A stretch of 62,660 bases of DNA, filler included, from Narcine bancroftii (taxonomy: Eukaryota), in the NCBI RefSeq assembly GCF_036971445.1. It is 2 parts of one record of this genome, joined end to end, with 100 filler letters (N's around TTAATTAATTAA, not from the genome) between each part and the next. Parts side by side here need not be neighbours in the genome. Positions count along the whole stretch, not along the records: positions 31,510 to 62,660 come from NC_091476.1; 1 more part is not named here. One strand, given 5' to 3'. The translations under genes were made by a program, and so were the position numbers. Positions 1 through 62,660 of this stretch are shown here, one piece after another (position 1 is the stretch's first letter; the number at the start of each line of letters is the position of its first letter). Under the pieces are notes generated by a model that made no database searches, was not told where the DNA came from, and saw only the letters and a list, made by a program, of their open reading frames with translations.

Positions 1-956
1 AAGCAGAAAAAAAGGACTCAATGTCTTTGTTAAATTAGTAAACAAAGGAATTCCTACAGATACATTAATATCAAACTGATTGCTACTCCAGTACCTTAGT
101 CAGATATCAGACCAAATTTATCTGCAACAGTAAAACCTCAGCACAGGAGTTTTCTAGCCAGCACCACTTCTCTGTACAATCCCAATTGGATTAAATACCA
201 GGTCATAAAAGCATCTAGTTATCCAAGGTTTGTTTTAAAATCTACCTCTCCATGCTCTGTATACACTTGAATAATATCACTGATTTTTCTCGAAATATGT
301 TCTTTTACATAGATTCAGGAGCCAATTATCCCAAATGTTTTAAAGGTTAAGAGAAGCTACAAACATTTTGGAAAACAAACCATTTATTCCACCCCAAACC
401 TCTCCCACTAAGCCTCTCGTAACCATGCACCATCTATAATTTAAAGAGACACACTCTGAGGTGTTACATGGAGAAGTTGAATGATGTACCCACCAATTTT
501 CCCATCATCTTTAGTCTCCACAGCAACACTTTCGACCTTCCCACAGTGTCACTAACATGAGCAATATATGCAGTAATGAACAAAAAGCTTTAATTCAGAG
601 CGCCTTTCAAAAACCTCAGAATTTTCAAAAGTTTAACAGGCAAAATTGCTTTTTTAAAAAAAAGTGTTGCCACTTCAAAATGGAAGGAATTAGCACACAA
701 TTTGTATAACAAAGGCTTTGTTAAAAAAAATACAACAAAGAGCCTATGAACAATGACTAGCAAGGTTTTTAAAACTGATGTTGGTTAAGGAGTGAAAAGT
801 AGAGATTGCTACTATCCTTTTTCAAAGAATGCCATGCAATCTTTTCTATCCAACCAAGGGAATACACCCAAGTCAAGAGGGAATAGTACCCAGAATCACA
901 GCTGATCTCTCGTTAATAAAAATAGTCTCACACATAGCAATTTAAACAGCAAATAC

Positions 957-1023
957 CTGTTTAATATATTCATCCTCCTTCTCTTCGTAGTTTTCCACTG
1001 CCTTTGCAACAATCATTTTGAAC
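957..1023 (-). CDS. CENATAC: CENATAC exon 4
   Basis: 67 nt; FKMIVAKAVENYEEKEDEYIKQ (human FKKSMVKGLDSYEEKEDKVIKE); ends in phase 0. Confidence 0.93.
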
Positions 1024-1763
1024 CTTAATGAAAAGAAAATAGTGAAAAAACTTGGATGTTAATGTTTAATCCCATTTTTAAGTGTGTCCTTCTTCCTTCC
1101 TGATGAGGGTCTTTGTAACTGGAGGCCAATCAAGGAAGTGGGACACATCCACAACCACAAATCTCTCTCAACTGACAGCTCTGACAGGTGAGTGGCTCTT
1201 GATCTTAAGAAACTTGTTTCAACATCCTTGAGAGTTGGAGTGCAATTTCTTAGGAAACCTGCATCCCCCAGTTACCCCAAATTTTACAAACATGCATTTT
1301 TGTCTTTTTGTTTGTGGGTGTCATTCTGGCAGATCATGATATGAGATGGCTGCAGGAGAGAGCCTGAAATTTTCCTTTTATCTATGTCTCTATAGGATGG
1401 TATTAGAGTGGGTGCAATTTGCTTGTTAGGTTACATTCAATGGTCACACAGGCACCCATTGCAATAGCAGTGCAAAAACCATTCAAGCCTCTGGCTCTTT
1501 AGCTCGAAGTGTACCTGTAGGAACTAGGCTTACCCATTGATAATTCTCTGCCCTGCTCTAACCTAAACAGTGATTCCTTCTGTCCAATATGATTTGAACA
1601 TTCACCCATCACAGCAAACAAACTCGAGGGGACTGAAAGAGCAATGAACAACAAATTCATACTATTGAAACCTTTGGACAATATGGAAACTTATTGATCG
1701 GGCCCCTAATATTCCTGATTTATGCAAACCTCATTTTTTGGCAATACGAAATTCATTGCTTAC

Positions 1764-1862
1764 CTTTCATAAGTATCAGCAGAGAGGAGAAACTTCTCTT
1801 TCAACTTTTTGTCAGCTTTATTTTCCCACCAGAACTTGTTGGTTTGTTTAAAGTGTTCCAAG
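1764..1862 (-). CDS. CENATAC: CENATAC exon 3
   Basis: 99 nt, CAG/GTAAG; [32 protein letters not shown] contains the conserved NKFWWENKA motif. Confidence 0.95.
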
Positions 1863-2231
1863 CTGCCAAAAAATTTTTAAAAATTAACCATTGTTGAACA
1901 CCATCATATGAGAAGCAAAAACTTCCTTCAAGTCACACATGTAATTTTATAACCGTGGTGGTATGACTTCTTTCCCTGTGGCTACACACCACAAATCAGG
2001 AAGGAGAGCAGCGTAAAGATTAACACAATGCTGTTATAACACCAGCGAATGAGGTTTGAATCCAGAGCTGTCTGTATGAAGTCTGTATATTCTCCCAGTG
2101 TCTGCATGGGTTTCCTCTCATCCTCCAAAACATACCGAGCTGTATGTCAATTGGGTGCATAAGGTCGTGGGCCAAAAGGGCCTGTTACCATGGCACATGA
2201 TTTAATTTCATTTAAATTACAGAAATCTAAC

Positions 2232-2398
2232 CTTGCAAAGTGTTCCAGCAGTCCTCCATGCAGCACTGCAAGGCTTCCATTTGTAATGTGCTTCTTCACG
2301 TCTCCATTACAACAAAAGCACCAGAAATTCTGTTCATGCTGGGTGAAGTCATATTTCTCCACTATTACATCTGAAAGAACCTTCCGTGCCTCTTCAAC
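2232..2398 (-). CDS. CENATAC: CENATAC exon 2 (second Zn finger)
   Basis: AG/GT flanked, 167 nt; VEEARKV...FWCFCCNGDVKKHITNGSLAVLHGGLLEHFA matches human CWCLCC...GGLLEHLAS. Confidence 0.95.
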
Positions 2399-3360
2399 CT
2401 AGGGGAAAGCAATCACCTTTAGGTCCTGTCTGGTGATGATGAGCAATCATCAATGACCCATGCAAGACCAGATCTGGAGTATCTAATGTACCTTTGGTTT
2501 CCTTATCCATAAAAGAGATACATTACCCATAGACAAAGAGAAGTTCCTGGGATGGCAAGACAAATAATTAGAGGTGAAGTTGATTAGACACATTTTCTCT
2601 GGAGTTTAGAAAAATGTTGGTGGAAATCCCAATGAAACACCAATCTCTCACAGTGCAAGACAGACAGGAGGTGGAAAGAGTATTTCCCTTAACTGGGGAG
2701 AACAAAGTGGATCTCTGAATACAAGCAAGATATTTAGGACTGAGATAAAGAGAAATTTCTTCAGAATGTGGTGAACCTGTGACATCCTCTACTGCAGAAG
2801 AAAGTACAAATAATGTCATTAAATAAATTTCAAAAGGAGATCATAGGTTTCTGGACCAAGGTATATATAGAGAGCACAATGACATGATCTTGAGACAGAG
2901 GAAAAGCCATGTTTGTATTGAACAACAGAATGAGCTTGAAGGTCTGTGTTGTGAACTCCAGCTCCTATTTTCTGTTGCATTAATTTATTTTTAAAAATTT
3001 TTATATATATATATATATAAAAGAAGTAAATCTTATGCAAAGAATTCTGTGTAAGTTTGGGGCAAGCTCACCTAGAGTAACACAAGTAGCAGACTGAGGG
3101 ATTAAAGGAGCAATTAAAAAGAGAAAGGGTTTTCCAGTTAAGGTGCTTAGGATGATTGAAACTCCCTGCTCCAAAAATAAGATGTTGAGGCTGGGTCAAT
3201 TCCAAAATGGAGATCAAGAGGATTTTGTTAGGGAAATATATTAAGAGTTTTGCTATTAGTGTGCAATTTATCATTTTTATTCTGTTCTTGCAAGTGTGGA
3301 ATTTCCAGTTTGTCAGACATTGGACATTTGATAGTCACCCCATGAAATTATTTTGAATCT

Positions 3361-3681
3361 TGTGACAGATTATGTTGTGTTTGTATTGTAGGTAGATATG
3401 TTTTTGGGAGATAAATTGGGGAAAGTTTTTTTAGTGTAGGTCACATATAAACACTTTAAAATAGATCTTATTTAAAATACTGGAGCTCTGCTCATGCTAA
3501 ACATGTCAGCCCCAGATCCTTTGCAAAAGCTTTGGAGAGTGCGCAAGAAACTTCAGTAATGGATTGTTGTTTATAAAAAGGCAACAGATGAAAAAATTTG
3601 TCAGAGTCGCAGACTGTCTGGAGTGGAACTTGTTATTCTAGGAGGATCATGTGGTTTTGCAAGTAGAAAGAGTAAAACAGG

Positions 3682-3717
<36 letters not shown>

Positions 3718-4419
3718 AAGAATCAGTTCTGCAGCTTTACAGTCAGCAGCAGCAGCTGGGAATGGAACAGGACAAGCTGGTAAGCTTGTGGAAAACCCCA
3801 TTTGGAAGACAGGTTGAGAATGCTTAGCTCAGCCTGGTCAAAGCCCTTGTGGTTGATGCAAGAGGAGAGGACTGGCTGTCTTAATGTTTCACTTGAATTA
3901 AGAGAAACAAAAAGGAACTCTGTGGTGATCTGAAAGAAAGATGTTATCATCTGGAAAATCTTGAGGGGGCAAGTTTCTCCAGCAAGACACTAAAATGGTT
4001 GATTAAAAAGGAATCCGTTTTGGGTGTCCAGCGAACAACAAATCTCTCTCTGAAAACTGACAATAACCTTCTTGAGCAGTAACCATTTACCTTTCAAGCA
4101 CCAAAGCCTGGTGAATTTTATAAATGTTAAATTCTGTGCACATTATAGGAATTGCCTGCAACCAGTGAACTTGGAGGAATGAGAAGTAAGATTGGGCTGT
4201 GAATCAAAGAACTTTTCTGAACTAACATACACATTACATTCACGTGCGCTTAGAATTAGAAGGGGGTTAAGTTAGGTTAGTTAAGTCAATAGTGATAAGT
4301 TAAAGTGTGATTCTATTTTCATGTTTAAAGATAATTAAAAGCAACTTTTGTTTAAGTAACCATTTGTCTTGGTGAATATCTATTGCTGCTAGGTTTTGGG
4401 GTCCTCTGGGCTTGTAACA
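3361..4419. mobile_element. Solo LTR (Gypsy-like), 1059 bp
   Basis: TGTGACA...TGTAACA termini; 4-bp TSD ATCT (3357-3360, 4420-4423); related copy at 33050-33967. Confidence 0.8.
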
Positions 4420-6194
4420 ATCTTCACTGTCAAGTATAAATAATGAAAGGTATTTATCTAACTATTGCATGTGGCATTAAACACAGAAACAACATCTTGT
4501 TTCATAGGCGAGAATTTGTCTATAAATGCAGACTATTTTTAAGGCAAACAAAATTACAGTTATAGCAAGCTGGAGGTTGAATACTGAATGACCTTGGAAC
4601 TGAGTGAAAATTGGTTTCATTTTATGGATGAATGTACACAAATGTTTTTAGAATAAAAGTCTGGGCTATCTTCCTCCACTTCTAAAATAGAAATGGAACT
4701 TTTAAAAGTGCAAAACTTCAATTAAAATTAAATTAAGAAATTTCAAATTGTGTGTTGACAATAGAGTAAAAGAACCTTAAGTGCTGAGTACTTTGATAAT
4801 CTATTGCAAGCTAAAGGTACAAATATAAATGTACATTTATACATCTCTTAGCAGGCTAAACATCTAGGTTGTTTGCTTCTTTAAACTTTGGAATAATAAT
4901 TTACCAGTTATAATCAGAACACTGTTTTTAATTATGTTCTGAAGTTTAAGAACAGCAAATGGCAGAAACTTGATGCTTATGCGTTGGTAATGGACTGATT
5001 TCTATGATTGAATGATACAAGTCAACAAAATGGAAATAACAACCTAAAAGCAGATGAATTAGAATGATTTTTTTTTTTAAATCAAACATATGAGGGGCAT
5101 CTCCAAATTGATATTTGAATTCAGATTAAGTAAATGGTGTTCTCAGTATACCCTTGAATAGCAATTTACAGAAGAATGAACTAAATTGTTCTTTGACCAG
5201 CAGGGTTCACTTTTAATTTAGACACACTACAATAGTAACAGGCTCTTCCAGCCTACAAACCAATGCCACCCAAATGTCCTACAACCCCCATACATTTTGG
5301 AGGGTAGGAAGAAACCAGGGCATCTGAAGACACCCACACAAAAACAGGGAGAACGGTCCTTACAAAACAGTGTCAGATTTGAACCTGGGTTGCTGGAATT
5401 ACACCAACAGTGTCAGAAACTTTGCAAATCTTCTAAATCAGAAAGTGTTTATACAACTGACATCAGTTTCTGACTGCTCAATTTCACATGACTCTCAATA
5501 GCAAGTTTTAGGTAGATTTTGAAAGGGCCGAGGAAACTGGTGAACTGGAACCATTAGCCTTCGATTGAGTTCAAGTCATCAGGACATGCAATTTCTGAGT
5601 ATTTACTCAGTGAACAAGCCATTAGGTTCTAGACTGGTGTCACCACTTCATCACAAATTGAACTCACCTGTGAACACCACAGCAAGCATCTTAGAACAAA
5701 ATGGTAGGAAAACATTAGGGTACTTTCTGCTATTATTTTTTTTTAATTTTTTATTTTTCACACCATAAATCACGTTAGCCATGATATACACTTTTTCTTT
5801 TTCACACATATACAGTGACACTTTCTGCTATTATTCATGTTACTGACATCAAATACATACATGCCTTGCAGGAAAAGATCAGATTTAGATCTTGTCTCCC
5901 TTGCAGTCACTTTCCCAAACCATTTAAAAAAAATTAGGGTTTAAGTATGAATGGTGACAATTTTGATGAGGTACTAGAATCTCATTACCTTTGCTGAACA
6001 AGCAACCAATCAAGGAGGCAACAGCTTCATCGCAGGAGGAATTGATGAAAACAGAAATGTAACAGAAGTTAAGAGATAGGCAGACAACTAGGTTAGAAGA
6101 GAATGATAACATAGAATATCACAGTGAGCGTTGCATTTAATGCAATGCTATTACAGTGCCAGAGTCTCTATTGCAAATACGGTGCTGTATGTAT

Positions 6195-8141
6195 TGTAAC
6201 AGATAGGTGTTAAAATGAATTCTTAGTTTAATGTTAAAACTATATTTTTATCTAAATATGTATTCTTGGTAAGTTAGATGTGGTCTGGTACAGGGTCACA
6301 CACATTTACACAGAACTATTGAGTTCATTCTTGGAAGTCCCAGAGTCTTGGAAACACAGAGCTAATGGATCTCAAGTGGTTCTTAAAATGGAAGTATCCA
6401 AGTACTCAATAAGAAGCCATCTGCTTTTAAACAAAGCCACTTGTACAGAGAGGAGGTCAGAGGTTGCTATGGATATAAAGTGGTTTTAAAAAAGGAACAG
6501 AATTTTGGTAGAAATAAAATTGAGTTATGTGGTTTCCAAGAATTGGGACTGACTTCACTGATGTAACTCACATTTTTGATCCAGTTCAGCATGGAGAGTA
6601 CAGAAGTTAAATCTCTGTGACCCACAAGGGTTGGAACCTTGTGAAAGACAGGGTTGAATTATTGTAACCAGAGTAGGTGCTGTTGTGTGTTACTCCTGGA
6701 AAAAAGGCAACACAGAATAAGTGGCTTTTGAAATAAGGAGACCACTTTGATGTCTCTTTGGAAAAAGAGGACAGAATTCTACTGGGTCCATTTTTGATAG
6801 GCCACTTTGTTTAACCCTTGTCTGGGTTTGTGAATTCATCGTGCAAGAAAATTGCCACATTCACTGTATTTTAAAACAGGGCAGATTTATCATGTGGAAA
6901 ACAGATAAAAAGATTTGATTTTGGGAAGACAGGAATTGTATTCTCCTTGTCACAGAAGATACAGTAGTGGCTCAAAAGGTAGATCTCAAGACATCTCATC
7001 AAAAGAATTGCGAGTAAAGAGGCCTGAAGATACAACGTTTAAAAGTGGGTGTGTGGGGGGGTGTGTGTGTGGACCCTTGGGTTCCAAACTCACCAATTTG
7101 CCACGGCAGGTACTGTTACGAGCCCAGGAGACTCCAAAAAAATTAAATTCAAACCCAGCAGCAACAGATATTCACCAAGACAATGGTTACTTAAAAAGGT
7201 TTTAAATTTTCTTCATACATAAGATAGATATTTAACTTGTTACTTTCATTTTAAGTGTATGTGTTCAGGAAAGTTCTTTTTCACTGTTCAATCATTCACT
7301 TTTCACTTCTCCAAGCTCACTGGTTTCAGGCAATGTTCCATTCTGTGCACAGAATTCAACATTTAGAATATTCACCAGGCTCTGATGCTTTATCTTAAAT
7401 TGTTACTGCTCTGGAAGGTCTTTGCTGGTTTCAAAGAGATATTTATTGTTCATTGGAGACATACAAACTGATCTTCTTCAATCAGCCACTTCAGTGTCTT
7501 ACCGAAGAAACTTGCTCCCTCGTGGGTTTTTCCAAAAAATAACCTCCTCTTCCAGGTCACCACAAAGTTTTTCTTTTTCCTCCTTTTCAGGAGAAACACA
7601 ATAATCAGCCACAGTCTCTGTAACCGACTACAGAGATTTATAATAGGCTGAACTTGGAACTCAAAACCAGTCTTGAAATGAGGTCTTGCAGCAGATCTGC
7701 AAACTTGCAGTCTTCAACACCAACTCCTGCAGTAACATTTACTGTCTCTTTCTCCCCAAAGAATGACATGTCTTTTTCTTTTGCAAAACCACATGATTCC
7801 TCTTAGAACAGCGGACTTCAACCAGAAACTTAGATCACTGGCACCAGTTTAGCAATAAAAGATTAATCGGTTTCTGAGCCTGGACATCTGTTCAAACATG
7901 CTATTCCTTTAAAGATAATAGTCTATTTCAATCCTACAACATCAGTTTAATTAACACCTACCTGTGAAGTTTTCACAGGAACTTTTCATGGTTTCTGTCA
8001 AGTCAATGGCAGACATGAAGGCTCCATCTATACAGGTTTTTGCATTTCAAATGAGATGTTTGTGAAATGTAACTGAAGGCTTTTCAGGTGCACTCTCCAT
8101 AAGAATGCGCCTGAAGAAACAGAAGCGACCTTTAAGTTACA
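6195..8141. mobile_element. Two diverged LTR-like fragments in opposite orientation (second starts TGTTACGAGCCCAG at 7114)
   Basis: Sequence from 7114 resembles the reverse complement of the 4419 terminus; boundaries approximate. Confidence 0.5.
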
Positions 8142-8733
8142 TTTCAGGTGGCAGCGTTGAAAGCGCAGCGCTGGCCACCTGAAAAGACAGCTGCGCCGGG
8201 ATGCGCATCTGAGCGCATTCCAGCTCCTGTCCCTTGGGCTATCAAATCAGGATGGCTGGCTGTCAGCTGGCGGGGACGTCCCCACACTGATTCCACTGCC
8301 CCAGTCTCTTCCCACTCACGGGGCTGGAGCAGCCGCGCTGGGGGGTGGGGGGGAGGAAGGAGGCGGCACTGGAGCGGCCGGCGGGGGAGGAGGAGGCGGT
8401 TGAGTTGGGTACCGGCATTGTTTCGCCAGCCCCCTTCTCCCCCACTCCCAAAATCAGTCCCCACATTACAGCCCATGCCAGCCGCCCAACAGTGTGGGGA
8501 CTGGGAGCGGAGCTGTCAGTCGCTGGCGAGCTGACTGTCATCCGAACGCAGCCGCTTTTAGCTGGCTGCATTCAGATAGCTGGGGAGGCCACCGTGCTGC
8601 GGGGATTATCTCTCTGGGAGGAGGGTTACCAAGCTCACCTTGTAGGCGCCACCTGCACATTCACGTGGGCTTCCCACAGCCATATTTTGCCAAAATATGT
8701 GGCTTTACAAGCAGGGCAATTGGCCACCTGAAA
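8142..8733. mobile_element. GC-rich MITE-like element with TTTCAGGTGGC/GCCACCTGAAA inverted ends
   Basis: Terminal inverted repeats visible; superfamily uncertain. Confidence 0.5.
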
Positions 8734-9576
8734 GTGCCTCGAGATGTTTGTTGTGAACTGCGACCTGAACTAACCCCCCCCCAATCTACACTTTTTAAGA
8801 TACATTTTATCATAATTTTACTAACCCATTCCATAACAGGTGCGGCCAGCGACGAAGCGTAGCGCTCCATGGCAAATCTAAAATTCAAATTAATTTTGAG
8901 TGCACAGCAGTGATACTTCTGAGCATGCACGTTTTACGTCACAGTTGACACCAACGTCAATGTGATAAATGCCCCGCCTCCTTTGCTTTGGAAGCCGGCT
9001 TGCAGTGTAAAATATCACAGAGCCAGTATTTTTGTGTTTTTACAAGCAGTCCAGACCCCAGCACCAACCACAAACATAACCTACATTTGCCACACCTGTA
9101 TCCCAAATCTAGCCCGGTCTCCAGTCTGGACCCTAAATTCATATCCTGGGGAATTAACAAGTCAGAAGTCATGCAATTCAGATTTCTAAACAATCAAATA
9201 CCATTTATTGGAGTTTAACTGCAATTCTATTTTAATGCCTTCTTAATTACTTGATGCCCCAGAACGTTAACCTTTTGGGATTCATCCACAAGATCACCCA
9301 CATCGCTTTCTGGACTCTCCAATCCATTTATTATGATTGTCAATCATTTACGTGACATGTTCCATGAACGTACAGGGTGAATAGGTTAATTGGTCACATG
9401 GATGTATCTGGGCTTGTAGGTCAGAAGAGCCTGTATCGTGCTGTATCTCTAAATTAAAATCTTCATCCCACAAGGTGCAAACAGTAACTCAGATTCCAGT
9501 GTGGTCCTCTTTTCTAAGTGACTCAGCAAATAAAAAATGGGGCAAGTCAGATGGACGGGTGTTGGGGAGAAGAGGA

Positions 9577-10667
9577 CACCCGACGGACGAGGGCTGGGGG
9601 GGGGAATACCCGACGGACGAGGGCTGGGGGGGGGGAATACCCGACGGACGAGGGCGGGGGGGGATACCCGACGGACGAGGGCGGGGGGCATACCCGACGG
9701 ACGAGGGCCGGGGGGGCATACCCGACGGACGAGGGCCGGGGGGGCATACCCGACGGACGAGCCGGGGGGGCATACCCGACGGACGAGGGCCGGGGGGGCA
9801 TACCCGACGGACGAGGGCCGGGGGGAATACCCGACGGACGAGGCCGGGGGGGAATACCCGACGGACGAGGGCCGGGGGGGAATACCGACGGACGAGGGCC
9901 GGGGGGGAATACCCGACGGACGAGGGCCGGGGGGGAATACCCGACGGACGAGGGCCGGGGGGGAATACCCGACGGACGAGGGCCGGGTGGGAATACCCGA
10001 CGGACGAGGGCCGGGGGGGAATACCCGACGGACGAGGGCCGGGGGGGAATACCCGACGGACGAGGGCCGGGGGGAATACCCGACGGACGAGGGCCGGGGG
10101 GGAATACCCGACGGACGAGGGCCGGGGGGGAATACCCGACGGACGAGGGCCGGGGGGGAATACCCGACGGACGAGGGCCGGGGGGGAATACCCGACGGAC
10201 GAGGGCCGGGGGGGAATACCCGACGGACGAGGGCCGGGGGGGAATACCCGACGGACGAGGGCCGGGGGGGGAATACCCGACGGACGAGGGCCGGGGGGGA
10301 ATACCCGACGGACGAGGGCCGGGGGGGGGAATACCCGACGGACGAGGGCCGGGGGGGGAATACCCGACGGACGAGGGCCGGGGGGGGAATACCCGACGGA
10401 CGAGGGCCGGGGGGGAATACCCGACGACGAGGGCCGGGGGGGGAATACCCGACGGACGAGGGCCGGGGGGGGAATACCCGACGGACGAGGGCCGGGGGGG
10501 GAATACCCGACGGACGAGGGCCGGGGGGGGAATACCCGACGGACGAGGGCCGGGGGGGGAATACCGACGGACGAGGGCCGGGGGGGGAATACCCGACGGA
10601 CGAGGGCCGGGGGGGAATACCCGACGGACGAGGGCTGGGGGGGGGAATTACCCGACGGACGAGGGCT
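9577..10667 (+). repeat. GC-rich minisatellite, ~28-30 bp unit (AATACCCGACGGACGAGGGCC-Gn), roughly 38 copies
   Basis: Tandem units read directly; G-run length varies; copy number estimated from length/unit. Confidence 0.97.
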
Positions 10668-13086
10668 AATTATACATGGTGATCAAACGGGATTATAAAA
10701 AATAGGTATGCGTCAGATAATATTTTACGGTTAATAACCTTGATAAATAAATCTAAATTTCAGTTAAATTATCCAATAGTGGTTTCATTTGATGCAGAAA
10801 AGGCTTTTGACAGAGTGAATGGAAGTTTCTGTTCAAAGTACTTGAGAAATTTTGTTTTCATTTATTGGTTGATAAAGGCTTTATATAATAGCCCGAAGGC
10901 TAGAATTGCTGTTAATGGCCAAATTTCAGAATCTTTTAGTTTGACAAGATCTACTAGACAAGGATGTCCGTTGTCACCTGCTTTATTTGCTATATTTATT
11001 GAACCTTTAGCACAATTAATACGTCAAAATGAAATGTTAAAGGTATGAGAGTTCTGAATGAGGAACACAAGATTAATTTATTTGCTGATGATGTTTTATT
11101 ATATTTGGTGGATCCGGATACTTCTTTACCTGCAATTCAAGAATGTTAGAAATTTATGGCCAATTATCTGGTGACAAAGTAAATTGGGGCTAAAAGTGAA
11201 ATTTTGCCAATTTGTAATGATTATTCAGTATATAAAAATATTACAAATTTGAGGTGGACTACACAAATTAAATATTTAGGAATTAATGTTAATACAGAAT
11301 TTCAAGAATTATATTCAATTAATTATTTTCCTTTAATAAAAAGGATTAAATTAGATTTGATTAGGTTGGAGGTTTACTTGGAGGATTAATACCATAAAAA
11401 TGAATATTTTTCGTAGAATACAATATTTGTTTCAATCAATTCCTTATTTTAAAAAAAGTTTTTTTTAAGGACTTACATAAAGCGATTAGAGAATTCTTAT
11501 GGAAGGGAAAATTTCCGAGTAGCAATGAGAAAATTGATGTGGGATTTTCAACTTGGAGGTTTAAGATTACTGAATTTTCAGCATTATTATGAAGCAGCTC
11601 AATTCAAATTTCTTAGTGCATTAATGAATATGGATGACCCACCTAGTTGGGTAAAGATAGAAATGGCGGTTATTTTAGAAATATTTCCTCATGAGTTTTT
11701 GTTTCGATGGAATAAAAATTTATTATGAACTTATGATGTACCAATATTGAAACACTTATTGAATTTATGGACAAGTTAAAAAATTGGGACTTAAAAATAT
11801 ATATTCTGGAAGATTGCCATTATATAATAATCAACTTGTTCCTTTTACGGTCTCCAATGCCACTTTGAAACAATGGGAAAAGAAGGGAATAAAAAAATTA
11901 TCTGATTGTTTTTCTGAGGGTTGTTTTTGTCCCTTTAACGAATTACAAAGGAAATATGGTATTAGTGCAAATTCTATATTTGTATATTATCAATTAAGAT
12001 CTTTTGTAAAAAAGTTATGTGGTCGACATATGATTTTATTGCCTGAATCTAGTTTTGAAGAATATGTACTTTCAATACCAAAAAAGGAATATATATCTGA
12101 TTTGTGTTGTATTTTACAAGAAATTGATAGTAAAAAAGACTGGGATAAAGATAAGTTGAAACGGGAAAAAGATTTAGGACATAAAATAGCTGAAGAAGCT
12201 TGGATGGAAATTTGTCAGAATAGAATTCGGAAATTAATTAATGCTAGACTAGTGATGATTAATTATAATTTTATTTATCAGCTATATTTAACGCCTGAGA
12301 AATTAAAAAAATTTGGTCTTAGTAAGTTGGATTCTTGTTTTCGATGTGATCAGACGGCCAATACCTTTTTGCATACTCTTTGGCTTTGTGATCGATTGCA
12401 ACAGTTTTGGAAAGGTATTCAATCTATTTTTAACAGTTTATACAATATCCATCTTGTATTAGATCCCGATATATTTTTATTAGGGAACATGCAATCATTA
12501 ATTGATTTAGGTTTAGAGGATTATCAGATTTCATTTATCTATTTAGCTTTAGTCGTGGCTAAGAAATGTATAGCACTTACTTGGAAAGATAGAAATATAC
12601 TAACTTTAGATAAGTAGTATTTGGAAATGAAATTTTGTTTGACTATGGAAAGGATATCTTTTTCAATTCAGGATAAGATGTCTTTTTATAAGTTAAAGTG
12701 GACTCCGTTTGCTAATTATATGCATTTAAGTTTGATTTAAATATATGTTTAAGCGTGATATTTTAGTATTGACAATTTTTTTTGTTGTTAGAATTTTTTT
12801 AGGTTAAGTTTTATCTCTTTTTTTGTAAGTGGGTATTTTTTTCCATACATAATATTGTTAATTTTATTAACACTCTTTATTTGGGGGGTGGGGGGGGGGG
12901 AGAGGGTTGGACTAACTTTAAGTTAGACTATTAATATTGTGTTACAATTAACGGGGGGGGGGGGGTTATTTTGTGTAGTTTTCTGATGTAATATTGTAAT
13001 CATACTATTTTAATTTTTTTTCTTTAAATGTAATTCTCTATTGCATTCATGTTATAAAATTTTAAATAAAGTCTTCAAAAAAAAAA
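10668..13086 (+). mobile_element. 5'-truncated, frameshifted L1-clade LINE (RT + C-terminal Zn knuckle + 3'UTR + polyA)
   Basis: DAEKAFDRV, TRQGCPLSPALFAIFIEPLA, LFADD (~11077), CFRCDQTANTFLHTLWLC; AATAAA 13065-13070; A10 tail; GGACGAGGGCT at both flanks (10657-10667, 13087-13097). Confidence 0.93.
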
Positions 13087-13111
13087 GGACGAGGGCTGGG
13101 TTGGGGGGAAA

Positions 13112-13500
13112 CATTCTCCCCCCCTCTCCCCCCATTCTCCCCCCCCTCTCCCCCCATTCTCCCCCCCCCTCCCCATTCTCCCCCCCCCTCCCCATTCTCC
13201 CACCCCTCCCCATTCTCCCCTCCTCTCCCCCCATTCTCCCCTCCTCTCCCCCCATTCTCCCCTCCTCTCCCCCCATTCTCCCCTCCTCTCCCCCCATTCT
13301 CCCCTCCTCTCCCCCATTCTCCCCTCCTCTCCCCCATTCTCCCCTCCTCTCCCCCCATTCTCCCCTCCTCTCCCCCCATTCTCCCTCCTCTCCCCCCCTC
13401 CCCCATTCTCCCCCCCTCTCCCCATTCTCCCCCCATTCTCCCCCCCTCTCCCCCATTCTCTCCCCCCCCTCTCCCCGATTCTCTTCCCATTCACCCCCCC
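13112..13500. repeat. C-rich minisatellite (~22-23 bp, CCCCATTCTCCCCTCCTCTCCC), G-rich on the - strand
   Basis: Tandem units read directly, just downstream of the CENATAC exon 1 donor. Confidence 0.95.
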
Positions 13501-13810
13501 TCCGGGCCCCCTCACCTTCTGCAGGAAGCGGCCGAGCAGCGCCCCGAGCTTCTCCTGGTGCTTCAAGCCGTAGACGTGGCTCCGGCCGCTGAAGGAGGTC
13601 TGCCTGCACACGGCACAGTAAAACGGACCCTCCGCCGCTTTCTTCTTGTTCCCCATCACGAGGCCGTCATCTTCCCGACCGGATATTCCAGGAAATTCCC
13701 CCTTGAAAGGGGGATTGGCACCGCCCACAGCGCCACCTGCCCTGAATGACCCGACGCAGCAAGATCACAACAAGCACAAGCTGCATTTGGATAGCGCGAG
13801 TGCTGCAGAA
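13500..13810 (-). promoter_or_regulatory. CENATAC CpG island/promoter with CTCF-like site
   Basis: CpG-rich over exon 1; CAGCGCCACCTGC at ~13728-13740 resembles the CTCF core. Confidence 0.55.
13516..13656 (-). CDS. CENATAC: CENATAC/CCDC84 exon 1 (first Zn finger)
   Basis: ATG at 13656; 47 codons MGNKKKAAEGPFYCAVCRQTSFSGRSHVYGLKHQEKLGALLGRFLQK, resembling human [20 protein letters not shown]; GTGAG donor; CpG-rich context. Confidence 0.93.
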
Positions 13811-14099
13811 AAGTTATTTTTGTGTTTTCCATGGACAGTTGGGTGAGAGAAAAGACACCATGGAGCGTCAAATAAAAAGACAACCTGTTTTAGGGTATTT
13901 ACTTGAAAGCACGATCTGAAACATTTAAAGTTGTCTCTTTCCAGTGGTGTCGGCTATCCTGCTGCACAGAACTCCCCAAAATTTGGTTGTGTATTTTTAT
14001 GCACATCTTACCCTTATCTTATCAGGAAGATAAAGGAAGGGAATTCCATTTCTTCGAACCAGAAAATTATGTAACCTCTCAGCAGCATTTGTGGAATGC

Positions 14100-14325
14100 T
14101 GGCACAGCAGTTAGCGTAACACCTTTCCAGCGCCAGCGATCAGGACTAGATCATAGTTCAAATCCCGCACTGTCTCCCTGAGTGGACGTGGGTTTTCTTT
14201 GGGGACTCCAGTTTTCTCCCACCATTCCAAATGTACTGGGAATGTAAGTTAATGGGATGTAAATTGGGTAGCATGGACTTGTGGGCCGAAATGGCCTGTT
14301 ACTGTGCTGTATGTCTAAATTTAAA
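14100..14325 (+). mobile_element. HE1/V-SINE-like tRNA-derived SINE (one of many copies)
   Basis: tRNA-like head, V-domain-like GTGGGTTTTC...TTTCTCCC, CR1-like tail GGGCCGAAATGGCCTGTTACTGTGCTGTATGTCTAAA; further copies ~2010-2215, 5220-5410, 21945-22200, 29462-29665, 37220-37355, 51840-52040, 57445-57650. Confidence 0.65.
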
Positions 14326-14339
14326 ATTTGAAAAAAAAC

Positions 14340-15340
14340 CTCTACCACCATTAACTCGGCCATCACCCGCATATCCTTCATTACCCACACATCTGCCTTG
14401 GCTCCCTCCACCCCAAGAGGATTCCCCTTGTCTTCAGCACGAGCCTCCCTGTCCAACATATCATTTTTTTAAAAACTTTATTTATTCATTCAAAAAACAA
14501 ATAGTGTATTTAAACGTGAACATGAACTTTTTTTATATAAAGAACCCCCCCCCCCCTCAGCCAACCTGTCCAACATATCCTTCACCATTTCCGCCACCTG
14601 CTTTGTGATCCCGCCACTAGACACATCTTTCTTCCCCTCTGTGCATCGGTTGGAACTGACTCCCTCATTCACTCCTCCCTCCCCACCATTCATCTACTTG
14701 GCACCTCCCCCTGTGACCGCAGGAGATGCTCCACCTGTGCCCACACCTCTTCCCTCACCATCATTCAGGTGCCCAAATAGCCCTTCCAAGTGAAGCAACA
14801 CTTCGCTTGTGAATCTGCAGGGGTCATCTACTGAATCCGGTGCTCCCACTCCATCGGAGAGATTGAATGGAAACTGGGAGATCGCTTTATAAAGCACCTT
14901 GGGTCTGTCCGCCACTATAGAGCCCCACTCCATCGGAGAGATTGAATGGAAATTGGGAGATCGCTTTGTAAAGCACCACCCATTTCAATTCCTCTTCCCA
15001 TTCCCCTACTGACATGTTTGCCTATGGTCTCGTGCACTGCCAGACTGAGACCACTCGCAAATTGGCGGAACAACACATCATCTTCCATCCGAGGACCCTC
15101 CAAAGGAATGCAATCAACATCGACTTCTCCCGTTTCCGTGTCCCCCCCCCCCCCCTCTCCCCCTAATCTTCTTTCCCCGTCCCATTCCCTCTCGTTCTCT
15201 CTCATGGAAAACATGAAAGTCTGCAGTCACCACGGTTGAAGTAAAAACACAAAACTGGAGAAACTCAGCAGGTCGAACAGGGTAGCAAAGAGAAAGATAC
15301 ATAACCCACGTTTCGGGCTTGAGCTCTTCATCAAGGGAAG
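14340..15340 (+). mobile_element. Penelope-like element remnant (GIY-YIG region plus terminal repeat)
   Basis: Degenerate FACESAGVIY...IGE...LGDRF.KH reading; internal ~45-bp duplication; hammerhead-like motif at 15308-15336. Confidence 0.65.
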
Positions 15341-16230
15341 ATACCGCATATGATTAACCCTGATGTGCCTGGAAGGGACAGACTGTAACAAACACTTAAC
15401 TAGCGCGGAGGCGGAGCGACAGCCAGTGCAAGGGAAACTCGAGCTGTAGCTGTGGAACTGAACACGGAAGCATGTAAACCGAGCAACGAGCACGGTAAAA
15501 ACTCTAGGGGAAAGCCGCATTTCAGCGCAGCAGCAAATCACGGGAGAAGGTCCCTTTTGCGGAAGTGTTCAAATCTCGCGATAGCTTGAGTTTCAGTTTG
15601 CGAGTGTGTATCCCTATTCTCTCCCTCTGTCTGTGGCTCTCTCTCTCTCTCTCTCTCTTTAGTGGGAACGCCGGAGAGAGGGAGAAGGAGAAGAGAGGGG
15701 GACAACAGTGGCCAGGATTTGGAACGATAGCTGGTGAGGGAGAGAGCACCTTGCCCGTAAGAGCCGAGCGTGGAGCCAAGTCCCCGGGCTTTGTAGCGAG
15801 TGGTGGGCACGGGATACCCCGGCGGAAGGCGTGCGCGGGGAGGGGAGGGGAGGGGGGGGGGGGGGAAGGGAAAGGTATCGGCAGCATGTTTAGGATCCCT
15901 GCTTATTTTTATGTGCCCCGTCCCTTTGTGCATCCCAATGTCACTTGAAACCCCACCGGCGTGCAGCGACACCCACAACGTGGCGATTTCACTTCTCCCT
16001 TCTCCCTCTCTTCTGAAAGTCCTTGCTTGAGTCAAGGGTAATCCGAATAGTTCGGTAAGGAATGAGAGGAGTTCCGACTGTGGTATCCCAGGGAATTCCC
16101 TTTCTCTGAAACCTACAGCTCGGCGTGTTTTTTTTTTGCCCCCGCTGTGATTTGCTTTGCAACTTGAATCGTGTGATTTTGATGGTCACCTTGGTGGGTG
16201 TCGGGAGGGATCTGTGGCGTTGCCGTCAGC
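15340..16230 (+). promoter_or_regulatory. Second CpG island; candidate promoter/first exon of a + strand gene
   Basis: CpG-dense, apparently non-TE sequence with a (CT)n tract and G-runs; donor-like CG|GTAAGG at 16055. Confidence 0.5.
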
Positions 16231-16244
16231 ATCATACTTGGAAA

Positions 16245-17335
16245 ATAATGACATAGTCATCGAACAGGGTCAGTTTGACTAATCTGTTGGAGTTCTCCGA
16301 GGTATATTTGGCAGTTGTGGATGATGTGGTGCTTTTGGATTCGCAGATGGCTTTCAATGAGGTCAATAAGATGCACAGGGTTTGAGCAGGCGAGGTTGGA
16401 GGAAAATACCAACGCGGAGTGAGAGTTGGTTGACAGAAATAAATGGACCCTTCTTGCATTAACTACAGAATGCCACGGGGATCAGTGCCTGGGCCCCAAC
16501 TATTTGTAATGTATATCAAAGGTTGGTCTGAGGGGACGAAATGTAACATTGCCGAATTTGCTGACAACCTAACATTTAAGAGGTGTGTAATAGGGGAGGC
16601 CTGAAAAAGATAGAGGCAGGTGGAAAATATGGGGTGTTCTGTTTCAACAGAAAAACAATAGAAATGCCGGCTAATTTTAAATGCTGAAAGATGCTCACAG
16701 GAATGTGGATGTTTTTATACACAAGCCTCTCAATGCCAACATGTGCACAGCAGGCTGTAAAGAGTCTTTATTGTTGAAGGATTTGCAAAGATTAAATAGG
16801 ACCTTGATGAAACTGCACCTCGACTATCATGTAAAACATGACCTCCTTTAACTTAAGAAAATTTTAACTTAAGACTGAGTTATTGCATGAGGAGAACTGG
16901 AAAGCTAGGCCTAAATTCTTTATGGAGGCTTTGATGACAGAGAGCTGGCTTGCCAAATGACACAATTATTGGATAGGGGAGATGTGGAACAACAATTCCC
17001 CTGGTGTGGATGGATAAGAGGCTTGGGGGTAATATGGGTAAGAACATGATGAGGAGCCATTCATTGGAATGCTGGAGTCTCGAACTAGGTCAGAGTCTCA
17101 AAAAAAGGTGTGGGCAGTTTAGGGATGAAACAGAGAAATTCTTCTCGCATCGAGATGATGAATCTTTGGAGGTTTCCAACCCAGAGGGTTATGGTGAGTT
17201 GGTTGGTCGTTGATTTCATTCCACACTAAGATCGACAGATTTTTGGATGCAGGAGAAATCAAGGCAGATGTGTTAATGTAGAAAAGTGGTGTTGGGGTGA
17301 AAGGACTTGTTAAATGACAGCACAGGCTCAAGGCA
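16245..17335 (+). mobile_element. Degenerate CR1-clade LINE (RT to 3' tail)
   Basis: Remnants of the LTNLLEF, PQGSVLGP and FADD coding stretches plus a CR1-type tail. Confidence 0.7.
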
Positions 17336-19664
17336 CCTGCTTCTTGTATTCTTGAAACATGATCTCTATTATTGGTTAGTCTTTGAATCTAAATGGGAAA
17401 GGTGCTACTGAGGTGAATGTTTTTATGACCTCATGTGAAAGTGCAATAAGTCAGTGGAGATATTTTTGAAAGGATTTACATGCAACAAAGCAAGTTGGAG
17501 GAAAGGATGGTGAATACAGTCCAGGAAACCCTCTCTCAGAAAAGTGATGCCGTAGCCCTTCGCATGGTTTTATTTGGCAAATCCCAGTGGATTTCTTGAT
17601 CGCTACTGATCTGACCTAGCTTTGTCTTTGGAAGAATGCAATTGGGTTTGGATTGGTAATTTAGGATTTAGGACATTAGCTTCTCATTGTGATCTTACCT
17701 GTGCCAGCACTAACCATCTTATCTATATGTGTTCATTGAGGAATCATTTGCCACCTTTCAATCTCATTGCATACACATGAATATTACTTGCATGTTTTGG
17801 ATTGTGATTGTGAGTAGCCATGTGTTGTATTTCTGCTTTTATGAAAGTAGACCAGCTAAGCAAGAGGAGGATCTTCTTAAAAGGCACGTTTCATGTTCTT
17901 GTGAGGGTAAGAGGGTGTCTTTGCTAAGAAGCCATCGGAAGATGTCAATCATTGGTTCTCTTCAAGTTGACATCCAGGTTAAGGGGAAAATAAAACTCCA
18001 GTCCACACCTCACTCCTGACCTAGGTGTCCTAAACCAAGTGATATATTGATTAACTGTTCATCTGACCACCTTCTTATCAAGGATGTTGTAGGGGTGTGA
18101 CCTATAAAAAGACTCGGAGTAAAACCAAGTTCAAAGTTTTTAGTTTCACCTCGAGAGGATGGAGGATTTAAGGCCTGAGCACAGGACATCAAATCTAATC
18201 CAGTTTGACTTTCCGTTGTAATACTACCACAGGTGCCACCTTCAGGGTGAGATGTTAAATTGAAGTCAACCCATAAAACTATTCAAAAAATGGTTGCAGA
18301 TGTGTTCTGCCCTGTGCCCTGGACTTTATAATCACTGAAGCAACAGATTGTTAACTGTAAATCTTTGGCTATTAATGGATAAATTCACTTATAGTGACTG
18401 CACTTCCAAATGTGTTTCAGCCCTTGAGTAGAATGGGCAATGTAAAGTCAAGATCTCATCTTTGTTTCTTCCTCTTTATTTCCTCATGTGATTTAAGCTG
18501 AACCTTGGTCCCAGGGAGAAGAGTGGATGGACCTTTGCATCAATCACATCCATTTAAGCAATTGACTCACACCCTTGTCCAGATGGCTGTTATTCAGTCA
18601 GCATGTACCATATTGATTGAACCACATTGAGTTTAATCTTGCCTGTAGTGAACATACTTGTTTTGAACAGGCCAAACAATGGTCCCTATCATCACCAAAG
18701 CCCATTGTGCCCATTCTTCCCCTGGTAGAGACAACCTTGTTCTGCACAGACTGGGAACCAAAGCTTTGCATCATGACCCACATTGTATGCAGTTCAACCA
18801 TCTGACCTACATGAGGTCTTTGTTACATTGATTTTAAAATGTTCAGTGCTAGTGTTAAAATCCCTGGGTATCTTCACCTCTCCCAACCTTTGTGATTTTA
18901 GCCAGTTCATGATCTCGATGCTCCTGCTGTTCTGGCACTTTGCATGTTCCTGGTTTAGGGTGTCCATCAGTTTTATCTGTTTCTCTACTCTGAAGCTCCA
19001 TGGCCACTACCCTAAAACTTCTTAAATTCTACTTGGTGCTTTTGTCAATGCTCTTCTGGAACACCTTGTTTTATATTAAAGGCGCAATATAAAGGCAAGT
19101 TATAACATGATTTGTGTACAGACGTGCTCAGGATACACTTGCTAAAAATGAGGAAGACTTGCATTTATTTCTCACAGTCCTGGAGTTCTACTGTTGAAGT
19201 GCAATCACTGAAAACTCAACCACTTCACAGAGCAAAGCAGCAAGGACCCACAAATAGCAACATGATAATGATCAGATAACCCATTTTGGTGTTGTCAGTG
19301 GAAGGATAAATTTTGTCACAGACCGACAAGCTTTAATTTAATGGTTGGTACCTCAAAATGTGCAGGAGTCCCAAAGTGTGCATCAACTATGCACTGAGAC
19401 TTGAGCCTACAATTTACTGGCTTGAACACAGTTATAACCAACCTGGTCCATGTTTTTTCTGTTCTTATCCATTGTCAAACAAATGGGAGTACCTTTAATA
19501 ACAGGATTTTCTTGCCATGTAACTCTTGTGTTCAGTTCTGATGTAGATACTTATTTCCAACTATTAGTATACTGAATAACATCCTGTATCTTTATGCAAG
19601 CACAAATACATTTTTGGTTAATTTCAGAAAAAAAAGTTTTTAAACTAATTTTCTTTCTCCATAG

Positions 19665-19804
19665 AATTTTTTTGGATATTTTCCTGCTTTTATCTTGAAG
19701 ATTTGGGCTTTACATGGAGCGAAAGTGAAGATCTTAAACTATCTTCATTTTTAAAAAATTTGACTCGCAGAAAACTGTGGTCATGAAGTCTTCAATATCA
19801 GTTG
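19665..19804 (+). other. Candidate exon of an unidentified + strand gene (ATG at 19783, MKSSISV)
   Basis: CTAAT branch point, pyrimidine tract, TAG acceptor, G|GTAAGT donor; in-frame stop upstream of the ATG. Confidence 0.4.
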
Positions 19805-22800
19805 GTAAGTGTTATTTTAAATTTGGAGATCTTTTTCAAATATAAAATATGTTACAGAATTGATGTTGACTGTTACCTGCTACTTTTCCAATCATTTGCT
19901 ATTCCTTAGGATTCCCTAATACTTCCAAGTTCAAATTTATTTTCACATGTACCAAGGTGCAGTGAGAGAGTTTGCATTTTTTGAGCAGTCGAGTTAGTCA
20001 TTCCATACATAATACAGCAAGTAAAATGCCCCTCAGAAGTGCAGTTGCAGAGACCAGTTTGCACAGAGCAAAGGCCACATAATTTTAATGGTGAAAGGTT
20101 CATTCAGTGCCCTTAAATCTGTGAATCTACTTCCCTATAGGCCAGTGTGGGATGCTTTAAGGATAAGCTGTTGGGGGGGGGGTTATCCTCAGAGTCCTGT
20201 GTGTATCCCTCCATTACCAGGGAGAGCATCTTCCTTAAAGTGCTGGAAAGAGAGATGTTGCATGATTTTATGGCAGTCATGGATGGATTCATGAGTGAAA
20301 AACAAGCTGCTGGAGAAGCTGGGGGTGCGGTGGTTGGTGTCAGGCAGCATTTGTAGAAATGGTCAGCAATTGTGGCTGAGACGATGCATCAGGACTGATA
20401 GATTCTTGGTAAGCAAGAGAATGAAGGGGTTACCTTGAGTGGACAAGACCATGATTACAGTAGTGATTGTACTGTATGTCAAAGCAAGTTTGAGAAACCT
20501 ATTTCTCCACCCATTTCATGTTAGTGCGCACGTTGGCCCAAATTGCTGCTTGTTGGAGCTTTTGCACATAGTACCTATTGCATTTGCTACACTTCAGTAT
20601 CTACAAAGCTCTCTGAGATGTCATGAATGAAATGCCGGTAGTATTACTCTGTAAGTTGATGACGCTGATGACTGAATTTCTTGTCTTTTGAATCCTGTTA
20701 GTGTTTGATGCCTCTTTTCGCTTGACCCTTGTAGGTGAGATGGCTTTCGACTGGTGCAAGATGCCTTCAGAACATTACCTACAGCATTGCCACCTCGCTT
20801 TTATAAATGTGTTTGATGAGTTTCTCTTCAGCCAGCAACATGAGCCAACAAGATTCCTCAAGTGGGCCCAGGAAGGATTGCTGCTCAGTAAAAAAGTGTA
20901 AGTCTATTTAAAGACTTGACTCACAGTACATCAGCAAGGAGATAGACGTACACCCTAACCCTAACCAAGCTCTGTCTGCACTTTTGAAACATCACCCTTT
21001 TTTCCTTGCACTGACTACAACTGTGGATGTTTATTTATCCTTTATTACCTTTTGATAATAAAGAGAGCCAAGTCCCTGCCAAAAAGCCAGACAGATCATT
21101 TTAATTTATCATTTAAACTGTGATGTAATTAGATTTGTAATGATGCATTGCAGCCTGTGATGAATGTCGAAGGGCTATAAGTGGCAGGTTTTTCAGCGCG
21201 ATTGCACAGTTGTGTTGGGCCATATGGTCTTCTTTGCCTAACGGTACATGGTATGATGCAGTTAATTGGATAAGACAGTGGCCTAGAAATTTGTGCACAA
21301 TAATCAAAAAGGCCAGATTGTCCAGAGAAAAAATTGCATTAACAAATTACACATTTCTATGTAAATGTTGATATTTAAAAAAACTGACGATGGACATTTT
21401 CCTGCAAGTAATTTCTGTGTTCCAGCAATGTTTCTCTGGCATTTAGCTCCCCCAAATGACATCAGTGGTGATATACTGGCCAACATTTGTTTCAGGACAG
21501 ATTTTCAACCAAGTTATTTGATTCACAGCTAACACTCTCCTTACTTAGAAAATTCAGCTTTTAATTTTGCTGTGTGTTTGAGCTGAGTATTTAGAGAATG
21601 AGGCACATCCTTCCCTCAGTAAGTTGAAGGGTGTTCCACAACTTTCTGCCAAGTAATTTCCGACCCAAACTGTGATCCCAGTCATCTGATGTCGAGGTGG
21701 TTTTGGCATACTTCCTTTCACTTTAAAAGAAACCAGCAGAATATCCCATTTGTTATTCATCAGATCAGAAATGCTTAAAAATCAGGAGAAAGTTAACTGG
21801 CAAAAGAGATGACATTCCTGGCAGGAAGTTGATGGGAAGTTGTCTGTAAAATTATGTGTACATTTTGTGAATGCCTACACTTTGGGAACCCTGCAGCCAA
21901 ATACACCTTTCAGGAGTGAATGCAGGTCATTTTCAACAAAGTTGGACAGCACAATATTAGTAGAGCTGCTACCTCACTTCAGCGACCCCCAATTCCATCC
22001 TGACTACAGCTGCTCTCTGTGCAGAAGTTGCATCTTTTCACTGACTGTGTGGGTTTCCTCCAAGTGCTCTGCTTTCCTCCCACATCTCAAAGACATGTGG
22101 GTCATCAGGTTAATTGGCCATTGTAATTCGTCTGAAATGCAGGTGGGTGGTAGAATTGATGGGAATATGGAGAGAATAGGTTGCAGAGAAAGTTAGTGCA
22201 GGAGTGGAGTTGGTGAGCCAGCATAGATTTAACGGGTCAAATAGACTCCTGTGTTGTAATGAAATATAGAAAATATTTATGCAAGGAGGTTGATATATGG
22301 AATGAGCTGCCAGAGGAAGTGGTTGTGGAGGTTGTAATTACAATTTTCAAAAGGTATTTGGACAAGTACATGGATGGAAATGGTTTAGAGGGATATGGGC
22401 CAAATGCAGCCAAATGGGACCAACTCAGATCAACAGCTTGGTCAGCATGGACAAATTGAGTTGAAGGGCCCATGCTTTATCACCCGATGATTGTAAACCT
22501 TGAAGCCTCTGCACTTTGCAGAGGAGCTCTCTGTGATGAGTGTAAGTCCCGTGGTGAGGGATAGCAATGAGTTGTGTATGGCACATCTCAGCAATGGAAA
22601 CTGAGGATCCCGAGGCAAGGGTGGCCCTGACTTTGATACCGAGAGCTGTGCCAGCTCTTTGCTGCAGTTGCTGTCAAGATAAACCTCAAGTAATGAAAAA
22701 CACAAGTTCCCAGCCTGCTCTCAATGCCAGAGGTAACCTCGTTCACCAAAACCTCTCCTTTAAAACAGTGAGTCATGGCTCTTCCTCACTTCTGTTCTCA

Positions 22801-23299
22801 GGGAAGAAAGTCTGTCTCCTTACCAAGCCTCAACAGTACAGTTGACTCTTAACAGCTCTCTCTTTTAGTTCACTACGGCTTAAAGAAAGTTAGGAATGAG
22901 AAATAAAAACTGGTTTCCCATGATGTTAAAAAAAATTTGTTTACATCACAAAATATGTAGTACAATCAGAAGGGTTATTCTGTGAGCAAACCAACAAGTT
23001 ATCTCTCCATATAACCATATAACAATTTACAGTACGGAAACAGGCCATATTGGCCCTTCTAGTCCGCACTAGTTCCACCTACCCACTCCCTTGCCCACAA
23101 CCCTCTAACCCCCTCACATCCATGTATTCATCTAACCTCTTAAATGACAATTGACGAAGAAAGATTTGGATTCGCATTCATATAGGTATGTAAAGAACAA
23201 AGAATTACAGAGAGTAGGATTCCAATGAAAAGAAAGATCAATTAGCACCAAGCAAGGGCTGCATGATAGCACTGTTAAAGGATCTGATGTTTTTAAGCC

Positions 23300-23900
23300 T
23301 GTTGGTTTAGTACTATAAGCCTTCTTCCTGATGGGAGAAGGGAGAAGAGAGTATATCCAAGATGTGATGGGTCCTGCAGTCTATTGGCTGCTTTTCCTAG
23401 GCAATGTGAGGTGTAGATGGAGTCCATAGAGGGGAGGGATGTTCTGAACTGCAGTCACCACCTTCTGCAGCTTCTTCCAAGCTTGAGATGAGCAGCTTGC
23501 ACACCATGCTGTGGCACATCCATGTTCTACACGGTACACCTGTAGACGTTGTTGAGGGATAATGGGGACATGCTGAACTTCCTTCATCTTCTAAGGAAGT
23601 AGAGGCATTGGTGCACCTTCTTTACCATCATCAAGTCAGGTCATTGAAGATATTTGTTCCTCAGAACTTGAAGCTATCTATTCTTCTGACTTCACCATCA
23701 TTAATATGGACAGGAGTGTGGACTCTGTCCCTTCTCTTCCTTGATCATCTCCTTCATCTTATTGATGTTGAGAGAGAGAAAGGGGTTGTTATGCCACCAA
23801 ACTTGCAGTCTCCAGTTCCATTCCATCGTTATTTGATACCCAACCTATTACTGTGGTGTGTTATGAAAATTTGAAGATGTATTTGGAATGGTATTTATTC
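23300..23900 (-). mobile_element. Rex1/Babar LINE 3' fragment
   Basis: GCATAWCASCSSQAWKKLQKVVTA resembles the Rex1 C-terminal region; similar fragments at ~26230-26580 (-), ~27550-28140 (+) and ~45720-45945 (-, MKCFERLV...LDPLQF). Confidence 0.6.
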
Positions 23901-26900
23901 ATACATTCACTCTTCTGCTATAAAGCTGATCTCAGCAATCAGCTTCCAAAAACTCTCTCATTTCCACATGTAGCAAATGACTTCTGCTGAGCATCTGGTC
24001 TCAGATTTAGCCCCTATGCGATTAGGGGCTATATCTTGGTGGCATAGCCCAGGCAGGATCTGTTGCATGCTGAGATGGAATCTGGCCTGAGTAAAGTGGG
24101 AATGTGTAGGAGAGTAGCAAGTTTTGCAGCCAATACTTGATGCTCACATTATAAAAACAGCTTTTTGACCTTTGCAAATAAACTCCTACATTTCGCTGTT
24201 GAGATTTGGGTCTAGAACTTGTTACATGCTGTAATAAGTGCTCTGTAGTTGTTTGCACATATGTTAACCACTGTTCAGGTCTTGGGGCATCTGCTGTCAA
24301 CATCATTCAGCTCAACCACGTTTTATAAGGGGTGAAGTTAGGTCTGAGTCTCGGCGAGAATACTTGGGAAGGGTTTGAGAGAGGACTGTGATTGGAAATC
24401 CCATCAGGCTTTGTAGCCAGGGTAGTGCAGTGGATGGGGTGGTGGTGTGGTGAGCACTTTATATTTGAGACCTGGTTGGGCTCTGTGGAGTGAGTGAGTG
24501 TGTTTGGCTGGAGATTGGTGCCCTGAGGAGGAAGGTTGGTAGAAAATATTGGTGAAAGATCAAGCAGTCAGTGTTTTAGGGTATGAGAGGGGGAGGTTGA
24601 AGAATTGGGCCATGGGATGGTGAACGGATGTAATAGGAGGAGATAAGGCACATGGGTGTCAGGGTTGAGAATGGGGTGGTTGTTATGCTGAGGGCATAGG
24701 ATGTGTCATAAAACTTGCCTTGGTAAGGTGCCAGTGCAATGTGGTGCTATTGAAATGGCAGCGCTTAATGACCACTGCCACCTGGGACATCGTGAACTAT
24801 TCTCCTCAACCGTGCTTTGAGAGGAGTGTTGCACAGGAAATGGTACTTGATGTGTGTCCTCTGTGGAATTGGTGTTGATGGGGGGGGGGGACAGCAAGTC
24901 ATGGTGGGAGGTGCCCAGCTGAATTTCTGCAGTGACCCAGCACCAGACTTGGGAACATTTCTCTCTGTGGGGAGGGGGGGGTGGAGGAGAGGATGGGAGG
25001 GAGGGTCCACCTTTGATCATTTAGAACTGAAATTAATAGTAAGAAACCAAATTTGTGACCTTTAGTGTTTCAAGCCTAATTAAATATCTACTGGAGCACT
25101 TTAACCCTCCACTGTATCCCTGCTTTTTAATTGATCCATGATTGGTGACTCTGTCTTCAACTGGCTGACTTCTCAAGGTTTTACATTCCCTCTGTTGACT
25201 CCATTGCCTCTTTCCTTCCTTCTTCTCTTTAGACAAACTTTTGCTCACCAGCCTCGATAACACATTCTGAGACTCAGGCCAGATTCTACTTGCTGGGGTC
25301 TTTAGGAGCACATTTTAGGGTGCTGTACAGGTACTTTGGTTATGAAATAAAATCTTTTAAAAAAAGTTGGAAATACTTAGAAGCTGAGGTAGTGACCATT
25401 TTCATCAGAACCTTGTGCTGATCTCAATTTTGCACCCACCCACTCCTGTTATTTTGCCTGCTGATTAAATAGCTTTATTTCCATTCCCAGTCTTTCTCTA
25501 ATCAATGAATGAAATGGAGAAATCTCTCTCTTTAATGCCCCAGTGTTATCTTCCCAATTATCCAGAACGAGGGAGGTGATTCCACAAAGCTTTAGTTATA
25601 AAATCTCGATCCAACAAGTAGCTGCTGTGTGCTCATCTGGGGGCTGTGTGACTTGAGAGAAACCACAAAACTTGGGAGCAGAAATAGGCCATTTAGCCCA
25701 TTGTGTCGGCTCTGCCATTTAAATTATGGCTGATGTATTTTTCCTTTCACCCCAATCTCCTGCCTTCTCTCTCCCCGTAACTTTTGACACCCTGGCTAAT
25801 CAAGAACCTATCAACCGCTGCTTTAAAACCAGGGATGTTTTCCCTGAGCTTCTGCTGCTATTTCCTGCTTGGTGGTTGAGGTCACATCTGTTTGATATAC
25901 TGTTTTTTTTGAGGATGTTTGCAAAGGATAGACTTGTGTTGGGCAGGTGGAGTGATTTCTCTGATGTGCCTTTATGCATCCTCACTCTGTGGTCATAGAT
26001 GCGAACATCTCAGCTTTGCCTGATTTTGTGTATAATAGTGAGTCATTAGAGACCCCTGGGGTTGAGAGCTCACTTCAGAAAACTTGTTTATTGATTGTCA
26101 AGTTTATTGTCATCTGATTGCACAAGTACAACCCGACAAAACAGCGTTTTCTGATCCTCAATGCAAGACCCACAACTAGACATGCATACAGACAAGCAAT
26201 ATATATGCAGATGCATATATTACAGAAGAAGCTGTTCCGCAGCTTGGGTCTGATACTCGTGTATCTCTTTCCATCGGGAGCAGCTGACCAACGATCCTGG
26301 TAGATCACGTCAATGTTGGGGGGCAGGGCAGAGCAGAAGGGAGGCTCCAGTGATCTTCTCTGCCATTCTTCTGGTCCTGTGGATTAACTTCCAATCCATT
26401 TCTCTGCAGCATCCAACCGTACCACACTCTGATGCAGCTGTCCAGGACACTCTCAATGGAGCTCCGGTAGAAGTGTGACATAATGGTGGCCAGTATCCTT
26501 GCTCGCTTCTGTCATTTCAGGAAGTGCAATCACTGTTGTGCCATCCTGACAAGCGAGGAAATTTGTGTGACCATTTTGTGATATACGAATGTCCCCAGAG
26601 TTGCCAGCTTCATTTTTATTCCCAAACCAACTCCTCATTTCCAGCCACACAAGCCAGAGGGTGAAGAATTGGCTGACCTTTTTCTGAAGATTGTTAGTGA
26701 AGCAGGTGGGTTTCAACAACAATTCAGCGGCTTCTCATTTGCCATAAGTAGATGTAGAAGATCACATGGTGATGCATTGTTGAAGGTCAGTAGTGTTGCC
26801 CTGAATCTCATTTATTCTCAATCCAACAGTGTGGTGTGGCATTGGTGGATAAATTATCAAATTACAAATAAATTCAAATTTAATTACTTGAGCTGCTATG

Positions 26901-27158
26901 GTGGGAACTACTGTCTGTTAATCAATAGTCTAGTTTATAATTGCTAAGGTCAATGGTGACTTCCAAGTGAAGTCATCCCTGTTTCCTTTCCCTATTCCAC
27001 ATGATAAAGAGTGGCCCCTCTCATATTTCCAGCCTCGTTGCTCAAATTCAAGCAAGAGGTTGGTCTCCTCCCTGGATTCTGAACATGTTGTGAATCCATG
27101 GGAGCAGGGGTAAAGAGTGTTTGCAACCTGTGTGTATTTTGCTTTCTTCTCTTCATAG

Positions 27159-27225
27159 ACTATAGTGTTTGGGAGATTGCCAAGTTTGGAACTGAGTGGG
27201 CAGATTATGCTATTGTACAGCGTGG
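27159..27225 (+). other. Candidate internal exon (DYSVWEIAKFGTEWADYAIVQRG)
   Basis: Long pyrimidine tract + TAG; G|GTGAGT donor; phase fits the 19665-19804 exon. Confidence 0.35.
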
Positions 27226-28153
27226 GTGAGTGTTCCAGCACGCAGCACTGCTAGAAGATGGACCTGTAATTTCAACAGTCACTTATTTTCTCTCCATTGT
27301 TAGATTACAACTCCCTCTGATATTTTTTTTGCCAATATGACAAATAGGGGATCTGGTGACAGCTGATGTAAGGTACCTGTGAACAACCTTGTATTAGCAT
27401 TTCATTTCAAAACACACATTGTTCTCATTTCTGCTGGGAACTGGTCTCTTGCCCCCATTTTGCTAATTTCCCTTGTCTCCAAGTTGGAAAATCATGGGTT
27501 TGACTTCTCCCGAGTACACTGGGTAGCGGGTCTGGGGAAGGTGAGCACAAAGAGGTGCTGGCCTGTGCGAACACCGTTGAGACTATTTGCGAGAACAACA
27601 ATCTAACTCTTAACGAGGACAAGACAAAGAAGATGACCGTGGACATCATGAGGAGCTAGACGACCACCCTCCACCTGCACTTTAATAGCTCAGTAGTGGA
27701 GGGAATAGAGTGCACCAAGTTCCTCGGAGTCTACTTAAGTAGTGAGCTATAGTCAACACATAACACCCCTCAGTTGTCAGAAAGGCACAACAGTGATTGC
27801 AATTCCTGAGAAGACAGGGGTGGGCAAGGCTACTGGCCACCATCCTGTCACTTTCTACAGGAGCTCTATCAAGAGAGTCCTGGCTAGCTGCATCACCGTG
27901 AGTTGCAGTGGCTGTAGAGCTCAAAGCGAGGATCATTGGGGTCTCTCCCCCCACCCCTTCCCCATTGACATGATCTACCAGGATCGTTGTTTGAAGAGGG
28001 GTGAAAAAATCATTAAGGCCCCCACCACCCCGCACACATCTTTCAGATAGTCATGTTGGTAAAGAGATACAGGAGTATCAGAGCGAGCTCCACCAGGTTG
28101 AGAAACAGCTTCTTTCTACAGGCAGAGAAATTGCTGAACGAGTGAATGAACTA

Positions 28154-28993
28154 CAGTATAACGCCGATTATTAAAAATGGTCGGGAACGGACCTATTTCG
28201 GATGACTGAATTTTTTCGGATAACTGGTCATTTTTTAAAAACAGCCTAGTAGTAACAGTAAATCACTTGTATCAATGTTTAAACAACAATAAACAACAAG
28301 GGAAGGCTTTTTAAGCATTAAAATACTGTTTAATTCTCACCAACAAAATGCTGGCCATAATGCCGCTACAATCACTGAGACCTCCCAACTACCACCGTTG
28401 ATCCCCTACACGTCCCAACCACTGCCACTGATCTCCGGGGAGGCTTCCCAGGCTGGGGGAACACTCATTGGTGAGTCGGCTGATTTCTGTCTCCCGGTGG
28501 GTTTGTTCCGGCTTTGCGTTCTGGTTCTTGATGTTGGAGCCTGACACAGACGCAATCTTCGCCTGCACACTCCCCCCCCCCCCCCCCCCAAAACCTCTGC
28601 CACTGATTACTGGTACCTCCCCACCGAGGTCCCTGCACCTGCCCGGGGACTGCTTTTCTTGATGACGCCGGGACAAGGGATTCTTCTGACCGCTTGCGGC
28701 TGGGAGACAGGCACACAGTTTGAGAGAGAGAGAGTTGGACAGAAAAGTTAATAGGGGAAGATAAAGAAATGGAAAGGGGGGATGGAGTTACCTGAAACTA
28801 GGACAATCGTCTTTCTAAATTCATGTCTGGTGAATTTTTTTTAGCCTGTGAGGTTGGTTCGGTTCCAAAAACTTTTTGGAAAACTGAGGATTTCTGATTG
28901 TTTCAGATATCCCCATTTATCTGAACAGACGTCACTTCCGGGTCCAATTTTTTTTCGCATAAATAAGTATTTTGGATAATTGGAGTTGTATTG
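28154..28993. mobile_element. Tc1/mariner (Tigger/pogo-like) MITE
   Basis: TA flanks; TIRs CAGTATAACGCCGATTAT / ATAATTGGAGTTGTATTG. Confidence 0.65.
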
Positions 28994-31409
28994 TATTCAT
29001 ACAAACCCTCTGAGACTCTACTATTTATTAAACAATATTTATTTATTTTATATACATATATACGAATTGCATATGTATTGTTATGTCTATATGTATGTTT
29101 GCATGTTTTTGCACCACAGACTGGAGAACGCTGTTTCATTGGGTTGTACTTGTGCAATCGGATGGTAATAAAGCTGCCCTTGAATTTGTAAGTGGATATA
29201 AAATAGCTCAGAACATCACACAAACCCCCTCCCTGCCATCAACTGCATCGACACTGCCTCAGAAAAGCAGCTAATGCATTATAGACTTTCTCCCTCCTCC
29301 TGCGGAATGAACAGTCTACCCTCGGAGCTGACTGGTGGGGTTGGAGGATTCTGGAATTGGAGAAGAGAGAAGGCGGCTTAAAATAGGGATGTAATATGGA
29401 TTTTTCCCATTGTTCTGTGATCACTTCATGATGAAGCCTCATATTCATGAAATTTTGATATTTAGACATAAAGCACGTTAACAGGCCCTTTTGCCCATGA
29501 GCCCATACCGTCTAATTACACCCAATTAATCTATAAACACAGTACGTTTTTAATGGTGGGAGAAAACTCGCACAGATACTGGGAGAACGTAAAAACTCCT
29601 TGCAAACGGCGCCGGATTTGAACTCCAGTCAAATCCTGTAGCAGCATTGCATTAACTGTGCCACCCTTTTTAATATCAGGCATTAAATGAGGTGGGAGTG
29701 GAAATTCCCAGTGTTAGAAAGGACCATGGAAGACCCCTGAATGGTTCAGCTTCTTCACTGGAGATATCAAGAGGTTTTGGTATGATTTTGGATTGAGCTC
29801 ATTTGCTTTTGATCCAGCAGGAATTGCAAAGATGAAGCGGTGGATTTAACTGTGATCCATACAATGGAAATCTTCTGGACCCTTTATGGTGAGATGAAGA
29901 AGAAATGTGTAAGTTGCAATTTCCGTCTTGGGGAAAATAAATTACACTACAACTGTTGTTGTACTGGGAAATAAATATTAGTAATGACTTCCTGATGATT
30001 AAAGTACCTTGACACATAACTCTTCAATGTCCCAGGATGAACAGAAGAGGTTTCTGTCATCGATATGTTGACCCATTTAGTTTCCCTCTCTCCTCTCCAG
30101 AGCCTCTGAATCAACAGCCTCTAGGAAACTCTGGTCTCCTGGGCAGTGAATCCTTATTCAATATTAAAGCATAGAAGTCCTCAACGATCAAATGTAACTC
30201 TCGACTTCATCGCCCAGTAGTAAATTCTTTTGGAGAGGACAAAATCATAAAATCAACATGTATTGCTGAGAATGATCCTAGGGATGAGAGGAGCGTTTGA
30301 TAGGCTTGGGCCAGTACTCACTGGAGTTTGGAATGATGAGAGGGGATCTACTGGATGTGGAAAGGATTGTGTGAAATGGACGTGGAGGAGTTGTTTCCAG
30401 AAGTGTGAGAGTCTGAGAGCGGCCTTGGGAATTAAAGGGTGTCCTTTAGAATAGAGATGAGGAGAAGCTTATTCAGGGTAGTGAATCTGTGGAATTTGTT
30501 GCATCCAACGGCTGTGAAGGCCAAGTCATGGGGTGTATTTAAAATGATGGGTTCTTTGTTAGTAATGGTGCCAAAGGTTATGGAGAGAAGGCAGGAAAAT
30601 GGGGTTGAAAGGAAAAATACATTGGCCATGATTTGGATGGTGGAGTAGACTCAATGGGCCGTGTTTGAATGATGGAGCAGTTTCGATGGGCTGAATGGCC
30701 TAATTCTGCTCTTACGTTTTATGGCCTTATTTTCTGTAGGTCAGTCTACAAAATGGGGATGGAAGGTGATTACCAGACAGTCCTCTCGTTCAGCCATTTT
30801 CAGCTGGGTGCCCGACAGCCCCCTCTGGGGCCCACAGCACATTTAAGTAAAAGGTTTCTTTTCTTTTCACATTAATATGTTTTAATGCAGGAGAGAAGTG
30901 TGGAATAAACCAAAATTTGACTACTTTACAGGGAAGGGGGCCCACAAACTTTGAGCAGAGTCCAAGGGAAGTCAAAGCCAAAAGTTTGAGAATGGCTGGG
31001 ATAGGCTGTGTCTGAGTATAAAACAGATGGAGGGTGATTACCAGACCGTCCTCTGATTGATGGGCTGTGTCAAGGGATGGATCTTTTTCTGTTCTGAAGT
31101 TGGGATGTTGGCTACCAAGTCAAATGAGCTGGGACAGCAGTGGACACAACCAGATTTCTAAATGACAAACGTCCAAAACTATGGTGTTGCCTGGAACATT
31201 GCACATTCCTGGCCTGATTTTCTGTTTTGATTCTATTTCAGAATCAGAATGCATTTGTTGCTGCCCTCCTAAAGACCTTTGAACAAACGAAGGTGAGAGA
31301 TCGACTGTGGAGCTGAATGAAGCCCCCTTTGTTCAGCTGTATTCCAGCACCATGTAGGAGACACCTGGTTGGATATTTGGGGAAACGGGGCTCCCATCCC
31401 AAGGAGATG

Positions 31410-31509
31410 NNNNNNNNNNNNNNNNNNNNNNNNNNNNNNNNNNNNNNNNNNNNTTAATTAATTAANNNNNNNNNNNNNNNNNNNNNNNNNNNNNNNNNNN
31501 NNNNNNNNN
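31410..31509. other. Artificial linker/gap between two segments
   Basis: 44 N + TTAATTAATTAA (stops in all six frames) + 44 N. Confidence 0.98.
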
Positions 31510-33049
31510 CCTGTTATAGAATGAAGTAATGCTGTCTTATTCGCTCTTCAAAATTTAGTGTATGTAAATGTGAACACACAAAACAAGTTTTAAAAATGTT
31601 AATGTTGATAATGAAAATGCAAGTTCCTGGTGTTAAGGTTAAAATTGCAGTTATACAAAGAAAACATGTTAATTAAAAGTAAGCTACTTTTGTTTTTTAT
31701 AAAAGGGAAATGTAATGATAGTGATCATGTTTGCATGGCAACTACCAATGCCTTACAGTTAGATTAGACTTGGATGCCAGCAGGGGGCTGACACACAGTA
31801 TGCAAGAGCTGTAATGGAGACTTGCTACCTCATGGCCTGCCTTATGATGCTGTTTACAACTTGAAAGTAAATAACCTTTTCGTTCATCCATGTGTTGTCT
31901 AAGAATTCACACATATGAATAGAAAACCTACCTCTTTGGATCACATGATAAGCGCCTGATCTATAATTTTTTTTTAAATGGCATGAGCCCTTTGACTCAG
32001 CAGTGCCAAGGTCTGTCAAAAGGGACATCTGTCACTATTTAATGATCTCCTCCATCTGCTCATAGATTATGATAATGATGCCCTATCTCATGGTTTCTGA
32101 CCTGCTGCCAGAAAGAATCACAACATTTTTTCCAGGGCCCAACCAGTCCCACAGATCCAAGTAAAGTCCCTGATATCTGCAATTCAAGCACCGGCAGTCT
32201 GATGCAACTGACAAAAAAATATATATATTAGATTTGTCGGGTAAGCAGAAATCAGCAGATCATGAGGTAATGGATAAATTTAGTTTGGTATTGTAAGAGT
32301 AAATCTCAAGCAACTGTAAATCCACTTATCCAGCATCTACCAATGCCCTACATCGTGACTAATCACCTGTAACATATGCTCATGACCGGCAAGGCTCCAC
32401 CTAGTCCAGCCCTGAGCAGAACTGCAGCGACCGTCCACGTCAAGAGTCACTATGCCTTGCAATTTCACCTTGGCCCCAGGCAAGCCCGGCCCCCTCCCTG
32501 CACCACGGGTATAACATGGGTTCTTCCAAGAACTACCATTATTTTTTCACTTGATAGTTAACATCATCTCTAATTGGTTTGTGTTTCTTTTATCATGTAA
32601 AGTTATTTTAAACACTTGCAAGGTAAATGCATAAGTATCAGAAATTTTTGTTCTTTGGCAACATTTTGTTTTGGACCCCCAGTGAGCAGCACAGGGAATA
32701 ATTAGGCAAACTGGATGAAAATGACAGCAAAAAATGAAAGCTGGAAGGTATTCAGCAGGCCAGCCAGTGTCCGTGGAGGGAAATATTTTCAGTCCAGACC
32801 AGCAACAAACTGTCCATTTCATCTCCGTGAATGCTGCCTGACATGTTGAGCTCCCTCGCAAATCAAACTCCTTTTCATTCTTACACATTGCTGTCCCCTT
32901 GAGATAGGCCTCTCTGCACTTGGATGATACCTATCCCCCATAACACGTACCAAATTCTAGAAGGCACAGAAGGGCAGAAGTGTTTCAGGAAGAATTTTTT
33001 TTTCAATCCACTGAAGAATTGAAATTTGGAAGTATTTTCTGAGGAGCAG

Positions 33050-33967
33050 TGTGTCAGATTATATCATTTTATATTGAATATAGATTTTTTTTGAAGGAGA
33101 TAGATTGTGGGGGTAGTGTAGGTCATTTAACACACAAACGCTTCACAAAACAGATCTCATTTAAAATTCCAGAGCTTTGCTCAAGCCAGAGTCCAGGCTC
33201 CAAGTGCCTTTGCAAAAATCTTGAAGAATGCCTATACAGACTTCACAAATGGGTATTAATTGGACGTGCTGTGGAGTAACGGATTATTGTTTTGAAAGCA
33301 ATAGATGAATGTACTCAGAAGTTCTGGTTCCGCAATCTGTCTGGTTGCAGTTTGCTGCTCTAAGGTCATGTGGTTTTGCAAGCAGAGAGAGAGAACTGGT
33401 TTCTGCTGGCAGCTTGTTGAAACCCCATTTTGAAGACAGGTTGTTGAGCTGAGTTCAGCCTGTTAAAATCCCTTGTAGTCCATACAAGAGAAAATGGTTG
33501 GCTAGAGTGTTTCACCTGAAAGAAGAGGCGATCATTTGGAAAACCCTGATGGGGCAAATTTCTTCGGTGGTTGATCGGAGGGAATCAGTTTGTGTGTGTC
33601 CAACGAGCAACAAATCTCTCTTTGAAACCAACAAGAACCTTCCTGAGCAGTAACCAATTATCTTTAAGCACCAGAGCCTGGTGAAAATTCATGTTAAATT
33701 CTGTGCACAAATCAAGAATTGCCTGATACTGATGAACTTGGAAGAGTGAGAAGTGAAATTGGACAGTGAATCAAATAACTTTTCTGAACTTATACATATT
33801 ACATACACGTGAACTTAGAATTAGAAGGGGGTTGTTAATAGTAATAAGTTAAAGTTTGATCTTGTTTTTACATTTAAATAAAATTTAAAAATGACTTGTT
33901 TAAGTAACCATTTGTCTTGGTGAATTTCTAATGCTGCTGGATTTTGGGGTTCTCTGGGTCTGTAACA
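33050..33967. mobile_element. Solo LTR, same family as 3361-4419
   Basis: Colinear similarity (e.g. AAGTAACCATTTGTCTTGGTGAA); TGTGTCA...TGTAACA ends; no clean TSD. Confidence 0.75.
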
Positions 33968-34657
33968 TTAATGAAGGCAGGTTTAAAAAACATTTAGACA
34001 AACGCAGAGGAGGAGGGACGGTTTAAAAAAATAATGGAAACATATTAATTTGCAAATGCAAGCAAGGTATTGCAAGAAATTACATGGATTGGCATATTGT
34101 AGAACAGAATGCAGCTTGCGTCCAAGTATGCGGCAGATGAAGCAGGATGGAAGAACATGGGTGATTATGCAAACAAAACGAAAATGACATCAAAATGTGC
34201 TGCTTTCTCTTGTGAAGCTTGTATTATTGCCACAGACAGTAGAGATTGCTGATTCTCAGTTCAAAGGGTCGGGGGTTGCTCAGGACAGAGCTTTGCTGTC
34301 ATGGCCCTGCAGGCAGCCAGTACGTTCCGCCTCACCAGCTTCTCAGGCCACACAAATTCGTGATCTCAAATCAGATGAGTCACCGTGTGCTAAGTTTGGT
34401 AGTTTGTGTCGAACGGATGTTGATCATGGATTACCAGCAAGGTAAATTAAGAGCACAGCCCAGTGCTCTGGCCAGCAGGCAAAACTCTCATTGCTCCAAT
34501 GATCATGCTGTTGGATAATGAAGTATGAAAGATTAACATTTCCAGTCACAACAAAGAGATGGGCGAGGTTATCACCGACAGGAGGAAGAGCTGTAATCGA
34601 TGTGAAGGGGAGATGGCGTGCAACTGGAGGTGGGAAATGGTAATCCAGTTAACTCAG

Positions 34658-34907
34658 TGTAGAGCTCGTCGAAAGAACCAAAGGCTTGTTGATCCAAACC
34701 AAGGCTTTTATTAGCAAAAGACAGAAAGACAGGAGCTCTTCGCAGGTGGCCAACCAGTCTGGAATGATCTGACCTGGCTAGGGACACAACCCTTTAAGGC
34801 CCAGACAGTAGGTATGGCTAAGCTCTCAGCCAATCGCTGTAAGCACAGTCATTACATACTCGAGATAGTGTAACTATATACATTGGTGATAGGTCTGTAC
34901 TATCACA
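34658..34907 (-). mobile_element. Short solo LTR, 250 bp
   Basis: TGT...ACA termini; 5-bp TSD CTCAG (34653-34657, 34908-34912); internal AATAAA on the - strand. Confidence 0.8.
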
Positions 34908-37900
34908 CTCAGAGCTCAATTTCAATAGAAACACGGTGTGGTAGGAATATGATTCCGCAGTACCTATTGTCTGCTCGATGGTCAGTTGCAGAATACTTCA
35001 TTTACACAGCACAATTTTGAAACTTCTCTATGTTAAAAGAGCATTCATGCAATAAAAAACATACAATTTGACATTCTGCTGGCATTGGTCAGGTGCACCC
35101 ACACCTGATTTGTAACTGGTTGCAGTTCAAAGTGGTTTTCAAAATTTATTTGAGGTGAGCGACACGCCATAAAGAAGAAGAGGAAGTTAGACAAGAAACT
35201 AAGCAGTTAAATGTCATGTATCACATTAGAGAAACGTACCTGGAGCAGGAATAACAACAAGCATGGCATTTCCCTGCAAGTTGTTGCAAACAGCATAAAT
35301 TTATACATGTGCTTAACCTGCTCATCTCTGCTGGAAAACTTTTCTAATTGAAGCACCGCAGAAAGAGCTAACTAAAGAAGTCTGCAGATGCTGGAAACTG
35401 GAGTTCGTGGCATTATTATGTCCTTGTGAATACTCTGCCCTCATGTGGCAGGTATATTGATGCACGTTCAAAGCACAGGAACTGGAGAGAAATAAAATGT
35501 CACTTCAGATTTATTGGTCTGGATAAAGGGTCCTGACCATAAACGTTGTCTGACCTTTTCTACCCACTGATACTGTTGAATTTCCCTAGCAGTTCATGGT
35601 TTGTACAAGAACTGCAGATGCAGGAATCTCAAGCAAACAACTGGAAGGAGGGGTTCAAACTGCAGGTAAAGCAGTATCTGTGGAGGGAAATGGACAGTCA
35701 ATGTTTTGGGTCTGAACCTGAAACAAACTCATAATTTCTCTCCAGGAATGCTGCCTGAATTATCGAGTTCCCCGAACTCATTTTCATTCGTAGTAAAAAA
35801 TACAATGCTGGAGAAACTCAGCAAGTCAAACAGGGTACTTTATGTATATATCCAATGATTTTGGCTTGAACCCTTCATCAAAGTATGGCAAAATATCAAC
35901 AAGCCTGCCTACCTCACACCTTGATGAAGGGTTCAAGTTTGAAACATTGGTTACATGCAGTAGGTCCAAAATTCCAGATGCCAGAAATCTGGACCATCCA
36001 GTAATCCAGACTTTTCAAAAACTCTTTAAATTTAGCGGGATTTTTGTATTGCATGCGTAAGCACTAAAGATGCACAGCGGCAACAAACGACCACGTTTGT
36101 TGACTTTATTTTTCTTTAAAATTGCTTGTATTTGCTAATGAATAATCTTTGTTCCTCCTTAAATTTGAAAAGAACTGCCGTAGATGCCCAAAAATCCAGA
36201 CCAACCCAATCCTCGAGCAGTCCGGATTTTCGGACCAGACTTTTGTGTTTTACTTTGTTTCATTCCACACACTGGCATCTCCTTGAGATAGGTATAATCC
36301 AAGGTCAGACAGATATAGGAGATATAATCAAGATTCCTTTATTGTAATGTAATAAAAACAGTCCAATATTACAGAATTTGCTTTAGTCTGCCATAAGGCT
36401 GACAGATTCAACTTTGGCAGAAATTGCCTGAAGTGCCTCTTACAGTCAAAGAAAGCAAAGCAAAATAAAGTCCCCTCACAGACACCAAGTGTCCATGGAT
36501 TTGCCTCCAGCACTGCCAGTCTCCACAGCAACTTAGGGTCCTGTCCAAACCATCAGCAGCCCAAGCTCCAGATCCAAACTTCCAGGAAACCTTCAGTACA
36601 TCCCAATTCCAATAACTTCAGCCAATCTCCAACAGTCCACAGTCTGGTACAAAACCCTCGACTCCAGTTGCCAGCTCCCCACAGCCTCATTACCTCAAGT
36701 CCTATCCCTCGTAACAAAAGTACCAAAATCCAGAAGGCACAGATTTAGTGCAAGAACACGAAACAATGAGTGTTTGAGGAATTTTTTTTTAATCCAGAGT
36801 ATTAATTGGAAGTTGGAAGTATTGTCTGAGAGGCAGGTTTAAAAAAATTTAGCCAAACACAAATAATAGAAGGGTGAGGGTGGCAGTTGAAAAAAAATAA
36901 GGCTTTTTCTATTAATTTGCAAATGCAAGCATGGTATTGCAGTAAATTGCATGGATGGCATCTTGTAGAACAGAACCAGGGTTCAGAAGTAAGGATAGTA
37001 TAGGCAAGTAGCAGAGAACAACTTGCTTTTAATTGGATATGATGCCTGTTATCTTGTGTGTTATGTTTGTGTAATATATAACACACTGCATTACTCTTCT
37101 GTGTCAATGACCATGCTACTCTGTTCCACTGTAAATTTGCTTCAAGTATTCTGTGTCACTGTATTACACAATAGTGATTCAAGCACTAAACTCTTTCTCC
37201 CACCCCAAGGGTTGTATCATTACAAGGAGTTTGTACGTTCTTCCCTTGCCTTCATGGGTTTTCTCCCACCCTTCAAAACATACCAGGGGTGTAGGTCAAT
37301 CGGGTGTGATTGGTGGCACAGGCTCGTGGGCCAAAAGGGCTGCATGTCTAAATTTAAAATTAAAAAAAAAGAACATTCTTGCTCTCTTAAGGAGTGAAAG
37401 TTTCCAAAGATGTATTCTGCAGAGAAAAAGGAATGTTCTCTGCAGGATTTCAGGAAACTTGCATCACTCAACTAAATGATACATTGATAGTTGTGAGAAT
37501 TTTTGCATGGAGATTGACACCAAGTCTGCAGCAATTGAAGCAGATAGGAAGAACATGGCTGATTAACCAAACAGGATAAAAATTACTGCAACGAAGTATG
37601 GAAGAGGGATAGAAAAATAAAGCATTTTTATATTAATTTGCAAATGCACGCATGGTATCCTGTGCTGCCTTATACAAGCAGAGATACAAGCACTAAACTC
37701 CCCTCCCCCCCACACCTTCCCTTACTATGACTGTATTACACAATAGTAATTCAATTTGTACAGCAAGTGCAAAGGAGTATTCTGCAGGGAAGTAGGAATG
37801 CTACCTGCAGTGTTTTGGGCAATCACTCAACTAAATTATCAGATTGATAGTTGAGGGTTTTTGAATGCAAATTGTCACTTTAAAATAATTAATTGACAAG

Positions 37901-38125
37901 TGATTTTGCAACATTTGTAAGGCACTAAATAAATGCAATACTTGTTATTCCACCAAAAAGGGACACTGACCTCAAGTAAAAGAACTTCTGGTGCCTAAAA
38001 CCTTACATGGGCTGGAAAGGCAGAAACCTACCCCAATGAACAATGAATCCTTTCTGAAGGTGCACAGAAAACAAGTTGTTGTGTGATGGAATTGAAAGAG
38101 AGAATAATCAGTTGCTTTCAGTGTA

Positions 38126-38131
38126 TTTATT
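38126..38131 (-). terminator. Likely TRAPPC4 polyadenylation signal AATAAA
   Basis: TTTATT on the + strand ~290 nt downstream of the stop codon. Confidence 0.55.
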
Positions 38132-38222
38132 GCCTATGTACATTACTGTATTATTTTCAGTGCTTCAGATGCAAAATATATACACAGTAGCCCAATGTAC
38201 CAACCTTTTGAAGAGTCTAAAG

Positions 38223-38396
38223 CAGGGGTGGCCACCCTTTTTTTTAATTTAGTCATACAACACCGTAACAGGTCATTTTGGCCCACAAATACGTACCGGG
38301 GATGTAGGTAAATTGGGTGACACAGACTCCTGGGCCAAAATAGCCTGTTACTATGCTGTATATCTAAATTAAAAATTAAAAGGTTGGCCACCTTTG
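38223..38396. mobile_element. hAT MITE in the TRAPPC4 3'UTR
   Basis: 8-bp TSD GTCTAAAG (38215-38222, 38397-38404); TIRs CAGGGGTGGCCA/TGGCCACCTTTG. Confidence 0.85.
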
Positions 38397-38419
38397 GTCT
38401 AAAGCATCAGTGATCAAGG

Positions 38420-38498
38420 TCAAGATGTTGCTCCAAATGTTCCAGCTTTTTCAGCTACTTCCAAAGCCACTTTCAAATTCTGTTCAAAGAGATCACAC
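38420..38498 (-). CDS. TRAPPC4: TRAPPC4 exon 5 (last coding exon)
   Basis: [25 protein letters not shown] then TGA; total 660 nt = 219 aa + stop. Confidence 0.96.
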
Positions 38499-39920
38499 CT
38501 GAAGATAAAAGGCATTTAAACAGTGAATGGTTCAGTTCTGAATTTCATCAAGATTTCAACCTAATAACCCACCATCCCAGGGGAAAAAAAAAATCACTAT
38601 ATGAATATTGGATTGGTGAGGCTGCCAATTGTAAGCAAGTAGCTTGTACAAGTGTTTGTATAAATCCTCCAGGAACAACCTGCCCACAAGAGAAAATTAA
38701 TGACATGGGGCAATTTCACAAGTCATGTCCATAAATTGCCAATTGTGGTACTGTCACAATCTAAATTAGATATCTTAGAAACTGCAAGCATCTGAATTCA
38801 ACAATATTTTGGGTGGGGATTCTTTTCTCATCGAGTCCCTCCAGGTTCTCTGCTTACTATAAGGCATGGTGTCATGAGATGGCGGGGGAGGGGAGCATTT
38901 GCAAGCCATTCCCCCCCCCCAATGAGTTATTGTGTCCCCGCACTAGCCACCCGCAGAACAAGTTTGACTTGGTTTCGTCTCCATGGGCCGTAAGAATGTG
39001 CGTTTATCGGTTAAGTTGAAGTGAGAGGAAGTGTGACAGCAGCACATGTAGGAGGATCCTGGCAGGTATGGCACCCACGTCTCCGCCCCCACCCCCATGA
39101 GTGTCTTCGAACATCAGTTTGTGCCACCCAATTAGACTTCATCTGACACCAACTACATAATCTGAATCATGTTTTGGACTGCAGTGATTCAAGAAATTGG
39201 TTCACCATCACCTTCTCCAAGATGATTATGAATGGCCAATAAATGCCTGCGACACTGAGATCATGAAAAAGAACAAATAAAAAGTACAAAAGATATATTT
39301 TTAAACAAATATTTGCAGTTTTTAAATTGTCACTTTCTTCATTTGGACTGTTGCCTGTCCCCAAGACTCAGGAGCTGTGTCCAAGGCCCTGCCAAATACC
39401 ATTTTGGTTTTGGTAGGATTGGCAGGGGTGTAGCACACCCCTGCACCCAGAGTATATCCAATTAAGTCATCTGCACAAACACAAAATGGAGGCCACCACT
39501 AGTCTTAAAGTAGATCATTTATTCATAACCAGTCTCAAGCCATTGTGATGAAACAAATCTGCAGAATTTTCCCCAAAAATTTGCCCCATTTTTTCAAGAA
39601 TCAATCCACAAAATATGCATTTTCTTACACACATCACATTTTCTGAGTGGAGTTCCTCAACAGAATCAAGACAGGAATTTGAGCGAGAACAGATAACAAA
39701 CACAAGCAGTGAAGCTAATGATTGCTGATCTCACACTTCTTCCTGTTATCCCAGCAGTTTTCTTCAGGTTGTTAACCAATTTATAAATAAAGCAACAGCT
39801 CAGGTGGCTGACAAAAGAAAGTTCAGGTTTAAATCTGTGGCAACACTTTACTATGCAAAGCCTTGACTCTTTTTTTCCCCTGATATAAAGTCCACAATCC
39901 CTGCTTGCAGACCCACCTAC

Positions 39921-40047
39921 CTGATTGGCATCTCGAGAGAGTAAAATGGGTTTTTAAGAGCATAGTCCGAATAAATTTCATAAATTTTCCGTAGGAGGGA
40001 ATCAATTCCAGCTTGTCGAGGGTCAGCCAACACGATGAACTTAATTC
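39921..40047 (-). CDS. TRAPPC4: TRAPPC4 exon 4
   Basis: 127 nt; [42 protein letters not shown]. Confidence 0.97.
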
Positions 40048-40898
40048 CTTTAATGGAGGAGAAAATGGGAATAAACATGGAATACATTTTACAGAGGAAT
40101 CTCAGCAGTTAACTTTCCAAAAAAAATTTTTTTTTTTTTTTTTAAATCACGAAAGGTCTAGGTTATTTTAATGAAAATCAGTACAGGATTCGTAATGAAA
40201 AAAACCAGAACCACCCATGATAAAAAATAAGAAACCTTTCACCCTTTGTGTCTCCTCGGTAATGCCACTTTCTAATCAACCACATTGCTCTTTCACCTGC
40301 ATATATTTTCCCATCAAGCTCCACTTTCTTTTCCGGTAAAATAATGCAGATCAAAACAAATAGCTACATTAAAATTAAAAGTTTCTTATCTTATTGGGTA
40401 TTCTTTCCCATCTGGCTTGTATGTCAGAAATACAATCTTTCCTACCCAGCTCCCTTACAAAGTGATTCTGGTCCAGATCATTGCCACTTTTTTCCTCAAA
40501 CCACCACACAGTCCCATTATTTTAAGTACATCCTCTTTCACCCCAGTCATCATCTTTTAAATCTCTATCAATCCCCTCCCGATCATCTACGCACCAAGGT
40601 GAAACACCCTAATCTCTCCTATTTAACCTTGAAGCCTAAATGTCTCAGTCCTGAAATAATACAGAGGGACACACCTTTTCTAAAACTTCCAGGCTCCTTC
40701 AGGCTGGTTCATCTGGTTAGAAAATAACCAACCAATGAGAAACAGTTTCTCACTTATTAAAACCACAAAAGTTTCTGAATAAAGATAACAAAATGGATGT
40801 CCTGGCCTCAAAAATGCAAGCTTCCTGTGTTATGGAAAGGATATGGATCAAGTAACCTGAAGATTCAAAAAGAGAAAATAATGCCCACCGCTATTCAC

Positions 40899-41002
40899 CT
40901 GTTAGGGTTTGAAAACAATGCAGTTTGAAGGTGTCGGTTTCAAGCACTTCAATCCCAGAGCTCCCAGGCTCTGGAGACAACTGGGAACCAATGGCAAACA
41001 AC
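40899..41002 (-). CDS. TRAPPC4: TRAPPC4 exon 3
   Basis: 104 nt; [35 protein letters not shown]. Confidence 0.97.
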
Positions 41003-41299
41003 CTGAGAACAGAAATAAAAGTCATTTTAAGACCTGCGTCAAGTATAAAATCTTTCAAAATAACCCCCTCAATAAAAAGTTGAGGAAATTTTCACCAGCA
41101 CCAATATTAATGCCAAAATATTTTGTAGAGAATGTACATGCTTATTCTATCTAATATTTAATTGAAACATCACTGAACACATTTTGTGACCCAGCTCTGC
41201 AGACTCTTCTTTAACCCCATAACCATCTACCCTTGATTTTACCCATTCACTTGTCTATGTCCCCTTGAAGTTTTTCTGCATCCTCCTCCCAGCCACCAT

Positions 41300-42006
41300 T
41301 GTTACACAGTTCTGTGTTGTGTATTGGCCTATGTGTTGTGTGGTTTTATGTTTAAAAAGTGACAGTTTGTTTTAGAGAGCCAAGGTGAAGGTGGACTGTT
41401 GAGAGAGTGGTAGACAGACTGAGCATGTGCAGAAAATGAAAAAAAATTTCTGGACTTGGACGATAAACCACCACTGGGTGGTGCTGTGGAGTTGGTGGAA
41501 GAAGGCCCAGAGCATGAGTCATGGTCTGGAGAACAGTTTAGAATGTTGGGATTTCAAAAAGGATGAACATTCTGAAGGCAGCCAGAAGGATCCGGACCAA
41601 GCCATTGTTCCTCTCTCTGCAAGCAGCACAAGACAACTTCGAATTTTGTGCTCTCTCTCTCACAAAGATCTTTTGGCTTCAGTTTACCATACAAACAGAA
41701 TTTTGTTTATGATCTTTGCTTCGGTTGAGATCAAAGTTTTGTTAGTCTTGTGCGTTTTGTGTTTGTTTTGTGTCTGTTTTTCTGTGGGCTGGTTGGAAAT
41801 GTATCTTAGACTTTAATTACACATGTTAATATTTAGGATGGGGAATTTATTAGTTTTGCATAGTAACCAATGGGCATTGTTATAAGGGGGGGGGGTAGGA
41901 TTTTGAATTTAAGTTTGAAGGTGAATTTTTTGTTAATAAAGTAATTGTTTATCTTTACCCCTGTGTGATATGCCTTCTTTGTAGTTTCTGGTTTGATCTT
42001 GTAACA
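41300..42006. mobile_element. Solo LTR in TRAPPC4 intron 2, 707 bp
   Basis: TGTTACA...TGTAACA termini; 5-bp TSD ACCAT (41295-41299, 42007-42011). Confidence 0.78.
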
Positions 42007-42315
42007 ACCATCAACTGCAATCAAAACAGGAATGCTAGAGAAACTCTGCCATCTTGCAGTGTCCACAGGAGGTAAAGATATATTACTGATGCTTCGGGCC
42101 AGAGGCCATCCTCAACCGAAATGCTGGTAATAGACCTTTATCTCCCAAGGATGCTGCGAGACTGGCTGAGTACCTTCAGCATTTCTGTGTTTTGACTTTA
42201 ATCACAGTGTCTAGACTTGTGTTTCACACCATCAGCAACAAATCTGGACATACAGATGACCACAGCATTAAGGCTGTCTAGGTTACACCAAATTGTTTTG
42301 TGCCATTAAACTTAC

Positions 42316-42490
42316 GAGTGAAACATGGAGGCCAACATTAATTTCTCATTGGATGTCAAACGAGGCCGTCCAAACCGAATTGCCAAAGGGTAGTTAAAAG
42401 AGGTGTTCAGATATTCCAGCACATCCCTGTTGTCAGCCATGTACCTTCCATTAACGTCCATCCCATTGACTGAGAGCACAGCATATCCAA
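42316..42490 (-). CDS. TRAPPC4: TRAPPC4 exon 2
   Basis: 175 nt; [16 protein letters not shown]...[21 protein letters not shown]. Confidence 0.97.
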
Positions 42491-44559
42491 CTGCAAAAAG
42501 AAAGCAGAAAATTAAAAAGTGAAACACCAAACCAATGTTGCCCAAGCACCATTTGCAGCACTCTTTTTGAACAAAGTATGTTGGGACTAGATATTGGAAA
42601 GGAAATTGAGAAAATTCTGTGCAATTCTTAAAAATCCAGCAGGATGTTTCACAGCTGATTAAACCGATTGCGATGTTGAGGAATACCCAGTGGCACAAGG
42701 ACAGCTTTTTCTTCCCGGCCATCAGATTTCTGAATGAACAATGATCCACACACAAAACCTCTCTTTATCCTATCTTTTCATATTATTTATTTATGTATTT
42801 ATTTTTGAAATCTAACTAACAAATATTTGTACTGCAATCCTGCTGCAAAACAACAAACTTTGTGATGTGTTCATGACAATAAATTGTGATTCTAGAGTTC
42901 TCATCAGAAACACAGATTCAGAAGAAACATCCATTTGACTTGACACTCACAGGATATGTTCTGAACTTTCAGGCTGAATCTACAACCTTCAATTTAAAGA
43001 CAGTCAACAAAACCAAATGACCAGTGAGTTTGCCACCTGAAAACCTTCTTTCAATACTTCTCCCAATCAATATTGCCACCCAATCTCCACAAAAAAATAG
43101 ACTTAATTGTATTCAATAAAGGAATAATCTCTTTTAAAAATATTGATAGGGATTATAGGAAAGTGGCACAAAGATAAAATATTTGCCACAATCTTCCTGA
43201 ATGGAAAAGCAGGAGCCATATGGCTTATCCCTGTTTGCATCTTTATGTTCAAATTACCTGTCCCCTTCAGTAATGTCACCACCTTCTTGATTTCCTCTTA
43301 TCTATTCTGAAAATTGTGTCCTCAAATATTAACCATATATATTTCTCTCTATATACCTCTCTCTATATATATATATATATATACTTTTCACTTTTTATTA
43401 ATATATATATTAATAATTATTTTTAAATTATATTAAAAAATATAAATAATCATCTAGCAATTACAGCGTAGAAACTTAGCCCTTCTATTCCCACCTAACC
43501 TACACTCAACCCTTAACCCTTCATTCCTTTCCCGTCTATATACATATCTAACCTGAAGCAGGCAATCTCAATACTTAAAAGCCACATTTTCATTTTTGCC
43601 AATACATCCCCTCATTGCTATTTGTCCTTTTTAGCTCCCCAGACTTAATTATTATAAACTGTGCATTTGCACATTTAACAAGTCCTTGCATTCCATAATG
43701 GTCAATGTGGAAGAGTGGGACCAATGAGCTCTTTTCCATGTCGTAGACCATTCAAGTTAAAGCTTATTATCTTGAGAATGCAAGTTTTAAAATGTTGCCT
43801 GAAAGAGAAGCCAGCTGCATTGATTTCTTTCATGTTATCAGCTAAATGTCTTTATTCGGTAAGGTAGTAAAAGACTATTAACTATTGGGTAAGGGACATG
43901 ACCTTGCTTAATGAATCCCAAGAGAATTTTAAGAAAGAGTACTTATATGGACAGTCTGTTTGAATGTTCTAGAAACCTTGGAGTCGGAATGCATAAAAAA
44001 ATAATTTGCTTCTTGCAGTAATAGAGTTCTCACACTTTGCAAAGTGATTTAAAAAATCTGTTTGTGCCATTGTATTGGTTTTAAAATAACCAAAGGTCCT
44101 CCTTAACAATCTAACTTTACATATACAACAACAAAACAGCATTTCTCCAGACCAGAGTACATACAGTGTACTAATATTCATATACAGTATTGAAAAATAT
44201 ACAATTTTAAAATATATAAAACGAATGGGGATGATTTACTTGATTGCAGTAATCAGGAAGCAGCTATTTCCCAACCTGGCAGTCCTGGTTTTGATGCTCC
44301 TGTATCTCCTTTCTGGTGTTTTTTTTGGAGGGGGAAGGGGGTTAGGGTTAGGTGCGCGTGTTGGATGGAAAGGGTCCTCACAATTCTTTGAGCTCTGTTT
44401 AAACGAGACGCCCAGTAAATGTCGCCAATAGACGAAAGGGATCTTTTGGTCATTATACGATAGACTTGAAAGTCGATTCAACAGTTCGCTCAGCTTCTTT
44501 GGAAGCTGCGTCATTGCAATGTTCCTGAGTAACATGTTAACTTCATTCCTATCCCCTCC

Positions 44560-45060
44560 CACCGGGCCCGGTCTAGGCCCGACTGACCGGGGCGTTTCCC
44601 AGTCACAGACGGCGCCGCCGGCCTCTCTCCTCCGGCTCGCTCTCACCTTTAATGCCATCCCTCTGGCCGAAAGACACCACCACCCGCTCATCGTACACCT
44701 TCAGCACCAGGTCCAGCGGGTAGCTAAACGTTTTCTCCACATCGGTGCGAGGCGAATAATTGTCGTACTGGTAAACTAAGCCGCCTGCCTTATTCACGAC
44801 ATAAACACTGAACACCACCATGGCTACAGCGCACAGGCCGCCGGGAAATGGAGTCCCCGGCTGCAGCTGCGCATGAGCGTGCCGGCTGACACCCGAGGGC
44901 ATCGCCGGGGACTCTGGGAAGCGTGGTGGGGTGGTCCCAGATGTGCGCTAATGGCCTGTGGCCACCCGGGAGGAGCGTCACCTGCAGCGGAGCACTTGGC
45001 AATGCGCATCGTCAAGGAATTTCGCCGCTCCTGGGGGAGCTGGGGCGGTGGCATGGAGGG
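44560..45060 (-). promoter_or_regulatory. TRAPPC4 CpG island/promoter
   Basis: CpG-dense around exon 1; NRF1-like TGCGCATGAGCG ~44868. Confidence 0.6.
44647..44821 (-). CDS. TRAPPC4: TRAPPC4 (synbindin/Trs23) exon 1
   Basis: [58 protein letters not shown]; 175 nt; GTGAG donor. Confidence 0.97.
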
Positions 45061-46794
45061 TTTTTTTAAAAAAAACCTTTGTCGACCATAATTATCCTGA
45101 ACTAAAACACTAAAGCCTGCAGATGCATGGTTGAAGTAATAACACAATGCTGGAGAAACTCAGTAGGTCTCTGAGGAGTAAAGATAACGATATATAACCG
45201 ACGATTCGGGCTTGAGCCCTTCATCAAGGTAGAATGCTGGTGTTTTTTAAAAAATAGGTGACAAAGAATTGTTTACAAGTAACAGAACAAGTAACATTAC
45301 TGGAGACCCACAATAGGGACACTGAAGTTACTGGAATCTGAAGCGAGACACAATCTGCTGAAGGAACTCAGCATCAGTGGACATTTCGAGCTGAAGCCTC
45401 CCAAAAAAAAAAGAGCTATCTCTTTTGAATACCTTGTTTGAAAGAAGGTTATTTTGACAATGCTGTTCAAAAGTATCAGCCATATATTTATGCTCATCTT
45501 TGGGATAAGATTCAAACCTTTCAATTTTGAGTCCTGGGAGCTACTCATGAGAAGACATCATAACTCATTGTAAGGGCAAAATAAATGCTCATAAAATTAA
45601 AGGAAGTGGTGCTCCCATTGTGGTCGGCTCTATCAGGGACTGGACGCAGTCTGGGAGATCGCTTTGTTGAGCACCTCAACTCTGTCCGTCGCAATCATCC
45701 AATTGCAGAGGGAGGTGTTTAGACCCAGCAGGCTCATACTGAGATATGATTGTGTTGAATGCCGAGCTGAAGTCAATCAACAACATTCAAACAACCTTGT
45801 TTTCCAGGTGGGTGAGGACTAGATGGTTCAATGGTGCGTCTGCATGTGAACTGTAGAGGGTCGAGTGACAGGAACAGCAGGAGCTTGATGTGCCCCATGA
45901 CGAGCCTCTCGAAGCACTTCATGCTGATGGACTTGAGTACAACAGGGCTTGAAGAAGGGCTCAGACCCAGAACGTTGGTAATAATATCTTTACCTCCTAT
46001 GGATGCTGCGAGACCGGCTGAGATCCTCCAGCATTTCTGTGTTTTTACTCCGATCAATGCATCTGCAGACTTGCGTGTTTCACTCAGCCTCACCCCCAGG
46101 AAAAATGAATCTTAGCATTTATTTTGTATGTGATGTCATGTATATTCTCTATCAATAAATCTGAAAAAAATCTTTAACATAAATAGGAACTAAAGTGGGC
46201 TATTTGGCACATCGTACGGTAAAAGACTTTGTAAACAAGTTAATGGAAGTCAATGCGCGGATGCAGGAAGTAATGAGGAAGATGAGTGTTTTGGGCCTTT
46301 ATAAGGAGAATTTCAGTACAAGATGCTTTACTACAATTAACTGGGGCCTTGGAGAGATTGTGTATATTATTGTGTAGTCTAAAGGTGGAAAGTTGGACTT
46401 TCCTCGTGGATTGGTGCCATGTCCCGAAATTCTACTTACTGCCGCCACAGGTAGGTAACAATAGTATAAATTAAATTACCACAACGTGCCAAGACAGAAC
46501 AAGAGAGAATAATGATAAAAAGAATAAATATTCACAGTAATAGTCTCCCAAGTCATAGACCATAAGGCACAAGAGCAGAAATAGGTCATTCAAGTCTGGA
46601 ATCATGCTTATGCTCATGCTTTTCCCACCGCCCGCCCTTCTACCCATAACTTTTGCTGCCCTTTATGGTTCTCTCATTGCTGCTGTTAAATAATGAGCTG
46701 GGAGCAGGAGGTGCACCGCCATCTCTATTTTTGATGCGCTGATCTTCACTCTGCATCCACGTCTGAAACAGGTCGTCGCGCCCGTGGTCCCAAT

Positions 46795-46890
46795 TCAAAG
46801 CGGAAGTTGCGTGACGCCTGGACCGGATGTGGCGACGGCGCAGGGTTTCCCGGGCTGCCGGTGCACGGGCTCTTCCTTTCGCTGCGACCA
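46795..46890 (+). promoter_or_regulatory. RPS25 promoter and 5'TOP/TCT initiator
   Basis: CGGAAGT (ETS/GABP-type) ~46801, GTGACG, CCGGATGT, and the TOP tract CTCTTCCTTTC at 46870-46880 within a CpG island. Confidence 0.75.
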
Positions 46891-46904
46891 TTTGAAGCGG
46901 CAGC

Positions 46905-46907
46905 ATG
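46905..46907 (+). CDS. RPS25: RPS25 exon 1 coding part (ATG only)
   Basis: GCAGC-ATG-GTGAG after a pyrimidine TOP tract; joins in frame to the PPKDDKKK exon. Confidence 0.88.
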
Positions 46908-47169
46908 GTGAGGGAGTCGGCTGTTGCGTCTGGGCCCGGGCTTGGCCGAGGCCAGGCTTCCAAGGGTGGCTGTAACCCGGAGCGCAAAGCCCCGGGCCAG
47001 GGAGGAGCCGCTGCACCGGCTGGAAGAGGAGGAAGTGGCCGGGTGGCGGGTTCCCTAGGCCCCGGCGTTGTTGCGGGCTGGCCTGACCTTCCCTGGAAAA
47101 CGTGCCACTGGGAGTGGGTTGGAATTGGTGGGAAGTCTGGAGTAGGGGCTCAACCTCACGGCTAGGCCC

Positions 47170-47690
47170 GTGTGTGCGAGAATTGATTGGCCTATATAGA
47201 AGTACAATAGGCAGCTCTACAAATCTCTGGTCACCTCATTGGAGAAGGATGTGGAAGCTATGGAGATTTGCCAGAATAAATCTTGTGAGGCAAGGTTAGC
47301 AAAGATGGGACTTTTCTAGTTAGAATGAAGAAGAATGAGAGGACACTTAGTCGGGGCCTACAAGATTGAGAGGTTGACGGCCAGCACCGTTTATTTCCCA
47401 GGGTGAGAGTAGCAAACACCAGGGGAAATCTATACAAAGTGAAGGCCTCAAAGTTTAGGGGAGACATCAGGGGGTAAGTTTTTTGTTTACAGTTGTGGGT
47501 ACCTGGAATGCCTTGCAAGGGGTGGTGGAGCAGGCTGAAACATTAGGGGCATTTAAGAGACTTAGGCACACGGATGAAAGAAAAATAGAGGGTAATGAGG
47601 CTGAAAGAGTTTTAAGTTTTTGGGTAGGAACAGATAGGACAGCACCACATTGAGGGCTGAAGGGCCTGTACTGTGCTGTAATGTTCTTTG
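47170..47690 (+). mobile_element. CR1 3' fragment in RPS25 intron 1
   Basis: Typical CR1 tail ending GGGCTGAAGGGCCTGTACTGTGCTGTAATGTTCT. Confidence 0.65.
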
Positions 47691-48434
47691 TGCAAATGGG
47701 TTGAAATTCTTGCTCCAGCGGCATGGGCAAGATATGGATCTGCACCTAGCCTTTCGTTCCTGCAAATGAATTGAAGGGCTGTATTTAATACTTGAGAAGC
47801 ATAAAAACTATGGAAATACTGGAATCTTGAACAAACAAATTGGATGAACTCAGTGGGTCAGGTAGCATCCATGGAGACATGGGCAGTCAGTGTTTCAGGA
47901 GTAAAACACAAAAGTGTGCAGACACTGATTTGAAGTAAAAATAATGCTGGAGAAACTCAGTAGTCAAACAGTGTACTTAATATAGTAAAGATAAGCAACC
48001 AATATTTCGGGCTTGAGCCCTTCAAGGATGAACAAAATGTAGGCACGTGCCTGAATTCGGGTGCTTGCCCAAATTTTGTTCATATATTGATGAAGCGCTT
48101 GAGCTCAAAACATGGATCATGTATCTATCTTTGCAAATGTAAAGTACATTGTCTGACCTAAGTTTCTCCAGTGTTGAGGTTTTTTATTAAGTCAGTGTTT
48201 TGGGTTGGGTTCTTTCATCTGAATGTTGATTGACCATCTCTCTCTGTGGATGTCTGATCTGAGTCCTAACCTTTTGTTCATGGAGACCAATGGATCTGTT
48301 AATCCAAGAGCAGTGCTGAGAAAGAAGATTAGCTATATGGGAAATGGATTGATCAAACAGCCAGCTCATTGGGGATAACATTGACTTTGAAATTGGATTG
48401 CAGGTGCACCAAAATAAACCTATTTTGTTTTTAG

Positions 48435-48527
48435 CCTCCTAAAGATGACAAGAAGAAGAAAGATGGGAGTAAAGGCAAAAAGGACAAAGATCCAGTGAAC
48501 AAGACTGGAGGCAAGGCCAAGAAAAAG
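48435..48527 (+). CDS. RPS25: RPS25 exon 2
   Basis: [31 protein letters not shown]; TAG/GTATG. Confidence 0.96.
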
Positions 48528-49489
48528 GTATGCACTAAATAATTCTTGCACTACTTTGAGCTGTAATCCAAAATAACCGTTGATTGAGGTAAGGAAATGT
48601 TAAATGTGAGTATGAAATGGGTTTGTTTTGTGTGCTAAGGGTCTGTGTTTGAAAAGTTGTCCAGCAGATGTGTTCATTCTGGCTCCATGTCTCCACATTT
48701 TCTTATGGGTTTTTGTTTTTCAGATTCCTATTTTAAAAATAGCTAGACACTAAGAATTGGAAGAATACAATTTAAAGATTAAAGCTGGATATTTGAGTTT
48801 AATTTTTTAAATAATTGATCAATTGTCTTGTAAAGCAAACAATAGTTGGTGGACATGATGTTCCAGTACAGCTTATTTCTGTATGTAGCTACAGGATAAT
48901 AAAAAAATGTATATGTCAAATATTTTAAAATGTAAAAGATTGTAGTGTGTAAAGACTGCAATAATCAAGATGGCATTAATTCAATAGAGAGAAATTTAAA
49001 CACCCCCAACCCACACTAAGAAGGTGTAGAAGAGGATTTGTGACAAGGTTGTGCTTTGTCATTCCAGTACACAAAAGTGCTAGAGAAACTCAGCAGGTCA
49101 CGCAACATCCAAACAAAGCACAAGGCTGTTGGTGTTGATCTCTTCAGGTGTTCTGAAAATCTGAACTGTTGACAGCCTTGTGTTTTGTGTGGAAACTCCA
49201 GTACTTTTGAGTATTGCACTAGATCCTGGCATCTACAGATTTCTTCTTTACCTCCATGTGCCTCACTTTTGCTTAGCCTGGGATATTTCAATTGCAGGTT
49301 GTTTAGTATTGCCTTGGTGTGAGTGGTTACCACCTTGTTCCTAGTTTGCTCATCTCTTTCTCAGTGCTTTATTAATATTTGAGTAACTGCGTTAGTTAAC
49401 CTGCTGTCTGTAGTTGGGGGAAATACTTGAAGTTTTCATTAAGGTAGAAAGACAGCTGAATAAAAAATGTTCCAACAGGCAGATGCAGC

Positions 49490-50535
49490 ATGAATGGGTG
49501 GGTTGTGTTTAATTAATTTATTGGAGTTCTTTGAGAATACAGTATAACGTACAGTTGAGAGAGAGGAAGGTGAATGTGGTGTACTGTTTCCAGAGGTTCT
49601 TGATAAAGTGATGCACAGAAGACCTGCATAAAGAATTGGATGGACCACAAAGCAGAAAATTAGTATAAAAAATATTGAGCTACAGAATTGGTGCCAAGAC
49701 CACAAGATGCACAAATAATTTGGAGATGGGGTCCAAATTCAGTGATAACATTACATTGAGTGGAAAAGAAAACTGTGCAGGACAGGGTCTGCAGGGAGAT
49801 GTAGTGGTTCAGTGAGTGGGCAATGATCTAGTAGAAGTGCAATATTGGTCAGTGTGAGATCATCCAATTTCAAAGAAAAAAATTGAACTTTTGGGTTATT
49901 TTTTAAACAGATGAAAAATTGAAGTATATATACTGTTGTGCTTAGAGACCTGGGAGTGCTAGTATGTGAATCACCAAAAGGTTTACTGTTACAAGGGATA
50001 ATTAAGATGGCAACATGGGATATTGGCCTTCGTTGGTAGAAGGATTGAATTTAAGAGCAGGGAGACGTGCAACTGTAGCATCCTGGTGAATCCACACTTG
50101 CAGTGTGTAATTCTGGCATTCTTGCTTCAGAAAAGATATGCTGGCTTTGGAAGTAGAGGAAGTTGACTTTCTGGAAACGAGGCAGTTAGCTTATGTGGAG
50201 AGATTGAGGAACCCAGGACAATATAAGGATTTAATAGAAATGTATAAAATTAGGAAATGAATAGATGAGAGATTGTTTCCACTGGTGAGACCTGAACTAG
50301 GAACATAGCCTCAAGATTCATGGTGGCTATGACACAAGTCACTAATTCTCCCAGAGTACAGTGATTTAGGAATTTGCTGCTCTAATAGAGGTGGCCTCAT
50401 TATTTTGAACAAAGATTTTTGAATATAGGAATTGAGGTCAGAGAAGGGGGCTATGAGGGATGTAGGATTAGCACTTCAATATGATGAGGTAAAAGAACAT
50501 TGAATGGCAGAGCTGGCATGAAGGGCTTAATGGCC
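49490..50535 (+). mobile_element. Degenerate CR1-clade LINE in RPS25 intron 2
   Basis: LINLLEFFE-like remnant and CR1 C-terminal/tail motifs. Confidence 0.65.
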
Positions 50536-50812
50536 AATACCCACACCTGCAGATCAGGGTGCAATAATGTCAACAATGTTATATGCTGCCTACTCTCCAA
50601 CACTCAAGTGCAGAAACCCAGATACTTTTAATTTGTTTAATATCAAATCAATGAAATGCAGAAAATGCTCAGCAGGGCAGTATGCATTCGTGAAAACTAA
50701 ATCTTTGTTAGACTCTTGCCCTCCAATGGCTGGTTGACGTGGGTTGCGTGATTTAGATGTGAACTGGTATATTGGCTTTTCTGTTGATAATTTAATTCAA
50801 ATGAAATGTTGA

Positions 50813-51043
<231 letters not shown>

Positions 51044-52736
51044 TGATGTGATGCTGGAGAAAGTGGTAGAGGACAAGCCATTGTCATCTACACCATTGTC
51101 ATCTACTGTAGAGAATTGTTTGCTGTTAGAAACTTGCATGTTTGCAAATTATGTGTACAGCCATCAATGTTAGTAATTTAGTTTGTTTGATTTTTTTGAA
51201 TATTTTTGATTTTCATATTCATATAAATTCAAATACACAATGCAGTCTCTTCCAACACCAGTATGACATTGTTTTCATCACCTTCCTCAAATGGTGAGGC
51301 TGTCCAGTAATGAAATCTGGCAATTTTAACTCCCCCCTTCCCCCCATTTGTCATCCCAAGTCAATTTTTCCATGGAGATTCTAGCCACTGTTCCACAGGA
51401 ATTTACTGACAGATCTGCTGAGCATCTAAAAGAAGCCCTAGGGGAATGGAATGGGTAACAACTGAAATAGATATTGTAGCCTTCACATCACCTTAACACA
51501 GTTAACTGCCCATCAAAGTTATGGGAAGAGTTCTCCATCTACTGAGGTCCTCCAATCTTCTGGAGCAAAGGGAGATCGTTGTGTAAATCCAGGTCTACTT
51601 TTATCCCCAGATATTTAATGCTTCTTGCGGTCATTTGAATTGACTTCCCTGTTGATATTGTCTATATTCCCTTTGTCAGATTTACCTTGTACCCCGAGAC
51701 CTCATAAATCCTCCAGTGTGATCCTTGGCCTGACCGATGACCCTATGGTCCATCAAATATACTAACATATCATCTGTGAATAGGTTGATTTTATGTGGCT
51801 TGTTTGATTTGTTAATAATTTTTGATTTTGTAATCAAAATGGCAGCACAGTTAGAGCAATGCTGTTACAGCGCCAGCAACTGGAGTTTGAATCTGGTGCT
51901 GTATGTAAGGAGTTTGTATGTTCTCCCCATATCTTTGTGGGTTTCCTCCAGGTGCTTTGGTTCCCTTCAAAGCATATTGAGTTGTAGGTCAATTGGGTGT
52001 AATTGCATGGCTAGAAGGCTAAAATGGCTGTATGTTGAAATTAAATCTGTTACCCTTCTGACCTTACAGCTGTTTTGTACCAACCCTGATTGGCCAATGA
52101 CTCATAAGATCTCATGTGGCCTTCCATAATATTTTCAGGGAGTTCCAGCAGATGACCCAGAGGTAACAAAGAATGGAAATTATACTTGGTAGACAAACAG
52201 TTTTGTAGAGCAAAATTTGTCCCCCCCACTCTTAAGATGTAGGATTATGTCGAATCTGTTGGGCCCACAGATTCTGCTGCGCTATTCCAATCAGTGTATT
52301 TTTCTCCTCATAACTTTTGATACCCATGTTAACCAAGAACCTATCAACTTCTCCCTTAAATACCATGGCCTTCTGAGGCATTGAATTCTACAGATTCTCC
52401 ATCTGCTGGCTGTTGAAATTTTACATCTATTCTAAAGGAATCTTTATTTTGAGTATGTGCCCTCTGGTCTGAAACTTTCCCACTCCTGGAAAATTTCTTC
52501 ACACTATCCAACCGTTTCAATTCAGCTATCTAAAAAAGCTTCTGTTTTAATAGTGGTTGATTCAGTGGTTCATATTTATTACCAAGTGGAGCACCATTTT
52601 TTATCTGTTTCATACCTTCTAAACCACCATGTATTCAAGATCTGATTTACATTTGAACCAAGGCTATGGCAGAGATTTTGATTTGTCACAATTGAGTGAT
52701 CGTGGGGTGAGTTTCTCACCAGGTTTGTTTTTGCAG

Positions 52737-52831
52737 GTATGATCAAGCTGGTGTGTAAACACAGAGCACAAGTTATCTATACACGAAACACCAAGGGAGG
52801 AGATGCACCAGCGGCTGCGGATGATGCATAA
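52737..52831 (+). CDS. RPS25: RPS25 exon 4
   Basis: [30 protein letters not shown] then TAA; total 375 nt = 124 aa + stop. Confidence 0.96.
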
Positions 52832-53352
52832 GCAGGTGACATGTTTGTCTTAATGGGCTATATTTTTCAGTTCATTTGTTTTAGTCTGAAGGCTGTTCTT
52901 GGGTTTGAGTTTCTCAGTGGTGATAGTTTTGTCTTGGGGTGGGGAATGTAAGAATCCTTTCTCCCCTTAGCAGTTAAGGTCTGTAGCCAGAATCACTTTG
53001 GGGATTCACTGGAAAGGTATCTAGGTGAAATAATTAAACTTCCCATGAAAATAACATTTAGGAAGGGTATTTATAGGGTATGATTGTGTGGCTACAGTTG
53101 GTTCCTCCTAGCAGAAATGTTCAAATCAGAGGTGGCTATACAAGATTTATTATTTCTTTGGAAATATACTTGGTCACTAAATATGAGGCACAGCCTAAAA
53201 GCCTTTATAGCTAAATGTCCATGGTAAGTAGGCAAGAGGCTGAATGCCAACTCTGCATTTAATTATCGGGTTTCCCCTTGTTACACTTGGAATAAAATTG
53301 GTCTAGGTTTTCTACTAAGTGAACCTGATTACTCTTGTGACTTCTTTTTCAG

Positions 53353-53425
53353 ATGCTGGGATGAATTACAAATGAAGATATTAGAAAGCTTAAAAAAAAT
53401 AAAGTGTAAATTTATTTGGCACATT
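53353..53425 (+). other. RPS25: RPS25 non-coding last exon with AATAAA (53398-53403)
   Basis: Donor CAG|GTGAC 4 nt after the stop (intron starts 52836); pyrimidine-rich acceptor CTTCTTTTTCAG ends 53352; 3' end approximate. Confidence 0.75.
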
Positions 53426-53924
53426 TTGAGTTGTGATTGAATTTATTCTTTGAGTGGGGAGGTTACTTTCCATTTGTATCAGTGCAACCTTTTTAAACCT
53501 CCCAGGGTCACCTTTAGTGCACGACCACATGCATTCAATGTAGAGGAGTTGTTTGCTTATTGGAACAATTTCTAATGCTGTTCGTTAATAAAATATTGTG
53601 TAGTGCAAATGCATAGGTAGAAATATTTGGGTATTAGTTCAAAACTATGCTGTATGCAGGGTGTCGGAGATGAACAGTAACCCTTTTAAATTTAAATATT
53701 AGTATTTGATTTTGTAAATTCAAAAGGGCTACACTTTCTCCTTTCAGCAATGAAGGAAATATATTCACAAGTTTGGGAGAAACTGTTCATGTATCCTAGT
53801 GTATATAACCCAAGCAAAGCAATAGGCTGTCAAAGTATTACATCAATTATTATAATTTAAGTATACATACAATTTAGTTAAGTTTACAAAAATTCACATT
53901 TCCAGTTTAAATACTTCAATTTTT

Positions 53925-53985
53925 CTACTGGTTATCTCTTTTCCGCTTTCTGTTTTTCTTGCCTTCCTCAAGCCGGAACTGGTGC
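53925..53985 (-). CDS. CENATAC: CENATAC exon 11 (last coding exon)
   Basis: HQFRLEEGKKNRKRKRDNQ then TAG; the 11 exons sum to 1029 nt (342 aa + stop). Confidence 0.9.
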
Positions 53986-54214
53986 CTATAAAATTAAAAA
54001 GAATCATAATTGGGGAATGAAGTAGTCGTCAAACATTCATTTCTATGTACATTAAAAAAAAGTATTGAAACAACCACTCAAAGCCAAACCTACGGAATGG
54101 CTTAGGTGAAAAAAAGTTTGTCCTTTTGGGAGAATGGGAAGAGATGACTAGTTGGGGGTTTAGTGAGGATCTTTCATATTTAAAAGGTAGGGCATAACCA
54201 CTGAGCAATCTTAC

Positions 54215-54347
54215 CTGGATTGCCACCTCCTGCCATCATTCCATACTCTGCCAAATGAAGGCAACCAGGAATCATCAGTTTCTGACAAGTGGTTGAAATT
54301 TGCACCAACTCTATTTGGAGGAAGTTTCTTCAGTTTCTCTCTCTCTC
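54215..54347 (-). CDS. CENATAC: CENATAC exon 10
   Basis: 133 nt; [14 protein letters not shown]...[18 protein letters not shown], the hallmark C-terminal motifs. Confidence 0.96.
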
Positions 54348-54607
54348 CTAAAAAAAATTGAAAAGTACCAGGGAAAGAACTGATGTCATTGACAAGTACA
54401 GAGAAAACACTTCCTTGCATCTATATTTACTCCAAGTGCTTCACAGAACTGATATTACAGACAAAATGTGAAATGCATTAAAAAGCTTTACAACAGGCAA
54501 TATAACAAAGGAGGAATTCAAGGTCTTGTGAAGCCAATGATATTGCAAACAAACTTGGTGCCCAGAATTAAAGGAAAAAGTTTTATGGCTGCAGAATACC
54601 CTTGAAT

Positions 54608-55592
54608 CAGGGTGGCCAAGCTATGGCCCTGGGCCAACTGCAGCCTATTTTTGTAGCCTGGGATGAATTTTAAAAATAAAATGGAATATGGTCTGTTAGA
54701 ACATAGATTAAAGGTTCTCAACCTTTTTCTTTCCACTCACATACCACTATGCCATCAGTGCTCTGATTAGAAAAGGATTGCTTGAAGGTTGAGAATCACT
54801 GCTCTAGACTCTTGTTACTGAAATATTTTGCTTGAGAAAAATTGTCATTAGCCCATTTCCTTTGGAGTTTTGGAACTGTGCACATAATGAGTCAATTAGG
54901 TACAATTAAAAGTGGTTTTCAAACTACCACCTTAAGCAATCCCTTACTAATCATGGAGCACCTTTGGCATGGGGAATACTTAGTGGTATGCAAGCAGAAA
55001 GAAAAAGGTTGAGAACCACTGATGTAGACAAAATAAACTGTACTTGGTTTCATCACTAGATGTCAGTGATTAAACAATTACTAGACTAACTTCTGCAATG
55101 TTAATCAATGGAAACAACCACAGTTGATTAAACATCGCAGAAGCGAAAAGACAAGGAGGGAAAATCAATATGCCGGCCCCAGAAGTCAAGGGGAATTGTT
55201 TTTGATTTATAAGGGACCTTAACTTAGCCTATCTATAAATTTATAGATCATAATCGTCAAGGTGGTATTCATTGAGAGTTGTGGAGAAAAGTTGGGAGAT
55301 TGCATTGAGCTTTTTTGATCTTTTCCCCTGTAATTTTGCACTGTATTTCGAGGAGAGTTTTACTGTAATAATATACATTTTAAGAGCAGAAATGCATATA
55401 CTGTAATGTGAACACATCAATAAACTACGATATGTCAACAGTTAAACCGTTCAGAAGCATTGTATAGTTATTTTGATAGCACAGGTTTCTGGTCTAAAAA
55501 CACTTTTTTGCAGTGTAATTGGTTGAAAATTGTCAGGGTTATATATTGTTTGACCCATTACTCCTTATTTTTCTATATGTGGCCCACCCCTG
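54608..55592. mobile_element. Non-autonomous hAT transposon with a nested hAT MITE (54709-55021)
   Basis: TIRs CAGGGTGGCC/GGCCCACCCCTG; perfect 8-bp TSD CCTTGAAT; nested element ends GGTTGAGAACCACTG with decayed TSD ACATAGAT/ATGTAGAC. Confidence 0.85.
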
Positions 55593-56079
55593 CCTTGAAT
55601 AATCTGAAAAGTTTTATTTTAAGAGTTGAGTGATTGGTGTTGCAGGACTTTACTGGTCTAATCTATATGCTTTAACAGTTAAAAATGCCATTAATCAAAT
55701 CCACAACTTTTTAAAAACTATATTGGCCAATTCAATTATCATCCAATATTTTTGCCTCGGTAACTGGTTACAAAATATTGAATCTGCAATTTGTTTTAAC
55801 ACCCAAGTTACTGAATTGCTGAGAACAAAAAAAACTGAACTTTCAAGTTGTTGCAGCATAGAAAGCTTATGCCCGCAACTCTAGAAAAATCTAGACAAGT
55901 TTCATTTCCCCTACAGGCCACAATTGACTTCAAATATTTATTGAAATCTTTTCATAACATCAGTAGTTAATTAGCAGTTCTCCATGACAATCTGGCACAA
56001 AAATAAATGCTGGTCTTGCTATTGCTGCTCAAATCACCAGAATTAAAAAAAGTGCTCAGTCAGAATGTCAAGCACATAC

Positions 56080-56169
56080 TTTGTTGGAGGAACTCTTCAT
56101 AAGAAGGTCCTATTGGTTTTGATGCAGTATCTGGATCCTCCTCATCAAGAAGCCAGGGTGGTATTGCAC
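56080..56169 (-). CDS. CENATAC: CENATAC exon 9
   Basis: 90 nt; AIPPWLLDEEDPDTASKPIGPSYEEFLQQ (human ATPPWM...IGPSYEEFLKE). Confidence 0.94.
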
Positions 56170-56766
56170 CTGAAGTCAGATGTAGAATACATTAATGTTC
56201 AATCACTAATGCAAGGTTTTAAATGGAATATGGTCATGCATAACAAAATCAGTTAAGTGGGTAGGGTAATTTGTATTTATGATATCCACAATTAATGAAT
56301 TAGCTGCTCACAGATAAAAGACATGGACTGTAGAGGATTAGTCGAACCATAAGAGGGAAGAAATTAGACAATTCCAAAAGAAAATAACCAAATAAAAAAA
56401 TATTTAGTTCTTAAAGAGTTAATTTACAAATTCAAGTCAACTCCATTTTACACACTGCAAATCAAAGAACTGCAATGTACAGCATGCTGATGGTGGGGGG
56501 TGGGGGAGTTGAAAAGGGGTGGTCAGGTAGCATTTGTTTCTCTTTACAGATGGACCTGGCCTGCTGAGTTATTTTTACTGTATTTTACAGTTTTAAAATA
56601 ATCACAGATGAGTAATAACCTGTTTAATAACTTGTCCTGCTTGGAAGTATTTGTTCACAGGCTATCACTATCCTCCCTGCAGATTATAATCATTTTTTTG
56701 ACCAAGTCGTTAAATTGTACCCTACAAGATTACAGAATATTAAAAATCAACAAAGTAAATAATCAC

Positions 56767-56800
56767 CTGTATGTATATTCCCAGCTTCTGATTTGGATAT
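56767..56800 (-). CDS. CENATAC: CENATAC exon 8
   Basis: 34 nt; ISKSEAGNIHTG (human GNIHSG motif); CAG/GT flanks. Confidence 0.88.
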
Positions 56801-58628
56801 CTGGAACTAAAAAGTCAACAAAACATTAGGTGAAAGTTCTAAACTAAACTAACATAGCTATAACTTGAAAATTTATGAAACTTTGAGTTTATTCCAAATC
56901 AATAAATAGCAAAAACATTCATAAATTTATATGGATAATAGAGGTATTAGTTTTCAAATCCACATGACCACACTTCAAAAGTCGGTTACATTTATATTCA
57001 CTCACTCCACATCAAATGCAATTTGTGAAGATTTTCAACACTCAAAATTGCTGACCAAAATTAATTCGCAAAAGTCTAAAAATGTTCCTTTCCTTTAAAG
57101 AGAATTGTTGATCTATTTATTTTCAGAAATACAACTTTAAACTGGAGTAATTTTCCACAAACATTTTTAAAAGCCAGAAAATAATTGGTTTATGCTTAGG
57201 ATTGGAATGCTGATAACAGAACAATCAAGAGCAGTATATTTGATCATTAGGGCTTGTTCTGCCATTCATCAAGATCATGGCCAATCTTCTACCCAATTGC
57301 TATTTGTTTTATTATCTTCTCATCCTTGGATTTCCTTAATATCCAGAACTACATTCATTTCTGCTATGAATAAATGCAATGACTAAGCCTCCACAGCCCT
57401 GTGTTGGATAATTCCAAACATTCAACAATCTTTGAATTTAAATTAAATTTAGACATACAGTATGATAACAAGCCCTTCTGGCTCAAGAGCCCATGCCGCC
57501 CAAATATCCCAATTAATCTATAACCCTTTAAGTTTCTGAAGAGTGGGAGGCAACCTATGCAAACAGAACATACAAACTCCTTAGAGAGCACCAGATTGGA
57601 ACTTGGGTCTCTGGAGCTGCAAGTCATGCTAACCGACCGAGCTGCCCTCTTAGCTAACAGCACGTTCCTTATAATCTTTGATTTTAAATTCCTTAACCAG
57701 AGGAAACATCCTCCCTGTATCGTGCCCATTGAAACTTAACATTTTTCCAGAGCTCAACAAAATGTACAATAAATCTCATTCCAATAAACACTACAGGATA
57801 TACACCAGTCTACCTCATCTCTTCCAATTATGTTATTCCTGAAATGCATTTACAGAATCTTCACAGCACTTCTCTGGCAAACACCCTTTTTACACAAGGT
57901 CAAAAGTACACAATACTTAATGTAATTTCAACAAGAACCCATATAATAAGGACCAATATACCATTTACCTTCCTAATCACCTACTACATCTGGATGATGT
58001 TTTCAATGACTCATCCACTACCACATCTTGCTCAATCTCTCACCATGTGAATACTCCTTTCTCCCCAACCATCCCACCCCCTTCCCTCACCCCCCATATT
58101 AAACTGTATGAGCATCTTCCTGGTTTTCAGCACCCCAAGAAGGATTCAGGCCTTTTGCTGTCGATGGATGCTACATGACCTCCTGAATTTCTTTTGAGGA
58201 CTACGTGTACTGTATTTTCATACAACCTTCCAATTCAAGTGGGCTCATTGGCAAAAACCAGCGAGCTGGCACAACATTGTATTCCTTATTCCCTTGAAAT
58301 AATCATCTTTGAAAGCCAAGAACATCAAGAATGGGTTGCAAATTTCCCTTCAATCCCAGTGTAAATGAGTAATTCACTTCCACTGTCCAATGGAATTGAA
58401 TTAGGTATAGCAACTTTGGCCACAGTACAGTTTATATTTAATATCTATAAGTGCTAGAAAACTCAGCAGGTCCTGCAGCATCCATAGGAGGCAAAGATAC
58501 ACTGTACAACCAACATTTTGGGCCTCAGCCCTTCATCAAGATTATATCAGTGTATTTGATGGTGAAATACTACACTGTCTACGAAGTATTAGCACTTGGT
58601 TGAAATTTACTGCATGCGGGCACATCAC

Positions 58629-58740
58629 CTGGTTACCAATGAAAGTCAAGGTCTGTCCATTTGTCATATTGCCAGAATGACCAGTGTAATTCACTCCACT
58701 TGACCCAGGTTCCATTGCTTCAGCGTTGTTGCTTCCGAGA
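58629..58740 (-). CDS. CENATAC: CENATAC exon 7
   Basis: 112 nt; ends NGQTLTFIGNQ (human GPSLTFIGHQ). Confidence 0.9.
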
Positions 58741-59746
58741 CTTGCAAAGAAATAAATATATTCTGTAAAATATGCTATTCTCTTTTCCTTAACTGAGATT
58801 AATAATTTTGGGGGAGTGGGAAGCATTTATACATACTTGCAGCAGTACCAGGCTATTAGGCCTAAGCTTGACTGCTATGGGCAATCAATATCAGCAAATG
58901 AAAGAAATCAAGAATCTATCAGAACATTTTTATTTTCACCACTTCTATCAACCCTCTGGAATTAACTACCAGATCACTAAGTATTCTCAGCAGCCTTTTT
59001 CATGCTAAAGTTGATTTTAAAAAAGTTTGCTGCATAGTTCCTTTCCCAAGAGCTTTCATCCCCCACTGATATAAGTTTTCCTTCTGCTCTGATAATCTAG
59101 ATGTGCCTTTGTTGGGACAAGAGGATCACAACAGTGAATGAAGATCATTTTTAATATCATGAGTCTTTAAAGTTCAGGTAATAGGGAAACTGGTACTCCC
59201 AAGACTATACAAGGAATATAGCAACACAATCAGACCATTTCTCTCATTAAGCCTCTTCCATCATGGATAACTTGTGACTGAACATCAGAATACCAATCTT
59301 TGTCCCCATCTCAGATTCTGATTGATCAAATGTTATCAGTTCAAAAGCAAGTTTAGGGAGGAATTCCATCCCAGAAGATTCTCCAGGCACTATAAATAAT
59401 CTGGGATGATTGTCAAATTTAGGATTAAACCAATTACGCTTGATTTATATTACTACATCACAGCCAGCAATCATCCAACATGTTAATGTCATCCCAGACA
59501 GGAAGAATCTTTACGTTTGAGTTTTGATTATCAGCAAATAGTTGAAAGGAGAACGCTACACCAGAGATCCCGAACCCGTTCTTCTTCATTTTATACTTTC
59601 TCAAAATGGGTGATCAGGAGTGAGACCTTTCTTTTTTTTTAAATCGTTCCAAAGCCATTTGTTGTTTTTGATGAAAACTGCTCACAGGCAGAAGTCTGTG
59701 ACAATTTAAACAGTTCTATAAGAAAACAAAAGCAAAATATTCTTAC

Positions 59747-59808
59747 CCATCATAATGATTGGCTGCTAACACTGGGAGTCCATCGAGAGAATTCGGCTCT
59801 GTCTGTGG
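59747..59808 (-). CDS. CENATAC: CENATAC exon 6
   Basis: 62 nt, CAG/GTAAG; PQTEPNSLDGLPVLAANHYD (human exon starts PQAVPDP); phases fit exons 5 and 7. Confidence 0.8.
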
Positions 59809-60192
59809 CTGGTTTTGATTCAGGAAAAATCAATATTTCTTCTTACAGCTTAAAATACTATGTTAAGATGACTACTACACGAGAGAAGGTTAATAAACCA
59901 AATTTTGGATCTGCAAAATACTCTGCAGATTTCATGCATTCACAATAGCGGTCTACATAATTAATATTTTGTTTAATTGTCCCAGATTAGAACAATCTTT
60001 GAGATTAATTCACCACACATTCTACATTACGTGAACACTCCTTGCACTGTGTAGATATCAACCTTGTTGCTAGGAATTCATTCTCAATTGCATTGTCAGA
60101 TTTAGGACTGGACACATCAGCCCCTTTCATGCATACCAGACAGTCCAATGGTCCAACTGAGAGACATTTGCAACACAAAGATGTAAATACAG

Positions 60193-61040
60193 CAGGGGTT
60201 GCCAAACTACGGCCCATTGCCCATTTTTAAGTGGCCCAGGATGAATTTTAAAAAATAAAATGGAAAATGGCTCATTAGAAATAGTCTTTAACAATAAACT
60301 GCACTGCATGTACACTGCACTTAGTTTCAACACTAGATGTTGCTGCCATTTTGAACAACTACTAGACTGACCATTACAATGTTATTCATCAATAAAAATG
60401 TTTCCCTCAGTTGATTAAACATGGCAGAACTAAAAAAAACAGAAAATAGCAAGGGAGTGCCAAGAATTTCAGACACAGTAGAAAAATAAATGTGTTTGAC
60501 TTGCAAGGAATCTGTTAACTTTAATAGCTTATCTTCAACAGCTAACTACAGATTTACACATTGTATCATAATCATTAAGGTGGACACTTGGGACTATAAA
60601 ATATATTCAATGAGAGTTTTGGAGGGATGTTGGAAACTGCCTTGTCCCTTGTTCTTTTTTTTGTGGTCTTATTTTGCACCCAGCCTTTTATTTTGCCTTG
60701 CTTTTTGAATGAGTTTTAAAAAGTATTCATTTAAATTAAAAATCAATACAGAAATATATGAACCTATCAATAAACTTTTGTGATATCAACAGTTAAACTG
60801 TTCAGTAGTGTTGCAAGTTATTTTGACAGAAAATTAATTTTCAATGGCACTGGGGTTTTCTGGTCTAAGAACAGTTTTTCTTACAATGTAACTGGTTGAA
60901 AACTGCCAGGCTTGATATAATTTGGCTCGAGACTTCTTATATTTTTCTTTGTGACCCACAACCAAAAAAGGTTTGGCCACCCCTGATGTAAACCCTCCAC
61001 TCTTTGTGACCCACAACCAAAAAAGGTTTGGCCACCCCTG
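60193..61040. mobile_element. Second copy of the same hAT family; right end duplicated by a 55-bp tandem repeat (60946-61055)
   Basis: CAGGGGTTGCCAAAC...GTTTGGCCACCCCTG; interior similar to 54608-55592. Confidence 0.8.
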
Positions 61041-62512
61041 ATGTAAACCCTCCACTCTTAAATGCAAAAAAAGTCTAAACTCCTACTTGAAATGTGTAAC
61101 AAATGAAATGCAAATCCAAGGCAATTTGGGTCAGGTATTTAGAATCATATAATCAATAGTAAATTCAGGGCAGTAGATTGGCAGCCAAAAACAATCAATT
61201 TTGCATTGTTTCCCCAAACTTAAAAACTTGTGTTTCAATGCAAGACCTTAGCAAATATTTATATTTTATGATGACCAATTGCAACAAGTATAATGTTATT
61301 TTTATGGATTACTATAGTTATATCACTAGGTCTTTCTTTATGTAACAGAGAGGACATGCATTATACTGTTCCAAACACCATACAAAAAAAAACTGACGGA
61401 AAACACAATGTCTATAAAGTTTGATCAACATCTAAATACATTTGTTTAAAAAAAACAGGTAGACTGATCTGTGTAACAACTCTCAAAAATGTAGATTTGG
61501 AATCAACCTTCTAGCTGTAATGAAGGATATTGTTTCAGTAACTACTCTGCTATTGTTAAATCTCTCTTATTTCAACCAATCCATTTTCATTGTGCTTAAT
61601 GCGATGAATCCTAAATACAATCAATTCAGGATGCTTGATTTTGAAACCAAAGGCGAAAACTTGGAACAACCAGTATAGAAGAACGAAACATCATTTGCAA
61701 ATTTTCTTGATCAAATGTACACAGATAGGATGGAATCCATACAAACTGCAAACACATTTAAGGTAAATTGTCCCAATGCACAGGGGCCATCTGTTTGAAA
61801 TCCATTTCGCTTTGCGTTTCCTACAAACTTATGCGGGATGAAGTATTGTATGGATGATAGCCATTGTATTAAGAAGAGAAAAAAAAATCAAAAGATAGCA
61901 ATTAGAGGAAACCAAAGTATTTTTTAAAAAAAAAGCAATTTAGCTGTTAAGAGTTTCCCTTCTTCCTGGAGATTTTTCCTTAAACATTTGCTCTATCTTT
62001 GTCCAACTTTGTGGGTTTTTTTTCTGGTAGTTGAGACATCAGGTCAGAATCATCTCAGTTTGGTGGGAATAGAGTGCAGAACATTGTCACTTTAGATTTT
62101 CAGTTCCATGTGGCAGGATAGATCCCACAGTACTGTCTCACCCAAGTAGGTAAATTCTGTAATAGTTCCCTAGTGGAGCAGTGCCATGTCAAATCAAACC
62201 TTGCCCTCACATAACATCAAGATACGAGAAATTCGAGGTAGGAGCATGGGTGGACAGCAATAATCTCAGTTCCTTGGGCTTTATGCTGAACCCTTCATGA
62301 CCTCAGGAGGTCAACTTCACTGATGCCCCAAGGAAGAAGAGTTAAAATAGCACTTGGACTCAAACATACTACATCTTACAGCTCAACTCCACACTAACAT
62401 CGCTGATAAACAATTTAGGTCTGTCAGGATCATTGTATAATTTATAGATCAATTGATATAAAATACGACAGTTGCCATGGATACGGTTCAGGGTCATCCA
62501 GGTAAAACCAAC

Positions 62513-62575
62513 CTCAACGGCAGCCTGCACCACCTCTTGCCTTCTCCGATCCATTTCTCGAAAGAATTCTGCCTC
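62513..62575 (-). CDS. CENATAC: CENATAC exon 5
   Basis: 63 nt, TAG/GTTGGT; EAEFFREMDRRRQEVVQAAVE (human [21 protein letters not shown]); phase-compatible with exon 4. Confidence 0.9.
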
Positions 62576-62660
62576 CTATAAAAATGTAGGAAATGACAAA
62601 GGTGTAAAACTCAAGAGACTAGAATAGAAAAAAATGTCCCAATTTGCAAGCCGTTACACA

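What the first reader, a model, noticed from the sequence alone, without database searches (positions are those of the whole stretch)
62477..62512. Competing U12-like 5' splice site 28 nt after the CENATAC exon 5 donor: candidate minor-spliceosome autoregulatory switch
Seen: the major donor is weak (GAG|GTTGGT), and 28 nt downstream is CC|GTATCCAT, one mismatch from the U12 consensus GTATCCTT. Using it adds 28 nt, shifts the frame and creates a TGA at 59752-59750 in exon 6, upstream of five more junctions, which is an NMD configuration. Established: CENATAC is a minor-spliceosome component, and SNRNP48 and RNPC3 use U11-site feedback. As I recall, competing minor and major donors have also been reported for animal CENATAC. 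Inference: this is the local form of such a feedback circuit, possibly with a GT-type rather than AT-type site.
Basis: partly seen in the sequence, partly recalled or inferred. Interest (0 to 1): 0.75.

Follow-up and report, generated by a model that had tools for sequence, protein, structure and literature searches.

The report
Known CENATAC minor-splice switch in ray
This electric-ray gene for the minor-spliceosome protein CENATAC carries the same pair of competing splice donors, 28 bases apart, already published for the human gene, where the minor-type donor gives a stop-codon message that likely lets the minor spliceosome turn down its own component, so the element is real and old but not new.

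Summary
Confirmed, and already known. GTATCCAT lies at 62484-62477 (minus strand), 28 nt after the major donor; its use gives TGA at 59752-59750. The gene is CENATAC; its exon product equals the Narcine bancroftii protein. Human intron 5 has the same 28-nt offset and is also GT-AG. A bamboo-shark read-through protein keeps the spacer (21 of 33 residues). In 4 of 4 runs the major joint is seen. The minor joint is not among the 15 printed (59 hidden), but in 3 of 4 runs intron contigs begin at 62514, as a branch at the U12 donor predicts. The switch is described in PMC6800510, PMC8280824, PMC8329584 and PMC10853781. Decay and feedback are inferred here, not shown. The scan's index held no earlier CENATAC note. 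Side lead: an apparently unused second, AT-type U12 cassette at 61631-61523.

The parts
62513..62575 (-). CENATAC exon 5 (63 nt, 21 codons)
   Evidence: 3' end seen in the RNA joint
62507..62515 (-). Major (U2) donor GAG|GTTGGT; productive, in frame
   Evidence: joint 62513-59808 in 4 of 4 runs; V-G-F read-through in shark and mammals implies a conserved GTN GGN TTY start
62485..62512 (-). 28-nt spacer included when the minor donor is used; shifts the frame
   Evidence: same 28-nt offset in human; nine-codon spacer in 23 stored proteins
62477..62484 (-). Minor (U12, G-type) donor GTATCCAT
   Evidence: first 7 nt equal to the human donor; contig starts at 62514 in 3 of 4 runs fit a branch here
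62414..62512 (-). Conserved first 99 nt of intron 5
   Evidence: conceptual translation 21 of 33 identical, no gaps, to the read-through tail of Chiloscyllium P0121
59818..59826 (-). U12-type branch site TTCCTGAAT, ending 9 nt before the intron end
   Evidence: identical to the human bp_seq
59809..59830 (-). Shared 3' end of intron 5, no pyrimidine tract next to the AG
   Evidence: 20 of 22 nt identical to human; 0 of 100 shuffles match
59747..59808 (-). Exon 6 (62 nt)
   Evidence: both joints seen in 4 of 4 runs
59750..59752 (-). Premature TGA in the minor-spliced form
53925..58740 (-). Exons 7-11 (58740-58629, 56806-56767, 56169-56080, 54347-54215, 53985-stop 53925); their junctions supply the downstream marks for NMD
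   Evidence: junctions 9/10 and 10/11 rest on the protein match, not on printed joints

Best explanation
This is the electric-ray copy of the published CENATAC intron-5 switch: two donors 28 nt apart face one acceptor, the major donor is joined in frame, and the minor (U12, GT-type) donor, likely also used here, adds 28 nt and a premature stop that is predicted to make the message unproductive, so that high minor-spliceosome activity would lower CENATAC and low activity would raise it. Shown here: both donors, the U12 branch site, the frameshift and stop, use of the major donor, conservation to shark and human. Indirect: use of the minor donor (contig boundary). Inferred: removal by the minor spliceosome in this species, decay by NMD, and the feedback. 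The pyrimidine-rich branch site likely doubles as the pyrimidine tract for the major pathway, as PMC8329584 suggests. Both donors are off consensus in ray and human alike (A at +7 of the minor donor), which likely keeps them balanced.
For: Same 28-nt offset in human (118881993 vs 118882021). Same first 7 donor bases and same branch site; 3' end 20 of 22 identical. Shark read-through S-I-H after nine codons fits xGT ATC CAy at +28 (inferred from protein). 16 of the 23 stored proteins with the spacer continue as the +28-spliced form (human, apes, monkeys, rat, sheep, beaver, unnamed Logan entries), 7 as retention. Contigs of X1, X2, X3 start at 62514; the k=31 simulation gives 62542 with the major joint alone and 62514 with the minor joint added; the same rule reproduces 59781, 59776, 58712, 56779 and 61001. 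In human cells the U12 share falls from about 0.62 to 0.14 with U4atac mutation, CENATAC mRNA rises, and retention of this intron rises on CENATAC depletion (0.15 to 0.35-0.36, padj 5e-4 and 1.5e-4).
Against: The minor joint itself is not among the 15 joints printed (59 hidden); X4 shows no informative piece; all four runs are one study and are only guessed to be RNA. A variant letter at 62515 would give the same contig start, though none is listed there (table 3). In human the tag alone already raised retention to 0.28, and the change was not significant in MVA patient cells (padj 0.66) or ZRSR2-mutant MDS (padj 0.99). The U12 form makes up about 62-65% of reads in human controls, high for an NMD target; the review says only 'possibly' NMD, and 'NMD' has 0 hits in the main text of PMC8280824. 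CENATAC acts mainly on A-type introns, so a G-type site senses it only partly.
Confidence: 0.85

Rival explanations
1. Same switch, other outcome: the minor-spliced message largely escapes NMD and is held in the nucleus, or makes a shortened protein with only the N-terminal half that could compete with full-length CENATAC.
For: U12 form is about 62-65% of reads in human controls. Truncated forms are annotated in human, apes and rat and appear in Logan contigs, one in 102 contigs. In ray, 35-53% of the depth leaving exon 6 is not matched by the major joint plus retention, a crude figure. Nuclear retention is the outcome in RNPC3.
Against: Four junctions lie more than 55 nt past the stop. The frameshifted tails of ray and mammals differ after the spacer. 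Contig depth is a poor measure, and exon skipping from outside the window could fill the gap.
Confidence: 0.1
2. The U11 site works mainly by binding, as in SNRNP48 and RNPC3: U11/U12 sits 28 nt from the major donor, blocks U1 and causes intron retention, without being spliced in this species.
For: Retained-intron contigs exist in all four runs (depth about 4-29 against 76-142 for the major joint); retention gives a stop at 62371; about 99 nt of intron start are conserved with shark.
Against: Single site, not a tandem pair; matching branch site present; contig break at the donor in 3 of 4 runs; the human site is spliced.
Confidence: 0.03
3. A neutral remnant of a minor-to-major intron conversion, or a chance motif.
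For: The motif alone has about a 4% chance; nested introns have been proposed as conversion intermediates.
Against: Offset, donor and branch site are kept between ray and human, and the intron start is as conserved as exons 6-7 between ray and sharks (21 of 33 against 33-37 of 58 in three sharks).
Confidence: 0.02

Closest known systems
Human CCDC84/CENATAC intron 5 U2/U12 donor switch (Cologne 2019 PMC6800510; de Wolf 2021 PMC8280824; Akinyi and Frilander 2021 PMC8329584; PMC10853781)
   Same: Same gene and intron, upstream major donor, minor donor 28 nt downstream, GT-AG type, donor GTATCCA, branch site TTCCTGAAT, shared acceptor, frameshift to a premature stop.
   Different: Intron is 2704 nt against about 655 in human; +8 is T (one base nearer consensus); spacer sequence and frameshifted tail differ; a second AT-type U12-like cassette lies inside the ray intron. 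No perturbation data for the ray.
Arabidopsis TITAN LIKE (TTL) feedback (bioRxiv 10.1101/2025.02.25.639993)
   Same: CENATAC-family gene whose minor splicing gives the unproductive message.
   Different: AT-AC intron inside a coding exon, retained versus spliced; no competing donors.
SNRNP48 (48K) and RNPC3 (65K) USSE circuits
   Same: Minor-spliceosome component turned down through a U12-type 5' site in its own pre-mRNA.
   Different: There the sites are bound, not spliced, and activate an upstream major acceptor; here a single site is a donor with its own branch site.
Twintrons / nested U2-U12 introns (prospero, SRSF10, NCBP2)
   Same: Two spliceosomes compete for one intron and set the protein output.
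   Different: Those mostly have separate sites at both ends; here the acceptor is shared.

Membership tests
CENATAC intron-5 U2/U12 switch | Gene is a CENATAC/CCDC84 orthologue | tested here: met
   PF14968 E 2.6e-21 on exon 10; 186-aa product of exons 5-11 is the exact C-terminal part of Narcine bancroftii CENATAC
CENATAC intron-5 U2/U12 switch | Minor donor 28 nt downstream of the major donor at the orthologous junction | tested here: met
   E before the junction in 97 of 102 aligned homologues; spacer
CENATAC intron-5 U2/U12 switch | Shared acceptor with U12 branch site | tested here: met
   (sequence); major joint to this acceptor in 4 of 4 runs
CENATAC intron-5 U2/U12 switch | Major form in frame, minor form with premature stop | tested here: met
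CENATAC intron-5 U2/U12 switch | Minor donor is used in RNA | tested here: inconclusive
   joint not among 15 printed of 74; contig start at 62514 in 3 of 4 runs fits its use; a variant at 62515 is the unlisted alternative
CENATAC intron-5 U2/U12 switch | Balance shifts to the major donor when the minor spliceosome is impaired | not testable with these tools
   shown for human only
U12-type (minor) intron, G subtype | RTATCCTT-like donor | tested here: met
   7 of 8 positions; the human site with 6 of 8 is scored 0.82 and listed as U12. No PWM was run here.
U12-type (minor) intron, G subtype | Removal by U11/U12/U4atac/U6atac | not testable with these tools
   needs snRNA blockade
NMD target | Stop more than 50-55 nt before a downstream junction (rule recalled) | tested here: met
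   4 of 5 downstream junctions
NMD target | Stabilised by UPF1/SMG1 inhibition | not testable with these tools
   no such run among the 4 listed
USSE (SNRNP48/RNPC3) | U12-type 5' sites that are bound but not spliced and activate an upstream U2 acceptor; tandem layout recalled | tested here: not met
   single site near the donor, with branch site and signs of use; not filed under this family

The most novel reading that the evidence does not exclude
The ray intron holds a second, AT-type sensor: a U12-like branch site and AG (61631-61611), an 80-nt poison segment (61610-61531) and a perfect ATATCCTT donor (61530). Because CENATAC acts mainly on AT-type introns, this would give an animal CENATAC gene a feedback sensor tuned to CENATAC itself, as in plants, on top of the known GT-type switch.
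Probability: 0.04. Interest if true: 0.55.

Novelty: already known. Interest (0 to 1): 0.14.

Why it matters
It shows that a published human feedback element is kept almost letter for letter in a cartilaginous fish, with indirect RNA support, which argues for selection over a conversion remnant. It adds a distant natural variant for minigene work. It does not change what is known: conservation in animals is already claimed in PMC8280824, whose alignment figure (Appendix Fig S9A) I could not see and which may include such fishes.

Tried and rejected
No genome is held for this window, so no DNA alignment across species was made; conservation rests on proteins and on paper supplements. Run search: no RNA holder listed on record; four runs guessed as RNA, one study. 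Rfam on 52000-62660: 0 matches. Fold of 62575-62440: z -0.07, no special structure. Protein search with the intron read-through as query: 1 hit among 2 candidates, uninformative. Scan index: no CENATAC note by words, none by sequence or place. A variant at 62484 also gives a contig start at 62514 but by the k-mer rule would end it near 62454, while the contigs run 550-892 nt: rejected. The second AT-type donor at 61530: pieces of X1 (61001-61924) and X2 (61001-61781) cross it unbroken, X3's end at 61624 fits no predicted break; contigs drop rare forms, so this shows no use, not absence. 'GT instead of AT as a local variant' rejected. No U12 PWM or MaxEnt score was run; the weakness of the major donor is judged by eye against the other five donors. 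Depth balance at exon 6 was kept only as a weak hint. Appendix PDF of PMC8280824 too large to read; supplement 4 of PMC6800510 not searched; bioRxiv supplements not seen.

Full report
Observation. On the minus strand exon 5 ends at 62513 (GAG|GTTGGT) and GTATCCAT stands at 62484-62477, 28 nt on. Joining 62485 to exon 6 (59808) gives a 49-codon frame from the exon start that ends in TGA at 59752-59750; the later junctions lie 3, 115, 155, 245 and 378 nt beyond it. The motif alone is not rare: 100 sites within one mismatch of RTATCCTT in the window, about 4% within 50 nt.

Gene. Exon 10 matches Pfam CCDC84 (E 2.6e-21; exon 9 weakly; exon 5 not at all). The best hits are rays and sharks, and the 186-residue product of exons 5-11 is exactly the C-terminal part of Narcine bancroftii CENATAC, so the window is from this electric ray or a very near relative.

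The intron ends in TTCCTGAAT, then nine bases to the AG, with no pyrimidine tract beside it. That is a U12-type 3' end (consensus recalled). In 20000 Markov resamples the donor core appeared in 305, the branch site in 42, both in 0.

Comparison with human. A supplement of PMC8280824 lists CCDC84 among U12 G-type introns, GT_AG, donor beginning GTATCCA, branch site TTCCTGAAT, scores 0.82 and 0.87. Its last 22 nt match 59830-59809 with two mismatches, the only match in the window, 0 of 100 shuffles. A supplement of PMC6800510 gives the two human donors at 118881993 and 118882021, 28 nt apart, with the U12 share 0.62 in controls and 0.14 in U4atac-mutant fibroblasts.

Other species. A search for short CENATAC forms returned 8 proteins among 37 candidates; cluster look-up added members. 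Of 155 stored proteins 23 read past the junction with V-G-F and a nine-codon spacer; 16 then continue as the +28-spliced form and 7 as retention, with S-I-Q or S-I-H, the translation expected of xGT ATC CA. The bamboo-shark entry (a partial gene model) matches the ray intron start at 21 of 33 residues without gaps, level with exons 6-7 against three sharks (33-37 of 58; chimaera 23 of 58). The 22 others are mammalian or unnamed and many are close kin, so they count as few independent cases. No bony fish, amphibian or bird form turned up; I have no data for them.

RNA. Four runs of one study, kept as contigs and only guessed to be RNA, hold the stretch; exact exon joints show spliced RNA is in them. 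The major joint is in 4 of 4 (depth 94, 92, 142, 76). The minor joint is not among the 15 joints printed; 59 are hidden. But retained-intron pieces of X1, X2 and X3 begin at exactly 62514. A 31-mer graph of pre-mRNA plus major form breaks at 62542; adding the minor form adds a break at 62514; only cuts at 62487-62485 do so, which give one and the same joint, and only 62485 is followed by GT. The model also reproduces the listed ends 59781 (4 runs), 58712 (4), 59776 (3), 61001 (3) and 56779 (1). X4's listed piece stops at 62372 and says nothing. Only 32 pieces were printed, 12383 hidden. I take this as good indirect evidence of use, not proof.

Mechanism. U1 and U11 compete over 28 nt for one acceptor. 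Major splicing gives full-length protein. Minor splicing gives a stop; decay is inferred from the junction rule. Lower minor-spliceosome activity should shift use to the major donor and raise CENATAC, as seen in TALS cells. Against a tidy loop: the U12 form is the majority in human controls; CENATAC depletion raised retention of this intron only to 0.35-0.36 from 0.15 (0.28 with the tag alone), with no significant change in MVA or ZRSR2-mutant samples; CENATAC mainly serves A-type introns. The site is probably a gauge of general minor-spliceosome activity more than of CENATAC alone (inference).

Literature. PMC6800510: passages and supplement rows. PMC8280824: passages, supplement rows and list; its Appendix Fig S9A was too large to read and may already show cartilaginous fishes. 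Its preprint: one passage. PMC8329584: passages and part 1 of section 7. PMC10853781: passages calling the acceptor dual-type. TTL preprint: passages. PMC11874965, PMC11347168, PMC10228655: passages, nothing on this intron. Four searches listed no paper on a ray or shark copy by title or abstract, and none with a direct NMD test; the library lacks most subscription journals.

Verdict. Real, orthologous to a published element, already known; interest 0.14. The one open lead is the second cassette at 61631-61523: the only such combination in the window, 16 of 5000 resamples of the intron, criteria chosen after seeing it, poison in either frame, no sign of use in two runs, conservation untested.

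Noticed in passing
window 61631-61523 (-): Second U12-like cassette inside intron 5: branch-like TCCTGAAT, AG at 61612-61611, 80-nt segment, perfect ATATCCTT donor at 61530; stop in either frame; 16 of 5000 resamples (post hoc); contigs of X1 and X2 cross it unbroken.
   Followed up: partly
window 53420-54719: One contig of depth about 1330 in X1 (600-1900 in the others, in pieces) runs unspliced over CENATAC exons 10-11, intron 10 and part of intron 9, far above CENATAC joint depth. Likely read-through or a long 3' end of the convergent plus-strand neighbour, which I read by eye as RPS25 (name recalled, not tested); strand unknown. It would be an antisense overlap of over 1 kb.
   Followed up: no
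window 62414-62484 (-): Conservation with bamboo shark runs about 70 nt past the minor donor, more than the donor needs; may hold a splicing-factor site.
   Followed up: partly
window 56806-56801 (-): Tandem acceptors six bases apart before exon 8; RNA joints use the upstream one, adding F-Q, as in the ray and shark proteins.
   Followed up: yes
window 61059-60946 (-): Tandem duplication of about 56 nt in intron 5 at the edge of a repeat that resembles one in intron 9.
   Followed up: no
window 59808-59747: 35-53% of the depth leaving exon 6 is not matched by the major joint plus retention: minor joint, exon-5 skipping from outside the window, or noise.
   Followed up: partly
window 54656-55030: Very high-copy element with inverted ends in intron 9 (depth above 50000); it crowded the joint table.
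   Followed up: no
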